64,000 bases of DNA from contig OX597825.1 of NCBI GenBank assembly GCA_951406725.2, positions 68,138,001 to 68,202,000 on the forward strand, in the 5' to 3' direction. How positions within the stretch are numbered: position 1 is the first letter of the stretch; every line of letters begins with the position of its first letter. Origin of the DNA: Octopus vulgaris (Eukaryota). Of the stretch, positions 1-64,000 are shown one piece after another. A program made the position numbers and the translations under genes. The notes beneath the pieces are model-generated. The model made no database searches. It saw only the letters and a program-made list of their open reading frames with translations, and was not told where the DNA came from.

Positions 1-363
1 CGGGGAAACAAGGGGCGGTAAATGGAGTGATGGATAAAAAAAAAAACTTAGTCAGAATATCGATTTGAAGACGGATACAAATTTAGGCTAATTAAGATAT
101 CCTTTTTAAATTAGTCCGGGAAACATTGATGAAACTAATCGGTAGGATGTGTGAGTGAAGTGTTGCAAAGAAAAGAATGTTGTGAAAGTAATAGAGCCTT
201 TTAAATTTTCCTGTTCTCACTCACTATCTATCAGCCTAATTGTCTATCTGTCTGTCTGTCTGTCTCTTGTCTGTCTGCCTGTCTCTCTTTCTCTACGTAA
301 TTATGTAGGATTTTTGTTATGTGAATACGTGTACTAGATAGACATAGATAAAAAAAGGCAGCT

Positions 364-975
364 GGATCTTTTCCTTTTGAACGGCACTTTGTAACATAAT
401 TTCTAGGTGACTAAAAAGTTTTAAACTTTGTATACTGGTAGAATGTGTTTATAAAACATCATTTTTTTCTCTTGGTTTTATTGAGAAAATTCTATAGTTT
501 GTAAGATATATCGTCTGAAATTTCGAGCATTTCGGCAATTTTAACCAATCGATTACCTCCATTGAACTAAAATCATTTGCTGCGTCTAAAACTGAGACAA
601 CATCCTGTCACTAACCCTAAACCTCACCCTAACCCTAAATTTCTTTTCTTAATTGTTAAATTAATTTAATTGTTACGCGTTTTTTTACACGCGTAACAAT
701 TAAATTAATATAACAATTAAGAAAAAAAAATTAGGGTTAGGGTGAGTGACAGGATGTTGTCTCAGTTTTAGACGCAGCAAATGATTTTAGCTCAATTAGA
801 GGCGATTCATTGGTTAAAATTCGAAAAATTAAACTACGTTAAACAAACGAATTACAATTTTTATCAAGAAAGCCAAGAGAAAAAAATGTTTTATTTTGAC
901 ACATTCTACCAGTATACGAAGTTTTAAAGTGTTTAGTTTACTAGAAATTGTGTGCCGTTCAAAAGGAAAAGATCC
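364..975. mobile_element. Foldback (palindromic) MITE of the GGATCTTT-TIR family, with CCCTAA/TTAGGG tracts in its arms
   Basis: TIRs GGATCTTTTCCTTTTGAACGGCAC...GTGCCGTTCAAAAGGAAAAGATCC. The arms are inverted copies over about 300 bp. Flanks aggcagct/aagcagct (7/8-bp TSD). Confidence 0.9.
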
Positions 976-1010
976 AAGCAGCTCATTACTTTCATGTACA
1001 CGCACACATA

Positions 1011-1054
<44 letters not shown>

Positions 1055-1117
1055 TGGAGTTATATAACATTCTGTTGGACCTCCAGTGCGAAACTGTTTG
1101 GTAAGATCGACCGTAAT

Positions 1118-1416
1118 GGATGGCGAGCTGGCAGAAACGTTAGCACGCCGGGCGAAATGCGCAGCCGTATTTTCGTCTTGCGGGTAGTAAAGAAATAAGT
1201 ATTTCGTCGGCTAAACACAGAGGGGACAAACAAGGACAGACAGACGGATTAAGTTGATTATATCGAGCCCAGTGCGTAACTGGTACTTAATTTATCGACC
1301 CTGAAAGGATGAAAGGCAAAGTCGACCTCGGCGGAATTTGAACTCAGAACGTAACGACAGACGAAATACGGCTACGCATTTCGCCCGGCATGCTAACGTT
1401 TCTGCCAGCTCGCTGC
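1118..1416. mobile_element. Two SINE family A copies in opposite orientation (internally deleted + copy, then - copy)
   Basis: Head GGCGAGCTGGCAGAAACGTTAGCACGCCGGGCGAAATGC at about 1122 and its reverse complement ending about 1416. The core GACTTTGCCTTTCATCCTTTC is on the minus strand. Confidence 0.85.
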
Positions 1417-1506
1417 CATTTTATTAACCAAAATAGTGACTACTCTGGTGTAATGGTTTTCTTTCACTGAATAAACACGAAGTGGATGACAAATAAAAAA
1501 ATTTTA

Positions 1507-1995
1507 GGCGAAGTTTCGCTTGTCGTAGCACACGTTTCCGTCGATTTCCTCCGTCGATTTCCGTAAAAAATGTAAACACTGAATCGGCCATACATACATA
1601 CATACATACATACACACACACATACATAGATACATACACACACACATACATACACACACACACATACATAGATACATACACACACACATACATGCAGACA
1701 TACATATACACATACACCGAGTAAAAAATTTCAGTTATCTCTCTCTTTCACACATTACTCTCTCTGTCTCTTCGCACACACTAACAGAAGCACTTCACTT
1801 ACACAACATACTGTCTGTCTCCCACACCCCATCAAACACACACACGGGGACTTCAAAGAGAAATTTCCTCGTCATAAAATCGCTTCCTTTTAGTCTCTTT
1901 CGCTCTCATTACTTATGTAAAAAAATAAAAGTTTTTTACGGAAATCGACGGAGGAAATCGACGGAAAATTGTGCTACGACAAGCGAAACATCGCC
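1507..1995. mobile_element. MITE with ~63-bp TIRs (GGCGA...TCGCC) and an internal (CATA)n/(CA)n tract
   Basis: TIR GGCGAAGTTTCGCTTGTCGTAGCAC...CCGTAAAAAA is mirrored at about 1932-1995. Perfect 8-bp TSD aaatttta. Confidence 0.9.
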
Positions 1996-2149
1996 AAATT
2001 TTAAATAGATATGGTTAGAATGCTTTTTATCACAGATCTGTTCAATCAGAGATAATCAGGGGTTCAACAACAACAATAACAATATGATAAAATTAAATAT
2101 GTCTAACGGCCGTCACTGAAAGTAAATATTTCAATGGCGGAGATCCAAT

Positions 2150-2450
2150 TGGACAACACAGCAAAGGTAGTATATAGAGGGGATATATGCAGCCAGAAAA
2201 CAAGAAATGTAAAGCAGAAATCAAAAGAATGACTGGGCAAGAAAATGGTTTGACAAAATGCCGAACATGTTAATACAAAGAAACATTAATATAGAAACCG
2301 GACAAACATTAAAGCGTTGTGTATGGTCCATTCTGTTCTATGGAGTTGAAATGTGGACATTAGCGAAAGTATCGTCGAATAGATTATGAGCGTTTGAGAT
2401 TCGGATATGTAGAAGACCTTTTGGAATATCACGATCAGAAGATAAAATCA
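2150..2450 (+). mobile_element. Decayed RTE-clade LINE RT fragment
   Basis: Translates in part as VWSILFYGVEMWTL...RL*AFEIRICRRPFGIS, matching the RTE 'LLYGCE.WT...L.AFE.W..RR.L.I' motif. Contains stops. Confidence 0.7.
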
Positions 2451-2454
2451 ATAC

Positions 2455-2840
2455 TCTTTTACTCTCTTTTACTTGTTTCAGTCATTTGACTGCGGCCATG
2501 CTGGAGCACCACCTTTAGTCGAGCAAATCGACCCCGGGACTTATTCTTTGTAAGCCCAGTACTTATTCTATCTGTCTCTTTTTGCCGAACCGCTAATGAC
2601 GGGGACGTAAACACACCAGCATCGGTTGTCAAGCGATGGTGGGGGGACAGACACAGACACACAAACACACACACACACATATATATATACATATATAGGA
2701 CAGGCTTCTTTCAGTTTCCGTCTACCAAATCAACTCACAAGGCTTTGGTCGGCCCGAGGCTATAGTAGAAGACACTTGCCCAAGATGCCACGCAGTGGGA
2801 CTGAACCCAGAACCATGTGGTTGGTTAGCAAGCTACTTAC
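2455..2840 (-). mobile_element. SINE family B (tRNA-like head, internal CA/TA microsatellite, AAGTAAAAGAG tail)
   Basis: The same bipartite sequence recurs at about 3398-3660, 11850-12550, 13870-14540, 29560-29790, 53860-54320 and 55480-55812. Confidence 0.85.
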
Positions 2841-2979
2841 CAGTGGTGAAGTATCTTTTATTTGTTTTCAATCGTGATACTACGCTCATGCTGGAGCACC
2901 ACCTTGAAGGATTTTTAGTCGAATGAATCGAGCCCAGTACTTATATACTTTTTGTTTTAGGCTTAGTACTTATTTTGCT

Positions 2980-3288
2980 GTGGAGGCGCATGACCTAGTG
3001 GTTAGAGCAGCGTACTCATGGTCGAGGGATCGCGGGTTCGAATCTCAGACCGGGCGATGTGTGTGTTTATGAGCGATACGCCTAAGCTCCGCGCGGCTCT
3101 GGCTGAAGGTAATGGCGAACTTCTGCTGACTCGTTCGCCACAACTTTCTCTCACTCTTTCCTCCTGCATCTTGCAGCTCACCTCGACGGACCGGCGTCCC
3201 GTCCAGGTGGAGAATCCTATACGCCAAGGAAACCGGGAAACCGGCCCTTATGAGCCAGGCATGGCTCAAGAAGGAACAAACAACAACA
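2980..3288 (+). mobile_element. SINE family C (tRNA-derived head, CAA tail)
   Basis: A-box-like TGACCTAGTGG and B-box GGTTCGAATC. Other copies at about 33473-33750 (+), 38040-38339 (-) and 42359-42545 (+). Confidence 0.85.
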
Positions 3289-4499
3289 GCTTCTTTTGCT
3301 GAACCGTTAAATTACGGGAGCATAAACACACGCAATCACCGATTGTCAAGCAGCGTAGGGGGACAAACACAGACACAAAGACACATACACACAATATAAG
3401 CCTTGAGTGGATTTGCTAGACGGAAACTGAAAGAAGCCCGTCGTATATATATATATATATGTTTGTGTTTGTTCTCCCACCACCGCTCGACAACAGATGC
3501 TAGTCTGTTTACGTCCCCGTAACTTAGCGGTTCAGCATAAGTGACCGATAGAAAAAGTACTAGGCTTATAGAGAATAAGTCCCGGCGTCGATTCATTCGA
3601 CTAAAGGCGGTGCTCCAGCATAGCCGCAGTCAAATGACTGAAACAAGTAAAAGAATAAAAGTACATTCGCACACACACATGCGCGTTGAAGTGGGGGATA
3701 AATATTACATTTCCGTACTAATACTGCCTCAGTCACTGATATATATTTCTGATATATTCAGCAGTTATGTCTAAATGCCAGTTAGTCAATGTAAGTTACG
3801 GAGTTAATCTGGTCCTGGGTTGAACAATGCCTTATCTTTTCAGCTATTTACTTCTCTATGCACCAAGAATATATGAATATTTTAATGAACCATAACATGT
3901 ATCTGTGTGGGTGGGGGGGGTAATTCAGTGATCTGCTTGTTCTCAATTCTAATCCCGCAGAGAATGAACGATTTTGTGTTCCGATTGATGTAGTTAGAAA
4001 CATTTTACAACTACGTTTCACAAATTATGTCTTTCATGTCCATGTGATAAGAAATATGGCCGCCATTGTAGTCTCCACTCTCTTAAAATTCTCTGTCTTC
4101 GTGTTGATATAAAAAGACGAATTATTGAAAGATTTAGAATGTCATTCGATCAAAGTAATTCCAAATATTACTCCAAGGACATTTCTACCCAACTTCTATT
4201 TAATATTATTTCATATACGACTGAAACAATTTTACCAATTACAAAGATAATGTCTTTTTTTTTTTCTGATAATAATACTGAAGTTATTTGTCGGAGAAAA
4301 TGCGACACCTGACCTCTCTCTCTCTCTCTCTCTCTCGCTCGCTCGCTCTCCTGGTTATTCTTAACACAAATATCTGGTTATTCTGTAGAACTCGAATTTA
4401 TCTCCTTTGTGATCTTCTGTGTATCAACAGAACAGCGAATAAATTTTAATCCTTGGTAGCAGGATAGGCAGAGCTGTATTTTAATATATTGGTTATGTA

Positions 4500-4917
4500 G
4501 AAATCGGCATCGTAGATGGGCAGATTCCTAAAGATTCCGCTCGCGCATTTACAGCAAACAAGGCACAGGGCACAGAGCCAGACTTTAGATCGTGTAGGTG
4601 TATTTTTACCCACTCCGATGTTTACACTCGGCCAGTTATACGTCGCTATGAGTAGAGCAACGGACTCCAGTAATTTGAAAAATAATGTCGACCAAACAGA
4701 AAATATCATCTACAAAGAAGTTTTGTAATCATTTTGATATTATTGAAAGGAATATGATTTATAATTTAAATAAGGAAATTTGTGAACTTTGAATGTATAA
4801 GGGTGAATTAAATTGCTCAAAAGCGTAAAATAGTGTAAACAACTAAAATAAAAGTATATATCTAAATGACATTTTTTTCTTAATACTTTTTTATGTAGTG
4901 GTCGAAGGAAGCACTAG
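4500..4917 (+). mobile_element. Helitron 3' remnant (Pif1-type helicase C-terminus)
   Basis: ORF 4516-4728 reads AQSQTLDRVGVFLPTPMFTLGQLYVAMSR...TENIIYKEVL, the Helitron helicase motif V/VI tail. A possible CTAG end lies near 4917. Confidence 0.8.
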
Positions 4918-5147
4918 CTTTCGTTGGGAGTGATCCACATAACCATTCATGATACAGAGGCTGGGAGCTTATTTTAGTTCGGGAGTGAATCGTCATCACA
5001 TGTTACTTAGTCACAAACACATATCATATAGTTGCATTAGAATGCTGTATCACCAACAATAAATAATATGATTTCTCTAAGACATCACCCAGTAATCTAT
5101 CAAGTCCATTTATATATATTTTTATATATTTCTCAATACATACTGCT

Positions 5148-5495
5148 TTGTGTTGGAGAATACTTTTACGGATTCCATGTACAGCGAGGCTCACCAATGG
5201 AGAAGTTCTTAAGCAGATCAGGCCGGAAATGTCGCTAGAAGCTGGGATCACCAAGCGTAGATTGGCATATTTCGGTCATATTATGCGGAGAAAATCCCTG
5301 GAGAAGGACATCATGCTCGGAATAGTCAGTGGTAAGAGAGGAAGTGGCCGAGCAAGAACCCGCTGGCTTGACACCATCAAGAGTGATACCGAAATGGACA
5401 TAGCCAATCTGAAAGAAGCGGCCCAGGATAGAACTAACTGGAGGACACTGATCCAACGAGTGACCGAGAGTCAAGTTCGACTGAGCGGATAGAGA
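5148..5495 (+). mobile_element. 5'-truncated RTE/BovB-like LINE 3' end
   Basis: CWRILLRIP.TAR.TN.EVL...RLAYFGHIMRR..LEKDIMLG.V.GKRG.GR.RTRWLD...AAQDR..WR, followed by an (AG)n tail. Confidence 0.9.
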
Positions 5496-6444
5496 GAGAC
5501 ATACTTCTGTTATGACTTCCCTCCATTTTATGCCTTCATCGTAAGATGGGTAGTTTTCCTAGTAAGAATAATGTCGTTTGACACGATGAGTGTTCGAGTG
5601 TAACGCTTTTAATAAGCTTTAAACTATGGGACAAATAGGTAACAAAATCAAAGTTTTTAACATATGTAACGAATAGCTTCTTGGATTTTAAGCCAGGATT
5701 CGAAACCGAATCTACATTTTTTACACAACTTCCTTTCCTATTGTTCTCGGCTTTTGCACTAAAAAATTTATGACTCTACTGTCATACTTAGTCAAGTTCT
5801 GTTGTTTAAGTTAATATTCTTGGATTAAATACAGTTCGAGGAAGATAAACCCATTACTTTCCATTGTTCTCTGATCTACATCCAGCTTTCCAATTTATAT
5901 AAATACAATAAACAAGTTCAGTTCTTTCGTCTTTCTTTCGGCACCGACGACGAGGAACTATACAGCTTTTACCCCCTCTGAACTCTCTTATTCTTTCTGT
6001 CTCTCCGTTTGCCACAGGTCTTCTGGCAGTCACTCACAGATGAAGTTAACTACGTACAGAATGGATAACGGAACGGCAAATAATTTGTCTATAACAACAG
6101 CTCTAAAAAACCATTTCAATAAACAATATTTTTCTTCCTCTCATTTATTTTGCTACATATAAATCGTAAAACATAATTGCTGTTAACGAAGTCACAGGGG
6201 AGAGAATTTTATGTGGGGGGCGAAATGATTATTCGATTAAATCGATTCCCATCCCTTAACTTTATTTTATTGTCTACAAAAGGCTGAAAGCCGAAGTTGA
6301 CATTGGAGAGATTTGGGACTCAGAATGTAAAAAGCTGGAATGTTATTGCATAACATATCACATAACATAAAGAATATTATTGCATAACATTTTATCGATG
6401 TTGCAACGATTCTACCAGATTACCGCCTATTTTTTAATAGCGGG

Positions 6445-6883
6445 GGATCTTTTCGGTTTGAACGGCAGTTTTTTCTAGCGGTGTCATATGAAATTGTCAC
6501 CCATAATTATAACCCTAGTATCGATCTGTTGCATTTCAATCTATTTTAGGATTAGGGTTAGTTGGGGTTAGGGTTAGGGTTAGGGTGAGGGGAAGGGTGT
6601 CTTTTTTTCTTCACAAATGTAAATAAACCCAATCTGTTTTTTAAACGAGGGACATATTCATACGGCACAGAATGTTGTTTACCTCAATGGACGTCAGTGA
6701 TTGGTTGAAATTGCAGAAATTGAAGAAGAAAAAACAGCAAATATCTTACAAACTATAGAATTTTCTCAATAAAGCCAAGAGAAAAAGATGTTTTATAAAC
6801 ATATTCTACCAGTATACAAAGTTTAAAATTTTTTAGTTACCTAGAAATTATGTTAAAAACTGCCGTTCAAACCGAAAAGATCC
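6445..6883 (+). mobile_element. GGATCTTT-TIR MITE carrying a (TTAGGG)n tract
   Basis: TIR GGATCTTTTCGGTTTGAACGGCAG. 8-bp TSD atagcggg. TTAGGG tract at about 6546-6597. Confidence 0.95.
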
Positions 6884-6889
6884 ATAGCG

Positions 6890-7590
6890 GGTGGAGCAAA
6901 ATGGATAACTTCTGACTTTATATTTTCCTTCTACCTGTTTGAAACTATTCTTATTGAAAGTATTGCATCATCGTTTTGTACCGTTGCATCATTCCTGAGA
7001 GTGAAAAAATGGTCAACATAGTTGCTGCTGAAGCTGAGAAAGTGTGGAACACAGTCAGGTAACAGATACCTTGTTTACAAGAAATTTTTCTTCAACTTTG
7101 ACCCGATTCTAATTCAGGTTACCAAAACAATATCTGGATAATTTTCGGTGTTTAGCAATCAATATTCTTTTCTCTGTTGGATTCCAAGGCAATTTTTCTC
7201 CCACACTAATGTACAAATTGATAATTTTCAAAAAATGTTGTCTAAAGTGAAACAAAATGAGTAATGACGTATTTCAGTATTTTCTCTTTAACTGCATGGT
7301 GCATAAATATTATCAGGAAGATAGCCACTCCAGCAGATCGTGAAGAAGCTATTGAGAATATTTTACGTAGAGTTTTTAGATTTAGTCAAGTTTCGTCATG
7401 TGCTATTTTTCCAAGATCATCTTTCATTTGACCCAGACATTTTTAGTTTTTGTAGCATTTCTAATTTTTTTTTTATGTCAAAGGATGGATATTGATGTGT
7501 ATGAGTCTTTTTCAGGTGTAATTCTCGAAAACTGAAGTGACAGATTTACCTTGCTTTGTCTTACTCGTTATGCCCCACCTAAATTTCTCT
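6890..7590 (-). mobile_element. Old non-autonomous DNA-transposon-like repeat (second copy at ~27840-28600, opposite strand)
   Basis: 7230-7400 is the diverged reverse complement of 28030-28200. Ends carry GGGGCAAAATGAGTAA-like motifs. Confidence 0.6.
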
Positions 7591-7789
7591 TCTGCATGCT
7601 CAAAGAGAACGGAGATAATTTTTTTTTAAATACAGTTCTGAATATTTTATAATGATTTTAATGAATTTACGAAATGATAGAGAAAGTCATTTACTGAGCT
7701 GATATAGTTTTTGTAAGGTAGTGAACATTTGCCATTTTTATTTTTTATCTCAAAGTCAAAAATGCAGTAAATATTATTCATTGACCTTT

Positions 7790-8170
7790 GGGCGGCGAGC
7801 TGGCTGAATCGTTAGCATGCCGGGCGAAATGCTCAGCGGTATTTCGTCTGCCGCTACGTTCTGAGTTCAAATTCCGCCGAGGTCAACTTTGCCTTTCATC
7901 CTTTCGGGGTCGATTAAATAAGTACCATTTACGCACTGGGGTCGATATAATCGACTTAATCCGTTTGTCTGTCCTTGTTTGTCCTCTCTGTGTTTAGCCC
8001 CTTGTGGGTAGTAAAGAAATAGGTATTTCGTCTACTGTTACGTTCTGAGTTCAAATTCTGCCGAGGTTGTCTTTGCCTTTCATCCTTTCGGGGTCGATAA
8101 AATTTGTACCAGTTACGCACTGGGATCGATGTCCCTTTATCCCTTCTCCCAAATTTGAGGCCTTGTGCTT
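7790..8170 (+). mobile_element. SINE family A, full copy followed by the 3' part of another copy
   Basis: GGCGGCGAGCTGG head through the AAAGAAATA tail, then the sequence resumes at GGTATTTCGTC. Confidence 0.85.
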
Positions 8171-11080
8171 CCACTAGAAAAAGTTATTCATTGTGCTTGG
8201 CAACATGCTGGTGGAATCGTTAGCACACCGGGCAAAATACTTTGCGGCATTTCGTCCGTCTTTATGTTCTAAGTTCAAATTCCACCGAGGTTGACTTTGC
8301 TTTTCATACTTCCGGGGTCGATAAAATAAATACTAGTTGTGCCCCACACTTGCTGACCTTGTACCAAAATTTGAAATCAATATTATTCGTTGCGCCTCAC
8401 TCCCTATGATAAAACAAGTTTGAGTGTTAAACTTTCAATAACTTTGACTATGGAAGGAAATCGAAGACAAATCGAAATGTTTTATGCATCATACTAAGAA
8501 TAAGATCAATTTATAAATCATGGAATTGCCATAGGTCTTTCAAGTTATCTAATAATTATGAAAACTCATTTATCGATATGAAGAAGATGGCATGGTAGAT
8601 ATAGCAGCCCCACATTAAATTATCATGTGTCTCTACATTCTGAGTTCGATTCCTTCTTGGATGAATTTTGCTTTCTGTTTCTCTGACGTCAATAAAATTA
8701 GTATGAATAATGTACTGGATTCAGTCAAGTGTGTCTTTCCATTTAAAATGTGTGTCAACGAAGAGAGATCAATATCTAGCCATACGTTCGATTTTGAGTG
8801 TGTTTGTGTATTAGAATATTCGATATTTTTAGTATTGTATACGTACTTATTAACATGTTGCTTTCGATCGGTACGAAACCAGAGTAATGCTACTGAAGTT
8901 CTAAAGCAGTGTGCTTATGTTCATAGATCACTTAGCTTTTGTGATACGTCTACCATGTCAGTGAATTTGGTTTTGTGCAAGTCTCCTTGCTTTCTCTTCA
9001 GCTTTGAACGGCAGGTAAACATAAACGTCTTGCGTATGACATGAAACCGCATCTCATGGTGAGGTTCCAGTCCAGGAGTTCTGGAGTTGCGGGGAATGGG
9101 GACTCACCCCTTAATTATCATTACTCTTAGATCCGTTCTAACCCAGGACGGTAGTACTTGCCGGGGTCCCGTCTATGAGTTAAATAGATTTTTGTAAGAG
9201 TAGATCGAGCTCCTCAGCTGCGATGAAAGCTATCAATCTAGGAAAAGGAAAACTCCAAAATTAATAGCCACTTCCAACATACTCTAAGATAGCTCGGAAG
9301 AGTATGGCTAATAAAACTAAAATGCGGTGTGTCTAATAACAGATTCTATTATGAAGGCAACTGTTTCCTGTTAGTGTACAATCTACTGCAGGTAGATATA
9401 GTAGGAAAGGATGAAACATAAATACATAGTCAGCCGACAGTGTGAGTCTTCCCTCCCTAGTCCTTTGATTAAATTTAATGGTTATTCCATTAACGAACTT
9501 AAATATCTACCAAAAAATATAGAATTATTTTCTGAAAATCACTTTGCCTCAATAAAATTGACATAGCTCCAAAAAATAGATTCAAACATGACATTTTTCA
9601 ACCAAAGATCGATCGGTATAAAAAACTGTTTTTTACAGTTAAGGGTAATGGAATTTTGAGCGGCCATATTTGGTTTCTGCTGCAAAAGAGCTATAAACAG
9701 TTTCTAGGTAGTACCTCGCCTTGGTGATGCGCGATAACTAGAGTTCTTGCCGTCTCGGACTAAACTTATCAAAGACTCGATGGTGGTTTGCCAGCAGAGG
9801 TGTGACATGTAGATCACTGGTGTGATAGTTAGGGGTCTACTGATGAGCACTAAGATGGGACATTCGTGCTCATCAGCAGACCTATAACCAAGGGTGAAAT
9901 AGTCCCATTTCCTTGTGAGTAATGGATATAGTAAAAAACTAAGTGGAACACACCCTGATAGACCTAAAGGAATAGAGTCTCGTTGGCGATTAGATATGTC
10001 CATTTGGCAATATTTTTTTCTGACAAATCTTGCAACCAAACTAGTACAGTTTGACTCTCCTCTAAACTACACCGGTGAGGTTGAGAGAGCGGTCTTGAGA
10101 TATGGGCAACCCAAGACCCCTCATAGAACTACCCACGTTCTTCTTTATCTTCGTTCCTCTTTCTTTCTCCCGGTGTTTCTTTTTTCCTCTCCTTTCTCAC
10201 TACAGACACTTAGCTATATCTTTGAGGATCTAGGCACAACACGACAAGCAAAAGTTGCGGGTTATAAGTCCTGTCTTAAATTGTACAGAGAAGAGGTATC
10301 ATGGATTGTCTGTATCGGTAGTGTGAGCCACTGTCTCTCCACTGATCAACAACCACCTATCTTCGTGTAGGCGGCTCCAGTTAGTAATGTGTTAATCCAC
10401 CACTGTCTGGCTACTTCTTTAGATGTAAGAGATTTAAGTGTTTTGTATTTGACAAATAGATTCAAAAATAACGCATCAAACAATGTTTGGAAAATTCCAA
10501 AGACGTTTCTAGCGTTTCGTGTAGCAAACTAAAATACGAGAGCTAAGACATCAGGATTGGCCGATGATCTGAAACTAATCAATAATAGACGCAATCATCT
10601 GTTATTGATGCTGATCTCGCAAGATAAAACGTGGACATTACCAAAATGTATTAGCAGCCGACAGGATAGTAGATTTTCTTCTAGAAATAAAAGAGATGAG
10701 ATGACAGACAAGAACACGACTTCGGGTTCGCAGTAAAGACATCTTTCTTACCAATGACAGACATACTTACTGTGGTACTTGAATGGCTGCTAAATCGCCA
10801 TCTGAATTCCAACATCGTTCCTGTAAGCCTTATTACTACCTGTAACTCCACACTAAACTCTAGTGTCAAAGCGCATGGCCTGTTTTATAATGAGGGAGAA
10901 AGGGAGAGTTTAGTCCTCTATCGCAATTATTGGACTTCAACCATCTCTTTTGTCGAATTTTCTGTTTTATTCCATTTGGGGCTCGAAACGAGGATGTTTT
11001 TCTTTATGCACTATTCTGGGATGACTTTTTTATTTGTGTTGCGATGTTCGAATCCTGGAAGTGATGTTAATTTTTTTTCA

Positions 11081-11140
<60 letters not shown>

Positions 11141-14102
11141 ATGTGTGCGTGTGTGCATGTGTGCGTGTGTGCGTGTGAGCATGCGTGCGTGCGTACTTTT
11201 TTGTGTGTGTACACACACACATACATATATACACACAGACACATATACATCTACATAAATATACCACACAACACACACACGTACACACACATATAAGATG
11301 GTTTTTAGAAAAGTTGCAAAATTAATTTAGAGAAGAAATGTGGCGCTTGTAGTTTTCTTATTCTTTTGGAGCCAAAGAGCAGAAGGCGTCTTTTCGCTTT
11401 TGCGGTTTGCTCTTTATGAAATGCCTGTAACTCTTCTTTGAAATAAGAAAATAGATTCCATCATTGAACAGCACCAGAAAGGCTTAAACATGGAAAGGCA
11501 AAAAAAAAAAAGATAATAATAATAAATAACTCCTTGATACTGATTCATAGAATGGAAGGAAAGTGAAAAGAAATCTTTAAGATATAGACGAGTAATTGCG
11601 ATAGATATCTAATTTCAAATTGCATCAGTAAAACGAAAATAGTGAAAAGTTCCCCACGGAATTCACCATCGTATAAAACGTTTAGCAACTCAAAGCCTTC
11701 TATGATTGCGTGGTCACAGAATCCTTTAGATGAAAAATGAAAACAATTTTTGATATTTCGAAAGGTTATTAAGATTGTATATAATACAACGCGTAGGCGC
11801 GGGCGTGGCTATAGGTGCAACGTGGTTGTGTATAGGCGCAGGAGTGGATGTGTATAGGCGCATGTGTGACTATGAGGTTAAGAAGTTTGCTTCCCAACTA
11901 TCTTGTCTTGCATTCAGTTCTACTGCGCGGTACATTGGACAAGTGCTTTCTACTATAGCCCCAGGCTGACCAAAGTGTTTGTGCTGTGCATGTCCCCTAT
12001 CACTGCTTGATAACCGGTAATTGTTTATGTCCTCGTAAATTAGCGTTTCAGCAAGGGAGACCGATAGAATTAGTACTAGCTTTAAAAATATATATACATA
12101 TATAGATATATATAGGAGTGGCTGTGTGATAAGTAGCACCTTGAGCAAGTGGCTTCTACTATAGCTTCGGGCCGACCGACCAAAACTTTGTCAATGGATT
12201 TGGTAGATGGAAACTGAAAGAAGCCCGTCGTATATAGATGTGTGTGTGTGTGTGCATATATTTGTGCCTGTGTTTGCCCCTCCACCATCGTTTGACAACC
12301 GATGTTGGTATGTTTACATCTGTGTAACTTAGCGATTCGGCAAAAGAATCGATAGACTAAGTACTAGGCTTCCAAAAAATAAGTTCTGGGGTCCATCTGT
12401 TCGACTAAAAGCTGTATGGCCGCAGTCAAAATGGCTGAAATAAATAAAAGAATATATATATAAGTACTGGGGTCGATTTGTTTGACTAAAACCCTTCAAA
12501 GCAGTACTCCAGCATGGCCGCAGTTCAATGAGTGAAATAAGTAAAAGATAGCACCTATATAAAACATAAAACAACTATTCATACTAACAATATGAAAATG
12601 AGTAAACGGTTATTGAAATAAAACCAGTCTAATTATTATAGACCTTCAAAGAAATGTCGTTTCCATCTATATTTTTTGGTTATCTGTATGAGTAATTTTG
12701 TACTTTATTTTTAAAATTGTACTTGTTGATCTTTTGACGAGACAAACGCATCGATAATATCATTAAAATTTGTGTTTTCAGTTTCCTCCCGTTCAAAGCT
12801 GAAGAAGGATGAGGTCAACAGGCTTTCTTGACAGGGTTAACGTTTTATTGACAAACATTGACCCTTTCATGTAAGAACTCCCCAATAATGTAGAAAAGAA
12901 CCCAGGAAGAATATTATATTAATCTCATTTTGGTGCGGAAACCGATGGCTTCTACTTTTTGCAAGAAATCGCTACATAACATTCATAATGCCAAATATTT
13001 TGGCCTCGTGTTTGATTCGATTGCAGATCAAAAACATTACGAGCAAATGACAAAAAGTGTTCGTTATGATGATATTGATTTTTAGAAGAAAAGAATTATG
13101 AAAGGGTCTTTTCTTGGATTTATTCAATTAAAGCGAAAGTATGCTGAAAACACGGTGAAAGTAATTCAGGAACAACTTGTAAAAGACAAATGTTCTTAGA
13201 AGCCTGTTGATCTCCATACCATGGCAATGCTGCAATAATGGCTTTATAAAAGAAGTATTCAACAGAAGATAAATGAAAAAAAAAAATATCGAGCAGATAT
13301 TGTCCTGTTAACTGTGATAATCGTTCTCTCAATTTGATCGGAATGCATACTTCTAAGAAGTATTGATGGTGATGTTTACGGTACAATTCAGACACTTTAT
13401 TCATTCGTTTCCTGCTCATCTATCCGTTAGTAAAAGCGAAAACGATGTCATACCAATAGTTTTTTCAAAGCTGAATCTGAAATTCAATGAAGTTCTAAAA
13501 CAGAAATTGTGAAATCAGCTCATGAATGTTTTTGATATTTCCGTTGAATTTTTGTAAACCATAGTTAATTATCAGAATGGCAATGCTGATACAAGAAATG
13601 GTGCGAGGAAGGTAATGAATCAAATTTGAATTGTTTGGTTTTGCTTTGATTTTTTATAATAAAACATTCATTTAGATTGGCCCTGTTCAAATAAATCCAA
13701 GATCATACCGTAAGCTCTCTTAATGGTGCTTGGGATTTAAAGGCTCTTCAAGATTATTTTTTAAGCATTGAGCATCATTTGCAAGTTAATCACTGTAAGC
13801 TCGGCTGAAACTGTGTGATGAAAGGGATACTCAAGCAGAAGATGAGCCAGAAAGAAGAGGCAACTGCTTGTCTTTTACCTTTTACTTGTTTCAGTCATTA
13901 GACTGCGGCCGTGCTGGGGCATCGCCTTGAAGAACTTTTATCGAACAAATCGACTCCAGCACATTTTTTTAAACCTGGTACTTAGTCTATCGGTCTTTTT
14001 GTCGAAACGCCAAATTACGGAAACGTAAACATACCAACACCAGTTGTCAAACGGTGGTGAGGACAAATAAGCACAAAAACACACGCACACATATACATAT
14101 AT

Positions 14103-14305
14103 ATTATAAATAAAGGCAAAAAGAAAATTTTTTTCTTTGCCAATATGCTAAAAAATAGACGCTAAATTGTTTAACCACATAAAATATTTTCACTTTTATT
14201 ATTACACCACGTGTAATAATATTTTATGTGGTTAGACGATTTAGCGTCTATTTTTCAGCATATTGGCAAAGAAAATTTTTTTTTCTTTTTGCCCTTATTT
14301 ATAAT
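14103..14305. mobile_element. Short palindromic MITE inside a SINE B microsatellite
   Basis: About 80-bp arms: ATAAATAAAGGCAAAAAGAAAA...CCACATAAAATA, and its reverse complement ending TTGCCCTTATTTAT. Confidence 0.8.
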
Positions 14306-14551
14306 TGTATTTTTCATATGCTGGCCTGGCCACTGATAAAACTTTTTAATAAAATTTTATCCTTATATAAGAAGTATATATATGCCGGGTTTCTTTCAGT
14401 TTCCGTCAACCAAGTCCATTCACAAGGCTTTGGTCGGCTCGAGCCTATAGTACAAAACACCTGCCTAAGGTACCAAGCAGTAGGACTGAACCTTGAACAA
14501 TGAGGTTGGAAAGTGAACTTCTTACAATACTGCCGTGCCTGCTTGGTGAAA

Positions 14552-15064
14552 TCTATATATATAAAACTGTAGTTGTGTGAGTGTCTGTCCCCTTCGATTT
14601 AGATTCCTAACTACTCCCACATTTTGCGGTGCAGTTTAACCAAATTCGGGTATCTTATAGTCGTGATTCATATCGAGCCCGTCTAGCTATTAGCGCGCGT
14701 CTACGATGAGTCTACGATTTTAAAAATAATTTAACATCATTTTTTATTCCATTTTAATGCATAATTTTTCGTGTGTCGATGGCGGCGGAGTTGGCGTCCA
14801 TGGTCACACCTGCACCTGTTTGCTTCTCCCCCTTCTTCCCTCCCTCGTGAAGCTGTGGGGACGGGAGTGTAAGGAAATCAACGTCGTAAAGCGTTGTCAA
14901 GGAGACCACCGTTCTTTTAGAACAACGACTTCATGGCTTGAAGACACCAAAACAGAAATGGCTAAGAAAGCCCGAATTGGCATCTATAAGGGAAGTAACT
15001 CTCTAAAAATGCTTATATAGTTATTTCCCTTACAAACCCGAGCAACGCCGGGCGATACTGCTAG
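14552..15064 (+). mobile_element. Non-autonomous Helitron
   Basis: Starts TC(TA)n, has a 3' hairpin CCCGAGCAACGCCGGG, ends CTAG, and sits between A and T with no TSD. Confidence 0.9.
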
Positions 15065-15789
15065 TATAAAATAAGCAAGGATGTAAGATTAACTACAAAA
15101 GTAGGAATGATGAGAATAATAAAACTATTGTTTTATTCAATGATGAAATGAAAGAAAAATTTACTTGTTTCTATGATTTGGATTTTTAAAAGTAAGCATC
15201 TTTTTGATGGCAGAGGATTTCTGTTTGATTCAAAACAGCAGCAGCATTCATAATGTGAATATCTTAAAGATAAGTCATGTTGTCTCAAACTTTAACAGTT
15301 GTATAGTACTGCTATTGACGGCCTAAAATATTCAGATTTCGAAGAGCCAAGTTTGAGAGTAACTTTTCAAATAGCATTTACTGTTGTAAGTTTAACTGCC
15401 AGCTGTGAGCGATCTTTCAACAAGTTAAAATTGATCTGTCATATTTGAAAGCTTCGTTGAACCACGAAAGATTGTTGACTTTAGCTTTACTCAGCCTGAA
15501 CGTGAGCGTTTTAATAAACATTATTGACTCGTCGTTGGTCTCGTCAAAAGTAACTCAAGTACAATTTTAGAATAATGTTTAAATTTGTTCGTACAGAGAA
15601 CCAAAGTTCTTTATGTTCTATAATACATATTTAGAAGAACTTTATTTCTATAAATGTTTACACATTTTATATTGTTTTACTGATACATGTTTTGATTGTT
15701 CTATGAACATTTATATTCTTTTACGTGTTTCAGTCATTGGGCTGCGACCATACTGGAACACCACCTTGTAGAGTTTTAGTCGAACAAAT

Positions 15790-16125
15790 GTGCGTAACTG
15801 CTACTTAATTTATCGACCCCGAAAGGATGAAAGGCAAAGTCGACCTCGGCGGAATTTGAACTCAGACGAAACAGCAGACGAAATACCTATTTCTATTTCT
15901 TTACTACCCACAAGAGGCTAAACACAGAGAGGACAAACAAGGAAATACAAATGGATTAAGTCGATTATATTAACCTCAGTGCGTAACTTGTACTTATTTA
16001 ATTGACCCCGAAAGGATGAAAGGCAAAGTCGACCGCGGCGGAATTTGAACTCAGAACGTAACGGCAGACGAAATACCGCAAAGCATTTTACCCAGCATGC
16101 TAACGTTTCTGCCAGCTTGCCGCCT
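15790..16125 (-). mobile_element. Nested SINE family A copies
   Basis: Two cores (CCCGAAAGGATGAAAGGCAAAGTCGAC) separated by the tail of the inner copy. Confidence 0.85.
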
Positions 16126-16484
16126 TCACCTGGTATTTATTCTAACGGTGTCCTTTGCCGAACATCTACGTTACGGGGACGTAAACAAACCAACACCAGT
16201 TGTCAAGCGGTGAGATAACTTATTTGTAGATCTTCATTCTGCATGATAATTAGTAGTTAATTTCCTGTGTGACCGCTAGGGAGAGAAAGAGTAACGTAGT
16301 CAAAACGGATATGTAGAGTAACAGCTGTTTTCTCTTCTCTAATCAGCTTTGACCGATGCATGCCTCAAGAAAGGTCTTATTAATTTCTTAGTGCAAAAGG
16401 CGAAAACAATAGGCATATGACTTATTTGACAATATGGAAAAATGTGGATTGAGCTCCAAATCCTAGCTGTTCGCTACATATATG

Positions 16485-16546
<62 letters not shown>

Positions 16547-16551
<5 letters not shown>

Positions 16552-16812
16552 TGGCAGAACTTCAAAAGATAGTGCTCATGGGAACTGCTCATATCCCATA
16601 CAAAATACTGTCTATGTAATCTCAAGTTTTAAAACAAACATAATTTTCGTATGTATTTTTTTTTTAGACATTCACTAGTACAACACTTAATACAAAACCA
16701 AATATATGGCACACTAGGCATAACAACATGAACTTCCAACCTGTTGTCTCTTGAGGTCTCTGGGTGAGACTTGGAGCCAACTTGTACAAATATAAAGCAA
16801 AAGTCAAACATA

Positions 16813-16813
<1 letters not shown>
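16547..16813 (+). mobile_element. Dong/R4-clade LINE 3' end inserted in (TAA)n
   Basis: KMAELQKIVLMGTAHIPYKILSM* matches the R4/Dong C-terminal 'LQK..LLGTA.IL' motif. (TAA)n arrays lie on both sides. Confidence 0.75.
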
Positions 16814-16883
<70 letters not shown>

Positions 16884-17067
16884 TATAATGCACTTCATTA
16901 TATTTTGTTATGTGTATGATCACCTGGTCTGTGGAAAAATTGTCTTGCTCAAAATCTGTCTGTGGTGTAAAGCAAGAAAAAAATGGAGACCTCTGCTGTG
17001 GGGCATGAATTTAGAAAGATTTAGCTGCGATTTCTAGTAGATCACGACACCAGTTAGGAGAGGCCTG

Positions 17068-17488
17068 GGATCTTTTCGGTTTGAACGGCAGTTTTTTCTA
17101 GCGGTGTCATATGAAATTGTCAACCATAATTATGACCCTAGTATCGATCTATTGCATTTCAATCTGTTTTAGGGTTAGGGTTAGTTAGGGTTAGGGTTAG
17201 AGGTGGGGGGAGGGTATCTTTTTTTCTTCACAAATGTAAATAAACCCAATCTGTTTCTTAAACGAGGGACATATTCATACGGCACAGAATGTTTTTTACC
17301 TCAATAGACGTGATTGGTTGAAATTGCAGAAATTGAAGGAAAAAAACAACAAATATCTTACAAACTATAGAATTTTCTCAATAAAGCCAAGAGAAAAAGA
17401 TGTTTTATAAACACATTCTACCAGTATACGAAGTTTAAAAGTGTTTAGTTACGTGGAAATTATTTTTAAAAAACTGCCGAAAAGATCC
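17068..17488 (+). mobile_element. GGATCTTT-TIR MITE carrying TTAGGG repeats
   Basis: 8-bp TSD gaggcctg. The right TIR has a short internal deletion. Confidence 0.95.
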
Positions 17489-17550
17489 GAGGCCTGCACA
17501 GGTGATGCTAAACAGAGCTACGTGAAGCTAGTGAAATATTTGTACAATTG

Positions 17551-17620
<70 letters not shown>

Positions 17621-17624
<4 letters not shown>

Positions 17625-18076
17625 CGGTAAGATAACAAAAGAAAGAAAGAGACCTCAATATTATGTAAATAGAGGAACTTTATCTATACAATAATATGTT
17701 ACATTACTCGGTAGTCAAGATAAAACTCTGAGTTTCAGATGCCGAAGTGGAAATCCACAACACCATCTCTTCGGTTATCTGGCTATTCTTTACATAATAT
17801 TGAGGTCTCTTTCTTTCTTTTGTTATCTTACCGTTTTACCAATAAATCACCACCCGGACGACGTTATTCTCAACTAAGAGCTAATACGGCCTTTTTGGAT
17901 TATCGCCTAACATCGGTTGAGGACTCTCACACACAGAAGAATTTAATATGGATGCATATCACATAGATTATTCTATGAAAGAATAGCCAGATAACCGAAG
18001 AGATGGTGTTGTGGATTTCCACTTCGGCATCTGAAACTCAGAGTTTTATCTTGACTACCGAGTAATGTAACATATT

Positions 18077-18084
<8 letters not shown>
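17621..18084. mobile_element. Interleaved inverted-repeat element (A-B-A'-B') in (TA)n, Penelope pLTR-like
   Basis: A 17621-17669 / A' 17789-17837 (49 bp, perfect). B about 17685-17791 / B' about 17978-18084 (near perfect). (TA)n on both flanks. Confidence 0.8.
17989..18051 (+). ncRNA. Minimal type-I hammerhead-like motif (CCGAAGA core variant); mirror copy at 17718-17780 (-)
   Basis: AGATAA-CCGAAGA-GATG...CATC-T-GAAA-CTC-A-GAG-TT-TTATCT. Stems I, II and III can all pair. Confidence 0.55.
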
Positions 18085-18122
<38 letters not shown>

Positions 18123-19916
18123 AGAGAGAAAAGGAATCAGCGAACAACAATTTTAACAACCACTGTTTCGAATTCGGGTCGTCTGCTATTCACTGCTGCT
18201 TCTGTTGCTGCCGTCTGCTTGTCTGCTGCTGCTGAGACTCAAAAATGTGAGAAAAAAAAATCAGTGAACTATCCCACGAATTTCCAGCTGCTGTTGCTGC
18301 AGTTGTTTTTTTTTTTGTTTTTTTTTTATATTTGCTTCTATAATTTTCAGAGTGTCGTTAGTCACTGCGAATGATATATGCATTACATATTAAGATAGGA
18401 CAAATCTATAACATCGATCTTGCCTAATCAATAATGCGCAGGATTCAGCAGCGTTGAAAGCAAGTTCGTTTCCACTTTGTTGCAGAAATAACTCTTCTTA
18501 GTCCAACAATCCAGGGTCTATTATATATGTAGCTTGAAAAGTGTGTTTAAATACTACTTGAATCGTTGAAATAAATATCTTAAGAATGCTTTTTGCGCCT
18601 AAGGAATGGCTCAAGTTTATGTACACATTATACATTTAAAGAAAGCCTTCAAACTTCTCTATTTCTATCTACCTGCCTCTTTCTTCTCTCCTTTCCTCTC
18701 TCTTTCTTTCGTTCGTTATGTATTTATTAATTTTCCTACCTCTCCGTCAGTTTTTTTTCTTTTCTTTCATTCACTTCCCTTTTCGATCTCCATCACACTT
18801 TCTCAATCAATTAATACTTTATTTATTTGCCTCTTGTAAATAATGATGAAAAGAATCAATTACATAAGTATTCGTTTATAACAAGTATCCATCAGTAGAC
18901 GACTATCCTTATTCACACAGAGACATGAGAAATGGGTGCTGCGACGTAAAGTAGTGTTTTACTGACATAAATAAAAGAATAGAGCTGTCTACATCACTGG
19001 GAATTAAAACTGGATTGCAGATTCAGTTCAGCCGGAAAACAGTCGCTTCCCTACTGCTGTATATTTTTTTTTTATTCGTGTTAGTTCAGCATCGAGTTAC
19101 AAAGACTTCCTTGTCCCTCTGTGCCATCAGAAATGCAGTAAACATATAATTAAGCCATATGAAATCTCTGCCGACGCTATTGTTCACCAGTTGCAATATA
19201 AAATAAAATCTTATTGAGAGCGTTACAGAACCAAACTGATGGTACAACGCCAATTTTCTGGAACTTTTGCTTCCAAGACCATTCCGGATTACATTTTTTT
19301 CCGAATCAGTGGTAACTACACTCTAAATTAAACAAATAGTGAATTTACTGAAATAATTCAATGAAACGCAGCTACCGTAAGTCAGTATAAATGATACCAG
19401 TTTAATGCTGTACTGCCTAAGGTACCAGGAAACTAGTCTGACGGCCGTTGGAATTTGAAGCTTCTGCTCTTGAATAAGATATTCCAGACCATTAGTGTCC
19501 GAACAGTCGGTGTTTTAGTTATATTGACCATACTGGAAAACTAGTATGTTTTTCATATATGTTTCGTACTTCTTAAGATTATGAAATGGCAAATTGGAAA
19601 GAATAAATAAGATTAAAAAGAACCAAATCTTTAAAATCCAGTAACAACTTTTTATTTTGTTTTTTGTTTTTTTTACAAACTAGAAGCCAGTGCGTTAATA
19701 CATTCCATTAACTCTACTCAACAATAAACAACACAAAACTACTTACAAAACAAGCACTAATTAATATAATGGTATAAACAGTGCCTGGTTTTGAGTTCAG
19801 TCTCACTGCGTGGCACCTTGGGTAAGTGCTGCTGCTGTAGCACCAGGCCAACCAATGCATTGTGAGTGAAATTGGTTGGCGGAAACTGTGTGGAAGCCCG
19901 TCGTGAAAACACATGA

Positions 19917-19947
<31 letters not shown>

Positions 19948-19968
19948 CTGTGTGTGTGTGTGTCTGTC

Positions 19969-20003
<35 letters not shown>

Positions 20004-20479
20004 TGGGTCTTGCAGGCATGAAGTGGATTTGATCCTAGATAGCTAAATTTCAAGTAACAGTTCAACAGAACTTTTCTCATGGTGGAACAATGGGTTTTTT
20101 TCTGTGACAGCAAGCCGAAATAATGTCTTCACCACTTGACCCTTCTAACCTTTTCTACTTCACTAAAAGCTAGAATAGAGATATCACAGACCACCTACGA
20201 TAATCATTCTTCTCAACGATATGTCTATCGTTCTGGATAGTTATAAAAGCAAGAACTCCAAACAAGAATCAGTTAGTCGGCTCGTGACAACTCAATCAGT
20301 TAGATAGTGAGTGACAACTCGAATCAGAGACAGCCACCATCAGTTAGGGAGCGGAACGCTAGAATCATGGTCACAAGCAGGCAACTACTAAAGTCAATGG
20401 TCAGAGGAAGAAATGAAGTTTACTGTCAGCAACTATAAGACATCTTCCCACGACCCTACAACTCTCACTAGCTCCAAAC

Positions 20480-20779
20480 GAAATATACACCGCCGGAAGT
20501 TGTTGAAAACAAACAATAGCAGTAATTTTATTCAGCTGAATACACGTCATCGATTGGTTGAAATTACTGAAATAGTACAACTTTAACAAAAAATAACTTC
20601 CAAAATACAAAATTTTCTCAACAACGCCAAGAGTAAAAGATGTTTTATGTGACACATTCTACAAGTGTACGAGGTTTGAAAGTGTTTAGTTACAAAAAGT
20701 ATTTTTTTAATCTGTCGGTCAAAAGGTAAAAATCTGCAAAAAATTATTTAAAAAATCTGACGGTAAAAGGTAAAGATCC
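20480..20779 (+). mobile_element. Partial MITE arm (GGATCTTTACC subfamily) with a duplicated terminus
   Basis: Matches the right arm of the 24708-25363 element and ends GGTAAAGATCC. Confidence 0.75.
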
Positions 20780-21299
20780 ACATTCTTTCTTATTTTGTCG
20801 CAAGGTCAACAATTTTTGAAAAGTGGGGGCAAGTCGATTAAATCGACCCTCACTGCTTGACCGGCACTTTATTTTGTCGACCTCAAAAGAATGAAAAGGT
20901 TAAGCTAACCTCGACAAAATTTGAGCTCAGAAAGTAAAGAGCTAGGAGAAAAGTCGCTAATGATTTTGTTCGAGTTGCTAACGATTCTGTCAGCCCGCTA
21001 CTTTACTTCACAATTTCAAATTTTGACACAAAGCCATGAAATTTAGGGGAAGGAGTAAATCAATATCATCGATTTACTTGTGCTTCACTGGTAATCATTT
21101 TATAAAGGTATGACGGCTAAGTTAACCTCGGCAACCTTTTTCGACTCAGAAGAAATGTTGCTAAGCATATTTCCCCGCGCGGTAACGATTCAGCCAAATC
21201 GCCCCTTAAGTTCGCTCTTTAATTTTTATGAAATATACGTATAAAGTATATTCGTATTGTGATACGAATATACTCTATATTTATTGTTATTATTTTTAT

Positions 21300-22620
21300 T
21301 CTTACATCCAATTTTAATGCATGTTCAAGAAGATACACAATTTCGGTCAAACGCAGAGGATGAAACGTATTTTACCGATCGTTCCCGTTTGATCAAATCT
21401 ATTGCAGATATCTTAGTGCTGCCAACAAGAAATAGGAACGTATTGATTCGAATTCTAAATACTGAAGATTTTGAGAGGCTGCTAATCTTCGCTACATGTT
21501 TAAGAGAAAAGTAGTTGAAATGATGCTCAGAAAGAAGATAACAGCTGATGAAGGAAACAATATTCAAGAAAGATCACAGAATTTTCTTCTCAATCTTTAT
21601 AAAAGAGCTTAAACAATACTTGTCGGAAAATGTTAACGTATTCGAGAACGGGAACTGCTTTTGCTTTTGTTTTCTATAAAAAAAATATTTGGATCTTTTC
21701 GGTTTGAACGGCAGTTTTTTCTAGCGGTGTCATATGAAATTATCACCCATAATTATGACCCTAGTATCGATCTATTGCATTTCAATCTGTTTTAGGGTTA
21801 GGATTAGGTGTGGGGGGAAGGGTATCTTTTTTTCTTCACAAATGTAAATAAACCCAATCTATTTCTTAAACGAGGGACATATTCATACGGCACAGAATGT
21901 TTTTTTACCTCAATAGACGTCATTGATTGGTTGAAATTGCAGAAATTGAAGGAAAAAAACAACAAATACCTTACAAACTATAGAATTTTCTCTATAAAGC
22001 CAAGAGAAAAAGATGTATACGAAGTTTTAAATTTTTTAGTTACCTAGAAATTATGTTAAGAACTGCCGTTCAAACCGAAAAGATCTAAATATTTCGTTTT
22101 TCTTATGTAATTAATGAGTTTAATTTACGTTGTTATACTGGTTTCAAATTTTTGCACAGGGCCAGCAATTTCAGCTGAATGGGTAAATCGACTACATTGA
22201 CCTCAGTGTTCAACTGGTGCTTATTTTATTGACCCCGAAAGGGATGAAAGGTAAAGTCGAACCCGGCGGCATTTGAACTCAGAACGGAAGAAATACCGCT
22301 AAGCATTTTTTTCAGCGCGGTAATGATTCTGTCAGCTCACACACACACATACACACCTAAATTATGATGTTAATTAAGTGTTGAATTACAATGTTGGACT
22401 AATCACTACAAATTCAGAAAAAATTTGTATGGAATTTATTCATTTATTCATTTCAAGGACACGACAGAAGGGGATGCCTTGAGAGATGTTGCAACCTTTG
22501 TTTTAATTTCTTAATGTTACTTGATTCAGAGACTGAGGTAAAAAAAAAATAACGTTTAGCAACATGGACGTTATAAAAACAAAATTGAGATAACAAAAAA
22601 AAAAAATAATAATAATAAAA
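21300..22620 (+). pseudogene. Second decayed hAT-like transposase remnant (interrupted)
   Basis: Fragments QNFLLNL..ELKQ.LSENVNVF and the hATC-like FSNMDVIKTKLR near 22555. Confidence 0.5.
21691..22086 (+). mobile_element. GGATCTTT-TIR MITE
   Basis: Same TIR and body as 6445-6883. 8-bp TSD aaatattt. Confidence 0.95.
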
Positions 22621-22802
22621 CGAGTAATAATGAAATGAAAGTTGCAGTTCTCGGAGCTGTTCTCTCCTTAAAGATATTTCATAAAATGCCGTGATGAAAT
22701 GCTGTAAAAGATTAGAGTTTACCTGAAGCAACTTTAAGACAATCACACAATGGACACAGCTAACTCTGAAGTAAGGTAATAGTAATGGAAATACTAACGG
22801 GG

Positions 22803-23448
22803 CGGTGGCGGCTCGTGTATAGGCACTAAGGAACTGCAGCACCCCCTATTTCCACTCGATAGTTCTTTCTTCATACTTGTACATTATATAATCCTTAAGA
22901 TTAATGTCAGTAGCCATCCCCTAGCTTATGAAAAAAATACAAAAATCCTTGTATAGAACTGTGCACTTCACAGTTCCAGCGACGCGGTGTTTGGCTGTTG
23001 TGCGCATGCTCATATGTCCGAGATAGGAAGCTTCACGCTAGGGAGAGAGAGTACTATCGTTCATGCAGTGCAGGTAAAAGGTAGTGTTTCTTTTTGACTC
23101 CGTGTGTGTTGTGCTTAAAAACATGTTTATATTCTTGAATGTGATAAATTGTAGAATTAGATTAATTTTCCTGCTTCAGTGTTGCTACCAGGGTTTTTAA
23201 AATAGGGCAGATTCTCCACCCCTATTTTGTGATTTAGGAGGGGACTTTTGAAAAACAAGGGGTCATTCGCGGTGGTGTTCAGGGAACAAAATAAACACAC
23301 TACCCGGCAGTGGCTAAAACGTGAACCGATCAAGTTTATGTATAAATATTCTTTTTATATGTTTGTTTCCTTTTACACAATATTAAAACAACGGCTAAAA
23401 ATTTTCCGAAGCAGCATCCCAACTAATTTTATCTACGAGCCACCACTG
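22803..23448. mobile_element. Probable hAT-type non-autonomous element
   Basis: Imperfect TIRs CGGTGGCGGCTCGTG / TACGAGCCACCACTG. No clear TSD. Confidence 0.55.
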
Positions 23449-23722
23449 TGATGGAATCAACAATTTGGAAGATTTATTAGCTGATGGTTCCTGTCATAAA
23501 AGTAAAAATTTCAGTTCTACGCTTCTTTTAAAATAAAGTAACAGGCATTTTTGTGCCACATTCGCGTGCGGTCTACCTGACGTTTGGTCGGCCTGAAGGC
23601 TATAGTAGAAGACACTTGCGTAAGGTACCATGCAATGGGACTGAACCCGGTACCTATGTGGTTAGGAAGCAAACTTCTTACCACACAGCCACACCTGCGC
23701 CTATGGTATACTAAAGAAAAAA

Positions 23723-23950
23723 GGCGGCGAGCTGACAGAAACGTTAGCACGCCGGGCGAAATGCTTAGTATTTCGTCTGCCGTTACGTTCTGAGTTCAAA
23801 CTCCGCCGAGATCGATTTTGCCTTTCATCCTTTCGGGGTCGATAAATTAAGTACCAGTTACGCACTGGGGTCGATGTAATCAACTTAATCCGTTTGTTTG
23901 TCCTTGTTTGCCCTCTCTGTGTTTAGCCCCCTGTTGGTAGTAAAGAAATA
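23723..23950 (+). mobile_element. SINE family A, full length
   Basis: Complete from head to tail, with TSD ggtatactaaagaaaaaa. Confidence 0.95.
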
Positions 23951-24707
23951 GGTATACTAAAGAAAAAAAAATTGAAAATAAAATAAAACAAAAAAATGTC
24001 CAGTTCCTGGCCGTTTTCCTTCCTCCTGAGCATTGCATGGAAGGCTTCGTGGTATCTGTTCGAACAGCCTTTGCTCTGGGTTCAAAATCTCGCTGAGGTT
24101 AGCTAACTGCATTTCATCCTTCAGGGGTGATTAAAAAGAAAAGGTACCAATCTTGAGCGGGGGATTGACAGAACTAAAAGCAAAAAAAATATGTACAGGC
24201 CTACTCGTACATGTACAGATCGTGTTCATCCCTGGTTGATGTGGACCCTGAGAGGCTAAACTTAAAAATGATTTCAAATTTTGGCACAAGGCCAGCAATT
24301 CTAGGGGAATGGATAGTAGATTGCATTAACCTCAGTGCTGAACTTAATTTATGGAACCCGAAAGGATAAAAGGCAAAATCAACCTCGGCGAAATTTGAAC
24401 ACAGAACAAAAAGAGCCAGAAGAAATGTCGTTAAGCAGTGTGTCCGACGTGCTAACAATTTTGCCAGTTTGCCGCCTTAAGCCTTCTTTTTAAAAAAAAA
24501 TTGGTGGGTAATTTCCTATTCTACATTCGTAAAATCAAATTTGTTTTATTTTCAGTTTCATTTCCACTTGATTAGCAAGTCTTGTGGATGCCTCGGAGCT
24601 CCTTATTTTATTGTGAATCCTAACGAAATACATACAGAACAGCAGATAATCAATGAAAGGCATTCTATTACGACACTGGCTCGATCTTTGTCAGATTCAG
24701 CGACTTG

Positions 24708-25363
24708 GGATCTTTACCTTTTGACCGACAGATTTTTAAAATAATTTTTTGTAACTAAACACTTTCAAACTTCGGACATTGGTAGAATGTGTCGTATAAA
24801 ACATCTTTTACTCTTAGCGTTTTTTGAGAAAAGCTTATATTTACGAAGTTATTTCACGTTAAAGTTGTAGTATTTCGCTAATTTCAACCAACCAATGACG
24901 TGTGTTCAGCTGAATAAAATTACTGCTGTTGTTTGTCAACAACTTCCAGCTGTGTATATTTCGTTTGTCACTGTTATTTATGACAACCCTAAAACCTTAA
25001 CCCTAACCCTAACCCTAAAATCCTAACCCTAACACCCTAACCCTAAAACCTTAAAGCTAAAACCAGTACAAACGCCCGTACCATGTCATAAATAACAGTT
25101 ACAAAAGAAAAATACACCGCTAATAGTTGTTGTTGACAAACAACGGCAGTAATTTTATTCAGCTAAATAATCGTCATTGATTGGTTGAAATTACCGAAAT
25201 ACGACAACTTTAACGTAAAATAACGTCCTAAATATAAGCTCTTCTCAAAAACGCTAAGAGTAAAAGATGTTTTATACGACACATTCTACCAGTGCCCAAA
25301 GTTCGAAAGTGTTTAGTTACAAAAAATTGTTTTTTAAATCTGTCGGTCAAAAGGTAAAGATCC
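24708..25363. mobile_element. Foldback MITE (GGATCTTTACC subfamily) with a central (CCCTAA)n tract
   Basis: Inverted arms of about 275 bp. CCCTAA repeats at about 24985-25055. 8-bp TSD gcgacttg. Confidence 0.95.
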
Positions 25364-26803
25364 GCGACTTGTATTGCTTGGTTTACCGTGCCGTGGATTG
25401 CTGAAGAATTCTCACATGTACCAAGCGTGCCACGTGAAAGCGACGGTAAAACGTGGTACTGCAATACGAGCGAAAACAAAGCGAGCATTCGTCAAGGTAG
25501 TTTGGTTCGAAAACAGCCATTTCAGTTTGTAGAATATCATCCTTCTGTCATATTGCTAAGCCTACGGCTTCACTCAGGAAGACATTTCTCGTAAGGTTCG
25601 GTGCAACAAGAATACTTGTGTTGGTTGATGCAATTTCTACCATGAATTGATTTTACGAACATAAAATAGGAAATTACCAAATGTGATATCTTTAACTATA
25701 TATGAATAATGCAGTATTTGATAGACGAAACCAAGAAAAAAGTGAGTGGGTTGGTCATTTCTGGAATACTTTTGATTATAAACTTGCTCAATCGGGGTCA
25801 ACCTGAGGTTAAACAAAAATAACCACAACCCTAACCAAATGACAAAAATAATTAAGAGAGCATTTGAGCATTTACTCTGTTGATATCTCTCCATCTTCCA
25901 AATAAAGTCCTCGGGGATATCGCATCAGTTTCTCTGGTATTTATAGCGATTGTTTATTCAAAAGTACATTTATAATACTATTGAACGAATGCCAATTTAT
26001 AAGTAAAAGAATATATACAAATATATATATATATATAAAAGAAAAAAATGATGTATTCCGTTTGTTCGATCCGGAAATTATGCGAATTAGCCTTACTCCA
26101 TAATTAATTACAACACATCCTTCATTGATAATTAGTCTAAGTAGCTTTAATTTCCAATATTCAGACGTTATTCTTTCCTCGACTTCTAAACGAAGTTTAT
26201 ATACAGTGTTATATATACACTATGTCCATCAACCTGCATTGAATTGCTCGTTCTAATACATTTAACGAGACTATGAACTCAATCAAACGATAATTCTTAT
26301 CCATTGAAATACCCTATATGAAATGTTAATTTTTTTTCATTTTCACGACGCACCAATTTATTTCAATTCTTTCTTTTCTTTTCTTTTTTTCGTTGTCCTT
26401 TTTTTCCTTTTTACCTGATTAAATCTTCTTCCATTTAGCAGATTATCCTAAATTATCGACTTACAATCAAGTGTTAACCCATTTCCATTTAATCCTTCAT
26501 AGACCCATTATTACAATACAAACATAACAAAATACGCTAGCCTCTGTGCGGTCATTGAACTTGCTAGAAATGGCAGCCAAACCTCCTTCGAATTACAACA
26601 CTATCACAATGCTTCTCACATGGTGCATCGCTCAGCACATCAACGTTAGACACGGATTATTTTAAATATAATTTAAGGCTTTATTAGAAAATCCCTTCTG
26701 ACGCTTGAATGTCTTGCAAAACACTTAATTCATAATTCTGTCACACACACACACACACACACATATACATTCCTGTATGTTATATTTTAACTGGTAGTTA
26801 AAA

Positions 26804-26876
26804 GTCCCTGTAGCGCAGGGGATAGCGCGCTGGACTTCTAATCCAGAGGTCGTGGGTTCGAATCCCACCAGGGATG
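26804..26876 (+). tRNA. tRNA-Arg(TCT), intronless, 73 nt
   Basis: Full cloverleaf: acceptor GTCCCTG/CAGGGAT, D stem GCGC/GCGC, anticodon stem CTGGA/TCCAG with loop CT-TCT-AA, T arm GTGGG-TTCGAAT-CCCAC, discriminator G. Confidence 0.97.
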
Positions 26877-26879
26877 ATA

Positions 26880-26885
26880 TTTTTT
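26880..26885 (+). terminator. Pol III oligo-T terminator of the tRNA-Arg gene
   Basis: T6 run 3 nt after the discriminator base. Confidence 0.8.
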
Positions 26886-26889
26886 GTAA

Positions 26890-27119
26890 GGCGGCGAGCT
26901 GGCAGAATCGTTAGCACACCGGGCGAAATGCATAGCCGTATTTCGTCTGCCGTTACGTTCTGAGTTCAAATTCCGCCGAGGTCGACTTTGCCTTTCATCC
27001 TCTCAGAGTCGATAAATAAAGTACCAGTTTTGCACTGGTTCGATGTAATCGACTTAATCCCTTTGTCTGCCCTTGTTTGTCCCCTCTATGTTTAGCCCCT
27101 TGAGGGCAGTAAAGAAATA
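26890..27119 (+). mobile_element. SINE family A, full length, directly downstream of the tRNA
   Basis: GGCGGCGAGCTGG head through the AAAGAAATA tail. Confidence 0.95.
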
Positions 27120-27367
27120 TATATTTTAACTGGTATCTTTATATAATTTATATGTAAAGCATAATATGTTATACATGTATGTATATTCTTGTAATTGTCA
27201 AACTGACATGTCTAAAAGTTGATGAACCACCTATTGATCCCCTCCATTTTCTTATTGCTTTCTCTCTCTCTTTCTATATATATATATATATATATATACA
27301 TACACATACATATATATATATGTATGTATATGTACACATACATACATACATATATATATATACACAC

Positions 27368-27421
<54 letters not shown>

Positions 27422-27617
27422 ATATATATATGTATATCATCATCATCATCATTTAACATCTGCTTTCCATGATAGCATGGGTTGGACGATTTGCCAGTCT
27501 GATCTGGCAGAGTTTCTACAGCTGGATGCCCTTCTTAAGGCCACTCCGAGAGTGTAGTGGGTGCTTTTACGTGCCACCGGCACGAGGTCCAGTTTGGTGG
27601 TACTGCCAACAGCCTCG

Positions 27618-27654
<37 letters not shown>

Positions 27655-28750
27655 GGGTGGGGTATAATGAGTTTTTACTGCATTTTTGATTTTGAAAAGG
27701 AAGTTTTTTACAAATGTTCACAACCTTACAAAAGCTATATCAGCTAGGAAAATTACCTTCCCTAAATGCATTCAAAGCATTATAACAATCTGAACCCTAT
27801 TTCTGAACATTATCACCATTCTCTGTGCACATGTAAAAGACAAATTTGGGTGGGGCAAAATGAGTAAGCCAAGATACAGTAAATTTGTCTTTTTAATTCT
27901 CCAGAATTATATTTGGAAAAAGACTCATACACATCAATATCCATCTTTAGATCAGAAATGCTACAAAAATTTTTTTATTTAGGACAAATGAAAGAGGGTC
28001 AGGGAAAAATGGCATGTGATATAAAATTAACGAAACTCGACTAAATCATAAAAACTCAACATAAAATATTCTCTATAGCTTCTTTACAATCTGCTAGAAT
28101 GGCTCTCTTCCCGCTATATTTACGCATGATGCAGTTAAAGAGAAGAAATTACAGAAATTAGTAATGGCTCATTTTACCCCATTTTAGACATCATTTTTTT
28201 AAAATTTGAAAATTATCAAATTAGACATTTGTGTAGGAAGAAATTTACTTGGGATCCAACAGAGAAAAGAAAATTGATTGTTCAAATTCCAAAAAATATC
28301 CAGGTAATTTATTAACAATTACAATCGGGTGAAATTTGAGGAAAAATCTCTTGAAAAAAAAGAAGTACCTGTCATCTATGTTTCAAACTCTTTCAACTTT
28401 AACAACAGCAACAATTATGCTGACCAATTTTCACTCCCAAAGATGGTACAACACTTGCAAAGTAGCGGTTTCAAACGGGTAGAAAGAAAATAAGAAGTCA
28501 AATGTTGCTCCAAAAATGATACAATAATTTCAATGCAAAGATTTCAAATAGGTAAGGAGAAAATAGCAAGAAATCAGAAATTACTCATTTTACCCCGGTC
28601 ACTAATTTGCATACATACACACACACACACACACACACCAGTCCCAACACACTCACAAACTGAGTATTCCGTCGTTGCCGGGTAATTTTCACAATCGAAT
28701 ACTTTTAATTTAAATTTTCTTGTTCCGTGTCAGGCCATGTCTTTTCCAAT

Positions 28751-28883
28751 GGATAAAACTCTGAGTTTCGGATGCCGAGGTGGAAATTCATGCCACCATC
28801 TCTTCAGTTATCTGGCCATCAATTTTTTTTTCCCGATGGCCGGATAACTGAAGAGATGGTGGCATGAATTTCCACCTCGGCAT
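28751..28883. repeat. Hairpin copy of the 17.6-kb element family; hammerhead-like motif on the minus strand (28752-28813)
   Basis: 49-bp arms 28772-28820 / 28835-28883. The minus strand reads GATAA-CTGAAGA-GATG...CATC-C-GAAA-CTCAGAG-TT-TTATC. Confidence 0.75.
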
Positions 28884-30326
28884 TATTTGGATCAATTTAT
28901 AATGTATCGATAAACTAACTTTTTGTTTTCTCCATTTGGTGCAAAGGCATAAAGACTTTTTTTTAGCTTGCTATTCATGCTTTGTCTGAGTTTTTTTCGA
29001 CGAAATTCCTTACACACATGTACTCCCAGATTATTTATTTATTTATTTATTTATTTATTATGTGTAGAGGATATTCTATAATTTATGGAATCTACTTTAG
29101 GAATCGCTACCTTCCAATATCTAATTTCTCTATCACATTTTATTATTAAAATCTGAGTTCAAAATCTTGTCAAGCTTGAATTTCGTTTTTTGTTCCTGGA
29201 GTGTATATAAACTAAGTTCTAACTACAAAGCTCTCTCAGTGACTTAGCTAGTTCTAATAGGGGCGAGATGAGGACAAAGGGATCGACCACTTCCAGCGAG
29301 CTCATTTTTCAAAAAGAAAATATTTTGGATTCCATGCCCCACCACAATTTTCCCAGGCCCCATGGGTGGGAGCATATGCTCCAGTTGGAAATCACTGTTG
29401 TAAACGGTCATAGGAACCTTACTGACTAACAGATTACAAAATCCTTCTGGAATCGATAAAATACTGATCACAAGGATTGATTTATATATTTCTATAATTC
29501 ATTTTCGGTATTATAGATGGAAAGAAGAGATTTGGTGCTACACAACAACAAATAATACTCTTTACTCTTTTACTTGTTTCAGTCATTTCACTGTGGCCAT
29601 GCTGGAGCACCGCTTTTAGTTGAGCAAATCGAACCCAGGACTTATTCTTTGTAAGCTTAGTACTTATTCTATCGGCCACTTTTGCCGAACCGCTAATTTA
29701 CAGGGACATAAACACACCACCATTGGTTGTCAAGTGATGTTGGGAGGGGGACAAACACAGATGCACAAACACACACACACACACACACACACAATCACTA
29801 ATATGACATTATTTATACAACTGTACACAACATAGTACAGCAATAAGCTATATCATCTGTTTATTTGTGAATTCGATGCCTGATGTTATAAAGTTTCGTT
29901 TCTGATCTGTCCTCTCTATAATTCTTTCCAAATTTGACACGAGGCTAGCTATTTTGTGGATAGATATATAAGTTGATTACATCGACCCCACTACTCAACG
30001 GGTACTTCTTTCATCATCTCCGAATGGATGAAAGACAAATTCGACCTCGACAGCATTCAAACATGGAATGTAAAGCTGGAAGAAATGCCGCTAAGCATTT
30101 TGTCCGACTCGATAATGATTCTGCTAGATGGCCACTCTGCTTTGTTTGGAATGGGGTATACTTGCTGTGTCATGTGATTCTACCTTATAACCATGTGAAC
30201 CAGTGATCTTCAAACTGATTCATAGCATCCTCGCTTAACCCCCACAGCAAAAAATATTAGTTTCAAATTTTAGTACAAGAGCAGAAATTTCAGGGGGAAG
30301 GAGTAACTGGTATCTAATATATTCAA

Positions 30327-30556
30327 GGCGGCGAGCTGGCAGAAACGTTAGCACGCCGGGGAAAATGCTTAGTGGTATTTCATCTGCGTTACGTTCTGAG
30401 TTCAAATTCCGCCGAGGTCAACTTTGCCTTTCATCCTTTCGGGGTCGATAAATTAAGTACCAGTTATGCACTGGGGTCGATGTAATCGACTTAATACCTA
30501 TGTCTGTCCTTGTTTGTCCCCTCTGTGTTTAGCCCCTTGTGGGTAATAAAGAAATA
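30327..30556 (+). mobile_element. SINE family A, full length, inserted in an older copy
   Basis: TSD ggtatctaatatattc (16 bp). Confidence 0.95.
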
Positions 30557-31957
30557 GGTATCTAATATATTCGACCCCGAAAGGATCAAAGGCAATCCTG
30601 AAAGGATGAAAGCTAGCTGATCCTCTGATGTAATAATTACTCAATGAGCGGTACAGAACTTAGCTAATCCCAAAGCCGAGAATAGCTTAATTAAATGAAG
30701 GTTACATTGTTGCTTGGGATTTCCAAGTTAACTCACCGCAGTTAATTAGAAATATTGAATTTGTAAATGTCTCAAAGAGACATGAGCAGTGGTGGAGCAA
30801 TAGAGTGGTTGTATAAAGTCAACATAACGTGACAGTCCCGTAAGGGAATTACACCACCGCTGTTTAGCCCTAGGAAGCATCGTCACTTCCTGTCGGCTTT
30901 GATACATTTCCTGTGTCCTTATATTTGCAAAGGGGGAGGCAAGCACCCGCACCAGCTAGGACTAGCAACATGAAGACATGCATGTTTCTGGGTCTTGCCC
31001 GTCATCAGTCCAGGGTAGCGAACTAAAAGTCGACCTCTGAATTTGAACTCAGAACGTACAGATGGACAAAATACCGCTAAGCATTTTCCCTGGCATGCTA
31101 ACAGTTCTGCCAGCTCACCGTTCTCCACCACATAAAATATATGTGAAACGTTTTGATCGTCCCAAGAGAAAATGAATTTGAGTTTGCATCCATGAAATAA
31201 TTCTACAAATTTAGGCCCCCTGATTTTTTAAAATTATGGCTAGAAAAGTCTTAGTTCTATTAAATTTGGAAATTCGTCTGCACCTTTTTTTTCAAACCTC
31301 ACAGCCTTTCTTTATGATAACCACTGATGTGAATGATGCTTGGAAGCGTGAATGAGAGCTCAATGGAATAGAGCTCAATGGGTTGAATAAATGTGCAGAG
31401 TAGCAAAGGCATTTGCAATAATATACCATAGTATTACTTGGCTGGATACAGCAGACAGAGAGAGAGAGACAGGCTGCAATAAACAGACTTACACAATGAT
31501 TACTTATCAGACTTGTTATAATAGCAACAAGGCTTGAGATGAACTAATTGATGACAAAGACAAATTAACATTGTATGAATGCCAAATCATAATAATACAC
31601 ACTGGACTTGTCATAACTCATTTGCAGGAAAGATTTAGTTTTAATGCGTAAAGTACAGTACTGCTATATCCTGTTATAGTTTGCTAGTCTACACTTTAAA
31701 GTGACCAGCGTTAGTATTATCAAATGAAGTGATGATATACATATATATAATGAACTAGCGGAATCGTTACCAATCTGAGCAAAATGCTTAGCGATATTTC
31801 ATCTGTCCTTACGTTTTGAGTTCAAATTCCACCGAGGTGAACTTTGCTTCTATCCTTTTGAGGATGAAAGCAAAGTTGAGCACTGGGGTCGACGTAATCG
31901 ACTTAACCCCTCCCTTAAATTTGCTGACCGTGTGTCAAAATTTGAAACACAAACACT

Positions 31958-31988
<31 letters not shown>

Positions 31989-32160
31989 TGGTAAAAACGG
32001 TAAGATAACAAAAGAAATATTATGTAAATAGAGGAAATTTATCTATAAAATAATTCAATAGTCAAGATAAAATTCTGAGTTTTATATAAGTAGCGGAATT
32101 ATAACACAGTAATTTCCCTTTATATAACGGTATTTTTTCATAGCGTTTTTTCAGATGGCC

Positions 32161-32223
32161 AGATAACTGAAGAGATGGTGTTGTGGATTTCCACTTCAGC
32201 ATCCGAAACTCAGAGTTTTATCT
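32161..32223 (+). ncRNA. Minimal type-I hammerhead-like ribozyme motif with a canonical core
   Basis: AGATAA-CTGAAGA-GATGGTG...CAGCATC-C-GAAA-CTC-A-GAG-TT-TTATCT. It lies within an element spanning about 31990-32258 in (TA)n. Confidence 0.65.
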
Positions 32224-32371
32224 TGACTATTAAATAATTGTAACATATTATTTTATAGATATATATATATATATAACCATCTTTTATATCTATTATATAC
32301 TGATGTAATGAACAGGTCATTTATAAAGCTTGAAACACGTGTACCGTGATATCCTTTGTGTTCTGTTTTTG

Positions 32372-32411
<40 letters not shown>

Positions 32412-32673
32412 TATTTCATAATGAGATAAAAGACCAATGCTGTGTAGATTTTAGAACATTTATAGATATCTATAAATGGTCTAAAATCTACACAGCCTTG
32501 GTTTTTTATCTCATTACGAAATAATTTTTATATACACACACTGACATATGACCAATGTTGAAACCCTTATTCGCATAATCACTGAACCTGGAACTTAACT
32601 GCAGTCCATCTATAGCACTTATTCAGCATTACCTGACACCTTTGGGTCTCAATGACACCATTACCTCTCATAA

Positions 32674-32707
<34 letters not shown>

Positions 32708-32912
32708 TATCAATTTTTGAGATTATCAATTTTGATATTGTCGATTTAAATACATTGTCACAAAACGTGCATAGTCGATTTAATGTATATTATTTAGTAT
32801 AGTAATTTTTAGTACAATATTAACAATATATTTAAATTTATATTTTATTGTAGATAATATCTTTCATTATTAATTGAATTACTTTATGGAGGTTCTGTCT
32901 CTTAATTCTATA

Positions 32913-32946
<34 letters not shown>

Positions 32947-33206
32947 ACATCCAAATTGAGGGAATGGAATGGGTATAGTGCAGACTAGCTAGCTAATCCT
33001 CTGATGTAATAATTACTCAACGAGCAGTACACAACTTAGCTAATCCCCAGGCCAAGAATAACTTAAATAAATGAAGGTTACATTGTCACTTGGGATTTCC
33101 AAGTTAACTCACCACAGATGTGAGTTGAAATGAATGGTGAAGCTGGAAGAGCAAAATAAAAGACCATTTGAAGGAATAAAATGGTCAAAAAGTAGGAATG
33201 AGGACA

Positions 33207-33413
33207 TGCGTGGTGTGATGAAATGTTCTTAGCTTTGGGTCAAAGAAAATTCAGGAGGATCTGTTAATTATGATTTTATTTAACATATTCCCTTCTCGGA
33301 TTCACTTATTGCAACAATATTTCAGTTTTTCTAAGCTCTATAAAAGAATTCAGGATCTCCAACCATGCCTTTCACAATACTCTTAAAGCCAGGAACTTTT
33401 CAGCATCACCGCA
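33207..33413. mobile_element. Mariner-type MITE (decayed)
   Basis: Inverted relative of 37355-37571, with TIR ...AAAGCCAGGAACTTTTCAGCA. Confidence 0.7.
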
Positions 33414-34413
33414 TATATATGTGTGAGTGTGTGTGTGTGTGTGTATTTATACACACACATATATGTGTGTGTGTGGAGGCACATGGCCTCGCATGGACTC
33501 ATGGTCAAGGGATTGCGGGTTCGAATCTCAGACCGGGCAATGTGTGTGTATATGTCAGCATGTGTATATAAAGCTCCACGCGGCTCCGGCAGAAGGTAAT
33601 GGCGAACTTCTGCTGACTCTTTCACCACAAATTTCTCTCACTCTATCCTCCTGCATCTTGCAGCTCACCTGCGACGGACCAGCGTCCCGTCCAGGTGGGG
33701 GAACCTATATACCTTATGAGCCAGGCTTGGCTCGAGAAGGAACAAACAATATATATGTATGGTTGAAATTACAGGAAAACAAAAGACGAAGACAAGTGTA
33801 TGAACAACAAGCAGGTGTATTAGTTTGATGCTCGGGAAAATGAGAAAGTCTTTTATGTTTCGAGTCTATGCTCTTCAACAGAAAGGAATAAGAGAAAATA
33901 AACAGAGAATAAAAAAAAACTTGTGGATTTAGCGGTCAGGCATGGTGGCTGGTTGGAAAAAGCTTTGACAGGAGAGGTAGAAAGAAGGGGAGATAATAAA
34001 GTATTGGTGATCCCAAAACGAAGATGTGCGTGCATGTGTGTGTATGTGAGAATGTGTGTGTGTGTGTGTGGATAGGGGCTAATGACTTTGATGTGTGGAT
34101 GTATGCGTGTGTAAGTGTGTGCGGCAATTCTGGATGGTCACATACTAAAGTGGAGTTTCGAAATGAGTGTATCACTGTAAATCTGAGGATGCACCATTGA
34201 ATCATGAGGAGGAAACACCATCCAGTACACCCCTTAGCGACGGGCATGCATCTTAAGAACCGAAAACAAACCCTGAAGTCATAACCGCTAGATACTGGAA
34301 GATCCTGTAGAGTTTCATCTTTTTCACGTCAGACCTCTATCAGTAGTTATAAGTTTCATACATAGTAAATATTGTCACTGAAACATGAAATTAAAGAATA
34401 TGAAATACAATTT

Positions 34414-34868
34414 GGATCTTTTCGGTTTGACTGGCAGTTTTTTCTAGTGGTGTCATATGAAATTGTCACCCATAATTATGACCCTAGTATTGATCTATTG
34501 CATTTCAATCTGTTTTAGGGTTAGGGTTAGAGTTAGGGTTAGTTAGGGTTGGTTAGGGTTAGGGTTAGGGGTGGGGGAAAGGGTATCTTTTTTTCTTCAG
34601 AAATGTAAATAAACCCAATCTGTTTTTTAAACGAGAGACATATTCATGCGGCACAGAATGTTTTCACCTAAAATAGACGTCATTGATTGGTTGAAATTGC
34701 AGAAATTGAAGAAAAAAACAACAAATATCTTACAAACTATAGAATTTTCTCAATAAAGCCAAGAGAAAAGGATGTTTTCTAAACACATTCTACCAGTATA
34801 CGAAGTTTAAAAGTGTTTAGTTACGTGGAAATTATTTTAAAAAACTGCTATTCAAACCGAAAAGATCC
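34414..34868 (+). mobile_element. GGATCTTT-TIR MITE with an expanded TTAGGG tract
   Basis: 8-bp TSD tacaattt. About 8 TTAGGG-like units at about 34515-34570. Confidence 0.95.
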
Positions 34869-36149
34869 TACAATTTTACGTATATTATAACTTATGAAAT
34901 ATTTCATGTATTATAAGACAAATGAGTTAAAAACTATTTGGTATGTGTCACAACGCCATCATTTTTTTATGTGCTTGCTCCCACTAACTTTAGATCATGG
35001 CTATGCCTATGCAGGCACTTAAACTGGAATCGGATCTATTCGGTATACACACTCCCCTTTCAAATTCTGGATTCGTTCCAAAGTAAAGAAATCAATAGAT
35101 TTCCTGTGTTATCCAAGACCCTTACTCTTAGCAGTTACTGTATAAATATCCCGGTATTTTTATCGTCTGTTGAACGGTCCCTTCTAAGCATCATTGTTGT
35201 AAATCAATAAGTACACAAATCTTACAATCTGATCTTAGTTCCTACTAAATCAATAGATTCGTTGAGTTCCAGTGAAAATAGTTGTCTGTCATTTGGAATT
35301 TTCGCCTTTGTTAAAATGAAATAAAATAAATGGCGATCATTCAGAGAAAGTCTACGAAAAATTTCCGGAAAAATTTTTTGTTTGTTTGTTTTTTGTTTTT
35401 TTTTCAGCTCGAAGCAAAATGCCAAAGATAGACAACAACACAATACAAACCTGCAGCACCTTCCTTGCTTGAAGATTTTGCAGCAGAACTTGAGCAAACA
35501 TGATCAAACATTGGAAGAATCAGCCTTGAGAGAAGCTGCAGGAAGAAGACTATGAGTACCTAATTAAGACATTCTCAACTGCTTAGACCGTCTGTCAAGA
35601 CATAAAAAGCCATGTGCATGTATGTATGTGTATGTATGTATGTATGTATGTATGTATGTATGTATGTATGCATGTATGTATGTATGCATATGCTCATGTA
35701 TTTTTATGCATGCATGCATATGTTTATATATTTTTGTGTATGTATCTATGTTTGTATGTATGTGAGTATGTATGTGTTTATGTGTGTGTATGTATATTTG
35801 TGTATGTATGTGCCATACACAAATATACATACATGAACATAAGCACAGACATGCATACACAAAAAATACATAAATATAAGCGATTCAGCTACACAAAATA
35901 TTAAAGAAATAAAATTTTTTTACAGAAATTGCCGAACAAATACTTTCAATGCTGATATATATATTTCTTTATTGCCCACAAGGGGCTAAACATAGAGGGG
36001 ACAAACAAGGACAGACAAAGGGATTAAGTCGATTACATCAACCCCAGTGCATAACTGGTGCTTAATTTATCAACCCCGAAAGGATGAAAGGCAAAGTCAA
36101 CCTCGGAAGAATTTGAACTCAGAACGTAACGGCAGATGAAATACCTATT

Positions 36150-37162
36150 TGTGCATTCCATTTTAACAAAGGATTTGCACATATGGAAAGTGTCGGCAAA
36201 ATTAGTCCCCAAGGTGCTGGCAGAGCAGGATATACAGGATATACCGGATTGTGCAAACCGTGATCCAGACTTCACAAAGACCATCATGACTAGTGATGAG
36301 ATGCGGGTTTATGGTCACGACCCAGAAGCCAAGTTCCAGTCCTCCCAATGGAAGCATTTGGCATCACCAAGACCCAAAATAGCACGACTGGCTCGAAGCA
36401 ATATAAAGATAATATTGACCTGTTTCTTTGACTCCCGTGGTATTATGCATCATGTATACGTATCCGCACCACAAGACCAAACAATCAATAAAGTATGGTT
36501 CCTGAAGGTAATATGTTGCCTTCAGGATGCTATGCTTCGAAAGCGGTCAGACATATGGACGGCAAAGAACTGACAACTTCACCACAACAATGCACTTGCT
36601 TATTCCTCCCCTCCCACTTAATCCAAGCTTTCCTGGTCAAGAACAACACACCACTTGTTCAACATGCTCCCTACTTTCCCAACTCAGTACCCTGTGATTT
36701 GTGACTCTTTCCCAAACTGAAAACCATGCTGAAAGGGAAGCGATTTGAGTCGCAAGAGGAAATTATGAGAAAAGTGACTACGGAACTCCATAGCATTCTA
36801 GAGAAGGCATTCCAGAGGTGTTACCAACAATGGCAGAACCGCTGGGAGAAGTGTGTGAACTCCCAAAGGATGTATTTTAAGGGCGATTAAATAGCATTCT
36901 AGAGAAGGCGTTCCAGAGGTTTTACCAACAATGACAGAACCGCTGGGAGAAGTGTGTGAACTCTCAAAGGGAGTATTTTAACGGCGATTAAGTAGCATTC
37001 TAGAGAAGGCGTTCCAGAGGTCTTACCAACAATGGCAGAACCGCTGGGAGAAGTGTGTGAACTCCCAAAGGGAATGTTTTAAGGGCGATTAAATAAAATT
37101 TGTGAAATGTACAAAATTTTTTTTTCAAGCCCAAAGGTCGGATACATTTTGAATGCACCTCC
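36150..37162 (+). pseudogene. Mariner (DD34D-type) transposase pseudogene, 3' half plus right TIR
   Basis: IMTSDEMRVYGHDPEAKFQSSQWKH..PRPK, CFFDSRGIMH, LHHNNA, HAPYFPNSVPCDL*LFPKLK, WQNRWEKCV. Contains frameshifts and stops. Confidence 0.92.
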
Positions 37163-37354
37163 TATTACAGGTAACGTTTCAAATTTGACTTTTTTTGTCT
37201 CAGATGAAACTGTCACCCCACTTTCATTCTTCCACCCTAACCCTTACATAGGCACCATACCACACATTTTAGATAAACATAAGTATTTCCTATTTTGTGA
37301 GTTTTTACTTTCCTTTTTTTTACATCCAATAGCAAGGACCCATTTAGTGAGATA

Positions 37355-37571
37355 CGAGGGTGTGCTGAAAAGTTCCTGGCTTTAAGGGTCTCATGAAAGG
37401 CCTAGTTGGAGACCCAACCTTCTGAGTTCTTTTACGGGGCTTAGGAAAACTGAAGGACTGCTGCAATCAGTGTATGGATCTGAGAGGGGAATATGTTGAA
37501 TAAAATCATAATTAACTGATCCTCCTGTATTTTCATTTATCCAAAGCCAGGAACCTTTCAGCAACCCCTTG
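37355..37571. mobile_element. Mariner-type MITE
   Basis: TIRs CGAGGGTGTGCTGAAAAGTTCCTGGCTTT / AAAGCCAGGAACCTTTCAGCAACCCCTTG, flanked by TA. Confidence 0.85.
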
Positions 37572-38905
37572 TAGCTTATGACCATACGGGAATCTTTACA
37601 AAGGTGACGCATTAGCAGAGTTGTTAGAACGTGGAATAAAATGCCAAGCAGTATTTGTTCTGATTCTTGATGATCTGGTTTCAGACCTCTCCAATGTCTG
37701 CTATCTTGCTTTTCATTCTTTCAGAGTCGATGATAAAAAAAAGGAGATGGGGGGTATTGGTCTCCAGTATGTTGGTATGAGGAGACGGCGTCATTCAGCC
37801 TCTTTCTTAGCCTAGCCTTTTTATCTATGTCATGAGGGAAGGTTGTGTAGCCGAATGACGTCGTTTACCAATCCCGAAGGATTACCAAAAAGGGCTGACT
37901 TTCAGAATAACTATCTCACAGAAATTGGAAATTCTCCATTCTTTGTCAGAATTTTCACAAATTTTTAAAGAATTTCTGACCGCACCCCCTTCCCCCATCA
38001 TCTGCATCATTATCATCACCATGATCCTCATCAGTTTTTTGTTCCTTCTCAAGCCATGCCTGGCTCATTAGGGCCAGTTTCCCAGTTTCCTTGGCGTATA
38101 GGTTCCCCACCTGGATGGAACGCCAGTCCATCGCAGGTGAGCTGCAAGATGCAGGAGGAAAGAGTGAGAGACAGTTGTGGCGAAAGAGTCAGCAGAAGTT
38201 TGCCATTACCTTCTGCTGGAGCCGCGTTGAGCTTAGGCGTTTCACTCATAAACACACACATCGCCCAGTCTGAGATTCAAACCCACAATCCCTCGACCAC
38301 GAGTCTGCTATTCTAACCACTAGGCTATGTGCCTCCACATTTGCAACAGTACCCACCACTAAAATTTGTTTAGTTTCGGGTTTGAGCGGGGGTGGGTTGA
38401 TTTTTTGTTGTTATTTTTTGTCATTCTATTGTATTCCACATTCTGAAAAACTTGTAACTCGCATCTTTTACTTAAAAATTCTTAGCCCTTTCCTTTATCA
38501 TACTTTTCCCTACTAAAGTGACTTTTTGTTTTGCGAACTTTTTTTTTCCTTCCATTATCATTTTTTCTTTCGTACTTTTGTCTGTCTGTAAGAACATTTT
38601 TTCTTCTATACGACATAAAAATTACATTATGAGAAAAACAAGATTAACACTTATCTGATTTTATCAGTATATGCGTTAATATAATTGAATTTTATATACC
38701 TTTTTTTTTCTTCTTTTGCAGCTACCACACGAGACAAATTCAAATAGAAAGAAAGAAACAGTTTTACTAAGGACAAGACACTATGACAAACTGTTGCTAT
38801 GATAGACAGAAGGGAGAAAAAAAGATAGATTTCTATTTTTTTATAGTCTACTTGTTTCAGCCATTAGGCTGTGGCTATACTGGAGCACCGTCTTGAAGAC
38901 TTTTT

Positions 38906-39314
38906 GGATCTTTTCGGTTTGAACGGCAATTTTTTAAAATAATTTCCACGTAACTAAACACTTTTAAACTTTGTATACTGGTAGAATGTGTTTATAAAAC
39001 ATCTTTTTCTCTTGGTTTTATTGAGAAAATTCTATAGTTTGTAAGATATTTGCTATTTTTTTCTTCAATTTCTGCAATTTCAACCAATCAATGACGTCTA
39101 TTGAGGTGAAAACATTCTGTGCCGTATGAATATGTCCCTCGTTTAAGAAACAGATTGGGTTTATTTACATTTCTGAAGAAAAAAAAATACCCTTCCCCCC
39201 ACCCTAACCCTAAAACAGATTGAAATGCAATAGATCGATACTAGGGTCATAATTATGGGTGACAATTTCATATGACACCACTAGAAATAACTGCCGTTCA
39301 AACCGAAAAGATCT
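38906..39314 (-). mobile_element. GGATCTTT-TIR MITE inserted in a SINE B copy
   Basis: 8-bp TSD gacttttt. Confidence 0.95.
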
Positions 39315-41701
39315 GACTTTTTAGCCGAATGAATCAACCCCTGTATTGTTTTTTTTTTAAAGCTGGTACTTATTATATCGGTTACTTTTGCCAGACTGCT
39401 AAGTTATGGGGATGTAAACACACCAACACGGGTTGTTAAGCAGTGGTAGGGGACAAATAAACACATACACACACACATAAATACAAGCTAAAACACATGC
39501 ATGTTGTTCCCTCACTTGTCTTCGTCTTTTGTTTTCTGTACATTGAAAAATGAATAAATATAACACACACTCACACACATACACACACATATATATATGT
39601 GGTGCCCCAGCATGGCCGCAGCCTTCAGGCTAAAACATTTTTAAGGATTTAAGGATAGTTAATCCAAACATGAAAACACAAAGAGAAAACACAACACGAG
39701 GATGTGAAACAAGTATAGTGTTATTGGACGCTCAGGAAAGGAAAGGAAGAAGGCGGAATTTAACGTTTCGAGCGGAGCTCTTCATCCAGAAACATAGGAA
39801 AAGGAAAGATCCAAGGAAGGGAAGACGGAGGAAAAAAAAAGTCACCAACAATACACATGCAGTCACATAATGAGTTTCTTTCAGTTTCCATCTACCAAAC
39901 CCACTCACAAAGCTTTGGTTGGCCCAATGCTATAGTAGAAGACTCTTGCTCAAGGTGCCATGTAGTGGGACTGAACCCAGAACCATGTGGTTGGGAAGCA
40001 AACTTCTTACACACAGCCACGCCTACGACTATTTTTGATCCTATTATATTTTTCTTTAATTAAAAGATATTCTTTTCTACATTTTAAGCAACTGAAATTC
40101 TCGTTTGATTGATACTTATTTCAAAATTCCAATTTTGTTCTTCATACATCAACTTGAGGTCAGTCGTTGATAAAATATTTTGCAATAGTCACTCTCTCAG
40201 AGAATGTATTTCCCGCCACTGAAACACTTTGGGGGAGGCTTATCAAGAAATATTGGTTTCAAATTTTGGCACAATGCCAGAAGTTTTGGCGAAGGGTCGA
40301 GTTGATTACATCAACCTTCATGCGCAATGGGTACTTATTTCATCAATTTCTAGAGGATGAAAGACAAAGCCGACCTCAGTGGAATTTGAACTCAGAACAT
40401 GAGGACAGATGAAATGTCATTAAGAATTTTGCCTGGCATGCTAATGACTCTGCCAGCTCACTGCCTTGCCTTATCAAAACAAATACTGATTTCAAATTTT
40501 GGCACAAGGCCATCAATTTCAAGGGAGGGGTAAATCGATTAGATCAACCCCAGTATGCAACTGGTACTTATTTTATCAACCTCAAGAGGATGAAAGGCAA
40601 ATTCGACCTCAGCGGAATTTGAACTCAGAATGTAAAGACAGACAAAATACCGCTAGGCATTTCACCTGTTTCTGCCAGCTTACTGTCTTCGAAACAGCTA
40701 ATATTCTTTTCTACTCTAGACACAAGGCCCGAAATTTTGGGGGAGGGGACCAGTGGATTAGATCGACCCCAGTTCACAACTGATACTTGATTTATCGACC
40801 TCAAAAGGATGAAAGGCAAAGTCGTACTGAGCGGAATTTGAACTCAGAACGTAAAGACAAGTGAAATACTGCTGAGCATTTCATCCGACGTGCTAGCATG
40901 TCTGCCAGCTCGCCGCCTTCTTGTCAAGAAATATATTCTTTTCTACTCTAGGCACAAGGCCCAAAATTTTTGGGGAAAGAGCCAGTCGATTTGATCGACC
41001 CTAGTACGCAACTGGTATGACACTCTGAAGGATAGCAGCTGATCGCTATTATCTTGGTGTCTTGAAGGGAAGGATAGCCCATCAGCTATTTTGTCTTTTG
41101 TGGGAAATGAAAAAAAAATGTTATGTAAAACTCAGTGTCATGGGGATTACCTCAGTTTTTACTTCTTTTTGTCTGTACATTGTCGTGGTGAATATTTCTT
41201 GGTTGGGTCTTTAATTACTTGTAATTGCTGGAGATATTGGTTCTGCAAACCGAAATAGTTAGGAACAAGGAAATAAATAGTGTGCCTCTGTACAGATAAA
41301 TCTAGCAGAATGTCAGTAATCAGCCTACAGAATTATGTCCGGACCATACAACACATAGGTAACTTGAGAGAGGTTGCACCACAAGAAGATGAACGAACAG
41401 AGAAACTTCTCAATGCACACATGGGAACGTAATGCAACATTCTCTAGCCCAAAAAATGAACCACACAAAGTTTCCAAGCATTCAGCTATGATGTTCCTAT
41501 GCTGTACGGGTTATGGAAGGACCATAAATCCTTCATTAATGACTTGTTCGGCGATAAGTGCAGGGACAAAATTTGCTTAGGGGTGCAAACACAAGACCAA
41601 CATTGAATGTTCAAAGCATTTTCATTGCCCCACAAAAATTTTTGGATGTGCACTTGCAACCCCTGCACCCATGTTCCCGAGTGATCGTGACTGAAATCTT
41701 T

Positions 41702-42109
41702 GGATCTTTTCGGTTTGAACAGCAGTTTTTTAAAATAATTTCCATGTAACTAAACACTTTTAAACTTCATATACTGGTAGAATGTGTTTATAAAACATAT
41801 TTTTCTCTTGGCTTTATTGAGAAAATTCTATGGTTTGTAAGATATTTGTTGTTTTTTTCTTCAATTTCTGCAATTTCAACCAATCAATGACGTCTATTGA
41901 GGTGAAAACATTCTGTGTCGTATGAATATGTCCCTCGTTTAAGAAACAGATTGGGTTTATTTACATTTCTGAAGAAAAAAGATACCCTTCCCCCACCCCT
42001 AACCCTAAAATAGATTGAAATGCAATAGATCGATATTAGGGTCATAATTATGGGTGACAATTTCATATGACACCGCTAGAAAAAACTGCCATTCAAACCG
42101 AAAAGATCC
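41702..42109 (-). mobile_element. GGATCTTT-TIR MITE
   Basis: 8-bp TSD aaatcttt. Confidence 0.95.
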
Positions 42110-43847
42110 AAATCTTTTAACATATCCCCCGACAAGGTCTAACCAGGAGGCAAACAACAACAAAACAGTGACAACATACCCATCAACTATGACTCTCTTG
42201 GAGGCACCAAAATCTTTTTAAGTACTTAGGGCCTCAATGGGTCTTAATTCAGCCCTACTGGAGACCCTGAAGAAAACAAAATATGATCGAGGCTGAAATC
42301 CTTTGATCATAGATCTGCCAGATAAGGTCTGACCAGGAGGTAAACAACAGCAACAACAGTGGAGGCGCAATGGCCCAGTGGTTAGGGCAGCGGACTCGCG
42401 GTCGTAAGAACGCGGTTTCGCTTCCCAGACCGGGCTTTGTGTGTGTTTATTGAGCAAAAACATCAAAGCTCCATGAGGTTTCGGCAGGGAGGGGTGGTGA
42501 ACCCTGCTGTACTCTTTAACCACAACTTTCTCTCACTCTTTCTTCCTACTTCTGCCACATAGCAGAGGAACCATGGTGTAATTCACTATGGTGTGGTAAA
42601 CTTTCAGACCCTAGTCTAGATTGCGAATCCTCTGTACCCCAGGATGGTTTAGCTCTCCATCCGTTAAAAGCCACCGTTTACAGAATGAGGATAACAACAT
42701 AGCTTTCGCGCCCGTGCAACTGTCAGTCTATCGTGTGTGGTGGGTAGATCTTCAACTTACCACACACATTCTTAGTAGCTTAGAGTAGGCTCGAATTAAG
42801 AGATTATTCTTTGTGGCTAATGGCATGAGCCCTGATTGGAAGAAGAAGAAGAAGAAGAAGACAACAGCAGTAGCAACATCCCCACAAACTACGACTCTGT
42901 CCATGCGAACCAATAGAGCAACCTCTATGTGGTAGCTCGGATCGCTAGAAACTGGAGCCAAATATCTTCCTTAAATAACATCCTACCATCTAAAAGGCTA
43001 AACAAAAAAGATAACAGAACCATTGGATAATATAGTCTTCGATATACTATATCTGAAAATAAGTGTGTTGGGTATATCTGGAATGTCTTTGATCATAGAT
43101 CCACTTAATCGGTACTCACCTAGGGTTAAACAACAGCACCTCTCTTCATATGTTACTTTTACCAACAAATTATCAGACATCGTTGTTGCTACCGTTTAGT
43201 CTCAGGTCACTTTTGATCTATAGCCAAAGCTGTAACCATCACCATCCAGTCTTTGTGTTTATCTAAAACTACATTATTCAATATGTCCTTCCTTTTTCTG
43301 CTTCTTTAATATGCTGCACGATAATCTGATAGACTTTGACTGCTATTTCTAGCAGGTTTAGTGATTACGAGTAGGCTTCATTCAGAGGCTTTTGGTCCAT
43401 CGTCGAACATCGTTTCTGTGTGAGGTGAAAAAGTTGGTTTTTGGTTATTTCAGGAACCGTTCGATAGATTAATCTGCCAACAGACAAAATCCTGGCAGTT
43501 AATGAAATTAATTACGTAGAATGTTAGTATTGTTTACATGAGAGAGAAAAAAAAAACAACAGAAATAACTTTTTATGTAAAGAGAATATACCTCAGTAGT
43601 TGAGCATTTTGACTGAATATCGATAAATGCCTCTGCACTCTTTCTGCTTTTATAGTTCTTTTTCTGTTCATTTCTGCTATTTTGCGTTTTATCCTGTTTA
43701 CTATTAATGCATAATGCCTTATGTAATCGCTTGTATTTATGCATTACATTGCGTAATACTATTTTTATCCTTGGGTAGCAACTGTTATTTCCCATTTGCT
43801 TTCTCCTAGAAAGTATTTTTTTTAAAATGGCTATTGAGCCAAATTCG

Positions 43848-44266
43848 ATGACTGGTACCCGTGCCAGTAGAGCGCTAACAGCTCCATCCGAGTGGGATCG
43901 CTGCCAAAGCAGCTGTCTGGCCTCTGTACCGGTGGCACATAAAAAGCACCATTTGAGCGCGATCGTTACCTGCGTCGCCTCACTGGCACTTGTGCCGGTG
44001 GCACGTGAACAAAACATTCGAGTGAGGTCGTTGCCAGTTCTGGCGGACTGACTCCTGTGCAAGTGGCACATCAAAAACATTATTTGAGCGGGGCCGTTGC
44101 AGCACCGCCAGACTGGTCCTCGTGTCGGTGACATGTAAAAGCACCCACTACACTCTCGGAGTGGTTGGCATTAAAAAGGGCATCCAGCTGGTGCAGCCAT
44201 CGGGTTCGCCAGTCCTCAGTCAAATCGTCCAACCCATGCTAGCATTGAAAGCAGACATTAAATGAT
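43848..44266 (+). mobile_element. SINE-like family D with internal ~63-bp tandem units and a (GAT)n tail
   Basis: Repeated GTGCCGGTGGCACGTAAAAAGCACCAT-like units, then a GGTTGGCATTA..AAGGGCATCCAGCTG 3' block. Other copies at about 27437-27620 (-), 58160-58625 (-) and 59625-60016 (+). Confidence 0.8.
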
Positions 44267-44548
44267 GACGATTATGATGATTCCCTTCAAACTTTGCTTT
44301 TGTTACAATATTAATTCAAACCCCGAAGAATCCCTCTTAACACATGACTATGATGCTCCCCCACTACTCCTGCTCATGATCAGAGATGTACATATTGTCA
44401 GTCATCAAGGGACATGCTCTAAAGTGGTTAAGGTCAAGCAACTGAAAAGCAAATCTGTGGTATTCAGCAGAATATTTGCAATAATGATAGTTCTGCTTCA
44501 GCAACTTAGTGCTGAAACTATCTGATATGTTATGGAAAATAGGTCCCT

Positions 44549-45120
44549 GGATCTTTTCACTTTGACCGGCAGATTTTAAAAATAATTTCTTTGTAACGAA
44601 ACACTTTTAAACTTCGTATACTGGTAGTGTGTTACATAAAACATCTTTTTCTCTAAGCTTTCTTGAGAAAATTCTGTAGTTTGTAAGCTATTTGTTGTTT
44701 AATTTCTTGCATTTCGGCAATTTCAACCAATCAATGACGTCTATTGAGGTGAATACAATATCTGCCGTATTTTGTCAACAACATTTTCTGGCGGTGTCAT
44801 ATCAATCTGTCGCTGTTATTTATGAGAAAAAAGATACCTTGTGGCCATAAACTGAGGGGTCACTCGTAAACAGAGCTGGATAACAAAACCGTTCCTTCTT
44901 TAGTGTCCACCCATAATTATGACCCTAGTATCGATCTATTGCATTTCTAGCTGTTCTAGGGTCAGGGTTAGGGGTGGGGAAGGCTATCTTTTTTTCTTCA
45001 GAAATGTAAATAAACCCAATCTGTTTCTTAAACGAGGGACATATTCATATGGCACAGAATGTTTTTTACCTCAATAGACGTCAGTGATTGGTTGAAATTG
45101 CAGAAATTGAAGAAAAATTT
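44549..45120. mobile_element. Chimeric or truncated GGATCTTT-family MITE
   Basis: A left TIR and arm of the foldback type joined to the body of the asymmetric type. No right TIR seen. Confidence 0.7.
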
Positions 45121-46931
45121 CATTAAAAAATACGAATATTTCTGAAAGTTATGAAGAAACAAAATCAGTTGGGGAATGCTTGTTTAGGTATACCCAATAT
45201 TTATCATAGAACTGTTCGATCCGGGTTGGCTTTTGCCTTAACATCACACAGACACACAAAAACACAGAATAGAAATTAGGCAAGACTTCACCCCACCCCA
45301 CCCCCCAAAACCACGGCTTTGGGGTTGGGGTTCGACACAAACCCCTCCTTTTCGGTTATGGGGAATACAAATCTGCAAAAAAATTGGCAAAAATCGGCAT
45401 TTCTAAATTACCGCCACCTCAACCCCCATTTCCTTTTTTTTTTTTACTTCTTTCAGAAACTTTTTTTTCTTCAAAATATGCGGAAAAATACGGAGATTGT
45501 GATTCTGAAAAAAATTTCAAAAAACCTTTGTAAAATTTTTTTTTAAGAATTTTTTTTTTTTTTTGGCTAAATATGCAGAAAAATACGGACATTATGATTC
45601 AGACAAAAATTTTAAAACATTTCTGTAGTTACGGTTAGGGTTAGGGTTATCGTTAGTGTTGGGGAAAAAGTTAAAATTGAAGAATTTGGAGGGGAAAGTG
45701 GGGGGGAATTTAACAATGCCGATTTTTGGCAATTTTCCGGAACCTCCATATCCGAAAACGGAGGTTTTTGGCAAAAAAAAATTTTTTTAAATAAACAAAT
45801 TTGTGAGAAAATGGGGGCGGGGGGAGGAAGTTTTTCCAGAAATTGTAATATTACCCATTCTAATATATTGGGTCTCATACAATAAGTCATTGTAAGTCTA
45901 AACATGTACTACAATCATCAAGTAGGTAGAAAATCAGTCGGGTGAACGTTCCGGGTTGCTTTTTCTTAAAAGTGTTCTCAAAGCTTAGTGAAACATTGTT
46001 CAAGGGAAATAACTCATCGGAATTTTATTAATATTTTTACAGAAATGTAAAAACAATTAATGTATAAAACATCAAATTATCAAGAGACAGACCCATAACT
46101 GCCTCAGTGAAGAACAAGGGAAAATTTTAAAAAATGGGGTGAAAATAAGCAGTTGAAAATAGGGGATAGGAGAAGTAACGGGTTGTACACCCCAGAACAA
46201 ATGGGATGTTTAGCCGTGCCTCGCGGTCATGGATGGAAAGGCGTTGCCGAGGAGAATGGCCAGCGTCACCCCACCTCACGAGGCTCGTTTCTCCTACAGA
46301 CTGCATTTATCCAGATTTTGCGAAGAAGATCAGCAATGCGGGGTCCGAAAACACCTGAGATCTCGATGGTGACAGATGGCGACCCTGTATTCTATTGATT
46401 TTTTTCTCCTGTGCGGTTATGGGCGGCAACACCCGGATTTGCAGCCGTTGCAACAAGAATGGAGCCGGAGAACATGTCGAAGCAAAACTGATTTTGAGTA
46501 ACTTCCTTGACTAAATTCGTAATTTTTAGTTATTTTAAATCTAAGGAAAGTTGGGTATACCTACTTAAGAACAGTGGTCCCGGTGCGCGTAGTCGCGCAT
46601 CCGCGCTAGCTAGTCGTGTTTTATTTACTTTGTTTAACAAAAATTATTTACTTTGAGTAAAAAAAATTATTTATTTTGCGTTTTATTTACTTTGCTAGGT
46701 AGTCGTTGTAAGATCGACTGGTCACGACTAGCTAGCTTCTTAAGTAGTACCCTACACGGGTGGGCTTGTCCGATTACATCGTCATCAATACTCTTACTTA
46801 TTTTATCGACTTCTAGATGAAGTCGATAAAATAAGGATGAAAGACAAAATCGACCTCAGCAGAATTTGAACTCAGAGCATAAAAATGGATGAAATGCCCC
46901 TGAGCATTTTGTCCGTCGTGCGAATGATTCT

Positions 46932-47437
46932 TATTTCTTAATTGCCCACAAGGGGCTAAACATAGAGGGGACAAAGGGATTAAGTCAATTACATCGACTC
47001 CAGTGCGTAACTGATACTTAATTTATCGACCCCGAAAGGATGAAAGGCAAAGTCAACCTCGGCAGAATTTGAACTCAGAACGTAACGGCAGGCTGCTGTG
47101 TCTGGGGAGAGTCATTTTCTTTTTGTGCCTTACAATGTAACACAATCACTGGTGAAATTTCCACTTATTTCTTCTTTTTATTTTCCTAAAATTTTCGTTG
47201 CGTCTTGGCAACCTTTTCAATAATCAACTATTGAAAAGGTTGTAAGATGCAGCGAAAATTTTAAATTATAAGGCACAAAAAGAAAAAATACTCTCCCTAG
47301 ACACAACAGAATATGCTTCAACACATGAACTCATATAAAGAATCTTACAAACCAAATCCAAAAACGAAATGTAACGGCAGACGAAATACTGCTAAGCATT
47401 TCGCCCGGCGTGCTAACGTTTCTGCCAGCTCGCCGCC
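46932..47437 (-). mobile_element. SINE family A interrupted by a nested palindromic element (~47092-47366)
   Basis: The SINE breaks and resumes at a repeated GTAACGGCAG. Confidence 0.8.
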
Positions 47438-47848
47438 TAAAATATTTTTTATCAATTTTGTTACTTTCGAAATAAATTGAAAGAAACACAATGTATTTCA
47501 AATAAATGTAACAAAAGTGTTCCCTTTCGATCGTGTCATCATTCGTACAATAATCATTTATCTTCTTTTTTTTTTTTTTAATTATCATATACAAAGTTTC
47601 AAACTTTTCTTTACCTACTGAAGTACTTTTCTACATTTTTCACACCTCTCTCTAACTCTCTTTCTTAGTATTTAATTTCCCTCTTAAAAAGAAAGCTAAA
47701 TATCCCACTCAAAGGTAGGATATTTTATGCTAGTAAATAGGTAGACTAATTATTATGAAGCCCTGAGCCAGCCGTCAGTCACGCTTGCCTTACTTTCTCA
47801 GTCATTGATTGAATGTGTATAAAGGGAGGCAATTTTTGTTTTCACGGC

Positions 47849-47861
47849 GTCGCCTAGCAAC
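47849..47861. promoter_or_regulatory. RFX X-box motif
   Basis: GTCGCCTAGCAAC fits GTNRCC-N(0-3)-RGYAAC and lies about 105 bp upstream of the WDR27 ATG in unique sequence. Confidence 0.65.
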
Positions 47862-47965
47862 AAAGATAAACTTTTATCGGTTTAGTTAGAACGTAACTCC
47901 GTTCAATAAAATTGTTTTCTCTTGTGACACCGATGGAAATATATTAACTGAGATATTTCAGGAAA

Positions 47966-50797
47966 ATGATTAGTAATTATAAGAACAAATCGCTTGATAT
48001 AACATCACTTGCAAGTATCGCGACGAACGTCTTGCCTTCTGAACTTGCTGTAGCTTCTAACGGTCAGTATGTTGCTTCCATTTACTCTCTTCCAACTCAG
48101 TTAGGTATTTGGAAGCTTCCAGAATTTTCCAGAGCCACTGAGCGACTGTGCACAAGTAAACCGGTTGATTACACTCAACTTAGAACACCTCCTTTGTTGT
48201 TGCTAGAGCACAAGAGACCGGTAAAAGTTACAGCTCTCTCAAAACACGTGTCTTCATTTTGGCAAAAGGGACGTAATATTCAAGAATTACCTACAAAGAC
48301 AGGCTTACTCTGTTCCGTGAACAAACAATGTGTTATGATTTGGAATTTGGATTTTATTCTTGAACAGCAAGTGCAAAACCAGACAAAAGAATCGAGTTCT
48401 GTTACGACGACGAACACGTGTTTCGCAAACAGTGAAAACTGTGTGTTATATGCTGGCGATGTAATACCGTCTTACAGTGAGATATCTTACTGTGTGTTTA
48501 GTTGGAATAATGACTACATTGCTGTGTGCTTGGACTCCGATATATTGGTGATATTTATCGGCGCAGACCTCGAAGGATCGTCACGGAATCAACCAGTCTG
48601 GTTGACTGATACTGAGAGACAGTGTCAGATTTTAAAAGCTCACAAATGTTGCGTAAATGCTATAGAATTTCATCCCCGTAATGTTAACATCCTAATATCT
48701 ATATCTGATGATTCGTCGTATATCGTTTGGGATCTCTGCTCTGTGCGCGTGCTATATAGGGGTCATCTGCCTTATTTGATGGCAGTTCCAATCGTGTTGG
48801 GCTTGAACTGGGAAAAAGATACTGCAATCGTTGGTACTTCAAATGGTCATCTTGTTGTTATAAATCTATCTTTGCCTGATGCTACATCGAATAAATCTGA
48901 AAAAGACTCTTTGTTTAAAATTGTACAGTCCGTTGATTGTTCTGAAATAGTTAGGAAGATGCATACTTCTTGTGTTGACCAAAGTGCAGCGGCTGATAGC
49001 AGTGGATTATCTTCCATTTCTGTAGAGAGTAACTGCCTGGTGTTATCTCTATGTTATTTACCACAAGAGAAATATTTGCTTCAACCAAAACATCGTCAAA
49101 GACCGCATAACAAATTGCTTTTCACAAACAGTGATATGGACTATGAAAAGCTAATAGAATCGCCATTAATGGTAGTTGGTACAAACAATGCTGTTCTCTG
49201 TTTGAATGTTTATACTTTAGAATGTCTTGCTTCGGTAGATTTAAAAATTTACAATAGTGAACTGTTGGGAGATCTCAATACATTGAGCCTAATGCTGCCA
49301 GTAGAAACAGAGGACGACATTTTATTTTTAACAGCAAATTCCTTCAGCAGTAACCTAAATATATCAAGAATGCAATCGAATTTTGAAACATTTAATGAAA
49401 TCAATAACGATGATTCGTTATTGCTTAAATGTTTATTAGATGATAATGAGCAACAAAAACTGTCTGATGATATTTCTTCACGGAAATACATAATTTATCC
49501 TTGCACTTTACTGACGGAAACTTCTGTGTTGAAGTCCCAACTTGTTCCTGTAGGCAAAATTAAAAAGACCCAGAAGACCAAATCTAAACCCAAAGCACGT
49601 ACAGACCATCAAGTCACATTCACCAATAAAGTGAAGTCCTCAGGTTATTCAACATCTCCAACGCATCAAACGATGTTTACACCAAAAACCAACAATTTTC
49701 AAACAAAATCTAAGCCTTTGCCTAAAAAATCACATTTCAAAACGAAGATGATCCAGGAAAACTTCAATCCAGAAAAGATAACTGACTATAAGACATCTTT
49801 GCAAATCAGTGACAATTCTGCTGCCATAACATGCATCAGAATATCACCAAGTGGAAGTAAACTAGCTGTCGGTTCAATCAACAGCTCAGTAGTAGTGCTA
49901 AAACAACCACTGGTCAATAACACAACCAGTTATCTTGGCCACAGTAAGTCTGTTAATTCTGTCGACTGGAGTTATAATAGTAAGTGGCTGGTTACAACCT
50001 CAGATGAATCGGCAGCTGTCTGGGAAATGGATAAACCAGTACCATTGATGAAATTTACTAAAATAAAAAGCAACTTTTCTTGCGACAAACAAACACGTTG
50101 TTTTACAAAGGATATTAAGAAAGCACAGTTCTACTATATGGATAATTTTATACTGCTAGCAGCCAGTGATTCCTTTCATCTTTACAAATATCATCTAGAT
50201 TCATCTAAAGAAGATATGCAACGTTACATTACTAAGAGCAAATATAAATCAGTCGGAACCTACCAAACAGATGGTAACTGTATAACTGACCTCACAGCTA
50301 TTAATTCTTTCTATTCTTATGTAGTGCTTTGCTGCACAACAAATCGGTCAGTTTCAGTTTATGATATGAATGTTGGTCAAATAATTCAGCTGATTACAAA
50401 TGTCCATCCAACAGTTCCTTACTGTTTAGCCATGAATTCAGGCTCATCTTATCTCTCGTTACCACCAAATGCCTACGATTTAGTTTTGACCGCTGCTCTC
50501 ACTGACTCTGTTAAACTGTGGGATTTAAGGTCAGGCCAGTGTGTGCGCAAACTAGAACAACACTGCAATCGGGCCTATACTTGCCGAGCTGTTTTTAGTC
50601 CTTGTGGTCAATATGTCCTAGCCGGGTCAGAAGACTATACTGCTTATTTATATGATGTGAGAGAAGGAAGATGTTGTACAAGGTTAACTAGACATTCTGA
50701 TGTGGTAACAGATGTTGCCTACCACCCTTTCATTCCACAACTTACAACAGCAACTTTAAATGGTCAACTGTATACATTTACTTGTCAAAATTTATGA
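47966..50797 (+). CDS. WDR27: WD repeat-containing protein 27, 943 aa, single uninterrupted ORF
   Basis: N- and C-terminal WD40 clusters. Recalled WDR27 signatures: VTF..KVKSSGY, AQFYYMD.FILLA, YKYHLD..K.D..RY, A.NSFYSY.VL, AY.L.LT.A..D.VKLWDLR, FSPCG.Y...GSED..AY.YD, PQL.TATL.G.L. Confidence 0.93.
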   Translation: MISNYKNKSLDITSLASIATNVLPSELAVASNGQYVASIYSLPTQLGIWKLPEFSRATERLCTSKPVDYTQLRTPPLLLLEHKRPVKVTALSKHVSSFWQKGRNIQELPTKTGLLCSVNKQCVMIWNLDFILEQQVQNQTKESSSVTTTNTCFANSENCVLYAGDVIPSYSEISYCVFSWNNDYIAVCLDSDILVIFIGADLEGSSRNQPVWLTDTERQCQILKAHKCCVNAIEFHPRNVNILISISDDSSYIVWDLCSVRVLYRGHLPYLMAVPIVLGLNWEKDTAIVGTSNGHLVVINLSLPDATSNKSEKDSLFKIVQSVDCSEIVRKMHTSCVDQSAAADSSGLSSISVESNCLVLSLCYLPQEKYLLQPKHRQRPHNKLLFTNSDMDYEKLIESPLMVVGTNNAVLCLNVYTLECLASVDLKIYNSELLGDLNTLSLMLPVETEDDILFLTANSFSSNLNISRMQSNFETFNEINNDDSLLLKCLLDDNEQQKLSDDISSRKYIIYPCTLLTETSVLKSQLVPVGKIKKTQKTKSKPKARTDHQVTFTNKVKSSGYSTSPTHQTMFTPKTNNFQTKSKPLPKKSHFKTKMIQENFNPEKITDYKTSLQISDNSAAITCIRISPSGSKLAVGSINSSVVVLKQPLVNNTTSYLGHSKSVNSVDWSYNSKWLVTTSDESAAVWEMDKPVPLMKFTKIKSNFSCDKQTRCFTKDIKKAQFYYMDNFILLAASDSFHLYKYHLDSSKEDMQRYITKSKYKSVGTYQTDGNCITDLTAINSFYSYVVLCCTTNRSVSVYDMNVGQIIQLITNVHPTVPYCLAMNSGSSYLSLPPNAYDLVLTAALTDSVKLWDLRSGQCVRKLEQHCNRAYTCRAVFSPCGQYVLAGSEDYTAYLYDVREGRCCTRLTRHSDVVTDVAYHPFIPQLTTATLNGQLYTFTCQNL

Positions 50798-51019
50798 CAC
50801 GTTAGGGAAACACTAGAGTCTCAACAAACTAGGTCTGACAGTTTCAATGACTGCTTTTATAATAGTCTTCAGCTACATTCGTAATGCCCTAGGGAGAAGC
50901 AAGAGTGTCATTCGGTACCTTTTAAATCTGTGGCAATATGCCTGTCATTTATCTTTTACTTGTCACTGGACTGTAGCCATGCTGGGGCACTGCCTTGTAG
51001 GATTTGGTGGAAATAATCA

Positions 51020-52390
51020 TTCCCAGTTGGGACTGTGTCTTGAAGTCATGGTCGTCACTACAGAGCCAGTGAAGACAAAGGAACTGAGAGTAGGAGATGA
51101 ACAGTTTGGTGTGGGAGGAGGAAAAGTTGAGATAAGAGTGTGGGTCTGTGGGTTTATAGTGGATGGAGGTGGTAAGAGAGGGGCAGTGGATGGTGACAGG
51201 AATGTTGAGAAAGTTGATGGAGTCATTGGAAACAAAACAGGAGAATGCGCGAGTGGGATGGAAGGACTGAATGAAAGAGGAGTCAATATGTTTGTGGGGG
51301 AGTGAGATTGCACCAATATAGTTGTCAATGTAACAACCAAACAGACCAGGCGTGGAACCAATGAACCGAGAGAATATTTGGGCCTTAGCATAGTCAATGA
51401 ACAGGTTCACGTGGTTGGGGCCTGTTCTCATTCTCATGGCTACTCCCAAGACCTGAAGGTAAAATTCACCCATGAATGAGAAGTAATTTAGAGAGAGGAC
51501 AAGTTCAGCCAAATGGAGGTTAGAAGTGTCAAATTGAAGATCAGGATGAAGATCAAGAAAGTATTTTAAAGCAAAGAGACCTTTGTTGAGAGGGATGGCA
51601 GTGTGTAGGGATTTTTATGTTAAGGGTGAACTGGAGTCTGGAGTAAAGGAGAAAGAATTCAAGGGATGAAGAGCATGGTTGGTATTGTGAATGTTTGAGG
51701 GAAAGGAACTACTAGGGGTGCAAGGACAAGGTCGAAGTATTTGGAGATGAGGTCAGTGGGACAACTGCAGGCAGAAACAATGGGGCAGCCAGGGTTGTTG
51801 GGTTTATGGATTTTGGGAAGGAAGTAAATGGTGGGGATGCATGGGGTACTGACTGAGGTTGCAGATGGTGGGGGTAGAAGGGAGGAATAAATAAGATTGT
51901 AACTGGCAGGTAGTGCGACGTGGGGTTAAAGGGTAAAAGGCAATAGAAAGACATGTCTTGGAGTTGGTGGAGCGCATCAACCTTGTAGAGGTCAGCATGC
52001 CACACGACCACAGCTCCATCTTCTTCAACTAGTTTAATGATGATGTCTTGACAACATTGGGAACATCAAAGGGCTGAAAGTTTGGCTTGGGAGATGTTAT
52101 AATGTCGAGGACACCTGAAGTTGAATTAGTTCATAGCGCATTGACAGACACTTGCAAATTGATTAACTACCTGGAATTGGATGGGAGCCAGCATCCAGTG
52201 AGATGGTCAGTAACCCAGGTCAATGAAGCAGTTTTCTTCATTAGATGCACGCAAAGTATCATGGAATGGAGCATGAAATATTAGACATCATCCCAGGTTT
52301 GAAACTTATTGCTGGATGGAGTGAGTGTTAGGAAACAGAGACCCCCTACTAAGGAGGGAACTCTTGGCTTCAGAGAGGGAGAGATCAGGA
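51020..52390 (-). mobile_element. Decayed Penelope-like element reverse transcriptase
   Basis: FYLQVLGVAM..GP...NLF, YIDN (RYIDD), INFLN, TSIHYKPTDPHSYLNFSSSH. Upstream there are VVVW...Y...ALHQL.D..FY and PGCPIVS-like motifs. Confidence 0.85.
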
Positions 52391-53261
52391 TGAATAGTAA
52401 CAACAGGGTGGAGAGGAAAGGATTGGGTAGATGGTGATCAGGTGGTCAGTTTCCATGGCGTATATATTCCCCACCTGGATGTGATGCCAGTTCATCTCAG
52501 GTTTCCTCATTTTTGCCAGCTGAGTGGACTGGAGCAGCACGAAATGAAGTGTTTTGCTCAAGAACACAACACATTGCCTGATACAGGAATTGAAACTGCA
52601 TTCTTATGATCATGAGTCCAACACCCTAACCACTAAGCTATGTGACTCCACAAAGGTAAACTTTGCTTCTCAAGTATTGTCGACTCATAAGGGCCAGTTT
52701 CCATGGCGTATAAATTCTACACCTGAACAGGATGCCGGTCTGTTGCAGGATTACTCATTTTTGCCAGCTGGATGGACTAGAGCAATGTGAAATGAAGTGT
52801 CTTGCTCAAGAACACAACATATCACCTGTTCCAGGAATCGAAACCACAATCTGGTCCAGGAATCAAAACCAACAACCTAACCACTAAGCTACATGCTTCC
52901 ACAATGAGCTTAGACTGGTGTCAATTTGATGAGCTGAACCATTCAAGATGGTGCCCCAGCATGGCCACAGTTTCAAGAAACAAGTAAAAGAATAAAAGAA
53001 TGTATGCAATAGATTTGTATTGTATACAAGACTGCTTTCTTTTCATACATGGTATGGGAAGAGGGTGGGGGTTGATGAAATCAGGAAAGTAGACTTGTGG
53101 TAAAAGACCAAAAATCTGGAAAAACAAAAAGGTTTAGAAATGTTTCTCTTGAAGTAATTATTTTAATAAAGGATAGAAAAAAATGACTTCGTTTTTGTAT
53201 TTGGTTTGCAAGATTCTTTTATGAGAATTGGTGTGTTGAAGTGATTGATAATTTAATAACC

Positions 53262-53490
53262 TATTTCTTTACTACCCACAAGGGGCTAAACACAGAGGGC
53301 AAGCAAGGACAGACAGACGGATTAAGTCGATTATATCGACCCCAGTGCGTAACTGGTACTTATTTAATCAACCCTGAAAGGATGAAAGGCAAAGTCAACC
53401 TCGGCAGAATTTGAACTTAGGACGTAGCAGCAGACGAAATACCGCTAAGCATTTCACCTGGCGTGCTAACGATTCTGCCAGCTCGCCGCC
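53262..53490 (-). mobile_element. SINE family A (further minus-strand copies at ~35962-36145, 54713-54942, 57609-57840, 63625-63846)
   Basis: Reverse complement of the consensus seen at 23723-23950. Confidence 0.9.
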
Positions 53491-55107
53491 GATGACCAAA
53501 TGACTAATTATAAAGGGGTGGAATTAAACCAGTGCATGTGTTATTATTATTGATTTCAAATTTTGCCACAAAGCCATCAGGTCTGGGGGAGGGTATAAGT
53601 TGATTACAACAACCCCACTGTTCAACTGGAACTTATTTTATTTACCCCAAAAGGATGAAAGTTAAAGTGGACCTCAGCAGAATTTGAACCCAGAACATTA
53701 AAATAGACAAAGTGCCACTAAGCATTTTGCTCGGCATGCTTACAACTCTGCCAGCTTGCTGCCTTGCATGTGTGTGTGATTAATATTGGCATAATGACTC
53801 TCCTTAGACTCAACAAAAAAAAATCTTTTCAAGGCGTCCATGGCTCTTTTACCACAAGTAGGCGCAGGAGTGGCTGTGTGGTAAGAAGCTTGCCAATCTT
53901 TAGAGAAGCAGAAGATCGGCGGGTGTCTTTTGCCTTCTCCCATTTATACCATCCTTTTCATCACTCATCTTATTAATGTTTTTTGTCCAGCCTGCAAGCT
54001 ACTCCCTCTGTATATGGCCTTCATGACCAATGAAATGAAATAAAGTAGCTTGCTTACCAACCACGTGGTTCCGGGTTCAGTCCACAGCATGGCACCTTGG
54101 GCAAAGTGTCTTCTACTATAGCCTCGGGCCGACCAAAGCCTTGTGAGTGGATTTTTGTAGACAGAAACTGAAAGAAACCTGTCATATATATGTATATGTA
54201 TATATTTGTGTGTGTTTGTCTCCACAACAACGCTTAACAACTGATGCTGGTGTGTTTGCATCCCCGTAACTTAGCAGTTCAGCAAAAGAGACTGATAGTA
54301 TAAGTACTAGGCTTACTACTCTGTGCTATTCATCATACATTTACTTATCCAGTCTTAAACAGATATATAATATAAATAATATAAATATAATATAAATAAT
54401 ATAATATAAATAATATATTTGTTCATTTTACATCCATTTTTTCCATGCTAGCATGGGTTAGATGAATGTTTATTTTTTGAGGCATTGTTTTTCAGCCAGA
54501 TGCTCTTCCCATTGCTAACTTTGCCTATTTTTCAAGTAAGAGGGTTTTCATTTTGTTTATCTTCAGAAATGCTGAGTTACTGGGTGATATATTGACATGG
54601 AAATGTTGCAAGTATCACTGTCCATAGCTCAGCAATATTTCAAGGTGAAATGAAAACATTTACACACACGTGTATATGTATATATATGTAAAATGGGCGT
54701 TATAGTTTCTTCTTTCTTTACTACCCACAAGGGGCTACACACAGAGGAGACAAACAAGAACAGACAAATGGATTAAGTTAATTATATCAACCCCAGTGCA
54801 TTATTGGTACTTATTTAATCAACCCTGAAAAGATGAAAGGCATAGTCAACCTCGGCAGAATTTGAACTGAGAACATAGCATCAGACGAAATACCACTAAG
54901 CATTTCGCCCGACATGCTAACGTTTCTGCCAGCTCACCGCCTTATATAGTTTCTATCTACCAAATTCAGTCACATGGTATTAGTCAGCCCAGGGCTGTAG
55001 TAGAAGACTCTTGCTCAAAGTACCGCAAAGTGGAACAGAACCTGAAACTGTGCGATTGCTAAGTGAACATCTTAACTACACAGCTATGCTTACACACACA
55101 CACACAC

Positions 55108-55180
55108 ATACATAGAGCTCAGTTGGGAGAGCATTAGGCTGAAGGTCTAACGGTCCCAGGTTCAAACCCAGATCTTGACA
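55108..55180 (+). pseudogene. tRNA-Phe(GAA) pseudogene
   Basis: AGCTCAGTTGGGAGAGCATTAGGCTGAAGGTCTAACGGTCCCAGGTTCAAACCC is close to eukaryotic tRNA-Phe. The 5' acceptor strand is lost and the stems are mismatched. Confidence 0.75.
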
Positions 55181-56269
55181 TCCAGAGGTTGGTAACAATC
55201 CTTCCCTGTAATTTAGCAGTTCAACAAAAGAGACTAATAAAATAATTAACAAGCTTTAAAAAATAAGTCCTGGGATCAATTTGTTTGACTAAATTCTTCA
55301 AGGAGTGCCCCAGCATGGCTGCAATCAAATGACTAAAACAGGGGAAAAAGTATAAAAGAGAGAGAGAGTGATCTATATATAAAATACTGAGTAATGACAG
55401 AAAACTTCAGCTTTGATAAAACATATAAACTCTACTTTGGGTATAGAAGTATAGAATAAATATAGAAAGAACATATACTCTTTTACTTGTTTCAGTCATT
55501 TGACTGTGGCCATGCTAGAGCACCGCCTTTAGTCGAGCAAATCGACCCCAGTACTTATTCTATCGATCTCTTTTGCCGAACCGCTAAGTTATGGGGACGT
55601 AAACACACCAGCCAAGCGATGTTGAGGAGGGACAAACACAGACATATATATGAGGGCTTCTTTCAGTTTCTGTCTACCAAATCCACTCACAATGTTTTGG
55701 TTGGCCCGAGGCTATAGTAGAAGACACTTGTCCAAGGTGCTACGCAGTGGGACTGAACCCAGAACCATACGGTTCATAAGCAAGCTACTTACCACACAGC
55801 CACTCCTGCGCCTATTATATTTATTAATATTATAAATTTATGGCAAAGAGGGAAGGCATGTGATGTGCATGTTGTTTGCTAGCTGACTCCCACAGCCCTT
55901 GCATCCCAGATAATTCTATTTCCCTCATGATTCCTGCTCAAATAAAACAGGTTCCACTCTTAATTGGATGGTTAGCATTAGGGAGTGCATCCAGCTATTA
56001 CAAAAATATATTGTTCCACTCTTAAAAAAATCCTGTCCGTACTAGCCTGGGAAATGGAAGCGAAACGACAAATGACTAATAACTGTATATTGATATCAGT
56101 GATAACAAGGAGGTTTTTAAATAATATATCTAATCTGAATCATTGCACGTTGTACATTTAAGTAAATATTCCTACTGATGTAGCATATTATCTTAATTCA
56201 ACTCACCTTTAGGGCTTGTTCTAGTGCTGTAAAATTATTCCCTTGATCTCTCACTTTAATATTCCTTTC

Positions 56270-58145
56270 TTTAAGTATAGCTAGCTATCCTTGTCATCAG
56301 TTGTCTCCTTCAAAATCTGATTTCATTTTCTCTTCTTGGGTTCTGTGCATTCTGTAAGAAGTCGTTCGCTAAGTACATACTCAAGGAGTGCTTCTCTTTC
56401 TTCACGGCAGAAACCTAAATTAATTTTCTCTAGTATTACCACATCTTCAACATGCATTTACCCTCTTCCTCCTCCTGCTCCTTACCTGTGTAACCAGTCC
56501 ACATCTGATCAAAGGTGTAGGTTCCTATGAATTGTGAGCTTTCTCCTTTTTTTTTTTCGCTTTTGCCAATGTCCTTCAGCTCCTCCTTTCTCCATATCTT
56601 ATTAAGAAGGTACATGGCTTAGTGGTAAGGATATTTGGCTCACGATCAAAAGGTTGTGAGTTCAATCCTTAGCAATGTATTGTGTCCATAAGCTAGACAC
56701 TTTTTATTTCACATTGCTCCAGTCCACTCAGCTGGCAAAAATGAGTATTACTTGTATCTCAGAGGGCCAGCCTTGTCACATTCTGTGACACACTGAGAAC
56801 TACATTAACACCCATTAGCACCCATGGCCCTTTTCTTAGGACCAGAAGGATAATCCATCATATTTCAGCAACACCTGTATTTTTCTGAGATATTAGTCAT
56901 CAAAACTGGAGTGTCTTTCAAATATTGTACTAAAATTTTTTTTTATATATTTAGTATCAGATAAAGTTGTATAAACAAAAATTTCTGTAATAAATCCAAT
57001 AAAAAAATTTGGTCACTAATGGGTGTCTGTGGAATGCTCAGCCACTTCTACATTAATTTCATAAGTAGATTGTTCTGTTGACTGAATCAACTAGAACCTT
57101 CATCATCATCATCACCGACAGAGTGCCATTTTTTTTTAACTTTGTCAAGTTGATTGCTTGATGTTTCCTGTATTCAATTTCAGCTTTTTAAAATCATGTT
57201 CATTCTGCAAAAAATATCCTTTACTGAGGGCTTCCTTCATTTCTATATTTTTGATTTTGTTACTTTCCAGTGTTCTCAGGCAATTATGTTTCATCTACAT
57301 TTAACGATTTTATATCCCTATCACCAGACAGATCTATTCCAATATTTTTTATGGATTTTTCCCTGCTTCATTTCTGTCATAGAACACTTCTCAACTCTAA
57401 ATGTCAACTCAGTATTGATTTCAGATATTGGTACAAGGCCAGCAATTTTGAAGGGAGGGGTAGTAAGTCGATTACATCAACCCCAGGGATCAACTGGTAC
57501 TTATTTTATCAATCCTGAAAGGGTGAAAGTTAAAGTTGGAATTTGAACTCAGAACACAAAGACAGATGAAATGTCACTAAATATTTTGCCTGGCATGCTA
57601 ACAATTCTTATTTCTTTATTGCCCACAAGGGGCTAAACATAGAGGGGACAAACAAGGACAGACAAAGGGATTAAGTCAATTACATCGACCCCAGTGCGTA
57701 ACTGGTACTTGATTTATTAACCCCGAAAGGATGAAAAGCAAAGTCGACCTTGGCGAAATTTGAACTCAGAACGTAATGGCAGACGAAATACAGCTACGCA
57801 TTTCGCCCAGTGTGCTAACGTTTCTGCCAGCTCGCCACCTTGCTAACAATTCTACAAGCTTGCCACCTCAGATGTCATCTCAATACCATTACTAAAATAT
57901 TTTTACAGTTTGCCCTAAAGTCTCAAGCAGATTCTTGTCTTTGCCATTAAGCTTTAAATCATCTATAAACACCAGATGATCCACTTTCCCTTTATTCTCT
58001 CCAGCTGAATATCCTTCCTTAGCTTTATTTAGTATAATCAACAAAGGACATCCATGGGATTATCAAACAAGATGAGAGAGAGAGAGGCTGTTCCACTGAA
58101 AGATTCCTCTTCTAATCTGAGAATCTGCAAATCTTTTCCTTTTTG
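56270..58145 (-). mobile_element. Decayed Dong/R4-clade LINE RT region, interrupted by SINEs
   Basis: IRRGIFQ..SLS, KVDHLVFIDDLKL.GK, EMKEALSKGY...KLNTGN, LH..SDVDWL...GGGRG. Confidence 0.8.
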
Positions 58146-60695
58146 ATCATCCTCATCATCCTCATCGTTTAACGTCTGTTTTCCATGCTAGCATGGGTTG
58201 GACGATTTGACTGAGGTCTGGCGAACCAGATGGCTGCACCAGGCTCCAATCTGATCTAGCAGAGTTTCTACAGCTGGATGCCCTTCCTAACGCCAACCAC
58301 TCTGAGAGTATAGCGGGTGCTTTTATGTACCACCGGCATGAGAGCCAGTCAGGCGGCACTGGCAATGGCCACGCTCAAATGGTGCTTTTTATGTGCCACC
58401 TGCACAGGAGCCAGTCCAGCGGCACTGGCAACGACCTCGCTCAAATGTTTTTTCATGTGCCAGTAAGGCGACGCAGGTAACGATCACGCTCGAATGGTGG
58501 TTTTTACGTGCCATCAGCATGGAGGCCAGCTTGTTGCTCTGGCAACGATCTCACTCGTATGGTACTCTTAGCGCCCCACTAGCACGGATGCCAGTCATCG
58601 AATTTGATTTCGATTTCCATTTCCATTTCACTTGCCTCAACAAGTCTTCGCAACCAATATCACATTACATTTTCTAACAGGCATCTAACCGTTAACAAGT
58701 GTGGCTACTGCTTCATGCTCTTGCATGATGGGGCTGGAGTCATCCCAGGTGAGTGGTCCCAGAGACGTCATCATGTGTTGAGCCAACCAGGTCCAGTAGT
58801 GCTCTCCATTGTCAGCACTTCTGCATCTTCCAAGATGTCGAGCTTTTGGAGATCTTCCTTAATCACATCCAGCCTGCAGCCTTCCACCTCATAGCTTTCT
58901 GTCACATTCACTGGCACAGTAAGTCCTCTATCTCCCACTTGATCATCCTACCAAGGACATGTCACAAGTGTGGGACAAGATCTTTTCTTAACATCTGTTG
59001 TCCATGCTGGCATGGCTTGGATGGTTTGACCAGAGCTGGTGAGCTGAGGAGCTGCACCAGATACCAATCTGATTTGGCATGGTTTCTACAGCTGGATTCC
59101 CTCCTAATGTCAGCCACACCAAGAGTGTAATGGGTGCTTTTACATATATTTTATTGCTACTGATGACGGCGACGACGACGACGATAATCTAGTCCCCTTC
59201 CAAAATTTTGGGCCTTGTACAAAAAGTAGAAAGAATTATTATTATTACTACTACTACTATTATAAAAGGCACCTGTTGGTTTACCTAAATGGAAAGATAA
59301 TTTTTAACTAGCTTCTAATTTCTTATATCGATTTCGTTCAAATATATATTTACTAGACATCTCTGAACAAAATTATGCAGGATAATATGTTCAATCAATG
59401 AATAGTAATCTAGAATATTCTTTACAAGTAACAGCACTAAATCGTCCACATCATTAACAAGAAACTAATTTTCCATGAAGCATTCTCAATTCTCACACTA
59501 CATACACATGGTGGCATCCCATTTGCATAGTGGTCACCATTACTAACTGCAAAATAAAACTGGACACCATTCAAGGGAACCCTTTTTAAGAGACACAAAA
59601 AAGAGGTTTTTTTTCAAAAATCAAATTCAAAATCGAATTTGAAATTGATCAACATCAATGGAAATTGTAGCTGTGATACCAGTGCCGGTGGCACGTAAGA
59701 GAACCATACGAATGTGGCCGTTGCACATAAAGAGCACCATCTGATCGTGGCTGTTACCAGCCTCGCCTGGCCTCCGTGCTGGTGGCACGTAAAAAGCACC
59801 ATCCGATTGTGGCCGTTTGCCAGCCCCGTCTGGCACGTAAAAAGCACCCTCTACACTCACGGAATGGTTGGCATTAGGAAGGGCATCCAGTCGTAGAAAC
59901 ATTTCCAGATCAGACTGGGCCTGGTGCAGCCTTCTGGGTTCCCAGACCCCAGCTGAACCATCCAACCCATGCCAGCATGGAAAGCGGATGCTAAACGATG
60001 ATGATGATGATGATGATTAACATATAATTCTGCATATTTTTGTTCAGAGGTGTCTAGTAAATATATATTTCAATGAAAATGTATGTTCACTGTACTCTGA
60101 TGTATCTGCTACTCATTTCCAACTCAAAATGCTTCGTTCATGATGTTATTCCCGTTTTCTATCATTAACTATCAGTAACTATCATTTCTGTCAGTAACTT
60201 CATAATAAATCATAACTGATCCAAAATAATTTGTGTACTTGTTCCTCCTTATATACAAATTCAAAATAAATAATTAAAAAAATATGATGTTTTTTGCATG
60301 GAAATTGAAAAAAAAATGTGTATGTTAAGAGGTTAAACAAACAACTAGAATAAAAAATTTTGTCCAAGATCAAGAAAATAAGTCGAAACGCAAAAAGACA
60401 AAAAATTACTTTTGACTAAGAACACAAGTTCAGTTTCGTAACAAACAGTATATTTGAATTGATCCCTGTATACTGCTTTAGTTATTTTATTAATTTTTCA
60501 GAGAATGAAAGGAAACAATCAACCCCTGTAGAATTTGAACCGTTGCTGGTGAAGTGGCATACTAAATTACTGGGAAGTATCGAACCCAACTGTCTACTAT
60601 CTCTGACATCTCTCCCTTCTTACCTGACAGGAACAATAATAATATAATTTAAATTTATATGTTATATATAATATATTGACTGCAATGTACAGTAG

Positions 60696-60735
<40 letters not shown>

Positions 60736-60836
60736 TATATATATAATTATGTGTGTTTTATATAAATATATATATGTATACACACACATGAATATATATA
60801 CTTTTTATTAAAGCAGAAAAAAATCTTCACAAACTT

Positions 60837-60917
60837 TTACTCAGAGTTTCACATTGCCATTCGTCAGACAGTATGATCACAACTGTCTGACAAATGGTAA
60901 AGTGAAACTCTGAGTAA
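60837..60917. repeat. 36-bp-arm palindrome; each arm is a degenerate hammerhead-like motif
   Basis: Minus strand: ACTGT-CTGACGA-ATG-GCAA-TGT-GAAA-CTC-T-GAG-TA. Plus strand: ACTGT-CTGACAA-ATG-GTAA-AGT-GAAA-CTC-T-GAG-TA. Confidence 0.6.
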
Positions 60918-61076
60918 TGGTGTGTGTGTGTGGATGCACGCATGCTTACGTCTCTTCAGACCCAAAATCGACTTGAAAGCCCTTTCACACACTACACATG
61001 TCGAATTACCCATTCTAGGTAGAAGGACGTTGAATACAGTTGATCTTTCATGGGACATGTTTCACACCTCCAGCAG

Positions 61077-61137
<61 letters not shown>

Positions 61138-61349
61138 CATGCATATATACATGGCATACTGGTATGCACATCAGTTGAAGGTCATCAAAGAGCTACAGGC
61201 TGTCAAGATCCGCACTGAGAGGTCCAACACAAGAATGTATTTGTTATTTCTTCTGATCTCAGACTGATGTTTACAAATGTATAGTGTTTCTAACTTAAAT
61301 ACCTTAGCTGATAATTTATACTATACATATATCTATTTGTGTGTGTTGT

Positions 61350-61675
61350 GAAAGTGCATAGATCAGTGGTTAGAGCATTAGGCTTACAATGGTGAGGTTG
61401 TAAGTTCAATTCCTAGACAGGGTTATGTGTGGTGTTTTTGAGCAAGACACTTTATTTCACGTTGCTCCAGTTCACTCAGCTGTAGAAATGAGTTGCGACG
61501 TCGCTGGTGCCAAACTGCATCAGCTTTTGCCTTTCCCTTGGATAACATCAGTGGTGTGTAGAGGGGAGGCATGGGTAACTGCTGGTCTTCCATAAACAAC
61601 CTTGCCTGGACTTGTGCTTTGGAAGGGAAATTTCTAGGTGCAATCCCATAGTTTTCATGACAGAGAGGGAATCTC
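61350..61675 (+). mobile_element. CORE-type tRNA SINE (related copies at ~52430-52650 (-) and 56608-56800)
   Basis: tRNA-like head, then TTGAGCAAGACACTTTATTTCACGTTGCTCCAG..CACTCAGCTG..AAATGAG. Confidence 0.75.
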
Positions 61676-62349
61676 TACTCTTTACTGTATGTATGTATAT
61701 ATATACATATATATATATATACACACATTTTTTCTCTCCTTGTTTTTTTTGTATACCTTTCTGTAGAAGAGCGTAGGCTCGAAACATAAAAAAATTTTTC
61801 TATTCCTGAGCGCTATACTAATACATCTGTTTGTTTTGTACACCACCTGTCTTCGTCTTTTGTTTATTTTCGTAAACTTTCCCTTTATATATATATATAT
61901 ATACATACACACACACACACACATACACACATTACATATTACACACACACACACACACTCATATTTGTTTGTTCCTTCATTCAGCGTTTATTTTTCCATG
62001 CTAGCATGAGTTTGGACAGAGAGTTATTTGAGGCAGGATTTTTACAGAGAGATGCTCTTCCAGTCACCAATGCTTTCTGGGTTTTTTTTCAAGTAAAAGG
62101 TTCCTTTATTCCACAGGCCATCGAAAGCACAGAGCAACTAGTCATAATGTCAACAAGGAATGTTTAGAGATGTGTGTATGTATATCTATCTATGAATATT
62201 CTAGTAGATATTCAGGATTCTGGGGTTTCACTGGGAAATCTGTTTATGTGGAATTTTGCCTTTTCTTTTTTATTATTTATTCTTTGGTATAGAAATTGCT
62301 AGAATATTCTGAAAATAGTGTTAATGTCACATGATAGCAACACATAATA

Positions 62350-62690
62350 TCTGTGTGTGTGTGTGTCTGCGTGTGTGTGCACGAATGCATGCATTTGTGT
62401 ACACACACGTGTATGTGTGCTTGTGTACGCATGAATACATGCATGTGTGTGTGTGTGTTTGTGTATGCATGAATTCATGCATGTGTGTGTTTGTGTATGC
62501 ATGAGTACATGTATGTGTGTGTGTGTGTGTGTGTGTGTTTGTGTATGCATGAATTCATGCATGTGTGTGTTTGTGTATGCATGAGTACATGCATGTGTGT
62601 GTGTGTGTGTGTTTGTGTATGCATGAATTCATGCATGTGTGTGTTTGTGTATGCATGAGTACATGCATGTGTGTGTGTGTGCATGTGTGT
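62350..62690. repeat. Compound (TG)n/ATGC minisatellite
   Basis: Recurrent GTATGCATGAATTCATGCATGTG and GTATGCATGAGTACATGCATGTG units. Confidence 0.85.
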
Positions 62691-64000
62691 TAAGTTTATC
62701 ACAGCCTTTCGCAGGCTATTTCAGCTACTAAATATACAAAAGTGCAAAACGAACTCGTTAGCTGTTAATCGGTTGATTGTTTCCTTCCCATCTCTCGTCG
62801 GACTTATAAAGATTCCAATCACGGGTGTCATGCCATCCCCCAATATCCACAATTCAATTCACTCAGCTTGTTTAGTGCTTCATTGTGATTCCTCAGCCTT
62901 TCATTTTCACCAAACTGGCATTTTTATAAGCAGAAATCTCCTCGATTACGATATATTTTTCACAGGCACCTCAACAGTCTCGAAATATCCAAGACATTCT
63001 CTTCTGCATTGCTTGAGAGAATATTTTAGATTTTCAAGTCCAACATCATTTTGTCACTCTACAAGTCATTTCAGCAGATAAATTCTTATGTGTTCTTAAA
63101 AAGGTTCAACTGCACGGCATGTCTTCAATCACAAGAGGAGAGCTTATAAGAAATCCAAGCTACATAATCTCGCAGTAAACCTTTTACAGTTACACATTGC
63201 TTAAAGCTAAATTCAATGATATGTTTTGTTTTGTATTTTTTTTTTCTTCAAAGAGCTTTGGTATCAAAAGAATCTTAACAATTGTTTTTTGTTTGTCGTT
63301 CTGTTTTTCACAGGCATGTTATGTAGATGCCTTGTACTTGCACAAAGTACGGTTGTAGTTTGTGTGTGTCGTTATTATTTAACAGTTAATTAGTTGTCCA
63401 TAAAAGATTGAATCATACGGCTTCCGTTTGTGATGCACGTCGTTGCAATCAAGAATTGGTAACCTGTCAAAAGATAAAATATTGTTAGATAAATAAATAA
63501 CAATTTGTGTGTGCGTGTATGTGTGTATGATTGGCACTCTGCTGGTTATGACAAGGGTTTTGATCAACAGAACTGCCATGAAATTAATGTGTAAGTGGCT
63601 GAGCACTCCACAAACATTTGCACCTATTTCTTTACTACCCACAAGGGGCTAAACACAGAGAGGACAGACAAACAGATTAAGTCGATTATATCGACCCCAG
63701 TGCGTAACTGGTACTTATTTAGTCGACCCCGAAAGGATGAAAGGCAAAGTCGACCTCGGCGGAATTTGAACTCAGAACGTAGCGGCAGACGAAATCCTGC
63801 TAAGCATTTCGCCTGGCGTGCTAACGATTCTGCCAGCTCGCTGCCTTCAATTTCCACAAACATTTGTACCCTTAACATAGTTAACACACACACATGCACA
63901 CACGCACACATATGCATCTGTATGCAATGGGCTTCTTTCAGTTTCTGTCTACAAAATTCATTCACAAGGCTTTGGTCAGCTCAGGGCTATAAAAGAAAAT

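What the first reader, a model, noticed from the sequence alone, without database searches (positions are those of the whole stretch)
26781..27135. Intact tRNA-Arg gene and a SINE enclosed in one target-site duplication: a retroposed pre-tRNA-SINE chimera
The 16-mer TATATTTTAACTGGTA occurs at 26781-26796 and again at 27120-27135, immediately after the SINE tail AAAGAAATA. That is where other copies of this SINE place their 13-18-bp TSDs (e.g. 23951, 30557). The left copy, however, lies upstream of the tRNA and not next to the SINE head. The insert therefore reads: 7-nt leader (GTTAAAA), complete tRNA-Arg(TCT) without CCA, ATA-T6 trailer, GTAA, full SINE A. Leader plus oligo-U trailer is what an unprocessed Pol III pre-tRNA looks like. 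Two routes are likely: an RT template switch or ligation from SINE RNA onto a pre-tRNA (analogous to U6-L1 chimeras), or read-through from a source tRNA gene into a downstream SINE. Either would create a new, potentially functional tRNA gene with its own promoter and terminator. This is a possible SINE-driven route of tRNA gene amplification and a snapshot of how SINEs acquire new tRNA heads.
Basis: partly seen in the sequence, partly recalled or inferred. Interest (0 to 1): 0.78.

Follow-up and report, generated by a model that had tools for sequence, protein, structure and literature searches.

The report
Precursor tRNAs copied onto SINE fronts
An intact arginine tRNA gene copy and a short mobile element (SINE) sit inside one insertion footprint, likely because the copying enzyme jumped from the SINE RNA onto an unprocessed tRNA, and this genome holds about a hundred similar tRNA-SINE fusions that could occasionally seed new tRNA genes.

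Summary
Observation confirmed. The 16-mer is a true target-site duplication. It lies in an older dispersed repeat whose paralogues carry it once, with both flanks contiguous, and both window copies share a private 6-nt deletion. The tRNA-Arg(TCT) matches six other genomic genes at 73/73.

It is not a one-off. 13 of 17 solitary Arg(TCT) copies are fused to a SINE at or near the Pol III oligo-T end, against 0 of 23 clustered ones. Pattern scans give 29, 53 and 34 tRNA-like hits in front of three SINE modules. Many isotypes occur, some unspliced; only one ends in CCA. One Glu trailer is joined to four different SINE types, and the identifiable source genes have no SINE behind them. This argues against read-through and against a composite family. 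22 of 30 U6 loci are SINE chimeras too.

Best reading: independent end-to-end template jumps by a LINE reverse transcriptase onto oligo-U-ended nuclear Pol III transcripts. This is the U6-SINE chimera route known from platypus and anole, here capturing pre-tRNAs. The exact source gene was not found, and function of this copy is untested. New variant of a known kind.

The parts
26767..26780 (.). left remnant of an older dispersed host repeat (pre-insertion target)
   Evidence: contiguous with the 16-mer and the right flank in paralogues L068-L071, L073, L074
26781..26796 (+). left copy of the 16-bp target-site duplication
   Evidence: present once in paralogues, which carry 6 extra nt inside it
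26797..26803 (+). 7-nt 5' extension, likely pre-tRNA leader (possibly with untemplated letters)
   Evidence: between TSD and tRNA +1; no other genomic copy with up to 1 mismatch; leaders of other chimeras match their source genes (L013/L006)
26804..26876 (+). intact tRNA-Arg(TCT) without CCA; A box about 26811-26821, B box 26855-26865
   Evidence: 73/73 identical to L002, L003, L006, L008, L009, L010
26877..26885 (+). 3' trailer ATA plus T6 (Pol III terminator; oligo-U end of the primary transcript)
   Evidence: sequence; similar trailers in genes L007 and L002
26886..26888 (+). junction letters GT(A); origin unresolved
   Evidence: T-run + GT + AGG also occurs in 4 of 34 SINE D hits; test for target-derived letters not significant, p=0.09
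26889..27119 (+). full-length tRNA-headed SINE ('SINE A'), tail ending AAAGAAATA
   Evidence: 8/230 rare alleles, median for 53 copies
27120..27135 (+). right copy of the 16-bp target-site duplication
27136..27262 (.). right part of the older host repeat
   Evidence: 44 genomic matches at 72-91% identity apart from self

Best explanation
The tRNA and the SINE sit inside one 16-bp target-site duplication in an older repeat, and they were likely written in one insertion when a LINE reverse transcriptase finished copying a full SINE RNA and jumped onto the oligo-U 3' end of an unprocessed tRNA-Arg. Steps: (1) target-primed reverse transcription starts at the SINE tail (inferred from established non-LTR biology; tail/target overlap seen); (2) the enzyme reaches the SINE 5' end and adds a few untemplated letters (inferred); (3) it jumps end-to-end to a nuclear pre-tRNA ending in U's (inferred from junction anatomy across many loci); (4) it copies to the pre-tRNA's 5' leader and joins the upstream target end, leaving the 16-bp duplication (product shown). 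The same route acts genome-wide on many pre-tRNAs and on U6. Most products decay as pseudogenes; this one is still intact.
For: Paralogous empty site and the private 6-nt deletion shared by both 16-mers. Of 40 scored Arg(TCT) matches, 13 of 17 solitary copies have SINE sequence at or near the trailer's T-run, against 0 of 23 clustered genes (read by eye). Source-copy pairs share trailers, leaders or diagnostic tRNA changes, and the source has no SINE behind it: L006 to L013/L028, L008 to L040, L020/L021 to L033, L030 to L035. T-psi-C motif + SINE A head: 29 hits, 24 tRNA-derived or tRNA-like by eye (14 called by ARAGORN at relaxed threshold), 23 with a trailer and 1 with CCA. Among the 25 with a readable tail, a repeat scoring 10 or more encloses tRNA + SINE in 8, flanks the SINE alone in 1, and occurs in 14 of 600 mismatched pairs. 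One Glu trailer occurs at 10 unlinked loci with four SINE types. 53 hits in front of the short 'SINE C' module against 0 with CCA. 34 hits in front of SINE D; 16 of the 20 read are tRNA-derived by eye, 8 by ARAGORN. Intron-containing Lys, Leu and Tyr precursors are among them (L144, L168, L190, L132, L151, L159, L183, L200). 22 of 30 U6 loci read are SINE chimeras. RtcB ligation needs a cyclic-phosphate end and a 5'-OH partner, and drops sharply with a 3'-OH or a 5'-triphosphate (PMC6789731, passages). That fits poorly with a full-length SINE partner and a primary pre-tRNA end (end chemistry recalled). R2 reverse transcriptase template jumping requires untemplated addition (PMC8857657, abstract).
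Against: No source gene with this leader or exact trailer is in the assembly; the Glu trailer family has no source either. 17 of 25 SINE A hits show no enclosing repeat scoring 10 or more, some because they sit in TA runs. SINE C chimeras show no convincing TSD excess: 8/50 against 144/2450, mostly low-complexity. TSDs were not checked for SINE D hits or for the intron-containing cases, so some could be resident genes with an adjacent SINE. The junction letters GTA equal the last three letters of the TSD, which a second insertion with a 3-bp duplication would also give. DNA alone cannot separate a template jump from RNA ligation. The mobilising LINE was not identified.
Confidence: 0.75

Rival explanations
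1. RNA ligation first: a pre-tRNA 3' end trimmed to a cyclic phosphate is ligated (RtcB-like) to a SINE RNA or fragment, and the chimeric RNA is then retrotransposed.
For: Shown for human U6/L1 (PMC6789731, passages). Many partners here are 5'-truncated SINE fragments, and U6 chimeras are abundant.
Against: The partner here and in many others is a full-length SINE with an intact head, expected to carry a 5'-triphosphate (recalled), a poor RtcB substrate. Junctions carry variable extra letters (A, GT, AC, AAA). Pre-tRNA oligo-U ends are normally 3'-OH (recalled).
Confidence: 0.13
2. Two events at one spot: the SINE inserted first with the 16-bp TSD, and a pre-tRNA copy was later (or during repair of the same event) placed at its 5' junction with a 3-bp GTA duplication.
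For: GTA ends the left TSD and recurs before the SINE head. The SINE half carries 8/230 rare alleles while the tRNA half has 0/73 changes. L063 has a 9-nt target-like junction.
Against: Junction-to-target similarity over 16 chimeras was not significant (sum 29 against permuted mean 23.5, p=0.09). T-run + GT + head also occurs in SINE D chimeras. Independent insertions cannot put 13 of 17 solitary Arg copies against SINE ends.
Confidence: 0.06
3. Pol III read-through from a resident tRNA gene into a downstream SINE made a composite RNA that was retrotransposed (possibly a composite family).
For: A full-length SINE follows the terminator directly. L100 shows that read-through past a T4 happens, with about 75 nt of extra trailer to a second T-run before SINE A. 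The focal source is unknown.
Against: No identified source gene is followed by a SINE. The same trailer pairs with four SINE types. No second copy of this unit exists. T6 is a strong terminator (recalled).
Confidence: 0.04
4. The tRNA is an ancestral resident gene, and the 16-mer repeat is chance or local duplication.
For: Perfect identity to functional-type genes; a TATA-like stretch at -23.
Against: Paralogues of the host repeat are uninterrupted at this site, and both 16-mers share a private deletion.
Confidence: 0.02

Closest known systems
U6-SINE and U6-LINE template-switch chimeras of platypus (L2, Mon-1) and anole (L1, L2, RTE, AnolisSINE2); Doucet et al. 2015, PMC4476161 (passages; section 10 in full)
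   Same: A Pol III RNA ending in oligo-U sits 5' of a SINE or LINE 3' part in one insertion. It is typical of stringent LINEs, where a cellular RNA needs the element's 3' end to be mobilised, and 5' truncations are frequent. U6 chimeras are abundant here too (22 of 30).
   Different: The captured RNA is a pre-tRNA with leader, trailer and sometimes an intron. Unlike U6 (upstream promoter, recalled), a full tRNA copy brings its own internal promoter and terminator. The host is an invertebrate.
Human tRNA/LINE-1 chimeras; Law and Burns, PMC11838501 (abstract, passages)
   Same: tRNA sequence and a retroelement inside one TSD.
   Different: 21 loci, typically half-length and mostly antisense, explained by tRNA halves and twin priming. 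Here the copies are sense, joined at the terminator, often full-length, with SINE partners, and number about a hundred or more.
Tailless and pre-tRNA retropseudogenes (Schmitz et al. 2004, not held; seen only as cited in PMC4476161 and PMC5322556, passages)
   Same: Unprocessed nuclear tRNA is used as a template.
   Different: Those are 3'-truncated, primed directly on the tRNA and have no SINE partner.
U6/L1 chimeras made by RtcB ligation; Moldovan et al. 2019, PMC6789731 (passages)
   Same: Junction at a 3' U-tract.
   Different: Needs a cyclic phosphate and a 5'-OH, with a truncated L1 partner; here the partner is often a full-length SINE.
Birth of SINE heads by template switch (SINEU, PMC4494074, passages; bipartite RTE SINEs, PMC5786205, passages; mollusc SINE module exchange, PMC4758252, passages)
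   Same: A small-RNA head is added 5' of a LINE-recognised tail.
   Different: Those are amplified families. These are mostly independent, unamplified events, most with the terminator still between head and tail.

Membership tests
template-switch small-RNA/retroelement chimera (U6-type) | small RNA copy 5' of a SINE or LINE part, same orientation | tested here: met
template-switch small-RNA/retroelement chimera (U6-type) | one TSD encloses both parts; empty site exists | tested here: met
   (paralogous empty site)
template-switch small-RNA/retroelement chimera (U6-type) | junction at the small RNA's natural 3' oligo-U end | tested here: met
   T6 here; 23 of 24 tRNA-type SINE A hits carry a trailer, mostly ending in T2-T8
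template-switch small-RNA/retroelement chimera (U6-type) | independent events (varied partners and junctions), not one amplified unit | tested here: met
template-switch small-RNA/retroelement chimera (U6-type) | the two parts come from separate genomic sources | tested here: inconclusive
   met for L013, L028, L033, L035, L040; focal source not found
template-switch small-RNA/retroelement chimera (U6-type) | joining happens during reverse transcription rather than by RNA ligation | not testable with these tools
   needs RNA and reporter experiments
RtcB-ligated U6/L1-type chimera | 5'-truncated (5'-OH) partner and cyclic-phosphate 3' end | tested here: not met
   partner is full-length; end chemistry itself not testable
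tailless retropseudogene | 3'-truncated RNA primed directly, no retroelement tail | tested here: not met
   full tRNA plus trailer plus SINE
new composite or dimeric SINE family | multiple copies of the same head-body junction | tested here: not met
   single copy of this junction
functional tRNA gene | intact cloverleaf, A and B boxes, terminator | tested here: met
functional tRNA gene | purifying selection | tested here: inconclusive
   0/73 against 8/230, P about 0.075; may simply be young
functional tRNA gene | Pol III occupancy or locus-specific pre-tRNA | not testable with these tools
   no raw RNA reads were offered

The most novel reading that the evidence does not exclude
In this genome (likely an octopus), LINE-driven template jumping onto pre-tRNAs is a standing factory for new Pol III units. 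Full-length products such as this one arrive with promoter and terminator and can become transcribed tRNA genes. Products whose U-run was cut to three or fewer (11 of 50 SINE C hits have T3) are ready-made proto-SINEs: a tRNA head on a LINE-recognised tail. This Arg(TCT) copy would be a working, SINE-born tRNA gene.
Probability: 0.25. Interest if true: 0.8.

Novelty: new variant of a known kind. Interest (0 to 1): 0.6.

Why it matters
The textbook model for SINE birth, a tRNA head joined by template switch to a LINE-recognised tail, is usually inferred from old amplified families. Here about a hundred unamplified, mostly independent joining events survive in one genome, with leaders, trailers and introns showing that the substrate is the nuclear primary transcript. 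That makes the model directly testable: which tRNAs are captured, how much U-run survives, and whether T3-or-shorter junctions go on to amplify. Unlike U6 chimeras, full-length pre-tRNA chimeras keep their own promoter and terminator, so this is a plausible route of tRNA gene dispersal. The retained leaders also map Pol III start sites. Practically, many of the solitary tRNA genes annotated in such genomes are retro-chimeras.

Tried and rejected
Cross-species presence or absence was inconclusive. The first lay (runs X23, X24, X6, X11) was swamped by SINE copies, and the raw-read runs gave no cover over the unique flanks. The second (X4, X6, X7, X11, organisms B, C, D, E) found no contig over the TSD-leader-tRNA junction, only tRNA paralogues. 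It had no same-species positive control and the tool warns that a hole proves nothing, so I use it neither for age nor for an empty orthologue.

The source gene was sought by leader (only itself) and by trailer (L007-type gene with 3 tRNA differences; L002-type gene with an identical tRNA and a T-run followed by GTA, but a different leader). Neither fits exactly.

The idea that junction letters copy the target end was tested and was not significant (p=0.09). A TSD test on SINE C chimeras was uninformative. The reversed-pattern controls (0 hits) are weak, because a reversed SINE head is not abundant. By my own arithmetic (about 2e5 heads), roughly 6-7 chance T-psi-C matches are expected, which fits the 5 non-tRNA hits among 29. 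The fold gave a non-cloverleaf minimum-energy structure (z -3.1) and adds nothing beyond. The earlier-findings look-ups held nothing on this phenomenon.

Full report
Observation. The window is G000:C12:68138001-68202000 in a 2.8-Gb assembly. The SINE sequences look like octopus SINEs to me; that name is recalled and comes from no call. An identical 16-mer lies at 26781-26796 and 27120-27135. It encloses a 7-nt leader, tRNA-Arg(TCT) at 26804-26876, ATA-T6, GT(A) and a full SINE at 26889-27119. The tRNA is 73/73 identical to six other genomic copies (L002, L003, L006, L008, L009, L010).

The duplication is a TSD. The right flank is part of an older dispersed repeat (44 matches). I read 7 paralogues. 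Six show the window's left flank, one copy of the site and the right flank as one stretch; L072 lacks the left part. In those six the site is 6 nt longer. Both window copies lack those 6 nt, so the 16-mer was duplicated at this locus after that deletion. The whole tRNA-SINE block is therefore an insert, and the tRNA is not ancestral here.

It is one of many. A DNA search gave 40 scored Arg(TCT) matches of 50 candidates. Twenty-three lie in three clusters (C4, C17, C20), and none of them has a SINE at its terminator. Seventeen are solitary: 13 run from the trailer's T-run (degraded in L034) into SINE sequence, and 4 do not (L006, L008, L030, L036) (classified by eye). The partners differ: 3' parts of a GAT-tailed SINE ('B'), a short module of about 50 nt ('C'), full 'SINE D', and full or 3'-terminal SINE A. 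L037 is a second SINE A case, with a 15/16 TSD and a different junction. Several copies can be traced to a source gene by trailer, leader or diagnostic substitutions (L006 to L013 and L028; L008 to L040; L020/L021 to L033; L030 to L035), and no source has a SINE behind it.

Other tRNAs behave the same way. A T-psi-C motif followed by the SINE A head gave 29 hits. By eye 24 are tRNA-derived or tRNA-like (Glu, Asp, His, Ser, Lys, Leu, Arg) and 5 are not; ARAGORN at relaxed threshold called 14. Twenty-three of the 24 carry a trailer, and one (L077) ends in CCA. Of the 25 hits with a readable tail, 8 have a repeat scoring 10 or more that encloses both parts, 1 has one flanking the SINE alone, and mismatched pairs give 14 of 600; 17 show none at that score. 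One Glu trailer occurs at 10 unlinked loci: four with full SINE A, three with C, one with D, one with a 3' part of B, and one (L100) reading on about 75 nt to a second T-run before SINE A. Its source gene is not in the assembly. In front of C there are 53 hits with a T-run and none with CCA. I read 50 of the 53, and ARAGORN. In front of D there are 34 hits. I read 20: 16 are tRNA-derived by eye and 8 by ARAGORN. Intron-containing Lys, Leu and Tyr precursors appear, including a 5'-truncated one (L190). TSDs were not tested for D and were uninformative for C (8/50 against 144/2450, mostly low-complexity), so some of these could be resident genes beside a SINE. All counts are lower bounds from exact patterns. 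Of the 30 best U6 loci read (48 scored), 7 are plain genes, 1 has no SINE and 22 are SINE chimeras.

Mechanism. Shown: one insert; a precursor-type tRNA template; junctions at the oligo-T end; varied partners; no amplification of this unit. Inferred: priming at the SINE tail, copying to its 5' end, untemplated addition, and an end-to-end jump onto a U-ended nuclear Pol III transcript. R2 reverse transcriptase needs untemplated addition to jump (PMC8857657, abstract), which fits the variable 0-4 junction letters. RtcB ligation, shown for human U6/L1, falls sharply with a 3'-OH or a 5'-triphosphate (PMC6789731, passages), so it fits full-length SINE partners poorly, but DNA cannot exclude it. 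Read-through is disfavoured by the source genes and the four-partner trailer. The junction GTA equals the end of the TSD, which leaves a two-step route open. Across 16 chimeras the junction-target similarity was not significant (p=0.09), and T-run + GT + head recurs in 4 of 34 SINE D hits. The mobilising LINE was not identified.

Function. The copy has intact A and B boxes and a T6 terminator. The SINE half carries 8/230 rare alleles, the median of 53 copies; the tRNA has 0/73 changes (P about 0.075). The other 13 solitary copies compared carry 0-12 changes from the nearest source allele, so most are decaying. A TATA-like stretch lies at -23, closer than the -26 to -35 seen in 11 of 17 source-type genes. 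Youth and selection cannot be separated here, and the cross-species lays were inconclusive.

Comparison with what is known. U6-SINE chimeras by template switch are described in platypus and anole (PMC4476161, section 10 read in full). Human tRNA/L1 chimeras number 21 and are typically half-length and mostly antisense (PMC11838501, passages). Pre-tRNA retropseudogenes without a SINE partner are known (Schmitz 2004, not held; seen as cited). Template switching is proposed for the gain of SINE heads (passages). Nine full-text searches listed no paper whose title, or whose passages that I read, describe sense, full-length pre-tRNA-SINE chimeras joined at the terminator, or any such chimeras in cephalopods. 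The library lacks most subscription journals, I read only eight papers in part, and no supplements were read, so a prior mention cannot be excluded.

Verdict. The feature is real, it is one insertion, and it belongs to an abundant class of independent pre-tRNA-SINE chimeras. It is a new variant of the U6-type chimera. Interest 0.6. The bolder reading, a source of working tRNA genes and proto-SINEs, has probability about 0.25.

Noticed in passing
L102-L131 (U6 loci genome-wide): 22 of 30 top U6 matches are U6-SINE chimeras with several SINE types, including full SINE A with TSDs of 14 and 18 nt (L115, L109); a tandem U6 gene cluster lies at C1:139.42 Mb.
   Followed up: partly
L162-L165 (C27, C29): Four near-identical short tRNA-like 3' end + trailer + SINE C units in TA-rich surroundings; they may be an amplified composite (candidate proto-SINE) or copies within a larger duplication.
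   Followed up: partly
L100 (C26:11005268-11005291, minus strand): A Glu pre-tRNA chimera with about 75 nt of read-through past a T4 to a second T-run before SINE A: a fossil of Pol III terminator read-through.
   Followed up: no
L058, L064, L193: Tripartite or doubled junctions: a partial repeat of the tRNA 5' end (L058), a SINE head + Lys 3' half + SINE (L064), and an inverted tRNA piece upstream (L193; also L097), suggesting serial jumps or twin priming.
   Followed up: no
L083; G000:C26:20900515-20900578: A tRNA-like element not called by ARAGORN, captured in front of SINE A (12-nt TSD) and of SINE D; an unidentified Pol III RNA or SINE head.
   Followed up: no
window 26767-26780 and 27136-27262; L068-L074: The older AT-rich host repeat has internal inverted matches about 400 nt apart in some copies (L069, L070), possibly a non-autonomous DNA transposon.
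   Followed up: partly
G000 C17:78.87-78.94 Mb, C4:138.29-138.30 Mb, C20:38.63-38.64 Mb: Tandem clusters of tRNA-Arg(TCT) genes (15, 5 and 3 scored copies) with varied leaders and trailers.
   Followed up: partly
window 1209-63846: About 30 SINE A-related pieces in 64 kb, several nested or head-to-tail (e.g. 7791-8132, 57464-57840); a GAT-tailed SINE fragment lies on the minus strand near 27440-27620.
   Followed up: no
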